A DNA stretch of 64,000 nt from Anthoceros angustus (GCA_010909165.1 MU008159.1:620001-684000), one strand, 5' to 3'. Shown: positions 1 to 64,000, counted from the stretch's first letter. The notes: generated by a model not told the origin, from the letters alone. Made by a program: numbers and translations.

Positions 1-1100
1 AAGATTTCCTCCTGCTTTTGCTTCTTGCTTCCAATCACCACGCCAGCACCAGCTCCGACTCCGACTCCGCAGACCAGGCTGGAACCAGTCTGGCACAAAT
101 TTGCTCCACTCACTCACTCAGCGGTCGCTTCAGTTGGTGGTACATACAGGGCAGCGGGTACGTCACGCCTCAGAATTATTACCGGAACCGGTACGAGAGC
201 CCCCTCCTTCACCTTCATAGGTTGGTTCAACAGCTCACAGTTCACTTCGCGCTTGCTCCGAGTCCCCACCGGGCGTCCTCAATTCCCGCAACAGATCTCT
301 CGCGCGCCTGCGCCCGCACCGCCAGCGCCAGCGCCACCTCTGTTGCTACACCGCCATCCTTCTTAGGGCTGCGGGTGGCTCTGCCGAGCTTTTTTCGAGC
401 ATAATCCGCTTTCCTTTCCGCGTTGCAGCATCCGCCGTCTGGATCACGCAACTGCTGCATCCGCCACTTTTGTCCAGCCCATGGTAATCGTGCCTGCACG
501 ATCTTGTGACAGGCTTCTGCTCAGACAACGAGACAGCGCGTTTGTAGCCGTCCTTGTCGCGCCAGTTTTCGTGCCTGAAGAAGTTCTTGTCTCTTGTCTC
601 AGTTTTGAGCCATCTTGCGCTCTTCTTTGTCTCATCTTGTGAGTAAGTCCTCAAATCTTGGTTGCCTTTGCGAGAGGATCGTCACGCAACTCCACTTTGT
701 TCGAGCTGCTGAGCATCCTCCAAGACCTTGAAGACCTTTCGCAAGCTTCATGACTCGGCGGATGGATTCGTCCTTCTTGAACTTCATTTCAGAACATTCG
801 ACTGGAGGCTCGGGAAATAGCTGCTACAGACCGCGATATCTTCTCTTAGAATTCTCTCCGAGCTCTTGATTCCATTCAGCTCATGACGGCTGTTCGACGA
901 TCGGAGGGCCTCTGACGTCCTGAGCTGATTGGAACCAAGGTTTCTAAGATCATTCTAAGAGGATATAGCGCGGTCTGGTTTCTGGAGTGCCAGTGTACAC
1001 ACGTGACAAAACCGGGCATAAAGGCCGGCGAATTGCGATCTTTGACGAGTGTGATACCAGAGTGTGGAGCCGGAGACGCTTTTTTTCGTGGCTCGGCATT
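1..1100 (-). mobile_element. Degenerate LTR-retrotransposon 5' internal region (gag-like remnant with candidate PBS)
   Basis: Minus strand reads ...CCACA-CTC-TGGTATCA (1067-1052), resembling an LTR end followed by a tRNA-iMet-like PBS (8-nt match only). Downstream broken frames include MKFKKDESIRRVMKLAKGL, resembling the retrotransposon gag QxxxESI motif. Many stops and frameshifts. Confidence 0.45.
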
Positions 1101-3602
1101 CAGAAGTTCGGTGCTAAGAGGCTGGTAGGCGCTGGATCCAAGGTATGCCATCCAAGTTCGATTCCTGTGATGGCCTGCACCGTGGTCCCTGCTTTGCTGT
1201 ATGTAAGTTGTTTCTCCTTGGGTCTCCTCAGTAGAGTGGGAATCTTTTTGTGAATGTATACCTTACTGCATCGGATATCCTTGATGAGCAATTTCTGTTG
1301 GCGCACTGTCCATGTGCAATGATCCTTCTGGTCATGAATGTGCTATGGATGGTGACTGGAGGTGGTACAAGTACATTGTCTCATAAATCTTTTCAACCGT
1401 CCCACATAAAAGAAGCCCGGGGCTTAATTGCCACGGTTCAGGAAATGGTATGATATATGGCCTGTCAGCTGTTTCCATGGCAAGGTACTTTGTACCGGTG
1501 GATGCACCAGAGACCTTTTGTAGCCTTTGAGGTGTGTTCCTCGCGGAAACGATAACGGGTCGACGAGCGAATGTGTGGTGACGATCTGGTCCCTAAGTCG
1601 TTTGGTCCTAAGTTTCAGACATCGTTGCAGCGACTCATTCCATTAGCCTAAGGACCAGGACAAGCACCAGGGCATCTGTGGGACTAAGTCTTATGGACTT
1701 TAAACATGTTCTATTTAATAAAGGAATACTTAGTATTTTCCACCAGCTTTACCTATTCTAAATATGTAGGTATGTAGTGCATGTCGTCTCAAAGTCTCTT
1801 GCGCTCCCCTCGAAGTCGACAACATCCTTTAGCTCAAAAGTTCAATAGAGACTTTATTAAAAAGAAGAGATGGAAAATCCATCCACCCCCGAACCGAGGG
1901 GGACAACATCCTTTTGGCATCTCCGAGGGAGCTCAAAAGTAGTAGACTCGAACCGGACAAAACTTTCCCGTCATTTTCTTCAACAAAAAAAGGTTTTCAC
2001 TTTCGAGCGCTCCTTGCCTACCCCACTGCATGCCATTGCCTACAGTATGGCGGGGGTGCAATGCTGGAGGAGGAATTTGCCTCCTCCCTCCCACTATCCC
2101 GACTGTTATTTTGGAGTAGGTGTAGATGGTTTGACGTTTATCATTAAAGCCAGGAAGTGTCTCAGCCACTGGATTCTTTTCCTCTCCCAGAAACCGGCAA
2201 GTCTACCTACGGCGTGGAGAGTGCAGCATGCCCGAGCGTGGAATATCATGACTAGTGAGAGCAGAATGGCAAATAGCCAAGTAACTAATTTATCTTTTGC
2301 TTCCACCCGATTGGAACCAACTTCCAAGCACAAGCTTGGAGCCTCATTCTCTTTCCACAGATAGTGTAAGCAGGACTCGGAGCCGGCCAAAGCTGATCCA
2401 TGCCATTTTTCTTGTATCAAGGCCTTGCTCCAGAAAGCAGGGGGCCATGTCGGAGATCTGGATGGCAATCGGCAGCGTATCTGTGAATTCGACTCCAAGC
2501 AGTGGAAGCATGACTAGGTCATTCTGATGCGAGTGAACGTTCGCTCTGCACTACAGAAACGTGTGGAATTGGATCAGGCCAACTCAGTTAAGGACAGATC
2601 CGTTCTCTTCCTGGATCGTGCCTTGTGGTTCATGAAGTTGCATGAGCCTCATCTGTCCCGATCACAGGCTGGCCACTGGCGACAACATGCGGAACTATCC
2701 TCTTGTCAACCAATCTGGGAGCAGCATATGAGGATGAGGAGCTGAGTTATGCATCGATCAGTATTCGGCCATCTGGCGGGGCCCCTGCCGCAGTTTTCTT
2801 CTCACCTTCCTTTCCGGTTTCAGGGAAGAGACGAGACGTAGCTCTTCCGGCGTTTGAGATACTGTCGCGGCACCGCAGCATTGGTAGCACAGGCTCGACA
2901 TGTTCCACAGTCCACAATCCAAAACAAGTTGCTGCAGTGCACGGTTGAGAGTGCACGCTGTTTATTTCTAGTACCTAATTCATTTGGCAGGTGTAACACC
3001 GGAACCACGACTCTCAAGATTGCCACCACGACTCTCAGAATGATACCAGGACTGTAGAGATGACGATCATGTCCGCCTGCAAGCTGCACACCTGAATCCT
3101 GCAGTGCTTTGTCCCATGTGGATTTAACACTTCCCCTGTCGGTGGGTGTACAGAGTTACAGTATGTATCGCTTTGAGCTTTTTCAGACACGACTTTGCGC
3201 TTTTCCAGACACGATCGGGACTAGACCCTAGTCGTTACTACGAACTTTGCCAAGCCTCTCCGAGTACCGGGTCCCTGCCGTGAAGTGGGCCCAGCCCACG
3301 TGAGAGCGTGGATGGGTGCGTTCGTGGGCGTCATCCGTGCCAGGTTCTTTTTCATTATCCCGCTTGTGACTTTCTGAATGATGCTGAGAAGGCCGGATGC
3401 GTGCACAACACAACCAGCGAAACTCGGCCTTGGAACACTGAATGTGTCCCTCCCGGCAGGTTATGAGAAAATGTCTTCTGGCCGGCATGCAACGCAGAGT
3501 CCACTACCAAAACATAGTACAGCAATCTACTATATAAACACCAGCTCGAAGTCAGAAAATACGTGGATTTCAGCGAATGAGCGTCATGTAACGAAGTGCG
3601 GA

Positions 3603-5905
3603 TTATGACTCCCATTTCTTCGCCTCCATGCCTTGCGGTGGACTGCTAACCACCTTTTTGGAACCAACCTCTTTCCAGTTGGTAGACAGGACAGTTCCGT
3701 TGGACTCCACCTGTTAGGTGCCATGGCTTCAATACGAGATGTTGAAGGCAAACTTCACCCAACACAATTTCTGGCAAGAGGGCATCCAATCAAATGAGCC
3801 TTGAGAAGGTGTGAGGGAGAGAGGAACTTACATAGGATTTGTTCATTGCCCTTCGAGTATCCTCATCTGCACCTGAGTAGATCTCACGGAATAGCTTGTT
3901 CAAAGCAGCATCACCTTCTAGCTTTTCATCCTTTTCCTGTGAGCAGGCAATGTGAAACAGATCAGAAGACAGACTCACAGAATGCAAACCATGATCACCC
4001 TTGATTGAATAACTGAGATTCTTCACCTCTTTCTTCACTTCTGACTCCAGCTTATCCCAGTCCTTCGTCCCCCTTCTGCTGGAAGATGGGTATTGTGCTT
4101 TCACCGGTTTCACCTCTGCAAACAAGCTCAAGGAGCAATGGTTACCATCACTTCCTCTCATGTACTAAGCCGTCATTATCCTGCACAGAAGGCAGTTTGT
4201 ATTGGCAATCCAGAGCCTTCACTGTACCTGCAACTGGTGGTAACAACGCCTGGGATGAGTACTCCAGTTGCTTCCACTGAATGCTGTCCGCTTTCACCAA
4301 AGTTATGTCAATCTTTGTGTTCGATATCGCTACTTTGCACTGAGAAACAGCGATCTGGTAACAAGCAGCAAGCAGTGGGATTCCTCAGAGACTCCTGTTG
4401 GCTACGCACAAACTAGTTGGCAGTGACAAAGTAGCTGGTAAGAGTCCTTACTTTACCAAAAAGACGACGTTGCAGAGCATACGGTTCACTGTCGCCAACC
4501 GTTATCACCACACTCAACTAAAAACAACAGGGAGCAAAGCTGTGAGAATGCCCACTTGTTTCCCGCCGGTCAGCATGTTACCCGAATGTCACAGATACCA
4601 AGACAATCAATCTCAATACTACGGGAGATATCTATGAGCCGAAATGTAATGTACCAGTTGTTCGCCAAAGTCAACCTTCACTTGCTCCTTGCTCACACCT
4701 TTTGCGTATATGGTAACAACCACATATCCTGTTCCCTGATAATAGGAGTGTCTGTTAACCAACAAAAGAAAAGACACCCGTGATTTCTAAGTTAAAAAAA
4801 ATTTCAACCTCAAGAGAGAAACAAGAACAAGCAACAATGAATTGTCTATTGAAGCAATATTGACAACACGATCCCGCTCGTTGGAATTGTCAAGACGATA
4901 ATACATATAGTACACTGTCAATTCGTGATCTCGCAGGCAAGGAAATATTTGAAAGAGCAAAAACCCACACCTGAACTTCGGCTGCACAGGAGCCTGAACA
5001 GCTGGAGCTGAGGTGGTCGAAGAGGAGGTTGATGGCACAGCTGGAGGGGTAACAGTTGAGGTGTCGTCTGCACCTGTGGTAGGGTGATCGGCTGCTACCG
5101 AAGGTGCAGCATTCACAGAAGCAGTGGTCCCTGAACAGAAAATTGAAGACCTAAGATTTGCTCTCAAAATGTAGACAAGCACCACAACCCAAACTCGGCA
5201 GCACCCAACTGAATACTTTCTGGAACCGAAAAGGTGAGGATCATATTAAATTGATTACCATTTATCCTTGAATCACATACTGCTATCAAAGTCTTGAACT
5301 TGGGATACTCTGGGTTAATTGCCAGACCAGCCTCAAACACAGCTTTTGCTTTCGCGTGCTCCTTCAACTTCTGCAAAGCGATCCTGACCCACCCATCTCA
5401 ACAAAAATCCAAAAATCAGGTGCCATTCACATCGGAAGAATCCACAATTTCAGGCACCCAAAAAGTGCTCAAACAAAACCAAACTTCCCGTACCCTTTCC
5501 GGTAGTAAGCCTTCCAGAACGTGGGGTCCAATTCGATAGCTTTGTCTGTGTCAGCGATGGCATCTGCTGACACAAAACCAATCAAAAGCCAGCCCTTGGC
5601 AAACTCGGCCACCACCACTCCACTCGAACTCATACCCGAACCACCAAATGCAACACACGCACATAGAACGCGTTCTCCGCAGACCTAGAGAGCAACGATA
5701 CACCAATCCATCACCAAAGGGACCACAGTGCTGTAGCTCGCCTACCTGAGAATTTCCCGAGCTGAATCTTCTCAGCGGCCCGATAAACATACAGGCGAGG
5801 CTCAGAAGGTGCGTGCAGCAATGCTTGCGTGAAAAACTCCACGGACTCCTCTCGCTCGCCTTCCACAGACGCTGCGATCCCCTTCTTCTCGAATTCTTCC
5901 GCCAT
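3603..5905 (-). CDS. SGT1: SGT1 co-chaperone (TPR + CS + SGS domains), multi-exon
   Basis: ATG at 5905. TPR exons ([14 protein letters not shown]; [13 protein letters not shown]), CS domain (PKFR/HSYYQ...[10 protein letters not shown]), SGS domain ([13 protein letters not shown]; [32 protein letters not shown]; [16 protein letters not shown]...KKWES*). GT-AG introns; stop at 3605-3603. Confidence 0.95.
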
Positions 5906-6269
5906 ACCGTGTGAAACCACCGCTGCCACAGCTAGTCGACACAGGCAATCAGCGGATCGACCCAGAAACGCATTCCCACGCCAGATACGCTTCCTGTCCT
6001 GACCGTGGGTTGTATACAGGGTCGTGCTAGCTTCGGGTGGGAAGCTTCAAGAACAACTTGTCTTCAACAAAATCCAGTAAAAGTCCGTCACAGTTACTGT
6101 CGCAGCATGTTATGGCTCCCATGATACATACCTAGGTCGACAACATTTTGAATAGCATTAAAGTCTTAAGGGAAAACGACGAGGTTTTTATCAGCTTGAG
6201 TTCTTTGCTTCATATTCAATCAAGCAAGCAGACTGATTGTAATGGACTCCTCCCGACATTTGTGTACAT

Positions 6270-6595
6270 AGCCGGAAGCGGTTACCTTCGTTAGTGCTGT
6301 GAGAGAGTTTTTAGAAGGGCTCGTGCGAGCCCTTACAACTTGGTAGAGGGCAGGATTATTCACAACCTTGCTGGGAGGAGTGGATACGAGTCCAAAGATT
6401 TTGTAAGGAGCGCTCTTATTGACATGTATGCCAAGTGTGGGAGACTTGGCTGATGCTCTTGAGGTGTTGGAGAAGGTGCAGAATGTAGACAGCCATGATG
6501 GATGCACATACCCATCATGGCCAGAGCCAGAAGGCCCGAGTTGTTTGATCAGCTTCAACGGGAGGGCTAGAAGCCAGACAATCTCTCACGGTTGC
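6270..6595 (+). pseudogene. PLS-class PPR gene fragment
   Basis: Frameshifted pieces read PEAVTFVSA..ACASPYNLVEGRIIH...GYESKDFVRSALIDMYAKCGR/ADALEVLEKV...LFDQLQREG*KPD, which are typical PLS PPR motifs, with stops and frameshifts. Confidence 0.75.
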
Positions 6596-6789
6596 CAATT
6601 CCTCACTTTCTGTTCTGCTACTTGTCCTATGCAGCTTTGGTCTAGCTTTTTATGGTTGTTTCTTTCTGCGCTCTCCTCAATGGTGCAATCCACCCCTCCT
6701 GTGACCGTCATGGACACTCCCTATCCGGTCTACGTTCAGCTTTGCTCTAGGTTCACGGTTGAAATGTCACATTTGGCACAAGTGGGAGG

Positions 6790-6985
6790 CTTGCGTCTTC
6801 TTGAGGAGGGGCGAGAGGAGGGGCTTCTTCTCCTCCTTTCCTTGGACTTGGGCTTCTTCTCCTCTTTTCCTTGGGCTTGGGCTTCTTCTCCTTCTCTCTT
6901 TGGACTTGGGCTTCTTCTCCTCCTTTCCTTGGACTTGGGCTTCTTCTCCTCCTCTCCTTGGACTTGGGCTCCTCCCTTGGCCTCA
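6790..6985. repeat. Tandem repeat of about 27-33 bp units (CTTGGACTTGGGCTTCTTCTCCTC...)
   Basis: About six visible degenerate copies; the minus strand translates as K/E/P/R-rich repeats (EEKKPKSKERRRRSPSP). Confidence 0.85.
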
Positions 6986-7031
6986 AGCCTTGGGCACACT
7001 TTAGAGGGTCCCTTGCCTACTTGCTTAAAGA

Positions 7032-7128
7032 GCTAGCGTCGCCTAACGTCGCCTAGCATCGCCTACCGTCGCCTGGCATCGCCTAGCGTCGCCTAGCATC
7101 GCCTAGCATCACCTAGTATCGCCTAGCA
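7032..7128. repeat. 10-bp tandem array GCCTAGC(A/G)TC, about 10 copies; possible DNA-transposon subterminal array
   Basis: Strict 10-bp period is visible in the sequence. Resemblance to CGCCTAG-type hAT subterminal repeats is inference only. Confidence 0.85.
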
Positions 7129-7199
7129 CGCTTATCAATCCTAGCATGCCTATATAGCGTACACACTGAGGTCATAGCTTGTAACAATAGGAGGGAGTA

Positions 7200-7970
7200 G
7201 CTCGCACATTGTGGCACATCCAGGTTGGAGTCGGCCGAACCAGGTTTGTCAAGACCTCGATAAGGCACGTCTCAGAAGGTGCCTCATGCTGGGCCGGGCT
7301 AGGGAATACGCCAAGGTTGCCCGGGCCCTTCATCCTGAGTCAGTGGAAGCCCCGAAACAGAAGTTAAGTAGGTGTTAGCCGTATGTCGAACCATGTAGGT
7401 CATCGACGTCTTATCGGATGTCGGTAAGGAAACCTTCCCCCATGCGAGCTATGGTGGGGGAACTTGGAAACTTAGCGATTACTTGGCCTTCTCTGTCTAG
7501 GGCCGCCTTCCGGTGTATTTGACAATTATTCAGTGCCGCATTGGTGCTTATTTGCCGATGTGAATAGCGCTGACCAGCTTACCAGCCAGTCTACCAGGCG
7601 TCGAACCTTATGAAAGTTGTCGCAAGGGCGATAGTAGCTGAGAGTCCATGGGCTAGAAGTAGAACACCATCGCTTCGTCCGAGGAACTGAGCCTGAAAGT
7701 AAGTGTGGTGAGACGAGCAGTTGGAGTTTTGGTTTTTACAGATTACCTCCATCAGACGAGGCGGATAACACTCCATAGCTTCCATGTTGCCGTGATAGGT
7801 TTGCGAAGGAAAGAACAAAAACCCTTTTTGCTCGTCGACTTCTCTTCTAAGTACCTTTCAACCTCGTCAAATGCATCTAGGCCAGCTGGATATCCTCATC
7901 GCCAAGTTGGTGCCGGCACTCTTGAGGCAGGCGGACTAATGGCTGGTTACCTCTTCCGATTCTTGAGAAG
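7200..7970 (+). mobile_element. Degenerate CRE-like non-LTR retrotransposon fragment (pre-RT/early RT)
   Basis: Reads KARLRRCLMLGRAREYAKVARALHP and NLMKVVARAIVAE, matching the RAREYA and LLSRAIALQ regions of the near-full-length element at 53.6-57 kb. Confidence 0.5.
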
Positions 7971-8474
7971 AGTCTTTGGTTCTCGAAGAATCGGAAGAGG
8001 TAACCAGGCCATTAGTCCCGCCTCGCTCAAGAGGCTCAAGGCGCACCAACTGACGCAGGATATCCACCGGCCTAGATGCATTTGACGAGGTTGAAAGGTA
8101 CTTAGAAGAGAAGTCACAGCAAAAAAGGGTTTTGTTCTTTCGCAAACCTATCACGGCAACATAGGAAGCTATGGAGGTTATCCATCTGGCCCGGCTGGAG
8201 GTAATCATGTAAAACGACCAAAACTCCACCACCAAAGCTCTGCCCCACCACACTTACTGTGCTGGCCTCGACGGCGATGTTCACTTCTCTAGCCCATGGA
8301 CTTCTCAAATACACCGCCCTTCGACAACTTTCATAAGGTCTGACACCGGTAGACGGCTGTAAGTCGGGTCGGCTTATTCACATCGGCAAATAAGCACCAA
8401 TGCTCGAATTACAAATAATCGGCGGCCCCAGATGAAGGCCAAGTAATCGCCAAGTTTCCAAGTTCCCCGCCACC
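7453..8474. repeat. About 1-kb foldback inverted repeat with a 10-nt loop (7970-7979)
   Basis: The right arm is the reverse complement of the left across about 500 bp (e.g. 7830-7895 vs 8057-8120; 7560-7670 vs 8275-8390). The arms differ mainly by small indels. Confidence 0.95.
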
Positions 8475-10299
8475 GCTTTTGTTTGACAGATTCGTCAGAA
8501 AGCGAAAGCAACCAGACGTTACACGCGTGCGAGCCTCCTTTCCTTTATAAAATTCACACTAGCACTTGCAACTAACAGCGAGACTTTGATGAAATCTTAG
8601 CGAAGAACTAGTTAGTGATTTTTCTTTCTTTTTCTTTACCGAGTCACTTTTATTCTTACTTCTCCTTCTTTCTAGGCGATATATCGACGGCTTTGGACGA
8701 TGTGTGGCGTTGATGTGTGTGATCCACTCATGTTTATATCACCACTATTTAGAATATTAATGAAATGAATGATTTCTTCGTTGGAAATTGGATTACGGTG
8801 GAGGATCTGCGGCGGCTCATGTTACGAATGCTTTTTACCACCAAGGAGAAGTAGTTGTAAGAGCGGTGGGCTTCACCCTCATTTTAAGGCAGGTTAAGTG
8901 AAGAAAATAGTCAAACCAGCCCACCTAATGGCGTGAGTTCAAAGTTTATCCTTGACCCAAAAGGATTACGGGAGAGTGATGGCTAGGATGGATCATCATC
9001 TTAGTACGCTTAATATCCATCTTAACTCGCTTCAGCCATCCCTGCTTGTGGCCCGGACCTGCGGAGAAATCGCCGCCTAGCCAGGCTCGATCCAAGCCGA
9101 GGCCACCAAGGTGGACATCGCTCACAAGATCACCGAAATACCGATTGTGACCACGACAAGATGCACTGAACACCGAACGCCAAAACCACGCAGAAGGCCC
9201 CATGGAGATGAAGGCCATTCTAAAAAGAAAACTTGTGGGCTTTCCTACCGCTAAGCTCGATGTTCTGCTGGTTACGTAGCCGTGCTTTTCAAGGTATTCA
9301 TTGAACCGGTCTTCCTTTTAGTAGAGCCTGCATTAGCTTAGCTAAGTTGAGCTTTTTGGATTCGTATAAAGAGTTGATAGACATGTATAGGGAGATAAAT
9401 AGTGTAATCCGGTGGCTAGATGGGATGAACTAGTAAATACAGAGAAAACCGTGAGAAAATGCTTATGCTTTTATTTATTAAAAGCGTTGGCGAAAGTTTC
9501 GCCTTTAACATGAAATCGAATCTAAAGGTTGTTTATTCTAAAACATTAAATAATGAAAACCTGGATGAGGATTGGAGTTATGACTCATGGCTTTTCTCCA
9601 AGCAGAGTTTGGAAGCGCACTACACCAACCATTTCTTAGACGTCAGTTCTAGAACGCCTAGAAAGTGATCCCACCCGCCTCAAGCAGCCAGCCAAGGAGA
9701 CTCTTCAAAACTAGACGCCCAAGGGCGAAGCCCTCGATCGGCGAGGTTTTTTCTCGCCTCTAACTTTTGGTTTTCTTTTGGCGGTGAACCGTATGACGGG
9801 AGACCACGTATGGTTCGGAGGGCGGGGTTCTTTCCGACCCCTATCCTTCTTTAGGTGTAAAATGCGATGTCAGACCGTCGCTCAAATCGACTTCCATTTT
9901 ATTAAACGAAAAGGAGTTTACTATGGTCAATGCAAGAACTTTGTGGAACCAATCATGCGTTATGCGTCGAATACATAGGCCGATTGTCGAGCCGACTCGG
10001 CTCGGTCGCACCTTCTCGAACAGGCTCTACAGGTGCGAGCTGCCCAAGGAGCTATCTTAGCAATATTTTGGCTCGACCATAGGGAAAAGCCGAGGATCGA
10101 TGGGCCTCGCCCATTAGGGCTTCCCGGCGAGGATACGGTTAGGATAACGAGCTTGAAACGCGAGCCTGGCCCAAAGCCGGATCAAGTCCTGGGGATATAG
10201 CGTGACAACGCGCGGGTTAGTAGGCCCATAGCCAACTGCGGTTGATGGCATTAGCCTCCGCGGCACTCGAGTAACCACAGGGCACTCCATACAGAGCAA

Positions 10300-11708
10300 G
10301 TCTGAGAGATCAGACCACACCATTATCGCTCTCCACGCCCTTCATCCGGCCTCTGGTGACCTCATTCCATAGGATATCTTGGATTTCATTGCTGAGGAGC
10401 CTTTTTGTCTCGATAGGGCGGTCTTCGACAGGGCCCTTATCACTACCCGTGACTTTCTTTCGGATGGTTTGTTGAGGACTTGTCGTTTACGACCACCTTC
10501 TGAATAATTTTGCTCCCGAGGATCCTTCTAGCGGCTTTTTGAAGCTTTTTATTCTGGCGGCGGCCGTGGCGGGGGCCGAGACCCCCCACCGGAGCTCTTA
10601 GGTGTTGGGTGCCAGCAGGTTACTAGCTATGGAGAAGCCCATGCCTGGGGTGCGCCCTATCGCCTTCGGCGAGGCGTTCCTACGCCTCATAAGCCACAGC
10701 AGTGCCATTGAACTCCGGGAGCAGTTTTAAGCACATCTTTGCCCCCACCAATCTGGGATTGCCATTGTGGGGGGCTGTGAGTTGGTGGCCTTCGATGTGG
10801 AGGTGGTTCTCGAGTCACATCTAGATTGGATCGCCTTGTAGGTGGATGTCAAGAACGCTTTCATCAATGTCTTCAAGGCAGTCATTTTTAATGAGCTCAA
10901 GGAGGCTGGTGGGCAGCTGGCAAGTCTCATTCCATTTGTCTGCTCTTTCTATGGCTCCCCATTTAATCTCTACTAATTATCAGCATGGGCCGTCTACGAA
11001 GGGGGTTTCCGTGCTCGACTTAGCGATGGGCACGAGGTAGGGGACTCCTTGAGGGGTGCCCTCTTCGCCATGGCGCACTTTAGGACTCTGTCCACTACTG
11101 CCTCCTCGGTCTGGGTTGTCTCTTTCCGTTAGTGGCTGATGATATCCATATCCTAAGGCCGGGGGACATTGTTTCTTTATAGGGACTTCACATATTAGGG
11201 GTCCTAGTGGGACTCCCGGACTTTATTCAGGCATACGTGGATGCGGCTTTGGCGAAGAACTTGGCTCACATCGGCGATCTCTCTCAATTAGGGGACCCAT
11301 AGGTGGCCTTTAGCATCCTTCTTGCTTTGCGTGTCGGCTAAGGTATCTCACCAGAATTGTAGCTCCCTCCCTCGCTTTCTTTTCGAGCCTAAGGAATTTT
11401 GATGAACAAGTTATGTAGGTGCTTGGAGACATCATTGGGCCAGGCACCTTCAAGTTTGCCATAGGGAGTCAAGCGCGGTGGCAAGCGTCCCTATCTTCAC
11501 TTTTGAGGATACAAGTGTCTTTGCCCCCATCCTGGCCTCTTGATTCTTAATCTAGGATTCCCCCATCTTGGAGGCTTTCATCTCGTATGTAGAGGAGGGG
11601 ACCTTCCCCTTGCAGGTATCCCTATGATTGGCTAGGGATTCTTTATCCTCGGAGGCTAGGGCGGCCATGCCTTTTTTTTTCTCGATTTCTGTGGACGGGC
11701 TGCACGAC
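10300..11708 (+). mobile_element. CRE-like RLE non-LTR retrotransposon, RT part (interrupted at 11708)
   Basis: Decayed frames: LHALHP..DILDFIAEEPFCLDRAVF; GVRPIAFGEAFLRLIS; GGCELVAF; VDVKNAFIN; *GDSLRGALFAMAH; ADDIHIL; LHILGVLVG. Collinear with the element at 53.6-57 kb. Confidence 0.85.
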
Positions 11709-14700
11709 TGTGGACTACGGACTTCCCTTGGGGGTTAAGAAATAACTAGGGTTTTGTTTTTTTTCGTAGGAGCGGAGGATAAAATAAGGCGGAAAAGGGA
11801 GGAATAACACGGATAGCACTCCGGACTGCACTCCGGAGTATACTCCGGACTGCGGAGTGGGCAATGTACCCCGGACCTACTATGGCAGGCATCGGACTAC
11901 GTCGGGGTAACGGGATAAGTCCGGACCCACTCCAGGTCCAAGCAGGATAAGTCGCCTGTAACTTAGAAGTTGGCCGTGAGGATGACCAGGGCGGCGCCAC
12001 GTGGATGGCCACAGTGGAGATCGGGCATCTGGCAGCTGGGTGGCCAGGCGGCCGTTATAGCGGTATTCACACCCATGAGCGGCGTAAGGCAGTGCAGCGG
12101 CGTAAGGCGAGTAAGCGGAGGCGTAAGGTCGAGAATAAGCCATGCGGACCTCGCGATTCTGGGCGAAGAGGCCTTCCTTACTCCAGAAGGCGGGAAGGTC
12201 ATTTCGGCTGTGACCTCGAGACAATTCTCGATCTCTTGCGCTCGCAACCCGGCTCTGGCGCTATCTCTTTGAGCGCCCAAGCACCTTCGGCGTAGTTCAC
12301 CGCCGGGGTTGGAGGCGAGCGGCGAGGAGGCGCATCGTGCCGGTGAACTCCGGTCGGCGGCTACGGCGAGGAGGCAGGCGATGGCACCCAAAAACTGCGG
12401 AAGTTTGGGAGCCATGGAACCTCGTGGGCGCAACATTGTGACCGGCGCTATCCGGACTTTGGGCCTGGTGGAGGCGGGAGAATTAGTGGAGGAGTGGCAC
12501 TGGATCGTTCGAGGCAGTGCGGGCGTTCGGCACGTCACTACAGTCGGGAGTTCGCCGGAAGATGTTGGCGGCGGTCAACAAGGAGGTGCGGTCCAAGAAC
12601 CTCGGGAGGACCAGGCGATGGACCTTGGAGGTCTGAGGCGGCCTACAACCGCCCAAAGGAGGAAGAAGGGGAGTGGTGCGGGCCCCTCAAGGCGAAGGGA
12701 AGATAGGGCCGGCAACGGCAATCTTTGAGGCTGGGCCTTGAAGGACCACGGATGGTTGATATCCGACTGCTGGGCGGTCGAGTAAGGGCGGTAGCCGGAT
12801 CATTGTCCATTGGAACACTCACCAAGGTGGATCACCTTGGTGATAACTGTTAGTATTCTGCATGCGCTTCTGAGTGGGGAAGAAGGCGGGAGGAAGGATT
12901 ATCTTCGCGGTTTAGTCGAGGCCCGCAAGCTCGGGGCGAAGCCCTCGCCATCAGCATCCCCATACGATCCATGTATGGGGACATTTGAACTCTGAAGGAG
13001 GGAGGCGAGGCGCTCGGGAAAGGGCTGGAGGCCTGGGAAGTGGAGGCGGGCAAGGGCGAGGTGGAGGCCGACCCCGAAGGCCAAGCGGACCGGGAGGAGG
13101 GGCGGCGGGAGGATTCGGACTCCATCGTGCAGGCGGACCCCCTCACCACCAGGGGAAGTATGGGAGAAATCCTTCCCTCCTCACAGTGCCCAGTAGGGCG
13201 AGGCCAGGGCCCAGGCTCAATAGCCCGCCACCGGCCACAACCACGGCGGGCCGGACCGGGGAGGGAACGAAGGCAAGGCAGCGTCTACGTGCACCTCGGT
13301 GGTGCAGTACCCTTGCCCCTTCAAAGCGGAGGCGGTAAGGAGGCGGAAGAGGCCAAGCGGAGGCGGGAGGACAGCGGCGGCCGCCGGGCAGTCTGTCGCC
13401 GAGGAAGGGCAAAAGGGCTTGCTCCGGACCCCCTCACCTCCTCAGGCCCAGGAGAAAAAGGCGGAGGAGCTCGCGGCCAAAGGGCCAAGGAGGTGAAGCT
13501 CGGGAGCTCGGGACCTAAGGGTCTGATTAGGTCCGAGAAGGCAGTCCGGACTTACTCGGGCGGTATGGAGGTCCACAGTGAATGCCGCTCCCACTACGGA
13601 CTTTGTGGGAGCCTCACTGGCGGCCGTGGAAGAAACACGGCGGGTCCAGCTCCGTCATGGACGGTATGCTTTGGGGTCTCATGGATGGCCGAGAAGACCC
13701 GGAGGTAGAAGCCACCGGGCGCATGGTACTCCTCCGGGAGGCGGTTGGAGGGCAGAGGCGAAGGAAGGCCAAGCTCTCGGCGGATTGAGAAGAAGAAGGA
13801 GGTGAGAGGAAGTCTGGTCCATCCGCAAGGACCGGACTAAATTCCTTTGGAGGAGGCGGTGAGCGAGCTAAGGAGGCCCAGCGAGGACCTCTGCGGGCGG
13901 AGGCGGGGAGGCGGGGAGGCGGAAGAGGCCAAGGAGGCGAGGCGGACCCGGCCGGACCCGGCCGACTAGACGAGCCTGGAGGCTCGGTGAAGGTGGCCAG
14001 GAGGCGGAAGCCACTGGCCGCGCGATCACTATCGGCGTGATCGGGCCGGTGGAGGGAGGCGGGTAGCCACGCCAATCAAGGCCGAGCAAAGGCAAGAGAG
14101 CAAGCAGACGAGCCGTGCGAAGCTGAGGCCGGCACGGAAATCGGGACCTCGGTAGCAGTGCAGGAGGTAGAAGGAGGCGGCGGAGGCTGGAGGCAGCAAG
14201 GACACCTTGGAGTTACAACTCAAGGCAGCGTCAGGCGACAAGGGGTTCTCAACGAGAGAATCCAAGACTTGACGGGAGATAGGCGCCTCGGCTCTGCACG
14301 AAGATGGGCGAGGCGGCGGAGCAGCGGACCAGCCCGGCCAGGGGAAGTTCGCGACAAGGAGATGGAGGATCTCGGACTCGGCTCCGTGAGGTGGAGCAGC
14401 GGCGGAGATGGAAGACCGCAAGGAGACCTTGGAGCTGCAGCTTCAAACTACCATTGAGAGGAATGGTAGTCTGCGGGACATGGTCGCGGGCAGCGAGGCG
14501 GCTCCGGCTACATTGGCGGACGATGATGGCGATGGAGCAGGAGGCGGGGCGTCGCCGAGATGGAGAAGGGCTGGCGAAGCCGGCATGATCAGCGAGTTGC
14601 GGCCAAATGCGGAGAGGAGATGGCGGAGTTAACGGCCGAGAATGGGCGAGGCGAAACCTTGGAGCGGAACAAGAAACTGGTCGATTGAGGAAGGCGGAAG

Positions 14701-16299
14701 GAGCAGCTGCGTTATGGTAAGGCGCGTGAGGCAGGCGAAGGAGTTGGGCGGTGGAGCAGCGGCGGTTGCGAGGTGGCCAGGCGGCCTGCGACCTCGCGTG
14801 AAGCAACTCGGCTCCGGCTATCAAACTGGCGGGGAGGTGGTCCAACAAGCGGCACGCTCGGCTCCGGAGCACCTATGGCGAAGGGAGTATCGGGTGCTCG
14901 GGCACCGTGGAAGAGCAATTCAACAAGTGGATTCGGACTTTGCCTATTACCACGAGCTCGAAGCGGTGGCCTCCCAGCTGCAAAATAGGCGGACCACGGA
15001 AGGCTCGGAGGAAGAAGGGCATGGGGCGGCCAGGGGACTCTAGTGGCCTGTTTGGAGGCAGCGGCGGGGAGAAGAGCCTCAAGAGGAGCGAGACGCAACG
15101 GACCCTGTGGTAAGTTCACCGCAACCCGCCTGTGAGAAGGGGGTGCCGAGCCCCTCAAGGCGAAGGAGGAGCCAACCCGACCCAAGACAGTCGGGGGTAG
15201 GGATGAGGACCTAGCGATCACGAGGTCCACAGGTAAGGGGTCCGGAGCTTGGGGACCGGACCCCGGTAATAAGTTCGGACCCTGAGGTCCGAACCCCAGA
15301 GACGAGGCCGGACCCAGCCGACCGGACTCAGGAAATAAGCGGACTCACAGGTTCGAGACTCGGTCGAGGCCGGACCTCGAGGTCGGGACTCGGCGATGAG
15401 GAGGAGCCCCGCCGACTTACGCTAGGGGAGCAGATAGCCTGGCCCCACCGGAGGGGACCACGGGAGGCTGTGGGAGGATGGCGTTGTGGTAATGGCGGTC
15501 GTCGGGCCGCCGTGTAACTGACGGGATTCGGGAGAGGAGGGTCCGCCTCGCGGATCATCCGATTGGGTCGCGATCGGGGACGGAGATTGGACCACCAATC
15601 CCAAAGGCGGAACCGGGACCTTCATTACCCCAGCGAAGGAGATAGGGGAGGAATAGGATGGTAGGCGGCCGATTAGGGTATCTTGAGGCCCATCATTTCG
15701 AATAGAGTGTAATAAAGGCCGACTTGGGCGTAGTATAAGAGTGTGCCCAATAAATCATCTTTCTCTTGGTGTTGATCGCGTTCTTGCGAGACCTTGTGTG
15801 TCTTCTTGCTAACGTGAGTCTGAGTCACGGCACGGCGGCTCGGAGAGATTGATCGTGGTCCCGTGACGGACCTAACGTGTTGTGGTGTGTGCGGGGAGGT
15901 GGTGGGACCCGTGCTCGTCGAGCAGCGGCCCGGCCCCGGAAACGGACGGGCGGCCGGAGGACTCGGGAGGCGTCTGAGCCGGACGGAGAGGCGGTGGAGC
16001 AGCGGTCGGGCTGTACCGCGTCTTTCCCTAAGGCGATAAGTGTAGCGTGAGTGGAGAGGAACAGACGGAGGTGTGGTGACGAGCGTGGCAACGACTGGGG
16101 CCTTGACAGGTCATGAGCGCTTGGCCATCTCGACTGTGCGGTGATTGTTGCAGTAGTTAGGCGTGGGCGATGAATGAGTGCGTTGGACTAAAGTAAGACG
16201 AGAATCGCTGAAAGCGTTGCAAGCAGCGACATTCCCACCGGACTCCTTCCTACAACGACACGGGATTGTGCGCGCCCGGTGGGTGAAAGTCGCGCCACA
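11709..16299 (+). mobile_element. 4.6-kb TGTGG...CCACA element with 5-bp TSD (solo-LTR-like)
   Basis: ACGAC at 11704-11708 and 16300-16304 flanks TGTGG...CCACA. Removing the insert restores the CRE frame (DGLHDLQSSLQEK...SSIPRPARARLR). No internal direct repeat of either end was seen. Confidence 0.9.
12381..15690 (+). pseudogene. Decayed long E/R/G/A-rich ORF, probably coiled-coil, inside the LTR-like element
   Basis: Starts ATG GCA CCC AAA (MAPK). Overlapping frame fragments include the repeated motif K(D/E)TLELQL. AATAAA follows at about 15712 and 15748. No RT/IN motifs seen; boundaries approximate. Confidence 0.5.
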
Positions 16300-17130
16300 A
16301 CGACCTTCAAAGCTCTCTCCAGGAGAAGTAGTTCGAGTAGACACAGAGTGCCCTTCTCCTGAATTCTTCCATTCCCCGGCCTGCTCGAGCTCGTCTCCGC
16401 CCTTGTTCGGGGAAGGGAGCACGCTCTTGCCTTCTGGCTTGATCTTGCATCCAGGCTTTCCGAATCGCACCCGCTTCTTTCTCTACCGTGATGAGGTTCC
16501 GCTTGGGGTTGGTCCAACCTCTAGCCCGTTTCCTCTTAACATGCAACTGCGGGGGCCCATTCGACGACTGGTCCCACTTGGCTCGTTGTCCCACTGGAGG
16601 ACACCGTATTGCCGCGCATCATGTCATTCGTGACATCATGTTCTCGTTGGCCAAGGAGGCGGTTTTTCCCTGAGAGCCACACTCTATGCAATGACGTGTC
16701 ACTCAAGGTGGATCTATTTCGATCCGGGATTAAATCTTCGTTGCATAAGTAATTGTAACAAACCCTACCTAAGACACCATTTGTGAGCATGTCATCATCA
16801 ACCCTTTGGGTTGGGCGTGGAGGATCCGCAAGCAAAGTACACCAATACACACCTATGTGGGAAGGCCATGCCTTCATCCCCCATTGAGACTCATGGGGGC
16901 ATGGGCAAGGATTTCTCAAGGCTCATAGAGGATTGTGCTAAAGCCAACTATGGTCACAAGAATGGGGTAGGTCTCCCCCTTTCCTCTGTGGTGGCTTTCT
17001 TTCGGTGGGTATCCATCTGCAGGGCGCCGAGTAACGCTTCGGAATGGCCAGGAGACGCTTCATTGCCAACAATCGTAGGTAGGCCTTTTCTAATATCGCG
17101 ACATTCTTGGAACATTAGGTTGCTGGGTTT
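16300..17130 (+). mobile_element. CRE-like element, continuation: CCHC knuckle + restriction-like endonuclease tail
   Basis: Motifs CNCGGPFDDSGSHLARCPTGGHRIAAHHVIRD; KVDLFLIRGD; AIETHGGMGKDF; RQRVSIALQRA. The cleaner duplicate lies at 18424-19310. Confidence 0.9.
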
Positions 17131-17975
17131 GACATTCGTGGGGGCTAGCGGCCCTTGGCCTCGCCATTCATGGGGCTAACCCAGCCTATTGCCATCTTAT
17201 GGGTTGTTCCCCATCGGCTTGGGGTAGATGGGTCTTCCCATCTCTTCTTCTTCTTTATGAAGTCTCCGTGTTCCTTTGTTCCCCATAGGCTTGGGGTAGA
17301 TGGGTCTTCGATCTCTTCTTCTTTATGAAGTCTTGAGTTCGTTGTTCCCCATCGGCTTGGGGTAGATGGGTCTTCCCATTTCTTCTTTATGAAGTCTCCA
17401 TGTTCCCTCTCGTCTGTAAGTTGCACTATGATGCACCCAATCTACTTGTTGAATCACGATGGACATAATTTAATATTATTGTACTATCATGGATCCTATA
17501 TAAGTAGATATTCAGTGGTATGATTGATAATAGCCTCGCTAGTCGCTAGGCATAGTCCATAATAGATTCCCCATAAGAGCTTTATTTTATATAAGTATAG
17601 GTATTAAAGCTCTCAGACTTTCTCTTAATATGTATGGTCCATAATAGATTCCCAAGATAAAGCTCGTGGAGAAGCTGTTAGTCATTATCCCTAAATTTGC
17701 ACTACCTAGATTGTTTGGAGTGCAGCCACAAAAACAAGTTTACGGAAAGCAACAGTTTCACACCCATGTACACACATACTTGCAGAGGTGCTGTGGGGAT
17801 ACACTTGAGCTTCTGTTCAACACAGCTCCCGTTTTTGATGGGGTCCTCATTGTGAGTGGGACAGGTGCATGTGAGCTTGCGGGAACCAAAGCTCCGGTAC
17901 GATAGATGGACGATCCACGCACTCACAGCGTCTAGAGAAGTCGGGCCTGTCGAATTGCAGCTGGCACCGATAGCA

Positions 17976-18253
17976 ATGGCTTTCAGGCTGGGTGCTTTGA
18001 ACCTGAATGCTGTGGCTCTGGTGAGTTTGTGCTTGCTCTGTGGTGACGCGGTGCATGCGATTAGCTCTGGGTCGGAGGGTGGGGCTTGCGACCAGGATTT
18101 GGTTCTGGAAGGATTTCTCGTCTTGATTCCCCGACTGCATGAGGCAGGGAGTTGGAGGGCTAGTATTTGGCAATGGCGATCGCAATGTGGAGGAAGATGA
18201 CGGGTATGCCCCTGAGTGGCGTGGTGTAATTGACTTTATTTTGCCTGTGCTTG
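17976..18253 (+). pseudogene. Duplicated 5' fragment of GC6 (exons 1-2 only)
   Basis: Same MAFRLGALNLNAVAL / GVGGLVFGNGDRNVEEDD exons as 20159-20386, then jumps back into LTR/CRE sequence. Confidence 0.85.
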
Positions 18254-19392
18254 GTTGCAGTAGTTAGACGTGAACTGATGAATGAGTGCGTTGGACTAAA
18301 GTAAGACGAGAATCGCCTGAAACGTTGCAAACGGAGCCTGACATTCCCTTGGGAACGGACTCCTTCCTACAACGACACGGGATTGTGCGCGCCCGGCTGG
18401 CCGTCAGCGAAAGTCGCGCCACAACGACCTTCAAAGCTCTCTCCAGGAGAAGTAGTTCGAGTAGACACAGAGTGCCCTTCTCCTGAATTCTTCCATTCCC
18501 CGGCCTGCTCGAGCTCGTCTCCGCTCTTGTTCGGGGAAGGGAGCACGCTCTTGCCTTCTGGCTTGATCTTGCATCCAGGCTTTCTGAATCGCACCCGCTT
18601 CTTTCTCTACCGTGATGAGGTTCCGCTTGGGGTTGGTCCAACCTCTAGCCCGTTTCCTCTTAACATGCAACTGTGGGGGCCCATTCGACGACTCTGGGTC
18701 CCACTTGGCTCGTTGTCCCACTGGAGGACACCGTATTGCTGCGCATCATGTCATTCGTGACATCATGTTCTCGTTGGCCAAGGAGGGCAGATTTTTTCCC
18801 TGCGGGGAGAGCCCATACACTCTATGCAATGACGTGTCACTCAAGGTGGATCTATTTCTGATCCGGGGGGATTAAATCTTCGTTGCATAAGTAATTGTAA
18901 CAAACCCTACCTAAGACACCATTTGTGAGCATGTCATCATCAACCCTTTGGGTTGGGCAGTGGAGGGATCCGCAACAAGCAAAGTACACCAATACACACC
19001 TATGTGGGAAGGCCATGCCTTCATCCCCCTGCCATTGAGACTCATGGGGGCATGGGCAAGGATTTCTCAAGGCTCATAGAGGATTGTGCTAAAGCCAACT
19101 ATGGTCACAAGAATGGGGTAGGTCTCCCCCTTTCCTCTGTGGTGGCTTTCTTTCGACAGCGGGTATCCATCGCCCTGCAGAGGGCGTCGGCCAACGCTAT
19201 ACGCAGAATGGCAACGAGCGCAGGAGACGCGGCTTCATTGCCAACAATCGTAGGTAGGCCTTTTCTAATATCAGACCACGACATTCTTGGAACATTAGGT
19301 TGCTACAGGTTTGACATTCGTGGGGGCTAGCGGCCCTTGGCCTACGCCATTCATGGGGGCTAACGACCCTTGGCCTATTGCCATCTTATGGG

Positions 19393-19590
19393 TTGTTCCC
19401 CATCGGCTTGGGGTAGATGGGTCTTCCCATCTCTTCTTCTTTATGAAGTCTCCAGGTTCCTTTGTTCCCCATAGGCTTGGGGTAGATGGGTCTTCGCATC
19501 TCTTCTTCTTTATGAAGTCTTCAGGTTCCGTTGTTCCCCATCGGCTTGGGGTAGATGGGTCTTCCCATTTCTTCTTCTTTATGAAGTCTC
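19393..19590. repeat. 69-bp tandem repeat x3 just 3' of the CRE tail (second copy at about 17203-17400)
   Basis: Units start TTGTTCCCCAT(C/A)GGCTTGGGGTAGATGGGTCTTC at 19393, 19462 and 19531. Confidence 0.9.
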
Positions 19591-20158
19591 CATGTTCCCT
19601 CTCGTCTGTAAGTTGCACTATGATGCACCCAATCTACTTGTTGAATCACGATGGACATAATTTAATATTATTGTACTATCATGGATCCTATATAAGTAGA
19701 TATTGGTATGATTGATAATAGCCTCGCTAGTCGCTAGGCATAGTCCATAATAGATTCCCCATAAGAGCTTTATTTTATATAAGTATAGGTATTAAAGCTC
19801 TCAGACTTTCTCTTAATATGTATGGTCCATAATAGATTCCCAAGATAAAGCTCGTGGAGAAGCTGTTAGTCATTATCCCTAAATTTGCACTACCTAGATT
19901 GTTTGGAGTGCAGCCACAAAAACAAGTTTACGGAAAGCAACAGTTTCACACCCATGTACACACATACTTGCAGAGGTGCTGTGGGGATACACTTGAGCTT
20001 CTGTTCAACACAGCTCCGTTTTTGATGGGGTCCTCATTGTGAGTGGGACAGGTGCATGAGCCAGGGAACCAAAGCTCCGGTACGATAGATGGACGATCCA
20101 CGCACTCACAGCGTCTAGAGAAGTCGGGCCTGTCGAATTGCAGCTGGCACCGATAGCA

Positions 20159-23100
20159 ATGGCTTTCAGGCTGGGTGCTTTGAACCTGAATGCTGTGGCT
20201 CTGGTGAGTTTGTGCTTGCTCTGTGGTGACGCGGTGCATGCGATTAGCTCTGGGTCGGAGGGTGGGGCTTGCGACCAGGATTTGGTTCTGGAAGGATTTC
20301 TCGTCTTGATTCCCCGACTGCATGAGGCAGGGAGTTGGAGGGCTAGTATTTGGCAATGGCGATCGCAATGTGGAGGAAGATGACGGGTATGCCCCTGAGT
20401 GGCGTGGTGTAATTGACTTTATTTTGCCTGTGCTTGGTTGCAGTATTGTCTGTTCTGAAGTTTTGGGGAAATTGTGTGATGAATGGAGAACCCTACGGGT
20501 TTATCGTGCTGAAACCTCGTATGGATCTGAATTTTGTCTGATCCGTGGTTTAGTGGAGTGGAGCAATACCTTGAGAGGATCAGCAACGGTGTTCTCGCTG
20601 ATGATCGGCGGTCAGCAATGGCAGAACTTCAAAATTCTGTGGCTGAGAGTCAAGCCGCACAGCTTGCATTTGGAACAATGGGTACCGTTGAACTCCTTTC
20701 CTGCAGAGCGATTTGAAGTGACGAGTAACTACTGGTTCTTGTTCTGTGCACATGGGATACCTATTCATAATGCACAACTGGCCTCTGCAGGATTTCCAAT
20801 CCTCATGTCAGTGCTGCGGGAAGAACGGGAGGACCTGGACATGGTTGGTATCCATTATGATGGGCTGTATGTTTGAGGGAGCCTGTATCGGTTTCCCTTG
20901 GTTCCCGCAGGGCATGCTATATCTCGGATGAAAGTAAACTATCTCAGCATCTGCCAAGCATGAACCATTCTTCATGTTTGGGTCGGAGTGGTGTCATGTT
21001 TGAGGGTTATGAGCGGGCAATATGTTCAGTTCTGATTTTTGAGTATCACATGATTAGTGATCGGAGATATCTGCAATTGCCGTCTACCTCAGCTAGTTCT
21101 GAAATTTAAGTGTACTTAATATCTTTGGGTTGAACTTACTCTTTAAGATTTTAAGAATGCCCCTATGTCGCACTTTGCATTTTGTCCATGCATGTCTGTT
21201 GACGTGTGCATGGAACTTGCCGTGTGTAGGTTAGGGGTGCGTTGGAGACGCTGATAAATGCATTGAGCACGGCACCCAACTATTATGAGGAAAACAATGA
21301 TGTTCAGCCTGGCCTGGTGAACTCAGAGTTATTTTCAAGAGAGCCAGGGAGTGTGCCACTGATTCTGAGTCTGCTGGTACCATTCTTGTACTGTCTCCTT
21401 GGGTATCTGAAATTATTGCAAGGCAGTGTCAATTTCCCCAAAGAATTTAGTCGTTGAGAGACTTTGCTCTTGAATTCTGTAGGATGAAGAGGACTTTTAT
21501 GTGCGGTTCCACACACTGCAACTTCTGACCGCTCTTTTGACGAACTGCCCAGACAGGTGGTTTATTTATGTATGATCATTGTAACCTGAGGCTACTTAAA
21601 GGTCTTGAAGCTGCTTCTGAACTCATGGCTTGTGATGGTGCTGCTGACAAAGGTTGCAGGAGGTCATCTTGGCCACCCCACATGGTATAACGCGTCTCAT
21701 GAATATGCTTCTTGATCTGGAGGTGAGACCTTCTAAGAAGTGAGCAGTTGTTTTCTTGGGTTTAATATGAATTCAGCTTCAGTGAGTTGATGAATCAACT
21801 CCTTACTGTGTGCATGTCTGTGAGCAGATTATACGGAATGAAGCATTGCTGCTTCTAACATACCTCACAAGGGAAGCTGAGGTGACTGCCCAGTTCTGTT
21901 GCGCTTAGAGGGCTTATGTCTTCTTATCTGTCTACGTAATATGTGTTGCCAATATCCTGTATCTGAACCTCAAGTCTTCTGCCCACAGGAAATCCAGAAG
22001 ATTGTGGTTTTTGAGGGTGCATTTGAGCGCATCTTCAACATTGTCAGAGAAGAGGGTGCAGCAGAAGGGGGGATTATTGTGCAGGTATTGTGACAGATTG
22101 GGGGGTGAGTACCAAGTTGCTAGGTCATATATATATTCAAGTGACTGTGAGGGACTAATTGTAAGTGGCTTTTATATGTTTCTTTTAGGACTGTCTGGAG
22201 CTTTTGAATAATCTGTTGCGTAACAATCCCTCCAATCAGGTAGGCAAGGTCTTCAGCATATCAAATCCTGATTTACCTCCCCTATTCATCCTGTTTGTTT
22301 GGTGGTCGGTTGAAATCTGATCATCTACTGTGTTCGCTCTTGGACCTCGTGGTTATGCAGATCTTTTTGCGGGAGACACTGGGTTTGCAACGGGTTGTGT
22401 CTCTCTTGAAAGTAAGGAAGGGTGGTGCAGATGGACTGACGGAGCAAAAGGTACATTTGAAGAGTGGAAAGTTTTGAAGACTTTGTTTGCCTTGAATTTC
22501 ACCTGTTGTCCCTTGGCCCTCTGTACATTGATGACTTTTGACCAAACACAGTCAACTGAGTTATGACATAACCTGTTCGTGATTTTTCTGAGCATATCAC
22601 ACTGTTTGGTTGATAGGCAGTGAATGTGCTATGTGGATTGGAGACAGTCACTCTCTTGCTGGCTGGAGGTCCAAATGCTGAGCCAGGAAAAGATGCCAAC
22701 GTAGTTGCAAACCAGACCGTCTTGGCTCAGGTATTCCTCCATATTTCATGGGTTTGCGGTGTCACATATCCTACACCGTACTAGCTCTTATGAACCAAAC
22801 TGTGTGTAAAAGTTATGTTACTGTTCCCCTCCTGAAGTCATGTGTTGTGCTCTCCTATTTTACTGTATTCCTTAGGATTGTAAGAACACATGCAGCTTTG
22901 TTTTTCTTGTTGGACAGAACCAGCTGCTGGACATTTTGTTGGCACTCTGTGCGGATGGGAAGGTGTCAGCTGTAGCTATCTGCTCATCGGTAGGTTTTCT
23001 ACCCTCTCAATTGTGATACAGTTATATCGGATAAGAGCTGCTGGGAGTGGACCAGATGTTTCTGCAATGCACTCTTTATTTGATCAGCCTAATGTGTGCC

Positions 23101-25536
23101 TTGCGAATGCACTCCTTACTAATCAGTTTGAGTTGATAGGCCTTGAGGTGTATCGGTGATTTGGTGGTTGGGCATCCTGTTAACCGTGACTTATTAGCAA
23201 GCAAAGCTGTTGGGGACGATGCCAATTCAGAACCAGCTTTGAATCGTATCCTCAGAATTCTACTGCAAACACCGCATCTCAGTGTCTGCATTGCTGCTGA
23301 ATACGTCTTCAGGTCTTTCTGCCAGGCAAGATTCTAAGCATATTGCATATGGAGGAGAATGTTGGGTGGACCTATGGATTCTGTGCTCAGTTACGATCTT
23401 AAAGGTGGTTATCTTATTCCTAGTGTTTATTTCTTTCAGGGTAATCCAGATGGTCAGACGATGCTGGCTTCCACCATAACACCATTACCCCAGGCCAACC
23501 ATCGAAATAGTAAAGTTGGTGATGAAGAGAAGCACATATCATTTGGCAGGTACGCAAGAGGAGTCTAATTTGAGATCAATCCTGCCTATTCTTGGAACTG
23601 TCATCACATGGATCTCATGACAGGTTGTTCTTGCAGCATGCTAGTTCGAGCCTTAATCTCCAGTGATGGTCAGAGCAGCCTTGAGGTAGTTATTGCTAGC
23701 AACCTGGGCAGTTTTTTGTCAAATTGTCTGGAGTATATTACCATGAATTGAAATGTAGCCGTTGTCATGAAATCCTGCAGGCAAGCTGCAGAGCTGCAAG
23801 TGTTCTGTCTCACATACTTAAGGACAATGTACAGTGTAAAGAAAGGGTAAGTTGCAGTTGTTGCAGACTGTTAAACATAGCCTCTGTTGCGTGTGCAGTT
23901 GTTACCGTAGTTGTTGGCACTTTGCACAATGGTTAAATTCTGATACAGCTGTGTTGGTAGGTTCTCCGCATACCACTTGAGATTCCAGCCTCTGCCCTGG
24001 CGCCGCCTGATTTATTGATGCCACGGTGTTTAAGGTACCTGGCAGAAGCTGCTCCAACATCCCTGTACAACGCACCTGCCCAAACTGGACAGGTTTGGCT
24101 GCAGCCTGTTATACTACGGCTGTTAGTGACATGGCTAGCTGATTGTCCATCAGCAGTTTCTGCTTTCCTGGAGCCAACTCCACATCTTCCTTACTTGGTA
24201 GAGTTGATGTCAAGTCAAGGTTCCCCAGCAAGTGTTCATGTAGCTGGTCTTGCAGCTGTTCTATTGGGGGAGTGTATTGTTTACAATGACGGCGAAGGAG
24301 CCAAGGATGCCTCTATGGTCGTAGATGTAATCAGTCAAAGAGTGGGTCTTACTTCTTACTTTTCCAAATGGGATCAGATGCAGAAAAGTCCTTTATTTGT
24401 ATCAGCAGCGTCAGTGTCACGTCTCCCAAAACCTTTGACAAGATCAAATGCAGCTAGTGCAGCTGCCGGTGATGGATTAGTTACAATGCTGGTAGACAAA
24501 CCGCAACTACCCCAGAATCCTGTATCAAATAATGGTCATCCGGAGCCTGTGGTGACTACCTTCTATGATGCAGAGTTTGTTGCGGCCATCAGGACTCTAG
24601 AACCAGTAGTAAGAGAGCGGATAGTTGAACTGTTTGCCCACCCCAAGAGCAGAGCCAATGTTGAAGTGCAAGGTTTTGATAGAAAGGAGGGTGAGCAAGA
24701 CAAAGATTACATCGAAAGACTTAGAGCTGCATTGAGAAGTCAAACGCAGGAACTGCAGGTATGTCACAGGTCTCGGCAAGTGGTTATCAGGTGTTGGACA
24801 GTTGACGGAATTCTTTCATGATCGTGTGCTTCTGTTTCGTTTGAGAGTAGCATGTTTCTGGTTTTGTAAATCTAGTCTCAGCATCAACGAATCTGTGCTT
24901 CATTCTTCTTGTCAGGATCTGCTGGAACGGAATTCTGCATTAGCGGGTGATTTGTTAGTCAGCAGTTCCGTTGGAGAGGATGACGGAGGAGCGGGTGATG
25001 AGGCCTTGAAGGCCAACTTAGCTAGTAAAAGGGGCTCGGTGCGCGGGCCTGGAGACTCTTTTCTATCCAAGACAGAGGCTGAAACCTTGAAGCAGCAGCT
25101 TCTGGAGTATCAGCATGCAGCTGAAGAGGCAAACAAAGAAAAGCAACAAGCGGAATCAGAGATGGCCTCATATAAGCAGCTTCTGGCCAAACAAGAGACT
25201 GATCTACAGAGTCTGTCGGCAGCATATAACTCACTCGAACAGGACAACTACATACTGGAAGGCGAAGTTAAGAAGCTGCGTAAGGCTTTAGAAGATGGAG
25301 GCATCTCCCTTGGCCCGTCTGAGGAGCAGCTGCAAGCAGCACGTGAGGAGGGGCGACAAGAGGCTATCAAAGACAGCGAAGCAGACTTGAGTGATCTGAT
25401 GGTTTGTCTGGGCCAAGAGGAGAGCAAAGTGGAGAAATTGCGAGAAAGGCTAGAAGAGCTTGGAGAAGATGTTGAAGCTTTGCTCCAAGGTATAGGCGAG
25501 CCTGAACCGGAAGGAGACCGGGAAGATGATGGCTAA
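20159..25536 (+). CDS. GC6: Golgin candidate 6 / p115-Uso1 vesicle tethering protein, multi-exon
   Basis: Exons read LERISNGVLADDRRSAMAELQ; FPILMSVLREEREDLDMV; EIQKIVVFEGAFERIFNIVREEG; DCLELLNNLLR; LLVTWLADCP; and a C-terminal coiled coil SLSAAYNSLEQ...DLMVCLGQEESKVEKL. ATG at 20159, TAA at 25534-25536. Confidence 0.95.
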
Positions 25537-26046
25537 ACCCTTTCTGCGATATGTATAGCTGGATGGCATCACTTGGTTGCACAACCTCTTGAGGTGCAGC
25601 TTATCGATAATCAGGAGAAGTGGTTGATTCTGCGATCACTTGTATATTATCACAACTGTCTGCTCTTGACCTAACCAATTTTTGCCTCCACAATGCTGTA
25701 ATCTTGTTAATAAAGGAGGATTCTTGCCAGTGCTATCGTTCCTACAGTGATACTCAAACGGGGCCACGTCAAAAACCATCCTGGCCTAATGTGCTTGTCG
25801 TGAGACATCCTCAAGACTGCACTTTCTATCGGCGTTGAACTTTGCCTTCATCAACTCCCCTGTCCGAGACGTGAATGCTAAGAGTAAAATAGTGAGAAAA
25901 GAACACGCCAAGAAGCAGGAGTGGCCTTATGGCTTCCTTTGGAGGCCAACGCTCAGCAACAGGTACCGCGACTCGCCGGCGACGCGATCGATTCCTGCGG
26001 AAAGTATTTCCGTATCCAACCCAACCACAACAAACCAGCATGGAAC

Positions 26047-26200
26047 AACATTGAACGTGTAGAAACCCAGACAACATTGAACGTGGAGAAACCCAGACAA
26101 CATTGAACGTGGAGAAACCCAGACAACATTGAACGTGGAGAAACCCAGACAACATCGAACGTGGAGAAACCCAGACAACATCGAACGTGGAGAAACCCAG
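26047..26200. repeat. 26-bp minisatellite AACATTGAACGTGGAGAAACCCAGAC, about 6 copies (re-copied at about 28.6, 28.87 and 29.77 kb)
   Basis: Directly visible; lies between the 3' ends of GC6 and RPL23A. Confidence 0.95.
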
Positions 26201-26693
26201 AAGTGATGCCTGACCTTCGTCACCGCCCACAACAGGTTAGTGACAAAGAAAAGGTCAAGCAAATATTCCTAAACTCATGCACAATTGCGTGCCCTCATTA
26301 TCCTGCAGGAACCGCGTTCTGAGTGTCAGGCAGCTGCAATTGCATGGGGATCAAAGAGCTCCAGTCCAGCAACCGACTGCACTCCCTATCGGCGTTGGAA
26401 AATTCTTCCATTCAACGACTCCCCTGTCCGAAACGTGAAAACTGAAAGGAGAAGACTGAGCCAAGAACACAGAGCAAAGCAGAAGTCGCCTCAGGCCTTA
26501 AAACCAACGCGCAGCAGCGGGAACTGCGCCTCGCCGGCGACGCAATCGATTCCCTGCGGAAGAACTTTCGTTCTAGGATAGAACCCAAGCACAACAACCA
26601 GCATAAGACAACGTTGAATGTGGACAGACCCATAATTGCTGCTTGTGACAAGCTCCGTCCAAAACTGAAGAATACAGTGCTCGGCAACAAAAC

Positions 26694-27328
<635 letters not shown>

Positions 27329-27395
27329 GGAAGCCGGTCGCAGCTCGGCAGGCTTGCTGGGAAGGAGGGTTTAAAGGACTAAGAATTCAGAACTT

Positions 27396-27403
27396 TAGGG
27401 TTT
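27396..27403 (-). promoter_or_regulatory. Telo-box (AAACCCTA) upstream of RPL23A
   Basis: TAGGGTTT on the plus strand about 70 bp upstream of the ATG. Telo-boxes are an established feature of plant ribosomal protein promoters. Confidence 0.6.
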
Positions 27404-28119
27404 TTGAGTGGAGCGGATCGGGATTTTCATTCTGTGGGACCCGCTTCGTAGGGCTGCTCACAATGTCACAAACTTGTCCACTTGGCCTGCGTCTGAATCT
27501 CCGAACCGATAAAGCTTCGCGCGTGCCAAGTCCTCCGTGGCATGTCATGCCTATGTCCTCCCATAGCCTTGGTATACGCACTCTTGTACAATACTTGTAT
27601 GTCCAGTATGTAGCATACATTACCTTACATTCACTACCATGGCATTCTCCCGTATCATGTGAATTGTCTTCCATGTACATATGTTTCAAACTTTCAAACT
27701 AGCGGGGAGAGGGGCATGTTGGAGGAGTGTGGGATCGGGGAGCAGGGAGCGGGCTGCCATAGGTGATCCTCAAATGTTGCAAACAAGGTCCCTTGTTGTT
27801 GGGAACAACGCCATCAGAATTGAAATGTTGAATGTCACGTAGCGACCTCGGCGTTTTGCATGCATGCCTGCAAGCAATCTTGCAAACATGGTCTACCGCA
27901 CTCACCAATTCAAACGGTCTTGGAAGGACAGCAATCCACCAAAAGACATATGAATCCGCAACTTTGGTAAGTGAACATATGTATCAGCTCGGTGGCGTTA
28001 CAGTGAGTACACTGCGCTTGTCCCTCCTGCTGCTCGAAGCCTGCAACAATGGCGTTGACAGCTCTTTCGGCATTACACTGGTATTTTGGACAGACGAATT
28101 CAATACGTGGATACAGCTG

Positions 28120-31100
28120 GATGGAATCACTTGGTTGCACAACCTCTTGAGGTGCAGCTTATCGATAATCAGGAGAAGTGGTTGATTCTGCGATCACTTG
28201 TATATTATCACAACTGTCTGCTCTTGACCTAACCAATTTTTGCCTCCACAATGCTGTAATCTTGTTAATAAAGGAGGATTCTTGCCAGTGCTATCGTTCC
28301 TACAGTGATACTCAAACGGGGCCACGTCAAAAACCATCCTGGCCTAATGTGCTTGTCGTGAGACATCCTCAAGACTGCACTTTCTATCGGCGTTGAACTT
28401 TGCCTTCATCAACTCCCCTGTCCGAGACGTGAATGCTAAGAGTAAAATAGTGAGAAAAGAACACGCCAAGAAGCAGGAGTGGCCTTATGGCTTCCTTTGG
28501 AGGCCAACGCTCAGCAACAGGTACCGCGACTCGCCGGCGACGCGATCGATTCCTGCGGAAAGTATTTCCGTATCCAACCCAACCACAACAAACCAGCATG
28601 GAACAACATTGAACGTGTAGAAACCCAGACAACATTGAACGTGGAGAAACCCAGACAACATTGAACGTGGAGAAGACAACATTGAACGTGGAGAAACCCA
28701 GACAACATCGAACGTGGAGAAACCCAGACAACATCGAACGTGGAGAAACCCAGAAGTGATGCCTGACCTTCGTCACCGCCCACAACAGGTTAGTGACAAA
28801 GAAAAGGTCAAGCAAATATTCCTAAACTCATGCACAGAGACAACCACAACAAACCAGCATGGAACAACATTGAACGTGTAGAAACCCAGACAACATTGAA
28901 CGTGTAGAAACCCAGACAACATCGAACGTGGAGAAGATGATGGCTAAACCCTTTCTGCGATATGTATAGCTGGATGGCATCACTTGGTTGCACAACCTCT
29001 TGAGGTGCAGCTTATCGATAAACCAGGACCACAACACACCTTTAACGGGAGCCATGGAAGCCGGTCGCAGCTCGGCAGGCTTGCTGGGAAGGAGGTTTAA
29101 AGGACTAAGAATTCAGTCGAGATAGCGAAAAGAGTCACACGAATTGCCAACAACTCTGAAGTGATCCGGGTCCCTAGAAGAGCTTGGAGAAGATGTTGAA
29201 GCTTTGCTCCAAGGTATAGGCGAGCCTGAACCGGAAGGAGACCGGGAAGATGATGGCTAAACCCTTTCTGCGATATGTATAGCTGGATGGCATCACTTGG
29301 TTGCACAACCTCTTGAGGTGCAGCTTATCGATAATCAGGAGAAGTGGTTGATTCTGCGATCACTTGTATATTATCACAACTGTCTGCTCTTGACCTAACC
29401 AATTTTGCCTCCACAATGCTGTAATCTTGTTAATAAAGGAGGATTCTTGCCAGTGCTATCGTTCCTACAGTGATACTCAAACGGGGCCACGTCAAAACCA
29501 TCCTGGCCTAATGTGCTTGTCGTGAGACATCCTCAAGACTGCACTTTCTATCGTTGAACTTTGCCTTCATCAACTCCCCTGTCCGAGACGTGAATGCTAA
29601 GAGTAAAATAGTGAGAAAAGAACACGCCAAGAAGCAGGAGTGGCCTTATGGCTTCCTTTGGAGGCCAACGCTCAGCAACAGGTACCGCGACTCGCCGGCG
29701 ACGCGATCGATTCCCTGCGGAAAGTATTTCCGTATCCAACCCAACCACAACAAACCAGCATGGAACAACATTGAACGTGTAGAAACCCAGACAACATTGA
29801 ACGTGGAGAAACCCAGACAACATTGAACGTGGAGAAACCCAGACAACATTGAACGTGGAGAAACCCAGACAACATCGAACGTGGAGAAACCCAGACAACA
29901 TCGAACGTGGAGAAACCCAGAAGTGATGCCTGACCTTCGTCACCGCCCACAACAGGTTAGTGACAAAGAAAAGGTCAAGCAAATATTCCTAAACTCATGC
30001 ACAATTGCGTGCCCTCATTATCCTGCAGGAACCGCGTTCTGAGTGTCAGGCAGCTGCAATTGCATGGGGATCAAAGAGCTCCAGTCCAGCAACCGACTGC
30101 ACTCCCTATCGGCGTTGGAAAATTCTTCCATTCAACGACTCCCCTGTCCGAAACGTGAAAACTGAAAGGAGAAGACTGAGCCAAGAACACAGAGCAAAGC
30201 AGAAGTCGCCTCAGGCCTTAAAACCAACGCGCAGCAGGAACTGCGCCGGCGACGCAATCGATTCCCTGCGGAAGAACTTTCGTTCTAGGATAGAACCCAA
30301 GCACAACAACCAGCATAAGACAACGTTGAATGTGGACAGACCCATAATTGCTGCTTGTGACAAGCTCCGTCCAAAACTGAAGAATACAGTGCTCAACAAA
30401 ACCTATATTATGCCTATCTTGTTTGCTACGTCCAAAGCGTCGTAGTCTGTGGTAAGCCTCACGTAGGCCTTCTTTTTCCGTCAGGCCTGCACCACAAACA
30501 GCAATCCACGTCACAGTTCAGTCCATGCCAAAGCAACCGGATAGCGGGGTATGAATCAAATAAGTTGCAAAATAACTATCCGAGAATAAACGCAGTTAGT
30601 CGGAGAAGAAACCTTCAACCCTGTGACACACAGTTGCATACCATCAAAGAACTTGAAAGTAGAGGAAGTCCACAGTTCATGCAATCCGCAAGCCCGAACT
30701 GCAGGACGATCTAGGGCAAGATCGAAAATATATCAACACTTACAAGAGAATCGCTCAAAGCAGAAGTCGCCTCAGGCCTTAAAACCAACGCGCAGCAGGA
30801 ACTGCGCCGGCGACGCAATCGATTCCCTGCGGAAGAACTTTCGTTCTAGGATAGAACCCAAGCACAACAACCAGCATAAGACAACGTTGAATGTGGACAG
30901 ACCCATAATTGCTGCTTGTGACAAGCTCCGTCCAAAACTGAAGAATACAGTGCTCAACAAAACCTATATTATGCCTATCTTGTTTGCTACGTCCAAAGCG
31001 TCGTAGTCTGTGGTAAGCCTCACGTAGGCCTTCTTTTTCCGTCAGGCCTGCACCACAAACAGCAATCCACGTCACAGTTCAGTCCATGCCAAAGCAACCG

Positions 31101-32400
31101 GATAGCGGGGTATGAATCAAATAAGTTGCAAAACCTAAATTGTAACAAACGACACACACCTGATGAGAGTGTTAACCTTCTTCGCCTGGATCTCGTACAT
31201 CTTTTTCACAGCATCCTTGATTTTCTTCTTGTCCGCCAAGACATCCACAATGAAGACGAGGTGTTGTTCTCCTCAATCTTCTTCATTGCTGACTCTGTGG
31301 TCAAGGGGTACTTCAGCACCTGGTACTGATCCAGCTTGTGCCTAGGTGGTGCGCTGATCCTGGGGTACTTCGCTTACGGTCCCTCTTCAGAGTCTTGGGC
31401 CGATGGAACGTGACTGAAGGCCGCTCTTTCTTCCATTTCTTCAGCGGAGCCACGCTCTTCAGCGCCTTTGCTGCCTTAGTGGCTTGCGCCTTCGGTCGAC
31501 CTTCCCACCTGCATCCCGGACCATCAGTCCCCGAAGCCGCACCACAGCAAATCGATAAACCAGGACCACAACACACCTTTAACGGGAGCCATGGAAGCCG
31601 GTCGCAGCTCGGCAGGCTTGCTGGGAAGGAGGGTTTAAAGGACTAAGAATTCAGAACTTTAGGGTTTTTGAGTGGAGCGGATCGGGATTTTCATTCTGTG
31701 GGACCCGCTTCGTAGGGCTGCTCACAATGTCACAAACTTGTCCACTTGGCCTGCGTCTGAATCTCCGAACCGATAAAAGCTTCGCGCGTGCCAAGTCCTC
31801 CGTGGCATGTCATGCCTATGTCCTCCCCATAGCCTTGGTATACGCACTCTTGTACAATACTTGTATGTCCCGAGTATGTAGCATACATTACCTTACATTC
31901 ACTACCATGGCATTCTCCCCGTATCGTAGCGAATTGTCTTCCATGTACATATGTTTCAAACTTTCAAACTAGCGGGGAGAGGGGCATGTTGGAGGAGTGT
32001 GGGATCGGGGAGCAGGGAGCGGGCTGCCATAGGTGATCCTCAAATGTTGCAAACAAGGTCCCTTGTTGTTGGGAACAACGCCATCAGAATTGAAATGTTG
32101 AATGTCACGTAGCGACCTCGGCGTTTTGCATGCATGCCTGCAAGCAATCTTGCAAACATGGTCTACCGCACTCACCAATTCAAACGGTCTTGGAAGGACA
32201 GCAATCCACCAAAAGACATATGAATCCCGCAACTTTGGTAAGTGAACATATGTATCAGCTCGGTGGCGTTACAGTGAGGTACACTGCGCTTGTCCCTCCT
32301 GCTGCTCGAAGCCTGCAACAATGGCGTTGACAGCTCTTTCGGCATTACACTGGTATTTTGGACAGACGAATTCAATACGTGGATACAGCTGGATGGAAAG
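28120..32400. repeat. 4.3-kb patchwork of re-copied local segments (sources 25.45-28.13 kb and 32.49-33.10 kb)
   Basis: Nine direct-orientation junctions, each at a 7-10 bp microhomology (listed in findings). Deleting about 28130-32395 restores a continuous sequence. Confidence 0.9.
30964..31592 (-). pseudogene. Frameshifted near-identical copy of RPL23A (26694-27328) inside the patchwork
   Basis: Same introns and exons, with single-base losses in G runs (e.g. GACGAGGTG vs GACGAGGGTG). Possibly an assembly artefact. Confidence 0.7.
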
Positions 32401-32796
32401 AGAGACTTTACACGCATGGTTATCCTTCAGGTGGCAAAAGCCACTAGTAGACTGTAGTGTGCGTTTAGCTGTCCCAAAGGGAAAGATCATGCACAGAGAC
32501 AACCACAAGAAACTGCAGATTCTACCGATCTTCAACCCTCAACAAACGAAGCTTGTGAAACCAGCTGCAGAACCTGCTGATGCTTTTGGCGGTAAGCTAG
32601 CCACAATCTGAGATTCAAGGAGCTTGTATTGATTAAAGTATTTAAAGAACCATGATGTAAGAGTCCACCTCCCCGGGGATGATTACTGTTAGTGTAATGC
32701 AAAGAATTCAGTCGAGATAGCGAAAAAGAGTCACACGAATTGCCAACAACTCTGAAGTGATCCGGGTCCCTAGAAGAGCAATCGCAAGAATTACAG

Positions 32797-33576
32797 TTAG
32801 GAAATACTGCAGGATGTAGATCTTTGGTACTGCCTTATAGAGAACAATCCACCGTCAGATATGTCTCCTCGGTCGATAAACCCACTCGAATTCTGTTGCA
32901 AAATAACTATCCGAGAATAAACGCAGTTAGTCGGAGAAGAAACCTTCAACCCTGTGACACACAGTTGCATACCATCAAAGAACTTGAAAGTAGAGGAAGT
33001 CCACAGTTCATGCAATCCGCAAGCCCGAACTGCAGGACGATCTAGGGCAAGATCGAAAAATATATCAACACTTACAAGAGAATCGCTCAAAGCAGAACAG
33101 CACCTTTCAAAAATGCATATGATGTTTACATCTTGCCGGAATATAAAGTACTCAATATCGGTGCCGACGATGTGGCTCGCTTCCTGAGTTGTCCTGTTCT
33201 CCTCGGGTGATGCTAATCCTCCCACAGAAAGAGCAGGGACCAGCCTCAAGTGGATGCGGCTCAATTTGCTTCCCAGATCACGGAGACGGCGGAGATACTT
33301 CAGGACCAGATCGTCATCGTAAGCCTTCTTTCCTTCGCGCCGTATGAGCACAGCATTCACCGTAATGGCAGTGGACGCAGCGGCCAGTGCGGCCACTCCG
33401 CTCCATTGCGACAGCAAGCGTCGGTCACTCATTCTCAGTTTCCACGCAGGTTTCGAGAGCACAGTGTTTCGCAGGAGAGCGTACGTTGTAGTGATGCTGA
33501 AAGTAGCTGCAGCGATTGCTGCGGACAGTCTGACCGAGATTGGCCAACTCGGTCTGCTTCCCTCGGAGCCGGACAT
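32797..33576 (-). CDS. Uncharacterised 259-aa ORF with two N-terminal hydrophobic segments; may continue in broken frames to about 31970
   Basis: Open 780-bp frame starting at ATG 33576. Hydrophobic stretches AIAAATFSITTTYALL and GVAALAAASTAITVNAVLI. No family recognised. Confidence 0.4.
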   Translation of the reverse strand: MSGSEGSRPSWPISVRLSAAIAAATFSITTTYALLRNTVLSKPAWKLRMSDRRLLSQWSGVAALAAASTAITVNAVLIRREGKKAYDDDLVLKYLRRLRDLGSKLSRIHLRLVPALSVGGLASPEENRTTQEASHIVGTDIEYFIFRQDVNIICIFERCCSALSDSLVSVDIFFDLALDRPAVRACGLHELWTSSTFKFFDGMQLCVTGLKVSSPTNCVYSRIVILQQNSSGFIDRGDISDGGLFSIRQYQRSTSCSIS

Positions 33577-33886
33577 GACGAATGTGCGTCCGCAGCACCG
33601 CGGCAGAATTCAGACACTGATGAGAGTCACGGCTTGAAGTTGCAGGGCTTCTTTCTACGACCTACCTAAAAGTTGCAGTGCTTCTTGTATGCGATTTATA
33701 AGTGTACTAGGTGAACAAGTTGCATGCCTTCTAAGAGTGTGGATTGTTATCAACTTAAAATAAGTGTTAAAAAAGGACATAGAACTCAAGAGTTTTATGG
33801 GATCATTGTTTGCATGTGGAAGTTCGTTTCCATTCTATAACACACCTCCCAATCTGCTAAAGTTTAGAACTGCATATCTCAAACTG

Positions 33887-34244
33887 CAAATGACTATCGG
33901 CATATTTTAGTTTGTACATTGGCCAGTACGATACAAATGACTATAAGCATGTTTCAGTTTATACATTGGCCAGTGTGATACAAATGACTAGAAGCATGCT
34001 TCAGTTTGTACATTGGCCACTGCGATGTAAATGACTATCAGCATATTTCAGTTTGTACATTGGCCACTGCGATGTAAATGACTATCAGCATGTTTCAATT
34101 TGTATATTGGCCAGTGCGATACAAATGACTATCAGCATATTTCATTTTGTACATTGGCCAGTGCGATGCAAATGATTATCGACATGTTTCAATTTGTACA
34201 TTGGCCAGTGCATGTTTCGAGTTTGTACATTGGCCATCGCACTG
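33887..34244. repeat. 47-bp minisatellite, about 7.5 copies (TTTCAGTTTGTACATTGGCCAGTGCGATACAAATGACTATCAGCATA-like)
   Basis: Period of 47 measured from TGCGATGTAA at 34021 and 34068. Confidence 0.93.
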
Positions 34245-34947
34245 TGAAATGAGACCTAACAGATCACAATACAGAGGCAGTTAACTGATCTTCCTACCGT
34301 AGTACATTAGATTGGTGCCCAGAGGCGTTTCCTTCTATTTCAGTTGGAAGTACCTGTCTCACCTCTCTATCACTCCCATCCCTCCATAACTTCATCATTC
34401 TCATCTCTCCTTTTCTTCGCTTTATTGCGTCTCCTGTCCCTGCTCCCACATCTAGGCACTAGAATAAACACTTGATGTCAACACATATGCTGCACCATCT
34501 GTCTTGTCTAGCCAGCGGGCTTCATCAAAAGCATGGTGTCCCACCTCAACGTTGCTCCACTTTTGACAAACACCCAACGGAGTGTGCCAAACAGCAGCAT
34601 TCGACAATAGATGGATTTTCCTTACTAGAGCTAATGCTTGGTCAAGTTCTCCTGCTCGGCCTAGTAGTCAGCCGTGGGAATGATGCTATATTGTTTGCTC
34701 ATGTCCTCAAAGTACTGTAGCCCTAGTCCAAGAGACCAGTATGACTGCATACTGTAATATACTAAGGAACGTCATAGCTTCCGGCGTCTCTTCCGTCCTC
34801 TCATTTTCAAAACCAGGCCAAACAGCTTCTCACAGTTTCCTTGACAGGAATGCCCTGCGATGAGCGCACTCCATGTGAGAATATTCCTTCTGAGCAATTC
34901 CTAAAATTACCTGCTGTGCATCAGGCATGCTACCGCACTTCCCATAC

Positions 34948-34967
34948 ATCGCACTGGCCAGTGCGAT
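34948..34967. promoter_or_regulatory. Perfect 20-bp palindrome ATCGCACTGGCCAGTGCGAT upstream of the fumarase-like gene
   Basis: Self-complementary sequence seen directly; a regulatory role is inference. Confidence 0.4.
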
Positions 34968-35207
34968 ATTCTCGTACCTGGAGACACCCTGTTAGCATGG
35001 CACTCCGGGTGCACACTCCATGGCTCTCCAAGGCAAGGGTACATTTTCTCTGCTGGCGTGGGCAAATTCTTTAGGGTTCATCGAGCCCTTCCTCGTGACA
35101 TTCAAGAACTGAAAACCGATAGGAGAAGCTCGTTCGAGCCAAGAAGAGGGCAAGAAGAAACAAGAGTTGCCTGATGGCTTGTTGCGAGGCTGCTATTGCC
35201 GAGGGGG

Positions 35208-36716
35208 ATGGCTGCTGTGGCCAGGATGCGGGTCATTCTCAGCTCCCCCGCAGCAGCAGCAGTTCGCTGCTGCAGCCTCGCCAGCGCTCACAGTTCCGAT
35301 TCCAATCCGGATCTCGGCAGGAGACTCTACTCAGACCGACGCCACATGAGCGTGATGCAGGAGAGCTTCAGAGAGGAGTGCGACAGCATGGGGACCGTCA
35401 AAGTCCGGGCGGACAGGTACTGGGGAGCACAGACGCAACGATGCCTACAGAACTTCGAGATTGGTGACCCGGAGAGAGAGCGCATGCCGGAGCAGATCGT
35501 CCAGGCCTTCGGCGTGCTCAAAAAAGCCGCAGGCAAGGTGAACATGGAGTTCGGGCTGGACCGCGACATCGGCGCGGCCATCATGCAGGCCGCGCAGGAG
35601 GTGGCGGACGGCAAGCTCGACGCCCACTTCCCCCTCCCGGTCTGGCAGACCGGAAGCGGCACCCACAGCAACATGAACGCCAACGAGGTGATCGCCAACC
35701 GGGCCACCGAGCTCCTCAAGGGCTCCAAGCCGGTGCATCCAGGAGAGCACGTCAACATGAGCCAGACCTGCCACAGCACCTTCCCGACGGTGATGCACAT
35801 CGCGGCTGTGATCGAGATCAGATCCCGGCTCCTCCCCAAGCTCCAGGCCCTGTACGAAGCCCTGGCCGCCAGAGCCGAGGCCTTCAAGAATGTGATCAAG
35901 ATCGGGAGAACCCACATGCAGGACGCGGTGCCGCTCACCCTGGGGCAGGAATTCAGCGGCTACACGACCCAGATCAAGTACGGGATTGCGAGAATCAAGT
36001 CCGCTCTCCCGCGGCTGTACCAGCTGGCTCCGTCCTCGACCAAGGATTTCGACAAGAAGATCGCGGCCGCCATAGCCGCCGAGACCAACATCCCCTTCGT
36101 CACTGCCCACAACAGGTTCGAGGCCCTGGCGGCTCACGACGCGTTTGTGGAGGCGAGCGGGGCCTTGCTGACTCTTTCCACCTCGCTCATGAAGATGGCC
36201 AACGACATCCGGCTGCTGGGCAGCGGGCCTCGGTGCGGGCTCGGGGAGCTCCTGCTGCCGGAGAACGAGCCCGGGAGCAGCATCATGCCGGGGAAGGTGA
36301 ACCCGACCCAGTGCGAGGCGCTCACCATGGTCTGCGCGCAGGTGATCGGCAACCATGTGGCCATCACGGTGGCGGGATCCGCCGGCCACCTCCAGCTCAA
36401 CGCCTTCAAGCCGCTGCTGGCCAACGCGCTGCTGCAGGCCCTGCGCCTCACCGGCGACGCGGTTGATTCCTTCCGGAAGAACTGCGTCCTAGGCATCGAG
36501 CCCAACATCCCCCGCATCGCACAGAACCTCAGCCAGTCCCTCATGCTGGTGACGGCGCTCAATCCGGCTATAGGCTACGACAAAGCAGCTCGTGTCGCAA
36601 AGAAAGCCCATGCCGACGGATCCTCCCTCAAGGACGCTGCCCTTGCTCTCGGGTTCCTCACATCGGCGGAGTTCGATGACCTTGTGGATCCTGGAAAAAT
36701 GCTCTCTCCTTCCTGA
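35208..36716 (+). CDS. Intronless class II fumarase-like protein (502 aa) with remodelled active-site region and a putative N-terminal targeting peptide
   Basis: [68 protein letters not shown]; plant-type sequence throughout. SQSSNDTFPT is replaced by [10 protein letters not shown] and GGTAVGTGLN is absent. Confidence 0.93.
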
Positions 36717-37110
36717 CAGAGACAGGGCCAAGCCACTTTTTTCTCAACAAATACTCCACAATTGCGAGCCCTGATATCCTGCGGGAATGGCATGCAGCTG
36801 TTGTGGCATGGGGAGCCAAGAGCTCCGCTGTGGCAACCAACAGGAGACAGTATGGAACATGGAGAAATCCAGAATAGATGCTTGTGCCCAGCGCCGTTCA
36901 AAACTGAAGAATAATACAGTGCTCAACTACTCCGCAATTGTGTGCCCTCATCTCCTGCGCCAATCGCATTCAGAGTGGCAACCAGCTGCAATTGCATGGG
37001 GACCCAGGAGCTCCACAACGTTAACCAACAGGAAGCACCATGGAACACTGAGAACCCCGGAATTGACGCTTGTGACCAGCTCCTCAGAAGACAGTGCTCA
37101 ACAGTAAACC

Positions 37111-37737
<627 letters not shown>

Positions 37738-38786
37738 GGAAGCCGATCGGCGACGCCAAAGTTCAGGGCAGGCGGGTTTCGGATTCCGGGGTTGGCACTC
37801 TTCTTTATGCCATATACCCGCGTGGTAGCCTAATAACTCATGGTAATCGTTTTTTATCTAATAGTGGATTGTATAGTGCATCTTGGGTATATGCTAATTG
37901 CCACGTGGCCCTCTTTTTTCTTTTTTTCCTTTTCTTTTTTTTCTTTTTTCTTTTTTCTTTTCTTTTTTGACACTTGGCTCTCCATGTTCAAATCCAAAGG
38001 GGCTATTGCGGATACCGTAGACGTGAAAGCTTGGGAGGAAGGTTTCTTTCAAGCCGTCGCATTCCAGAGGGAATTTAACTCTCAAAGTTGGTTGAAGTAG
38101 GGACAGATTCAAGAAGGATCCGATCCCAATTCAAGCTTGGGAGGAGCAAGAAGGATCAAGATTGGTTGAAGTAGGGACGAAGCAAAATTATTCTCCTCGG
38201 AGTGTCATAAAGGCGGCGTATCGGCTCAAGATATAGAACGGTCGATGGAATATGACTTGTTGTTGGATATCACCCAACGGTGTTAAATAATGAGGAAGTG
38301 CCGTCGTCATATGGTCGGCACATTAAAGACTTCGTGGTTCATTGAATATCAACAAATAATTGGAAAGGCAATCAGCCGTAATTTTCACTTATTCGCGGTC
38401 AAGAGGAAGTCAAGAGGAAGAGGATGGTTAGGGCAGTTGTTACATTTGGTTTCAGTGCATAACTTGAACAGGGTTGCGCGCAAACCTTGAAGCCTGCACC
38501 TTGCTTCGGTGGCGGCCTTTCCAGTTATAGCGGCGTCAGCGACAGCGCATCCACACCGGCATCACCAGCAGACAAGAGCGAACACGCCGGGCACAAGCGG
38601 AATTTGTAGCGAATCCAGCAGTATCAGGCGGGAGGAAGTTGTCGTCTTCGTGTGGGCTCCAATTTCCAAGGTTGGCTACACCATTTGTAGGCAATTGTCT
38701 GCAATTCTCACTTAGATTGCAATTCATGCTCTTCCACTAACGTCGTTGAGGGGACCTGACGTTTCTTGTGTGTGGAGGAATAGGGA

Positions 38787-40300
38787 ATGGCCATGGGCAG
38801 GCGGAGCAAGAAGGATCAAGAAGAGTGGGTCCCCGATCCCCCTGAGACTTTGCAGAAGGCGAAGAAGCCTCGTGCCACAGGGAAAGGGAAAGCAACAGCG
38901 ACGGGAAAAAGAGTTGAGAGTTTGCAGGGCAAACCAGTATCTGCGACAAGCGGTGGGGCGCAGGCCAGCCCCCCGATTGCACAGGGGATGAAAACAGCAG
39001 CTGGTGGACAGACAAAGTCATGATAAAATATATACCTATTTAGGGCACTATTCGCTGGGTACCTTTAAATCCCTAGAATTAATGATTAATCAATTCTTAG
39101 GGCTAGAAGTAGTTTCTTAGGAAGTTACATAAGTAGTTAGTTGTTATATCAGTTATATCGGTTGCAACAACCTCTAACCGTTTGTACCATATAAAAATTT
39201 GCTCTAGGCAACATAATCAATGCTAAGAATCCTTTGAGCAAGCATGATTCTCATCATGGTATAAGAGCACCTTGCTCTTGATTTTTGAGCATGCTACTTG
39301 CTATCTACGAAGCTATCAATCTTCTAATGCCTATTCTAGTTTGAATCCTCTAATTTTCTAGATATGCATCGAGGAAATTTGATCTTCAGCAGCAATTACA
39401 TCATGTTCAACATTGCTTTTATATGATGCACAATTTGTGCATGCAATTCTTTCCAATTTGCCATGGATCTCTTTAAAGCCTGGTAATCATAAGAATTGGA
39501 GAGCATTCAAGGTTGCAGAGCAGAAGAGATTTTATAAGACACACGACATTTTGTGTTTGAAAAAGGCAAATACTCGAATTGACAAAATTGAAGAACTTTC
39601 AGAACAAGTTTGTAATTTCATTGGTTCAATTTTGATTAAGTCTGACAATCAAAGACAGAAAATCAAAGTAGCTAGAAGTAGATTGCTTACCTCATTATCT
39701 CCAATACAAGTTAAGGCTATTGAGTTAGCATTGTAAGGTATCCTAACATCAGTGCAGGTCCCTCTACTCCTAGCTCTAACAATTTGCAGCCAAGTGTCAC
39801 CTTAATTCAGTCAAGTATAAAGGAACTTTACGAATTTGTTCAAGATAGATTAGGCTTACTAACAAGCAAAATCTGTGATCTTAGCAATCACGTTGATCAA
39901 TTGAATCGCAAAGTATCTGTTCTATTTAACAATAGTCCTTTTCATTCAGTAGTTCCTGAGTATGCAGATGCTAATTCTGATGAGAATGCAGATAATTGTG
40001 CATACATGAGCTTTCCCAAGGCGATACCGGCACAACATAGTCATGCTCTCTAAACATCACCTGCAATGTCTCGGCTGGACGATGATGAAGAACAATTTGT
40101 CGACGATTTCAACAACGAAAAGTCCAAGGATAAAGACAATGATAGAGATTCATCATGAGAGCTGGCTTCTTGCGAATAGAGTAGATGGAGAGGGAGGCAA
40201 ATGAGGCAATCCTTGAAAGGTAGCGCAAGGAGGAAGAGAAAGCCATTATGAAGGTACAAGCAGAGGTAGCTCGGATTGCCGTGAAAATATGAATGTCTGA
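38787..40300 (+). other. Decayed, unassigned TE-like coding remnants (coiled-coil and acidic stretches)
   Basis: Short frames such as IDKIEELSEQV, ICDLSNHVDQLNRKV and DDDEEQFVDDFNNEK; no diagnostic motif. Confidence 0.2.
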
Positions 40301-40399
40301 TCTAGTGCATCTTTTTGCATTAAGCTTGCGTCCATGCTATCCCGTTTAAGTCCTATGGTGGACGTAGAGTGTCGAGATTACCCATATCATTGACACAGG

Positions 40400-40870
40400 T
40401 AGACTCAAGGGTATTAATATGAACATGTGTTGTCCAACATGTGAACAATGCTTTTGCAAGTAGTGTACAATCTTCGAATTCGCACCCAATAGTTATAGGT
40501 TTGCTAAATACGGTTTGAAAACATTTTCCTACCCAAAAATGTTGCAATTGATGAATGTGTGAGAATCCTCCTTACCAACCTCTAGGTATATAAATTTTGA
40601 AATTGTTAAAGAACCCCGTCCTATAGACACTCAACTACTCTGTGAACTTTGCTTGCTCCGTACACAAGGGTCACCTCTTATTAAAGGATGGCTAGGTGGG
40701 GGTAGGTCTCCCTCTATCATGTGTGGTGGCTTTTTTCCAGCAACATGTTTCCTAGGTTTGAGAGAGGGACAAAGATGTTGCTTCCCCCTTATGCCAAACT
40801 TTTCTTCGGGAGTGGATCATAGTGAAGCAATCTCTCATGTAGAAGCCCCCATCCACTCGAACAGATGTCC
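40400..40870 (+). mobile_element. Highly decayed CRE-like RLE tail fragment
   Basis: DG*VGVGLPLSCVVAFFQQHVS*V*ER matches NGVGLPLSSVVAFFRQRVSIALQR of the 18.9-19.3 kb copy. Confidence 0.6.
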
Positions 40871-41087
40871 TCAACTTGTGGATTCAATGACATGATTACA
40901 TATGGAAGTGGGAAACTAGGGCGGGCGTCCGTAGGTGTGGAGTGCCAAATCCGATGTCCGTACTCCTGGCGACTTGTCTTAGGCTTGTTTTGTTTTTTTG
41001 GGTCGTTACTGTTAAGAGGGATAGGGAGGAGTTAGCCAATAAGGTGGCGGTTACGCACTAGTGTGCAATCCCTGACCTAGGTCCTCA

Positions 41088-41295
41088 GGCGAGGTCCGAC
41101 GGGTGGTCTGCCCGGGCGAGGTCCGACGGGTGGTCTGCCCGGGCGAGGTCCGACGGGTGGTCTGCCCGGGCGAGGTCCGACGGGTGGTCCGTCAGGCGGT
41201 CCGTGAGTGGTCTGCCCGGGCGAGGTCCGACGGGTGGTCTGCCCGGGCGAGGTCCGACGGGTGGTCTGCCCGGGCGAGGTCCGACGGGTGGTCAG
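41088..41295. repeat. 27-bp GC-rich tandem repeat GGGCGAGGTCCGACGGGTGGTCTGCCC, about 7 copies
   Basis: Directly visible inside the LTR-like element. Confidence 0.95.
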
Positions 41296-41687
41296 TCAGA
41301 GGTCCGTGAAGTGGTGCCGGGTGGTTTAGTTGGTGGGCATCGCTGGCATGGATCTCTTGTTTTGGCGGGAAGCTGCAAGAAGTCACAGTGATGATAAGCT
41401 GCCGCATTACGACCTAGGGTTATGATACATACATAGGCGGGTTAGGTTAGGGTATGGGAGTATATAGGAAGGCTGGCGTCCAAGGCGGACTATCCGGGTA
41501 CCATCTTCGCGCTCCTGTGCTCTTGCCTTCCGTGCTCGAGGCGGAGTGAGTTCTGCCACCGTGCGTGATTAATTGGTGGTAGAGGGATGTGTTTAGAGCT
41601 CGTGACGAGCTCCGCCAACACGCTTGATGGGTGCGACCAAGGTGGGCTCCGAGCTCGGAGGTGCATGGGTGATTTCTCGTAGACTAA

Positions 41688-41960
41688 CCTTGGAGGCTGG
41701 AACGGCGTGGGGATGCAGTGAAGCCACTTCTCATGAGCGTGAAGGCTGGAGGGGATTAGGAGGCGCTTGGGCGACTGGGCGGAAGCCATCCTTGGAGGCT
41801 GGAACGGAGGTCATGGGGATGCAGGCTGAAGCCACTTCTCCATGAGCGTGAAGCGGAGGATTAGGAGGCGCTTGGGCGACTGTGGAAGCCATCCTTGAAA
41901 TTTCTGGAGCGGAGGCATGGGGATGCAGTGAAGCCACTTCTCCATGAGCGTGAAGCGGTA
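41688..41960. repeat. About 102-bp tandem repeat, about 2.7 copies
   Basis: Units begin CCTTG(G/A) at 41688, 41790 and about 41893, and share GGGGATGCAG(T)GAAGCCACTTCTC(C)ATGAGCGTGAAG. Confidence 0.85.
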
Positions 41961-42352
41961 GGGCAAAGGCGGCCCGTGTGAATACACATCAGCGTGTTGG
42001 TGTTGTGACTACTAGGGAATGGATAAGGGAGAAGGATCGTGTTACGGCGTGTGTGTTGAGGTGGAGTTGTGGCGGATGAGTTGAGGAGCGCCAGGCGCTG
42101 GGCGTGGGCGGAAGGCAGCGTCGTTAAACCTGCTCCAGATCTTGGAGAAATCCGGGGGTTGTGGGAAGGTCCGGTGGCTGCTGGTCCAAGCAGTTGTGGA
42201 GGGGCACACTTAGGGTTGTGGAGCCGGACCCAACACGTGAAGTGGTCAGCGATAGTAAACTCGAGCAGAATAAGCACGAGACCATTCCTTGGGAACGGAC
42301 TCCTTCCTACAACGACAGGATTGTCTTGGTGGCCGTCAAAAGTCGCGCCACA

Positions 42353-43650
42353 TTTTGTCTCTGTTTTTTAAGGCCGCAGCTTTCAAACCTGCTATGCATG
42401 TCTCGAGAAATGAAGCCTAAGGGCTACTCTATTACCATGACCTTGTTTCTGGCGAATGGCATAAATGGGGCTGTGGTATACTTCTCCCTGAACAGTATTG
42501 AGTAAGGACCTATGAGGATGGAGACTCTCTTGTCCTCGTTTTCGCCACCACCACCCATCAAAGGTTGTTGAAATCTCAGCCAAAGGGACTTGTTCATGCC
42601 AAGCCAACAGGAAGTCTCATTGTTGGGAGTCTCCTTGTGGAATTTTTTCTTGGAGTTGCCATGTCCTACCCCGACCATGAAGGACTCTGACTGGTGTCAG
42701 GAGCTGACAGACAATTAATACTTGTTTCTGAGTTTCACCAGCATGCCAAACTCGAGCTGCGTGTGATATTCTTAGCAAATAGCTGCAGTACCCTCCAGAC
42801 CTGTCACCAAGAGCACCATATTGTTTGGGAGAACACCCTCACGGTTATGCCCCTCCGTCTTGGTGACAATATACCACATCCCAATTATTACTCACTCCTC
42901 TTGTTGCAAAGGTAAGTAAAGCCTGTCATCCAGCCCGACATTGAGCCAGGTGCGTAACCGGTTAGCCCCCTATAGGGACAAACCAAACTCTTGTCTTAGC
43001 ATTGTTACAGACTTCCAGAGATGTGTCTGGTGGTCCCATGCATCACTTAACTGTAACAGGCCATAACTATTCTCTTGCAAACCTCCTCACACTGTAACAC
43101 ATAAAAGAAATACACATACCTAGATGGATATGGCCGCCGATGCTTTGGAAGAATCCTGGCATCCCTCCAAAAGCGCAAGGCGTGGCTTGGCAATTCCTTC
43201 AAGCTGCCCTCCCAAATGCAGACCGATGGGATGGTTTGTTCCTTGCCACGGGAACCGAGAATTGTACCCTCTACACGACGGTGGAGCACACAAGAGTCAA
43301 CACATTTTTTTCCATTGTCACATACCCAAGATGGTATGGGAGGTAATACTCAGGTGGATCAGTCTGCCCATACCATCTCTGCCGACTAACCTGCAGGTAC
43401 ATACTGCCGTGTTTGGCTTACATCCAGTTACCAATAGTCCCTTGGTAAAAGGACAGTGGTGGCCCGTCCTATGGGCCATCACCCTTTTCACATTATGGAG
43501 TCATTGGACGAGGGTAGTGTATGGAGGTCACATCTCAGCCACCACAAAAGGTCTTCTGTGCACAATTTGGGAGGCTGTAACAGTGGCAGGTATTGGTCTA
43601 GGCCTTTGCCGCCCGAAGAAATTTTGAGGTGGATTCGAGTAGGACTGTTG
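42353..43650 (+). mobile_element. L1-clade LINE 3' fragment (zf-RVT region), decayed
   Basis: LWKNPGIPPKAQGVAWQFLQAALP...CTL..HKSQHIFFHCHIPKMVWEVILRW...WWPVLWAITLFTLWSHW is a typical L1 zf-RVT/C-terminal pattern. Confidence 0.75.
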
Positions 43651-43990
43651 GTGGAACATGATGGTAAATTGCTTGCTGCTCCATGCCCATGCCCATGCTT
43701 GAGCCAAGGTGATAGTAGAAAGGTGGCAAAGGAAGGAATTTGTAAGCCCTATCCTTATTTGGAGACTTGGGCCGGTTATTACTTGGGCCGGTTGGGACTT
43801 GGGTTGGGTTGGGAATGTGTGCAAGTGGCATGGGGTTGTTTCGAGAGACGAGAACCAAGTGATAAAAGAACACCAAGGCACTTATAAGGCGTGTAGCTCA
43901 TAGAGATACTAGGTTTTGTTTGGTTATTGTAGGTAGCAGACATAGACGTGGTGATTGTCTCTAGGCTGAATGCAGCCTAAGCCTGTATAT

Positions 43991-44174
43991 ATGTCCTGAA
44001 TATGTCTTTCCAAATATGTCCTGAATATGTCCTTCCAAATATGTCCTGAATATGTCTTTCCAAATATGTCCTGAATATGTCTTTCCAAATATGTCCTGAA
44101 TATGTCTTTCCAAATATGTCCTGAATATGTCTTTCCAAATATGTCCTGAATATGTCTTTCCAAATATGTCCTGA
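43991..44174. repeat. 25-bp near-perfect minisatellite ATGTCCTGAATATGTCTTTCCAAAT, about 7.3 copies
   Basis: Period 25 (43991, 44016, 44041...), with one variant unit. Confidence 0.97.
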
Positions 44175-44421
44175 TCAAATGAGAAGTGTACACTATAAAA
44201 AACCCTGCGAAGCTACGGGTCAAGAAATAACGCTTTTGGGCTAGGGTAGCGGAGAGCTTGTTACGCTGCAGGAGGCAGCAGCAGGTGTTGACTCTTCACC
44301 ACAGCAGCAACTGGGTTTCAGTGGCTCGCTCCCTCGCTCCATCCTGCGCACGCTGCGCAGCGTCCTTCGTTCCCGGTGCCGCGATCTGGGTGCATGGTGG
44401 ACATCCTGAGGCTTCTTTAGC

Positions 44422-46455
44422 ATGACGGGCTTTGGCACGGGTCCATTGCCTGTCAGAAGTGCCATCTACGTGAGCAACCTCCCTCCCGGGACGGATGAGG
44501 TGCTTCTGGCTGAGCATTTCGGGCAGATTGGATTGATCAAGGTACGTCGGTCCTGGCGTGCAGCCGCAGTCAAGATTTGTGTGATGCAGGATCTGGATGC
44601 CGTGTGACCTATTTTTGTGGCTGTGGCGTGCCATGCCGTCTCATGTTGCGCAAATCTTCGCAGAAAGACAAGCGGTCGAATAGACCTAAGATCTGGATAT
44701 ACCGGGACAAGGCCACAAATGAGCCTAAGGGAGACGCAACTGTCACGTACGAGGACCCGCATGCAGCGTCTGCGGCAGTGGACTGGTTCAACAACACGGA
44801 CTTTCGTGGTAGTGTGATATGTGTCTCGATTGCAGAGTCGAAGAATAAGGAATCGTCTGAGCCGCCTCCGCCACCTCCCGTGGAGGAAGCCCCTGCTGAG
44901 GTGGATGCGGAGGAAGACCCGTTGGCAGGGGAGGCAGGGTTAGCAGGGAAAGGTCGTGGCCGTGGGGAGCCCGGCGCAAAGGCAGCCTGGCAACAGGAGG
45001 GGGATTGGCCATGTCCAAATCCAAGGTCTGTGATGACTTTGGTGAGCAGCTCAAGATTCTCCTTGAACCCTATGTGTGTTGGTCCAGTGAAGTGCGATGT
45101 GGTTGGAGTTCTTATGCCAGTCTGTTGAAGGGCAAGTGTGATGTCATATGAAAGCATCGTGGTTTTTTCCTGGGCGTTGGTGGGGACACTTTGGACTTAC
45201 GGTGGCTTTCCTGATACTTTTGTACATGTGTAGCTGTGCGAACATTAATTTTGCTTTCCGAGGCGTTTGCAATCGGTGTGGAAGTGCACGGCCCTCGGGT
45301 GGTTCTGGCGGTGGAGGTGGGGCTGGAGGAGGTCGTGGTCGCGGGAGAGGAGCAGTTGCAGGTTTAGAAGGTGCCGGTCGTGGTGCACGAGCGCCTGGAG
45401 GCCCTCCCGGCCTGTTTGGTCCGAATGACTGGAACTGTCCCATGTCAGTAAATATTCAGCAGAGATTATGCGTCAATGTCTGACAACTCCTTGTGTTTTG
45501 TTCTCTGATGGTGTGGGTTTGCACATGGACAGGTGTGGGAATATCAATTGGGCAAAGCGCACAAAATGCAATATCTGCAACACCACGAAACCTGGTCACA
45601 ACGAAGGTGGTGCAAGGTATGAAGTAATGCAGGAACCCCGGGGCATCCTAAAGAAGAGTTTTGGTGTGTTGTGTCCCAATATGCTATATCCGGCAAACCA
45701 TAATCCCCGTCTGGCCTCTGCAGGGAAGGAAGGGCTGGTGGCTATAAAGAATTTGATGAAGCAGAGATTGAGGAGACACGTAGAAGGCGGAAGGAGCTGG
45801 AAGAAGTGAGTTGCTCGGTTGTGTTACTGTCTGTATTAAGTGGCTTAAAATCTCCATCTCTTTATGATTGTGAGCTTGTGCTCATTGCTGTTGTCAGGAT
45901 GATGGGGAAATGTATGATGAGTTTGGCAATCTGAAGAAGAAGTTCAGAGTGAAAGCTAAACAAGGGGAGGCTCATATCCAGCAGGCGGTGTCAGGGGTTG
46001 GGAAGGCAGGGTGGGACGTTGGGGAGTTTGGTGTCACGGAATCTGGCAGAATGAAAGAAAGAAGTAAGGACAGAAATGACAAGGATGGCGATTGGGACAC
46101 AGAGAGAAGTCGAGAAAGGAGTGGTGACTACGAGGATGGAAGAAATGGCCATCGGACTTCCAAGGATGGAGATCTGCACAACGATGTGGAGAAAGATGGA
46201 AGTCGCGACAGAGAGAGACCAAAGGATCGCGATCGTTCGTGGCATGAAGCAGAAAGAGGCAGAGATGTAGACAGAGATGACTACAGAGAGAGAGAGCGAA
46301 GCCGAGACCGTGACCGAGGAAGAAACAACGACAGAGATCGAAGGGACAGGTACAGGGACCTGGACCGTGCCAGGGATAGAGGAACTTACAGGGGCCGTGG
46401 TGTTGAGTCGGACGGAGGAAGGGACAGGCTCCGAGTTCGTGATAGGTTGGATTAG
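44422..46455 (+). CDS. TAF15: TAF15/FET-family RNA-binding protein (RRM + 2 RanBP2 zinc fingers + RD-rich tail); exons 44422-44541, 44664-45025, 45234-45443, 45533-45616, 45724-45805, 45898-46455
   Basis: IYVSNLPPGTDE; KIWIYRDKATNEPKGDATVTYEDPHAA; WQQEGDWPCPN/CANINFAFRGVCNRC; FGPNDWNCP/CGNINWAKRTKCNIC; MYDEFGNLKKK. Confidence 0.95.
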
Positions 46456-47194
46456 TTTTCCTCTGTAGTTACGCAGGCTCTCAAATTCCTGCTGTCCGAG
46501 CCAGCCGCTGTAGTGTTTCACCGTTCAGGCGGGAGCGAGAGTACCGACTTCAAATCTTCATCAGCACCGACTTGGTCTGGGAGGAAGGGTTGGGTTTACG
46601 GCATGCCACAAGCGTCTCCTGGCATCCAAGTACACTGTTGAGTATTTGTTTAGTGTCATTTGGCTAGGGGTAGATACCGAGCAATGTTCCTAGGTCTTGC
46701 CAATCCGTCGCCGATTTTCCTGCCGGACCTGTTTTATCATTTTGTCCTTGGCGCGTCCGTTAGCTCACCCCGTTTGTCTTTCCTGAGGTAATGTTGGCGT
46801 GCGGACCGGGATGTGGGACCGGCTTCCGGACCAAGATTGCTTGGATTGCTGTTCCAGCGACTTGTAACTTGTGTGGCTACGTTGTGATGAGCATCACACA
46901 CAGCCATGGGCCCGGATTATCGAGTGGTAGCTTCCATTTGACGTTTGTACACAAACCACCTGCGCCTAGCGAATTGAGGCAGGTCTCTTGCAGCTTTAGT
47001 CAATTGAGGCTTGCCTTCCCTCATCAGAATCCATCTGTGGACGCAGAAGTGGTCAGCCAATGAGCCAAAGACAGCCATATCTGTACACAAATCTAAGACC
47101 CTGGCGAGGCTTATTCGATCACAGAGACACTATAAGAAGGTCCTTCCCTAGTCATAAATACAAACCCAACGATGACCGCGCAAAACTCTCAACT

Positions 47195-49868
47195 TTAATG
47201 CTCACTGCTGGAGCTGGATCCACCTAACAGGAAGCCCGGCAGGCGAGACTCTAGGATCGCCAGCAGGGCTCTCTTACTGGACCTCATGAAGATTTCTTCA
47301 GATGAGCACAGCTGGCCAGCGTTCAGACGCAGGGCTGCCTCCACCAGCTGACCCCTAAGCCATTGGCAGAGAATGACACCACTGGCAGCCATGCACTCCT
47401 TGTACAGGGGGAGATAGGCTACAGTGACCTGTAGCTGCAATGGCAGCTCCTGCAGATGCAGAGGGGACGACCCTCGTTTCAGAGCCCTCATCACATTGAG
47501 GTGATGAGCTTGACCGAGGAGACGACCGCGCATGAAGGCTTCCTCTGACCACTCTGCTTGGAGAAATGCTCGCAACTCCGGTGTGATGGCTTCGTCATCC
47601 GACTTAGCGATGGTGTCCGCAATCTTGTAGGTTGCCTCCGGATTGTTGAGGAAGTCAGCTTGCAGGAGGAAAGCTATGCCTTTGAGAGAACCGCCACTCC
47701 GTTCTCCAGCTGCTTTCAGTATCTCTGCACTGAGAGTCTGCAGAACATGCCGAGGCACATGACCAAGTAGGTAGGCTGCAATGTCAACACGACTGCTGGA
47801 TGCAGCTGCTGTGAGTGCAAGGCACAGCTCCATGTCCTTGCATCCCCGCTGGACAAACCACTGCACCACCTGCATGCACCCCCGCTCTGCAGCTCTCATC
47901 AACGGTCCTAGAAATGCCTCCGCATTGCCTTCATCAACCAGGCACTCCATGGTGCTGATCTTGCTGTAATGTGAGGCGAAACCCAGGGCTAAGTCCACAT
48001 CCAGCTCCACATGATTTTGTTGAGCAATCTGCAACAGACGAAAGTTCCCACCTCGAACCTTTTATCGACTTGCTGGGTTACATCCAATTTAAAGAATGCA
48101 TAACATACAAAACAGGCTGTCCTTTAAACGTACCTGGAGCAGGATGCGAACAAGCTCTGTACTTCCAAAACGAGCAGCCTCAAGAAAGCATTGGTTCACA
48201 TTATCTGCACCACCCTCCACAAGCAAACCTAACAAACCCTGCATGGCACTGGCAGCAATCCCTGTGGCCCACCCAGGGTCGATGGCACTGGAAAACAGGG
48301 TCAAGGGAAAGCAGGCTGCATCAAACGCTTCCGTATAGTCTTTGGTTGTCAAACGATCCCCAGCCAGCTCCAAAAACCTTTTGAAAGCCATGAGCTGGAG
48401 GCGTGCCTCGCTGACAGAGCCTTGGCTCACTCCACCACCATCCTCCCCCTCACTCCTGCCTCTCCCGCGGGAATGGGAGCCAATACACTTGAGAGCCCAC
48501 TCGGTGAACCTCTGCACCTTTGCTGCAGCCTCAGCCTTGAGGACCTCATCGCCATTGCACTCTTGCAGTCTCTCCCGTAACCTACACAATGAACTCCACC
48601 TGACTGATCAGATTCTGCCCCAGATCGACGGCCAGGAAACCAACCATCTCCGTGGTCACCGTATGCTTTACCTGGAAGCCTTCACATCAAGCTTCCACCA
48701 CCAAAATGATTCCGACAGGCTAAATACAGAGTAACTGAACCAGGAAAGCTTGTTTCCTACAAATGATAAGCCAGCAATCAGTCCATCCTATCTCATGATC
48801 GATCACTTCACTGGCTGGCACCGCACACAGATCGAACATTCAACCGTTGCAGGTGCGGCCAGGCAGGCGCTGCTTCACTGTCTCAGCAGGTGCTTCAGGA
48901 AGCAACCAAACCATTCCAACCATGGCAGTGCAACTGCATTACACTTTTTTCTCATGTCCCGCATGTCCCCCATCACCACGACGACCACACCCCACCCAAC
49001 CCAACCCAAAGCCCAAAGCCCAAAACCCCAAACCCACCCCTCCCTCACCTTCTGTTCATACCTTTGTGCCATCACAGTGACGGTATCAGCCAAGCTCATG
49101 GTCCGACTTCTGCAAGCCGACACACAGGAGGCCAGAAACGACGTCCTGAGAGCCGCCCGGGTGAAGTCCTGAGCCCCCGCCTGGATGAGCCTCTCTATCA
49201 GCCTGGTGGCGGCCAACAGCTCCTCCTTGGTGCTCAAAAACCACACCGAGTCCAGAGCGATGCACAGCCCGTCGTTCAGCCTCTGCCCATCGGCCAGGGG
49301 GATGAAACTCTCGGCCATGGCCCAGTCATGCGTACTCACGGCCAGCTGGAACGACCTCCCGAGCTCGGCCTTGTCCCGCCTCCCGCTGGCCCGGGCCTCG
49401 TCCTCCCGCTTCTCCCTCAAGCTCACCACCCCGACCCGCCCGTCTCTACAACCCACCTTCCTCTCCTTCTCCCTCCCCAGGCTCGCCTCCTCCGCCCGCC
49501 CCACACCCTCTCGCTGGGCCTGGCCTCGTCCGCGCCTCCCGCAGGCTCACGCCAGACGCCGGCCGCTCCACCTGCAGCATGGGCACCCCGCCCTCGCACC
49601 CCTTCAATTCCCTCCTTCTCCTGCTCCCCAGCACCACCCACTTCCACTTCCACTCCTCCTCCTCCAGCATGCCCATGTTCCACCTTCTCCCTCCCCGGGT
49701 GCTGGCCACGCACTCCGGGGTGTGGGGATGGTCCACGTTGTGCCGCCCACCACACACTCCCAGGTCGCACTCGAACGCATGCCGCACCCCGTCCCCCACT
49801 CCTTCCCCGTCTTCCTCCATCGGAACCAGCGACACCGCGTCCATCAGCCCGCCGCTTCCTCTCATCAT
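47195..49868 (-). CDS. SKIP35: Ankyrin-repeat protein SKIP35-like; exons about 49868-49062, 48581-48134, 48028-47195; apparent frameshift near 49505
   Basis: ELGRSFQLAV..CIALDSVWFLST..DFTRAALRTSFLASCVSAC; KVQRFTEWALKCIG; FDAACFPLTLFS; DVDLALGFASHY; FLGPLMRAAERGCM. Start codon is uncertain (49868 or 49844). Confidence 0.9.
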
Positions 49869-52544
49869 CTCACTCCCTCACCCACCCAACAAATCTCCTC
49901 TCCTCCTCCTCCTCCTCCTCTCCTCCCGCTCCTGCTTCACGATCCGCATTCCCCGAATTGGTATGCAGGCAGAGAGGGAGATAAGCCAGCCCCCAGCACC
50001 CAGGAACCCCACACCGCTTTCCTTCCCGGATCCTTCCTCTTCCGTGCTACCTACCAGGCCTCAATTCCGTCCCCACGCAGGAATCCGTCAAGTGACCACC
50101 CCGAACCCCAGGACGGCACGCGCCGGACTCAAATCAGAAAGCAGGGCCCGCGCCATCCCCGCCCCTGCAAAATCCCCGCCCCTCTCACCACAATTCAGAC
50201 CGGACCACACCACACCAGGGTTGCAGCAACAGCAGCAGCAGCAACACCAGAACAAGCACAGCACAGGCCGCAGCTGTCAACTCTCTGACACGGCGCGCTG
50301 CGATAAAGACATGCCTGCCTGCAGTGCCTGCCCCACTGCAGGAGTAGGACGGACCCGACCGTAACACGATTAAGCAACGTAAATCAGGGAGGTGGGAGAG
50401 CGCGATCCCAGCCCGGCCGGCCCGAATCGGGTGCGCACAGGACCTCGCCTGTTGCGCAAATGCACCCAAGGGACCAAAACAGAGGAGGGAAGGAAGGAAG
50501 GAAAGCAGCAGGGCGGGGCGGCAGCAACATGTACCTCCTGCCGTGCCTCGATGGCCGATACAGCCACCCACGACGAGCCCGGAACACGGATAGTTACCCA
50601 AGCCCGCCTTCCAAACGGCGCGCGGAAACGTCGCGCCCGATTCTCACTCACCTCAACTCCCTCGACACACGCAGGTCATATTTTTGTCGCTCTTGCATAA
50701 AATTTCATCCGCGTCCCCACTCCCCGTTCCCCTTCCACCCCTCCATAGGGCATGGGGGAGCAACGTTAACAACCATGACTGGTTACACAGGAGCAAATCT
50801 CATGTATAGTTGGTATTGGAGCACTCACCGTTCAAAGATACACCTGGAAGAGACCCATCAAAGTGCCCTCCAAGCTGCTTGAAGCTTTGATCTTGTTGCA
50901 AGCAAGGACTCACGCATAGCATCTTCAAGAGTTGGAGGGATGTGCCTATCATGTCTCTAGTTAAGTTGCATTGTCTTCCTCCCAAAGAATCATTCATAGC
51001 GGGTATGTATATACGCTTAGGCCTGGTGTGGTCGGTGGTGGGGGATTGTTTCATGGAATACATGCACTGAGCTATGATCTTGCTTCACGCAACTTGGAAT
51101 CCCTCATAGTGGGTACGTTTGCTAACACTGTGGTGGGACTCTTCCTTGTCGTGTTCTCGTTCCATCAAGTACACTAAGCTATATTCTTACTTCACGTAAG
51201 GAATCGCTCATGGTGGGTAGGTTTATTGGTGGTGTGGTGGGTCTCTACCTTGCTGGTCGTGTTCCGTTCCTTCTTGCTACCTTGTTATGGTGGGAGCAAG
51301 GACCGTTGGTTATTTATGATAGCATGCACCATGTACTCTTTGAGATAGATGAGTCCGGCTGCCACTTGCGGGATGTACATCTAGCAATAGATGAGCGCAT
51401 TTGCCACTAGCTGGCAAGCTTCAGGACTACGGACCTTTGTCAGGGATAGTTGGGTGCCGTCTTCAATAAGCAAGAGGGTGGAAATGGGCTGCGTCGTTAT
51501 TGTGTTCACATATGAAGTGGGGTTTTTTGGAACAAGGTTGTAGTGCGGAGCTCGAAAGCTCAACAACTCTTGTCGGTGCTTCAAATCTTTCTAATATATA
51601 TGCAAACATTAGAGACCTAATATATTTCTCACACATCCGAGTATCTTATACAGATAAAGATAGATAAATTCACACAAAGATAATATAAATAAAACTTATG
51701 TTGTCTAGCTATGCATGACTATCTGGGTGGAGTAGTAGGTCATCATGCTAGTTCCACGCACTAGAAGACCCTGGTTGGGGCTTGGGAATATACGGAGTCA
51801 TTATAGAATCGTATACCATATGGAGTATGAAACGTTACTAAATTCTTCATCTTAACCTAGAGTGAAGAAGAAGAAGAAGGATTTTATTTAAGTCCACTAA
51901 GGACGGATTTCCGTCATGGGACTTGGTATTTAATAACTTGTACCATGGTGTGCCTAAGCTATTTGCACCAAGGGCATCCACTCCCTTTAGGCACCCCATC
52001 TAAGTACCAATCTAAGCTCAGGATGCTTGATCATGACGTTCTTATAAATGTGTGTCCATTTGGCCTAAGGGGTGGCCGAAGGGTTCCAGCCCTATTTCAA
52101 AAAATAGGAGGAATGCTTTTGGATATATTTTGGTGTATATATAGCCTATAATCACTCATAAATGCATATATTACTTATACACCAAGGGGTCCCACCCTAT
52201 TTTTTGGAAAAATAGGAGGAATGCTCTTGATAAGCTTTTAGTGTAGATATAATATACTCATTCTACTCCTATTAAAATAATATATTTCTCATGATGTGCG
52301 GCTTTTTGCTAGAAAACTAATTTAATTATAGGTGAATACTAAAAAGGATGAAGCTTTATTTTTTCAAACCAAGATGACCCCCTCCATCCATAATAGCCTA
52401 GTAGAAGATGTGCCTCACCAAAGATATTACAGTGGAGTAAAGCTTTTTGAAATTAGCTTTCTAAAATATCGGCAAAACTCACACTACGTGCGAGCGAAAC
52501 CATAATAGCATCCAGCTCTCCACCGGGTGGACAGGTGGACACCG

Positions 52545-53560
52545 GTATGTTCAGATGACATGTACACGCATAATAGATTGTGAACGGATCAATTAATGCA
52601 TATAAAAAAAATCAGTTCCCCAATCAGAAGACTTGCCAACTAAGATTGGTGCAGCCAGCGGCTTCCTCCCTCCTTGCATGTGAGTGCGGCTCTTATAACT
52701 CTAAGATACATCTTGCGCATTGTCCCCGTAAGGATGAACGTATTGCCACCCACTATGACCATTAAGACAGGCCACCGGGATGAAGAGGTGGACGCCAATA
52801 TGTTCAGATGATATGTACATCCATAATAGATCATGAGGGATCGATTAATGCATATTAAAAAATCAGTTTTCCAATGAGAAGACTCGCCCATCCGTCTAGG
52901 ATTGGTGCAGCTAGCGGCTTCCTCCCTCCTTGCCTGTGAGTGCAGCTTTGATGACTTCAAAATACATCTTGTGCGTTGCTCCTATAAGGATCAACGTATT
53001 GCCACCCATAATGCCATATGATGTCATGTTCGCAATGGCTCACGAAAGTGGCCTGAAGGGAGCGTTGGTACACTCTTCGTACAGGTTAGACACTCATGGT
53101 TGACTTGTGCCGCGTCCGCGGCAACCAGGTCTCAGCGGCGGATGTAGTGGTCGGATCGTTGCGTATGTCCGCAGGGGTCATCACTAACCATTCAGGTTGA
53201 CCGGTAGTTGGAGCGGCAATTCTCAAGGTCCGGAAGTAGAACGGGATGCAAGCGGGCCATCTGTTAATTCCAATTGCCCTAGAAATGTATAGGGAGATGG
53301 CTAAGGACTTTGATAAATTTATCAAAGTATTGCGCTAAAGCTTACCATGCTCGCAGGCACGTTGTAGGGCTGTTCCTTTCTTATTTCACGATATTGTTCC
53401 AACAGTTTGTTTCCATTGCCCTCCAGCGGGGCACTCGTAGTGGCGATCCTTCGTAAGGCAACGACAATAGGTGATGCATCTCCTCTTCTTTTATATTATA
53501 GTATGTTGGCCATTTATTCTTCTTGCATATGACATTGTTAGCACAGAAGGTGGCTCCATG
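52545..53560 (+). mobile_element. CRE-like 3' fragment with tandemly duplicated CCHC knuckle (about 253-bp period) and RLE tail
   Basis: LVQPAASSLLACECGS...HLAHCPRKDERIATH occurs twice (about 52545-52760 and 52797-53020), followed by AAILKVRK, LIPIALEMY and VSIALQR. Confidence 0.8.
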
Positions 53561-53639
53561 TAGGGAACTTAATTGCTCCTTTCTGCCATGACCCTCGAGG
53601 TCTCCCTATATTCTCCTCTGCTCGATGGGCCCTCTCATC

Positions 53640-56600
53640 ATTTTTTTTCCTTCATATTTTTTTTCTTTTTTTAAATCAAAAAACACATTACCGGATGACC
53701 CTATTTCGTCTACTGCTCCTAGAACATCATATACAGGAAGAACAAATGGCCCGCAAATGACGGAGGAAGAGGAAGAAGTGTCACTTGCCGCCGCCGCCTT
53801 GTGAAGGATTGCCGTCGAGATGGCCCTTTGAAGGGCAATGGAGACTCGCTGTGTGAAGTAAGGTATGAAATAAGAAAGGGGCAACCCCGCGCCATGCCTG
53901 CGGGCGTGGTAGGATTTGGCACAGGACTTGAGAAATTGATCGAAGTCCGTAGCCATTACCCCATACGTTTCGAGTGCGAGCGGAATAAAGAAGTGGCCTA
54001 CTTGCATCCTGCTATACTTTCGGACCTTGAGAGCCGCAGCACCGGCGGTAGCCCAACCAGGACAGTTAGTGATAGAGTGGAGATAGTGTCTCGAGCAGGG
54101 TCAGTAACCACCACGTTCGCCACCGAAACCTAGTCACCACGGACAAAGTACAAGTCAGCCCTGATTGAGCGACTTGTTCGAAGAGTGTACCCTTGCTCCC
54201 TCTAGGCCATGTAGCCGCTTTCGCGAGCTATGGCAAATATGACATCACGGATAGCGTTGTGGATGGCGATGCGATGACCCCCATGGGGACAACGAGCAAG
54301 ATGTACCCAGAGTCATCGAGGGTAGAGCCGCACTCGCAAGTAAAAAGGGAAGACGCCACAGGCTCAAGCAGGCCAAGATAGAATTGCATTGCAGTAGTGA
54401 AGGTGGCTAATGCAATGATAAAACCGCGCATACATGGATGAGCTAGAAGCCAAGCGCCTGTGCCCTTACCAGAACAAGAGCGAAGCGGAGCTCTCGTGGA
54501 CCTAGGGATGGAGGAGAAGACGGACTGGAAAGCTTGGCCAAGCTGCTTCTCAAGCAACAACACTTACAACCCCCTGAAACCATCGGAGATAAACGGAAAA
54601 TCCCGCCAAGCATTCGCAGAAAGCAGTTCCCTTGCCTGCCTCAAGGAAATTTGGAGAGGGAAGGTTCCCTTCTCCACACTAGACACAAGATCCTCTAGAA
54701 AGGGCCTATCCTGGAGAATGAAGCGAGAGGCTAGAGCAGGAGCTGATAGGGCCCAGCTAACTAAAAAAGCCATCGGGGAAAAAACTTCCAGTGAGAGAAG
54801 GCCAGCGCCCCCAAACTGCACTGGCATGGATGCTTGCCAGGGGGCCAAATCGCCCGCAGGGCACTCGAAAGCCCCTGGGCCCATGATATCACCAAGAGTA
54901 TCCATTATCTTCCTCTCAAACCCCTAAAGTCGAAACATGAGAACCGGAGTCGGGAGGAGCGTGCGGATGAAGTAACTAGGGTGCCTAGCAAAGCAGGAGG
55001 AAAGAAATCGTAAGGCCACCTGAGCATCCCCAACAAGGGGAGGTCCTCAACATGGGATAGGTCCTTCGCAAGAGCCTGGTCCAGGAAGCTCCCAATGAAG
55101 TCAGGGGAGCCGAAGGGGACCCCCAAAATCCGTAGACCTAAGGCCGGAGCAATCTCCCTAACAGGGAATTGCAAACTGGGGAGGATACTCGACGGGAACC
55201 AAACGCGGCACTTAGAGAGCTTTACTTTTAAGCCAACCAAAAAAAGCTCATGGAAGAAGAGCTGGAAGGCCTCTTGAACCTTGTCTCCAGGCCCAAGGAT
55301 GTGAGAGTCGTCTGCCAACGACGGGAAGAAACAATCACGTGCAGAGGAAGCAGCCCTGGAAAGGACCCTGTAGTGGGCGATAGCAAAGAGGGCACCACCT
55401 AAAGGGTCACCTTGCTTGGTAACTCGGGTGATTCAAGGCGGAAGCAGACAAATCCCGAGGCGTGTCGGGGATAAGAGAATAGAAGGCGTCTAAGTAGAAA
55501 GGGACAAAAGGTATAAGGCTCCCCAGGACACCACCAACGTCCCTGAGCTCCTCGAAGATGACGCTCTTGGAAATGGTATTATAGGCCTTTTCAACATCCA
55601 CCTGTAAAACAACCCAATCCGGGTGGGTGTTAAGGCATGCCTGCACGCCAAACACCACGGACTCGCAACCCCCCGGAGTAGCAGTGCCAAATTGTAGGGG
55701 GTAAAGGTGCTGCTGGAGGAGGGAGTGGCACTGAAGGGCAATAGCACGGCTAAGGAGCCGCATGAAGGCTTCCCCAACCGCCAACGCACGCCAGAGCCCG
55801 AGGCACTTAAGAGATCCGATGAGTCGTTTCCCCCTGTGCTATGGCAACAGCCAGGGAAAAGAGCAGCGGAAAGCTGCTAGTTGGTCTTCAAGGAGAAAAA
55901 GGTCCCGAAGATGCTCAAACACCATCCCAGACAGCCCGACAGAAGAAAGATGTCGGGCCGTAGAGAGAGCCAGAGCAAAAGCTGCGCGGTCCAGGGAGAA
56001 GGGGTCCTCAGGGACATAGTTGAGTATGTCCGGGGGGATGGCATAATTTGAAATTTGGATGGAGGCACGAAGGCAATAGTCTCCTCGAAGCAGGGGCCCA
56101 GGAAGGGGTGGAGCCCAAAATGGCATATTCTCTTGCTTGACCTAACAACTTGCGCACAGGTTTCTTTGCCACCCGGCTTGTTCCACTGCGTGATTCCTGC
56201 CTTGGAAGCCCGCAATGCCTCCTCTTGAAGAGATGCCCAATCGCCAGCCCGAAAGCGACGGAGGCGACTAGTGACCTCCCGATGACCAGAAGCCCCGCCC
56301 CTAGTAAAACGCAGACACCATTGCGGTAGAAGCAGAAGAAGATACTAGGCCAGCTCGTCGTGGGAGTCGAGCGCAAGGCGATCCAGAGGAAGACGGAATG
56401 CTAAGCGTGCATCATCATGGAGGTGCATGAGAATCTTGCGAAAGATGTGCGGGCATGGAAAGCGGGTTCCAAACAACCCAAGGACATGTGATCCTGCTGA
56501 GCACGCAACCAATCCCATGATAACAGAGGCACCCCTAGAAGGACGACACCAGACACTGAAACTTGTGCCACGGAGCTGGTGGAGGTCGCAAGACGTACTT

Positions 56601-57000
56601 GGGCAGCCCAAGTAGTCTGGTCAAAGTCCTTATGCATGTGCCCAATATGGGTTTTCACCCCCTTAACACCGCAATAGAGCAGAGCACAGACTGGACAGGG
56701 AGTGTCCTTGACGGTTACATAAGGTGTGGACTGCCCCATCGCAGAGAGAAGTTTTCGCAGAGAGAAGAATTCGCAGAGAGAAGAATTCGCAGAGAGAGAA
56801 CAAACTGCAGATACTAGCCTGGGGATGACAGGGCCAAGGAGGCATCGGGGACCAGGGACAGAGAGTCCCCGACCCTTACCGAACATACAAAGTTTTAGCT
56901 CCGTATGGCAAACCCGAGAGACCGGCCAAAAGGCCCCGCCTAGAGGGGATCACCCTGACACTCACGTCACAGGCAATATGACCCCTTGGCGGCTTCTTGT
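53640..57000 (-). mobile_element. Near-full-length CRE-like non-LTR retrotransposon (C2H2 ZnF - RT - CCHC - RLE), several frameshifts, A-rich tail
   Basis: CPVCALLYCGVKGVKTHIGHMH; AVGEAFMRLLSRA..PLQFG..GGCE..LQVDVEKAYN; KQGDPLGGALFA; LADDSH; TCECG..DDSGYILLVVP; IRADLYF..VVVTDP..KVRKY..PLALETYG..RVSIALQR. A-rich tail at 53672-53640. The 5' boundary is approximate. Confidence 0.9.
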
Positions 57001-57267
57001 CCGCTGATTGTACATATGCAAAAACAAATCTCCAGCGCTTCATCTAGGAATGTTAAATATAAAAATAATAATCTATTAATAACGTCTACTCTATTCTCTC
57101 TATAATCATAACCCTGCTATTGTTATATTAAATTTTTAGTGATAAAATAATTTCAGCATAGTTATATATTTTTATAAATAGAAATAGAAATGATGGGTCC
57201 ACCATACATAGATTGGATCACCAAAGCATGCATCTTTAGAAACCATAATATCTTTGTGACTAAAAAA

Positions 57268-59496
57268 TCAAGTCTTCATATCAATACGGAGTGGGGGTAT
57301 TGGTGAATCATGAGGTGGGGGCGGTGGTGGCGTCATGACCATTGGAGGAGGCGGTGATGTTGATGCACTTCCGAGTTCTGGTCCACCATAATACAAGAAA
57401 GTTCCTTGAAGACCATCACCGCGATCTCCTTGAATAGCGAAGAGAATGTCGTAGCGAGTTGGATCTGTCTGCAACAACTTGGTAAGCACATCTACCTTAT
57501 TTGGTGTTACTTGACTTGCATCTTCACTGTCGGTTTCATAAAACTTCAAATCATGTTGCCACGCAGGTAAGTCTTGGATAGTTTTAGCTGTTAAGCACTC
57601 TGAACCCTTCTTACCATTTCCCATTTGCGTAAAGCCATCCACAGTGGTTGTGACCAGTCCACCCCACTCCAATCTATTTGCACTAGAGTCCTGCATCATC
57701 CCTTGCGTAAATATGGAGCTTGGCCAATAACCTATTTTCTGCCCTTGAATCTTAAACCACCAATCACCATCAACTGTTTCCTGTAAATTCCACATTGCAA
57801 ATTATAACTTTAAGAGCTATTCATTGGTGGATCAGAAAGAATAGATCACCAATATATGCATTGATTGAGAAACTTACCTTTGCAATTATAAAGTTGAGTG
57901 TAACACCATGAAAGTTGTTTACAAATCGGCCGCCAAGAATCCAAGATGATGCTATCTGAACGAAACCCATGCAACGCAGATTATAACATCCTTGGAATAT
58001 TGATTGCACCATTTCTTCTAGAGAGGTTGTAGAAATATTTGCAGTAGCTTGGGCAACTTGGGTCCCCTCCTGAATTTTAAGCGGGGGTACAACATAATCA
58101 TCCGGTGGCGGCACCGCTGGAATTGGAGGGGGCGCTGATGATGATGGAGGCTGAATTGGAGTTGATGGTGCCGGTGATGCTTGTGGTGGTATATCAAGCT
58201 CGAACTCTTGCACCTACAAATATGATTAAATAAGACAAGTTATTCTATTACATGCTCTTCTAACACGGACATACATCATTTAATTACTTTAGAACAACTA
58301 ACTTACCATTCTAACATGTACATAAGCACTTCATCACATTAGAGCAATTAACTTACCGTCCAATAAATAAACAAACGTGTATTAGTGTCAATTTTTTCGC
58401 CGTATGTAGTGGGATCTACCTTCATTAGTCATATTTGATCACCAATTAATATCAAATAACTGTTAGAAACATAATGCATGAAATCAAATACTATGAATAA
58501 AACAATCCAACAAACTTGGTACACATACCATCCATCCAGCTTCAGCTGAATTATAATTATGATTTTGAGTTGCTGTCACCCATATTTGAGAGATTGATGC
58601 ATCTGACAGGCCTGGCGTGGGACTCCATAAGCTTAAACCTGCTGAGGCTCCATAATAATTTCCATACAATTGTGCTATAGCATACTGCATCAAAAAGAAG
58701 AAAATATTAGCACCATATTTCATACTGACTATGCAAAATTATAGAATAAAATGATTACTGCATTAGTTCGACATAATAAACACATACATAGGTGTCTCTG
58801 CCCGAGATATCTTTATCAGTGTTTAATTGACGCATATCCTGATTCCGGGCCATCCTAATGCTTGCATGCCTCCATTCTTGCTCAAGTTCCTTCTCAAAAA
58901 CACGTTCCACTGGAATTGTGCCCTTAGGACAACTGCCAACTTCTTCATGGAAAACTTGGTATTTTGGTGTACTTTCTTCACTTTCCGTAAAAAGTATTTC
59001 ATCCATTTTTTTCAGCTTCTAAAGTATCCAAACAACATAGCACATACACACAACTCTTCAATTATTATACCTGAAAACCATTTTATTCACAGACAAAATG
59101 TACCGTAAGTTAAACATAGCCACACTTACGTACCTTGAAAAAATCTTCTCTAATTGCAGGATGCTGCAATGACAATTGATCCTCTATTTTTACGCAATCA
59201 ATTATACTCCCATCTGAAAGCTAATGATGTAACACATGTATAAAATCATGCACAACATAGTGGATTGACTATACAATTACTCTCGTTATCTATGAAAAAT
59301 ACATCATATAGAAATTAAAATGGCTATGCGTACAACTTTCCGATTCAAATTGCAAACATGATATATTCACCTGATGTGACTCTACAAAAGGGCGATTGAT
59401 CATGGACAAGTCCTGGAAGGATGAATCAGCATTTGCGCTCAAAGACACATAAATTATAAGCATACAAATGACTTGGATAATATAATATCGTGCCAT
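57268..59496 (-). CDS. Neprosin-domain secreted protein (signal peptide + activation peptide + peptidase G3-like domain) with Pro-rich insert and tail
   Basis: Signal peptide MARYYIIQVICMLIIYVSLSANA; LSDGSIIDCV; CPKGTIPV; SISQIWV..NSAEAGWM; small exon VDPTTYGEKIDTNTRLFIYWT; GCYNLRCMGFVQ; GDWWF..IGYWPSSIF; EWGGL; TQMGNG; LYYGGP. Confidence 0.9.
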
Positions 59497-59879
59497 AATG
59501 GTTCTCAATCCACTTCTATAATATGAACATCAATGAGAACAAAAAGGTTAGTACACTCTGACTAATACGTTCAGGATCTGTACACTTGAATACATATATA
59601 GTCTAAAATTTCATCATAGACTCGATAACTAGAGATAATACTTTGTTTGATGATTAAACAAATTTACTGATAAGATCATATATTAATATGAAAATTATTT
59701 GACATATCTACAGTACTTAAGATATTTCAATAAATTTATATCTATATATAAATATATAAATTATTTTATAGCTTACTTCAGACAGTGAGTTTTCATTGCC
59801 CTTATCTACAGTACCTAAGATATTTGAATAAATTTATACCTATATATAAATATATAAATTATTTCATAACTTACTTCAG

Positions 59880-60050
59880 ACAGCGAGTTTTCATTGCCCT
59901 TTATAGGGCCATCTAGACGGAAATCCTTTACAAAGATCTAGACGGAAATCCTTTACAAAGCTGCGATAGCAAGTGACTTCTTCCTCTGTCATTTGCAGAC
60001 CATTTATTCTTCCTAGATATGATGTTCTAGGAACAATAGATAACTTAAGG
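59880..60050 (+). mobile_element. 5'-truncated CRE-like tail fragment
   Basis: GAGTTTTCATTGCCCTTTATAGGGCCATCT...GCAAGTGACTTCTTCC...ATGATGTTCTAGGA aligns with the 3' end of the 53.6-kb element. Adjacent 98-bp (59706/59804) and 25-bp tandem duplications. Confidence 0.75.
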
Positions 60051-60431
60051 TAAAGATCAACTTAACTCCAAGGTCCACTTGATTGTTGGTGATGGATGGA
60101 TTTTTCCTCACCGTTTTTCCCTCCATAAGACACAATGTTCCTCTATATAAACACCCGCAGCACCTAATATATTTGGATGGACTGTTTTCGATACATGTAG
60201 GAACATCTCCTCCAGACACCAAGGGAGGCCTTCCTTCCCTCCCCCAGCGAGCCGGAGGGAAGCACAGGCTTGGAAGCTGTGCGTGGAGCTGGGTGGTGTG
60301 CATTGGAGCGTGAAGCTTGCGGAGCTAAGCGATCCGAAATTTGCATGCGGAATTGAGGACTAACCGAGGGTTCGAGCCGGTGATGAGGCTACAGGGCGGG
60401 AAGTGACAGGTCTGGGCGGAAGGAAGGAAAA

Positions 60432-62229
60432 ATGTCGCAGCTTACATTGAGCAGCCTGGGTGTGGGCAGGCCATCTCCATCTCCCCTTCTGACCGGGAGC
60501 AGGAAACGGGGCTGGGCGGGGAGGGCGGCAGGCAGGAGGTGCGCTGTGTCCGCGTCCCTGCTCACCCACACGGTCGGCCAAGTCGCCCACTTGGGTCCTG
60601 GATTGGGACTGGGATTGGCCAGTCCCCTGCTTCTGGCGGATGCAGCCGCTGGACAGGACTGGTTCGGCGACTTCCTGTACAACGCCGCGCAGCAGGCCAA
60701 CGATCTGGTGCAGCTCCAGCTCACGGAGCTCAGTCCTGCTAGGTGGGTGGTAATGAAATGGAAATCAATCCGAATGAGTGGCGGGGATTGGCGGATGTTG
60801 AAGCTCAGTGTGGATTTCATGGGGTTTGCGTGGATTGCAGTGCCGCGGTCATATTTGGAGCTGGGCTTGTGACCAGCCTCTCCCCGTGCACGCTCAGCGT
60901 CTTGCCGCTCACGTTGGGATACATCGGTACGGAGAATGGATTCTGATTTGAATCGCTTCCGCCCTTTTGTTGGTATGGATTCTGACATCCTTGGTGCATG
61001 GCAGGTGCGTCTGGGTCGGGGAAAGATCGTACTCAGGTTGGTTTTAGTTATGCTATGTTTTGTTGCCGATGTGTGTTTGTGTTTCGTGTTGCACTGCAGC
61101 TGGGTCTTATGAGAGTCTTGTGCGCAGCTGTTGGTGGACTCTGTTGCTTTTGCTCTCGGCCTGGCCACCACTCTGGCTCTCCTTGGAGTTGGGGCTTCCT
61201 TGGCAGGGAAGGCGTATGGCCAGATTGGGCAGGGCCTGCCCATCGCCGTGTCTGGAGTTGCCATGATCATGGGTCTTAATCTGCTGGAGGTAGGTGACCT
61301 TGTATGTATGTCTGTTGGTGATGCGTGCTCCTCTGCTAGCGTTGAAGACATCCTTCACTGCGTTCTCGATGTTGGATGTGAAGGTCATCGAGCTGCAATT
61401 GCCTTCATTCTTCGGCGACTTCGACCCAAGGACTGCAGCTGCTAATCTTCCTCCAAGTGAACCTTCATCAATCCCCATCAATCACTTTCCCCTTGCCTGC
61501 ATGTGAAGGTGCTCCACATGCCAAACGGGCTGACTCTAAGCATGTGTGTGGGGTGCAGCTGTGCAAGCATATCTGGCAGGCCTGACTTTTGCCTTGGCTG
61601 CATCCCCGTGCAGCACGCCTGTCCTGGCCACTTTGCTGAGCTATGTTGCAGCTTCTCAGGCAAGTTCCTGCTGGCTTCTGTGACTCCAGTCACCCGCAAG
61701 CCCCACCATTCTTCTCTCTTGCTCATCACCATCTGCTTGGACATGGAACCCACGGACTTCACCCTCTCTTGCTCATCAGCACCTGCTTGGACATGCCTGG
61801 CCTTTGCAGGACCCTATAGTCGGGGGATCTCTGCTCCTTGCGTACACCACAGGATACGTTGCCCCTCTTCTGGCTGCCGCCTCCTTCGCCGGTGCCCTGC
61901 AGGTACGAGGATGCTGCCTGCCATGTTTGTTGGTTTTGGGATTGCTGCAGGAGCTGCATGTTGATACCTCATTGGTTTTTCAGCAAATACTGTCCCTTCG
62001 AAAGTTCTCGGCCTGGATCAATCCCACAAGGTGAGCCCCGGTTTAAACAAACACAAGCCCCGTCCTGTCCCTTCTCCTACTCAGCCTTCTCCATCGCCTT
62101 TTCCCCTACGGAGCCGTTTCCTTTTCTGACATGGTCGTGTGAATTTTCTGCAGCGGAGCCCTGCTTCTGGGTGGTGGCTTGTACACATTCCTTGTCCGCA
62201 CATTCCCTGAAGCTTCGTTCAACCTGTAA
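60432..62229 (+). CDS. CCDA: Plastid cytochrome c biogenesis protein CcdA, multi-exon, one GC-AG intron (61660-61809)
   Basis: Transit-like N-terminus; [22 protein letters not shown]; [24 protein letters not shown]; ELQLPSFF; [23 protein letters not shown]; [16 protein letters not shown]; [14 protein letters not shown]; TAA at 62227-62229. Confidence 0.96.
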
Positions 62230-62525
62230 CTGTAAAATAAAAGGACAGGAGTGTGTGATATTTGAGGATATGTATGTAGTCACAGCTGGGCATGGCCCCC
62301 AGTTTCTGTGACGACAGTCTGACTGTAGGTGCGAAATAGACGCCGTTATCCACCAGGATTAGAAGTCTTCAAAAACCATAAATCGAAAGGGTTTCGCGGG
62401 CGGCGTTTCTAGTTCTGTCGCTTGTCCGGCCGTCCCGTTACGCTATTGTTAGCTTTGGTGTAGCCTCGTCTTCCTCCCTCGCGGGCCCCTGCCGTCAAGG
62501 AGAAGCAAAGCGGAGCGAGTGGCCA

Positions 62526-64000
62526 TGGCGGCCGTGGAGATGGAGGCTGAGGCGTCGTCCCCGGGCCACCGGCAGGAGCCAGGCGAGCGGCAGCCGGGCT
62601 TCCGGAAGCCTGTGCACGACACCTCTCAGCGCAACTACCGGCGGCGATCGCCATCCGCGTCCACCTCGCCCTCGCCTCCTCCTGCCGGTAGGGATGCCTG
62701 TGCGGTTGCTCCTTCTCCCCGTGCTAGGACTCTGCTGCTTGCTGTGGCTGCTGCTGCTGCTGCGGCAGCTTGAGTCCGGGTGTCTCCTGCTTGTGGAATT
62801 CCGGCAGCTTGTGGCAGCCGTGTGCTGGCAAGAGGAGTGATTGCGGCTGTTGCATCTCAGGCAACTGAATTTCCCCTTCCCGAGAGCTTCCTTTTGCAGG
62901 CAATGTTGTGTGAAAGTATCTTGGTCAGCATTGCGTGAAGCTGGGGAACAGGTAGTGTTCGTGTGCAAATGCCTACGGGATGTGGAGGTTTGTTGCGGAT
63001 CCGCTGTGATTGCTAGGTCAGTTCTAAGCAAGAACATCGTCCGACGTCGTGTGTGGAGAAGCTTGCGTTTTTCCCGTGCGGGAAGCTTGGCTGACTTGCG
63101 TGTTGCTTTTTTTTGTTAGGTGGATGGAAGCGGGACAGGAGCGTGTCGCCGGGTGTTGCTGGTGGAGGCGGCAGCGGCAGCGGAGCTTACGATCATGCTA
63201 AGAAGGAGCGCAGGCTGAACGTTGATCAGAGGGATGCTGACGCCAGCCGGTCCAGGAAGGGGGACAATGGAACGAGCAACAGCTTTGCGAGACCTAGTGA
63301 CCGGGATCACGGTCGGCGACAGCCATCTGGACATCACGACCGCGCTTATAGCAGCCACTCAGGACGGGATGTACATGGCGAAGGAAGGAACGATCACGCA
63401 CCTCAAGATGCTGATCACCGGATGCATGACAGGAGCTTCAGAGACAGATATGGCGATCGTGGAAGGGGCAGGGATTGGGATCGGAGCAGGGATAGAGAGA
63501 GAGATAGAGGAAGGGGAGCATGGGATAGGTCTAGGGACAGGGACAGGGACAGGGAGAGAGACCGCGGAAGAGATAGGGGAAGAAACGAAGCTCGCACCGG
63601 TGGAAGGGATGGGAATCTGGTAACAGATGCTGACAGGGAGAGGGAGAGGGACAGAGAAAGGGAGAGGGCCAGGGGTAGAGATGCTGATAGAGTCAGCAAC
63701 AAGGATGAACCTCGGGACCGAGAGAGACGGCGTGAGAGGGTGCATAAGGATGTGGATGATGCCAGAGACCATCTGAGTAAGGATACCTCAAGGGAGAGAG
63801 ATAGGTTGAAAGAAAGACATGATCACAGGGAGCGAAGTGGTCGGGGGGATTTTAAAGAACGAGACCATCGCTCAGATGGTTTTGGTTCGAGAGAACCTAA
63901 ACAATTAAGAGACAGGGATGATCATGGGGATGCTAGTAATAGTAAGAGGGCTTCATGCTCAGAAAGAAATAGTGGTGGCGGTGTGTTGCCCCAACAAGAG
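62526..64000 (+). CDS. Arg/Ser/Asp-rich protein, RSRC2-like; 5' part only (exon 62526-62687, exon from 63120 runs off the window)
   Basis: N-terminal GFRKPVHDTSQRNYRRRSP motif, recalled from plant RSRC2-like proteins, followed by a long RD/RE-rich open frame. Confidence 0.65.

Follow-up and report, generated by a model that had tools for sequence, protein, structure and literature searches.

RESULTS

Gene content of the locus

The window, by which we mean the whole 64-kb stretch of DNA that was analyzed, from the seed-free land plant Anthoceros angustus, contains on its plus strand an ORF resembling the Krebs-cycle enzyme fumarase at 35208 to 36716, hereafter ORF Q. It lies in one open frame extending from 35196 to 36716, in which the ATG at 35208 starts 502 codons, none of them broken. 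The features in and next to ORF Q are as follows.

35174-35176 (+), out-of-frame upstream ATG, 34 nt 5' of the ORF Q start, opening a 97-codon ORF that overlaps this start
35208-36716 (+), ORF Q, intronless class II fumarase-like ORF, stop codon included (ORF listing, Pfam, and structure-database match)
35208-35369 (+), leader of ~54 residues (translation and homologue alignment)
35649-35663 (+), TGSGT substrate-binding motif, kept (homologue alignment); the next invariant Gln is His153 in ORF Q
35736-35789 (+), C1 region, rewritten (alignment and codon comparison)
35904-35927 (+), C2, GRTHMQDA with the catalytic Thr-His, residues 233 to 240, kept (alignment)
36021-36053 (+), pocket loop, shortened (alignment, codon comparison, and model)
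36273-36317 (+), C3 or SS loop, residues 356 to 370, GSSxMPxKxN with the catalytic Ser, Lys, and Asn, fully kept
37111-37737 (-), RPL23a (uL23), intron-containing and convergent with ORF Q, match span 37061-37749 (Pfam and homology)

The protein belongs to the aspartase/fumarase superfamily, with a Pfam Lyase_1 domain at residues 62 to 381 (E = 1.9e-95; 320.3 bits, gathering cut-off 27) and a FumaraseC_C domain at residues 447 to 499 (E = 1.8e-23). This is the class II architecture, and an AlphaFold2 model has the matching three-domain fold. The best solved relative, human fumarate hydratase (3e04; E = 4e-183), aligns end to end over the mature protein. Identity to streptophyte fumarases is 65 to 75%, and the top database match, a canonical fumarase of another organism (P0002), is 72 to 75% identical. 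Against the NCBIfam equivalog model TIGR00979 (fumC_II), ORF Q scores 651.0 bits, below the cut-off of 664.75, as opposed to 766.1 for P0002 as control. The initial annotation of this DNA described an uninterrupted, GC-rich ORF of 502 codons resembling fumarase along its length, a description with which the ORF listing, the Pfam domains, the 63% G+C content, and the 3e04 alignment all agree. Apart from relics of ORF Q itself, the 64-kb window holds no second fumarase sequence, and an Rfam scan of the whole window gave no match.

The G+C content of ORF Q exceeds the window background of ~50%, and its GC3 of 0.84 (with 0.9 retained in its core region) is close to the 0.80 of the adjacent RPL23a, a highly expressed gene, the other ORFs of the window ranging from 0.36 to 0.79. 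High GC3 was considered as proof of expression and rejected, as it indicates merely that the composition has not drifted to the background. The locus is flanked by further, ordinary intron-containing plant genes, namely, those for an Uso1/p115 vesicle-tethering protein (24015-25536, +), an RRM protein whose tail is rich in Arg and Asp (44577-46455, +), and an ankyrin-repeat protein (47195-49504, -), and a neprosin-domain ORF (57268-57795, -). About 1 kb upstream of ORF Q there is a 47-bp tandem repeat of 6.9 copies (33887-34211), a 20-nt palindromic piece of which recurs at 34945-34970, 240 bp upstream of the ORF Q start.

Leader and upstream ATG

An N-terminal extension had been singled out in the initial annotation. 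It is present but proves to be an ordinary presequence-like leader, only ~10 residues longer than the leaders of homologues, and its start (MAAVAR) resembles that of P0002 (MAAAAR). The leader is rich in Arg, Ala, and Ser, has no acidic residue ahead of D31, and resembles a mitochondrial presequence, suggesting that it targets the protein to mitochondria. Two in-frame methionines, Met51 and Met54 (window 35358-35369), lie directly ahead of the mature fumarase domain; speculatively, initiation at either might yield a leaderless, presumably cytosolic form. The out-of-frame ATG at 35174-35176 would be relevant solely if it is included in the 5' untranslated region.

Replacement of the substrate site

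All of the C1 ligand contacts have been replaced. At the A site, the SSND motif reads TCHS (S187T, S188C, N189H, and D190S; human FH positions 186 to 189), encoded by ACC TGC CAC AGC at 35766-35777. The columns of this motif are invariant in 113 plant fumarases, and the Ser-Ser-Asn(-Asp) that typifies C1 is absent from ORF Q. The neighboring HPND motif, which belongs to the B site of fumarase (PDB entry 2fus, by its title; Rose & Weaver, as listed in PMC3109261), reads HPGE, its His being kept and its Asn-Asp codons having become GGA GAG (N179G and D180E). In total, six codons of C1 have been rewritten by eight or more nucleotide changes, and the 12 scaffold residues of the region stayed the same.

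The second lesion is in the pocket loop, where GGTAVGTGLNT has undergone a clean, in-frame deletion of 27 nt, leaving ORF Q nine residues shorter than every homologue and without the GGTAVGTGLN signature. The excised residues correspond to A278 to R286 of human FH and include the equivalents of Ala231 and Gly282. The flanks of the deletion are also altered (Q275P, G276S, G277S, and G280D), such that Gln-Gly-Gly has become Pro-Ser-Ser. With positions converted through a full-length alignment to human FH and the numbering of PMC3109261, the altered residues are human N178, D179, S186, S187, N188, D189, and A274 to G276.

In contrast to C1 and the loop, the remaining catalytic motifs are intact, with the Thr-His of C2 and the complete C3 signature both in place. 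At the overall rate of the ORF itself, the absence of any change among the 38 conserved columns of the C3 block (residues 335 to 374) is unexpected (P = 1.6e-4), and replaced positions amount to 6 of 18 in C1 as opposed to 0 of 30 in C2 plus C3 (Fisher exact test, P = 0.0015); these contrasts between C1, C2, and C3 are post hoc, the region having been flagged for that very pattern. On these points the initial reading holds: C1 is rewritten (35736-35789), the loop is shortened in frame (36021-36053), and the GRTH and SS-loop motifs are kept.

The altered positions coincide with residues that contact the ligand. Seven residues lie within 6 Å of the ligand, namely, Thr96, Ser98, Ser139, Ser140, Asn141, Ala231, and Leu358, each with 100% conservation across Rickettsia, human, E. 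coli, and yeast (PMC3169413). Four of the seven are altered in ORF Q (P = 0.011), three by substitution and the fourth, Ala231, by deletion. In human FH, S187L, N188S, G282V, Q185R, and H180R are active-site disease variants (PMC3109261, Table 2), and the listing of the first three supports a loss of normal activity in ORF Q, which appears no longer to work as a standard fumarate hydratase.

Substitutions also occur away from the active site. Of 274 near-invariant columns, ORF Q deviates at 41, whereas none of the 113 plant fumarases does so at more than 13. Roughly 17 of these departures fall within the two lesions and ~24 are scattered, so that the clustering at the active site claimed in the initial annotation applies to C1 and the loop but not to the changes as a whole.

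Predicted structure

A single alignment served to build AlphaFold2 monomer models of ORF Q and P0002, which are of equal confidence (pLDDT of 81.5 and of 81.8 for the canonical control; pTM of 0.81 for ORF Q), and Foldseek matches the ORF Q model to 5d6b and 3e04 (human FH) with a TM score of 0.86. Conservation extends to the fold, to the helices that form the tetramer, and to the Thr-His of C2 and the Ser, Lys, and Asn of C3, and what has been excised is the pocket-lining GTAVGTGLN loop. In the ORF Q model, the deletion reduces the link joining two long helices from ~19 to ~8 residues, and the corresponding loop is unstructured in the P0002 control monomer model, with no helix removed. In these models, the deletion thus appears to have excised a loop and left the fold intact. 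Confidence dips at C2 and the SS loop in both models; low pLDDT at C2 was considered as a sign of damage to ORF Q and rejected, as the canonical control dips likewise.

Nearest relative and the origin of intronlessness

P0002 is a 501-codon, single-exon gene (locus L001:6001-7506) on a 13-kb Logan contig (SRR33208241_6345), where its neighbors EAP30, PTH2, and arginyl-tRNA synthetase all contain introns. In a careful tree, P0002 is the sister of ORF Q (support 82/72), and the two share the rare residues F115, A389, and L395. Although similar to ORF Q in its exon structure and leader start, P0002 retains SSND, HPND, and GGTAVGTGLNT, passes the fumC_II cut-off (766 bits), has a lower GC3 (0.63 versus 0.84), and sits on a branch half as long. 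The terminal branch of ORF Q, at 0.8 to 0.9, is about 10 times the family median of ~0.1. ORF Q nests inside the streptophyte fumarases, and horizontal transfer was rejected on this ground.

The organism behind SRR33208241 is the closest in the database, yet not close. It also holds the closest RPL23a (91% identity), on a contig (L085) that stops 550 bp past this gene. A protein word-index search returned nothing above 72% identity to ORF Q and nothing above 82% to P0002, exact look-ups of four possible ORF Q start variants in the protein database returned nothing, and a metagenome scan returned nothing above 62%. As calibration, exon 2 of the window RPL23a finds nothing above 91% in the same protein database, indicating that neither this species nor its close kin are covered and that blanks for ORF Q are uninformative about absence. 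Likewise, no orthologue with the lesions of ORF Q occurs in this protein database, from which the species itself is missing, and the literature search yielded no paper linking hornworts or Anthoceros with fumarase variants.

Plant fumarase genes are normally intron-rich, as had been assumed from the outset and as is seen in Capsella (3.3 kb), Ceratopteris (45.6 kb), and Closterium (2.9 kb), in each of which the gene is split into many exon pieces. ORF Q, a single ORF, lacks introns where these homologues have them, and it had been interpreted as a retrocopy of an intron-rich parent. As it stands, this interpretation is not supported by comparison with P0002: the closest relative is intronless as well, and synonymous sites between the two are saturated, indicating that the loss of introns is older than the ORF Q copy and says nothing about how this copy arose. 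Inspection by eye disclosed no poly(A) or A-rich tract in the first 285 bp past the stop (36717-37000) and no target-site duplication or direct repeats flanking ORF Q. Judging from the two sequences, intronlessness is probably a lineage trait rather than a mark of the ORF Q copy, and the simplest inference is that a single, old cDNA-mediated replacement took place in the common ancestor of ORF Q and P0002.

Tandem duplicates as internal controls

ORF Q and RPL23a are arranged tail to tail, with stop codons ~400 bp apart, and a segment containing both has been duplicated in tandem at 25.9 to 31.6 kb.

25936-26586 (+), duplicated unit A, relics of ORF Q around a 26-bp minisatellite, adjoining the RPL23a copy at 26634-27340; codons 402 to 432 at 25936-26082 and 26497-26586, codons 297 to 303 at 26214-26238
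28494-28791 (+), duplicated unit B, relics of codons 402 to 452 (28494-28640) and 297 to 303 (28767-28791)
29655-30859 (+), duplicated unit C, relics at 29655-29723, 29934-29958, 30248-30298, and 30737-30859, adjoining the RPL23a copy at 30907-31604
26634-27340, 30907-31604, and 37061-37749 (-), three tandem RPL23a copies, with a fragment at 30346-30535 (homology)

In total, there are six relic copies of codons 402 to 432 and three of codons 297 to 303. The 26-bp minisatellite, ACAACATTGAACGTGGAGAAACCCAG, recurs with each duplicated unit in arrays of ~6 copies (26045-26201, 28603-28754, 28864-28935, and 29765-29921), wedged amid ORF Q relics that are out of their original order.

The relics of codons 297 to 303 carry H301 and R303, residues otherwise private to ORF Q, indicating that the divergent ORF Q sequence predates the local duplication; the relics cover neither C1 nor the loop. 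Since the duplication, the relic lineage has accumulated nine assignable amino acid changes within codons 403 to 431, plus indels, whereas ORF Q has accumulated none (P = 0.004, from small samples of 29 codons and 3 indel events). The RPL23a copies, whose protein search covered exon 2 only, provide a second control. The copies at 26.6 to 27.3 kb and 37.1 to 37.7 kb both have an intact exon 2 (dS of 0.25 and dN of 0.015 between them), and the copy at 30.9 to 31.6 kb is a pseudogene that has lost a single base pair at each of three places within 348 nt. Had ORF Q gathered frameshifts as fast as this dead copy, ~13 would be expected in its 1,506 nt, and there are none. Small as these samples are, both controls agree in direction with the remaining evidence.

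Selection or decay

Between the coding sequences of ORF Q and P0002, pS is 0.74 (saturated) and dN is 0.185, for a dN/dS of ~0.06 or less, a value that averages over the whole path to P0002 and within which the most recent stretch of the branch is not separable. The saturation of synonymous sites implies that the split between the two is ancient. Allocated to branches, dN is 0.125 to 0.138 for ORF Q and 0.047 to 0.060 for P0002, a two- to threefold difference; together with the ~24 departures outside the lesions, this faster rate points to relaxed constraint.

The sequence hallmarks of a pseudogene are nevertheless missing: the 502 codons are open, with no stops or frameshifts, and dN/dS is not near 1. 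All three indels that distinguish ORF Q from its homologues are in frame, and away from the two lesions, amino acid replacements are more conservative than random ones (mean BLOSUM62 score of +0.17 versus -0.42). In neutral simulations with substitutions only, the probability that a frame of this length remains free of stops is 0.018 at K = 0.13, rising to 20 to 52% of runs at K of 0.02 to 0.05. The low dN/dS, the in-frame indels, and the decay of the neighboring relics while ORF Q stayed intact thus uphold the earlier view that random decay is unlikely, and the check on dN/dS that had been proposed does not bear out a young, decaying copy.

DISCUSSION

A probable maintained fumarase paralogue with a changed role

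The best reading of the sequence comparisons is that ORF Q is a long-lived, fast-evolving member of an intronless, mitochondrial-type lineage of class II fumarases, most likely paralogous to a canonical fumarase elsewhere in the same genome. Having stayed intact amid decayed duplicates, it probably still functions as a gene, but in a different role. We put at roughly 0.5 the probability that selection maintains ORF Q as a divergent fumarase paralogue that has ceased to be a standard fumarase and acts either as a lyase with an altered pocket or as a subunit donating C2 and C3. The case for maintenance derives from the intact ORF, the low dN/dS, the in-frame indels, the GC3, the mild replacements, the uneven distribution of selection over the active site, and the relic and RPL23a controls. 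Counted against it are the relaxed constraint, the upstream ATG at 34 nt, and the situation of the gene in a duplication- and repeat-rich locus.

The alternative that survives best, although we consider it less likely, is that ORF Q is a recently disabled duplicate, i.e., an ordinary fast-evolving fumarase that was then knocked out by the loop deletion and the C1 changes, too recently to have gathered stops or frameshifts. The 41 of 274 departures from near-invariant columns, a dN two to three times that of P0002, and the 651.0 bits obtained against a fumC_II cut-off of 664.75 would all be natural in such a gene, as would its position in a rearranging, repeat-rich region and behind an out-of-frame upstream ATG. 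In the simulations, stops were escaped in 20 to 52% of runs at K of 0.02 to 0.05, and the database contains no transcript-derived protein of the ORF Q type, a weak point given that the species is not covered. However, uniform neutral drift would not produce the contrast between at least eight changes in six codons of C1 and none in the 38 C3 columns and C2, and every indel is in frame. Moreover, since a duplication dated by RPL23a to a dS of ~0.25, ORF Q has acquired no changes in codons 403 to 431, as opposed to nine in the relics, and a GC3 of 0.9 persists in its core.

It is improbable that ORF Q is still a working fumarate hydratase that tolerates an odd pocket, perhaps orthologous to P0002 and with no other class II fumarase beside it in its genome. 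The catalytic His, the Ser, Lys, and Asn of the SS loop, and TGSGT are intact, the leader resembles a presequence, and the window has no second fumarase except the relics; SRR33208241 likewise yielded no fumarase more than 72% identical to ORF Q and no second, ORF Q-like paralogue, which would fit orthology. Such a hydratase would nonetheless have to operate without Ser139, Ser140, Asn141, and Ala231, which lie less than 6 Å from the ligand and are 100% conserved from Rickettsia to human (PMC3169413), when single substitutions at two ligand-shell residues, and at Gly282 of the deleted loop, are human disease variants (PMC3109261). In addition, comparison of the two genomes gives a higher pS for ORF Q and P0002 (0.74) than for RPL23a (0.58), which hints weakly at paralogy.

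An assembly or sequencing artefact mimicking active-site changes is scarcely credible, given that multinucleotide substitutions and a clean 27-nt deletion are unlike homopolymer slips, that the whole of ORF Q is ~30% diverged from every known fumarase, and that its private H301 and R303 are independently present in the relics of the window.

How C1 could vary while C2 and C3 are constrained

Three subunits together make up each active site of human fumarase (PMC5806193). A first subunit contributes C1 and the pocket loop, a second C2, and a third C3, and two mechanisms would then fit a protein in which C1 is free to vary while C2 and C3 are constrained. ORF Q might assemble into homotetramers with lyase or hydratase activity, whose enlarged and re-lined pocket would let the His/Ser machinery act on another ligand. 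Alternatively, it might enter canonical tetramers as a subunit that lends its working C2 and C3 to its neighbors while its own C1-dependent sites are dead, in which case it could tune or regulate fumarase activity through the number of working sites. We propose only tentatively that ORF Q is one of these two, either an enzyme with lyase or hydratase activity on a different acid or a C2/C3-donating, C1-null subunit of mitochondrial fumarase tetramers. We know of no description of such an enzyme or such a subunit among eukaryotic class II fumarases.

Relation to known fumarases and their relatives

Class II fumarases (plant FUM1, human FH, and E. coli FumC; EC 4.2.1.2) share with ORF Q their architecture, predicted fold, TGSGT, C2, C3, and leader, but they keep SSND, the Asn-Asp of HPND, and the nine-residue loop where ORF Q has Thr-Cys-His-Ser, Gly-Glu, and no loop. 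A precedent for the loss of catalysis is delta-1 crystallin, a duplicated member of the superfamily that kept its fold and tetramer and became a structural protein of the lens. In argininosuccinate lyase, active sites are assembled from several subunits, and mixed tetramers therefore contain mixed sites, the basis of intragenic complementation. Both differ from ORF Q in superfamily branch and in role. Within plants, Arabidopsis FUM2 is a cytosolic paralogue with a new physiological role that lost its presequence and kept its introns and canonical active site. Like FUM2, ORF Q would be a lineage-specific plant fumarase duplicate, but unlike FUM2, it keeps its leader and rewrites its pocket.

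Implications

The fumarase gene in this plant lineage appears to have shed all of its introns long ago, and the lack of introns should not, by itself, be equated in this genome with a recent retrocopy. The active site of class II fumarases is among the most conserved known, with a ligand shell that is identical from Rickettsia to human, and ORF Q, intact despite the replacement of just these residues and with its catalytic loop preserved, amounts to a natural experiment in how a multisubunit active site can be dismantled. If expressed, ORF Q would either bring a new substrate specificity to the aspartase/fumarase superfamily or be the first pseudo-subunit of a fumarase.
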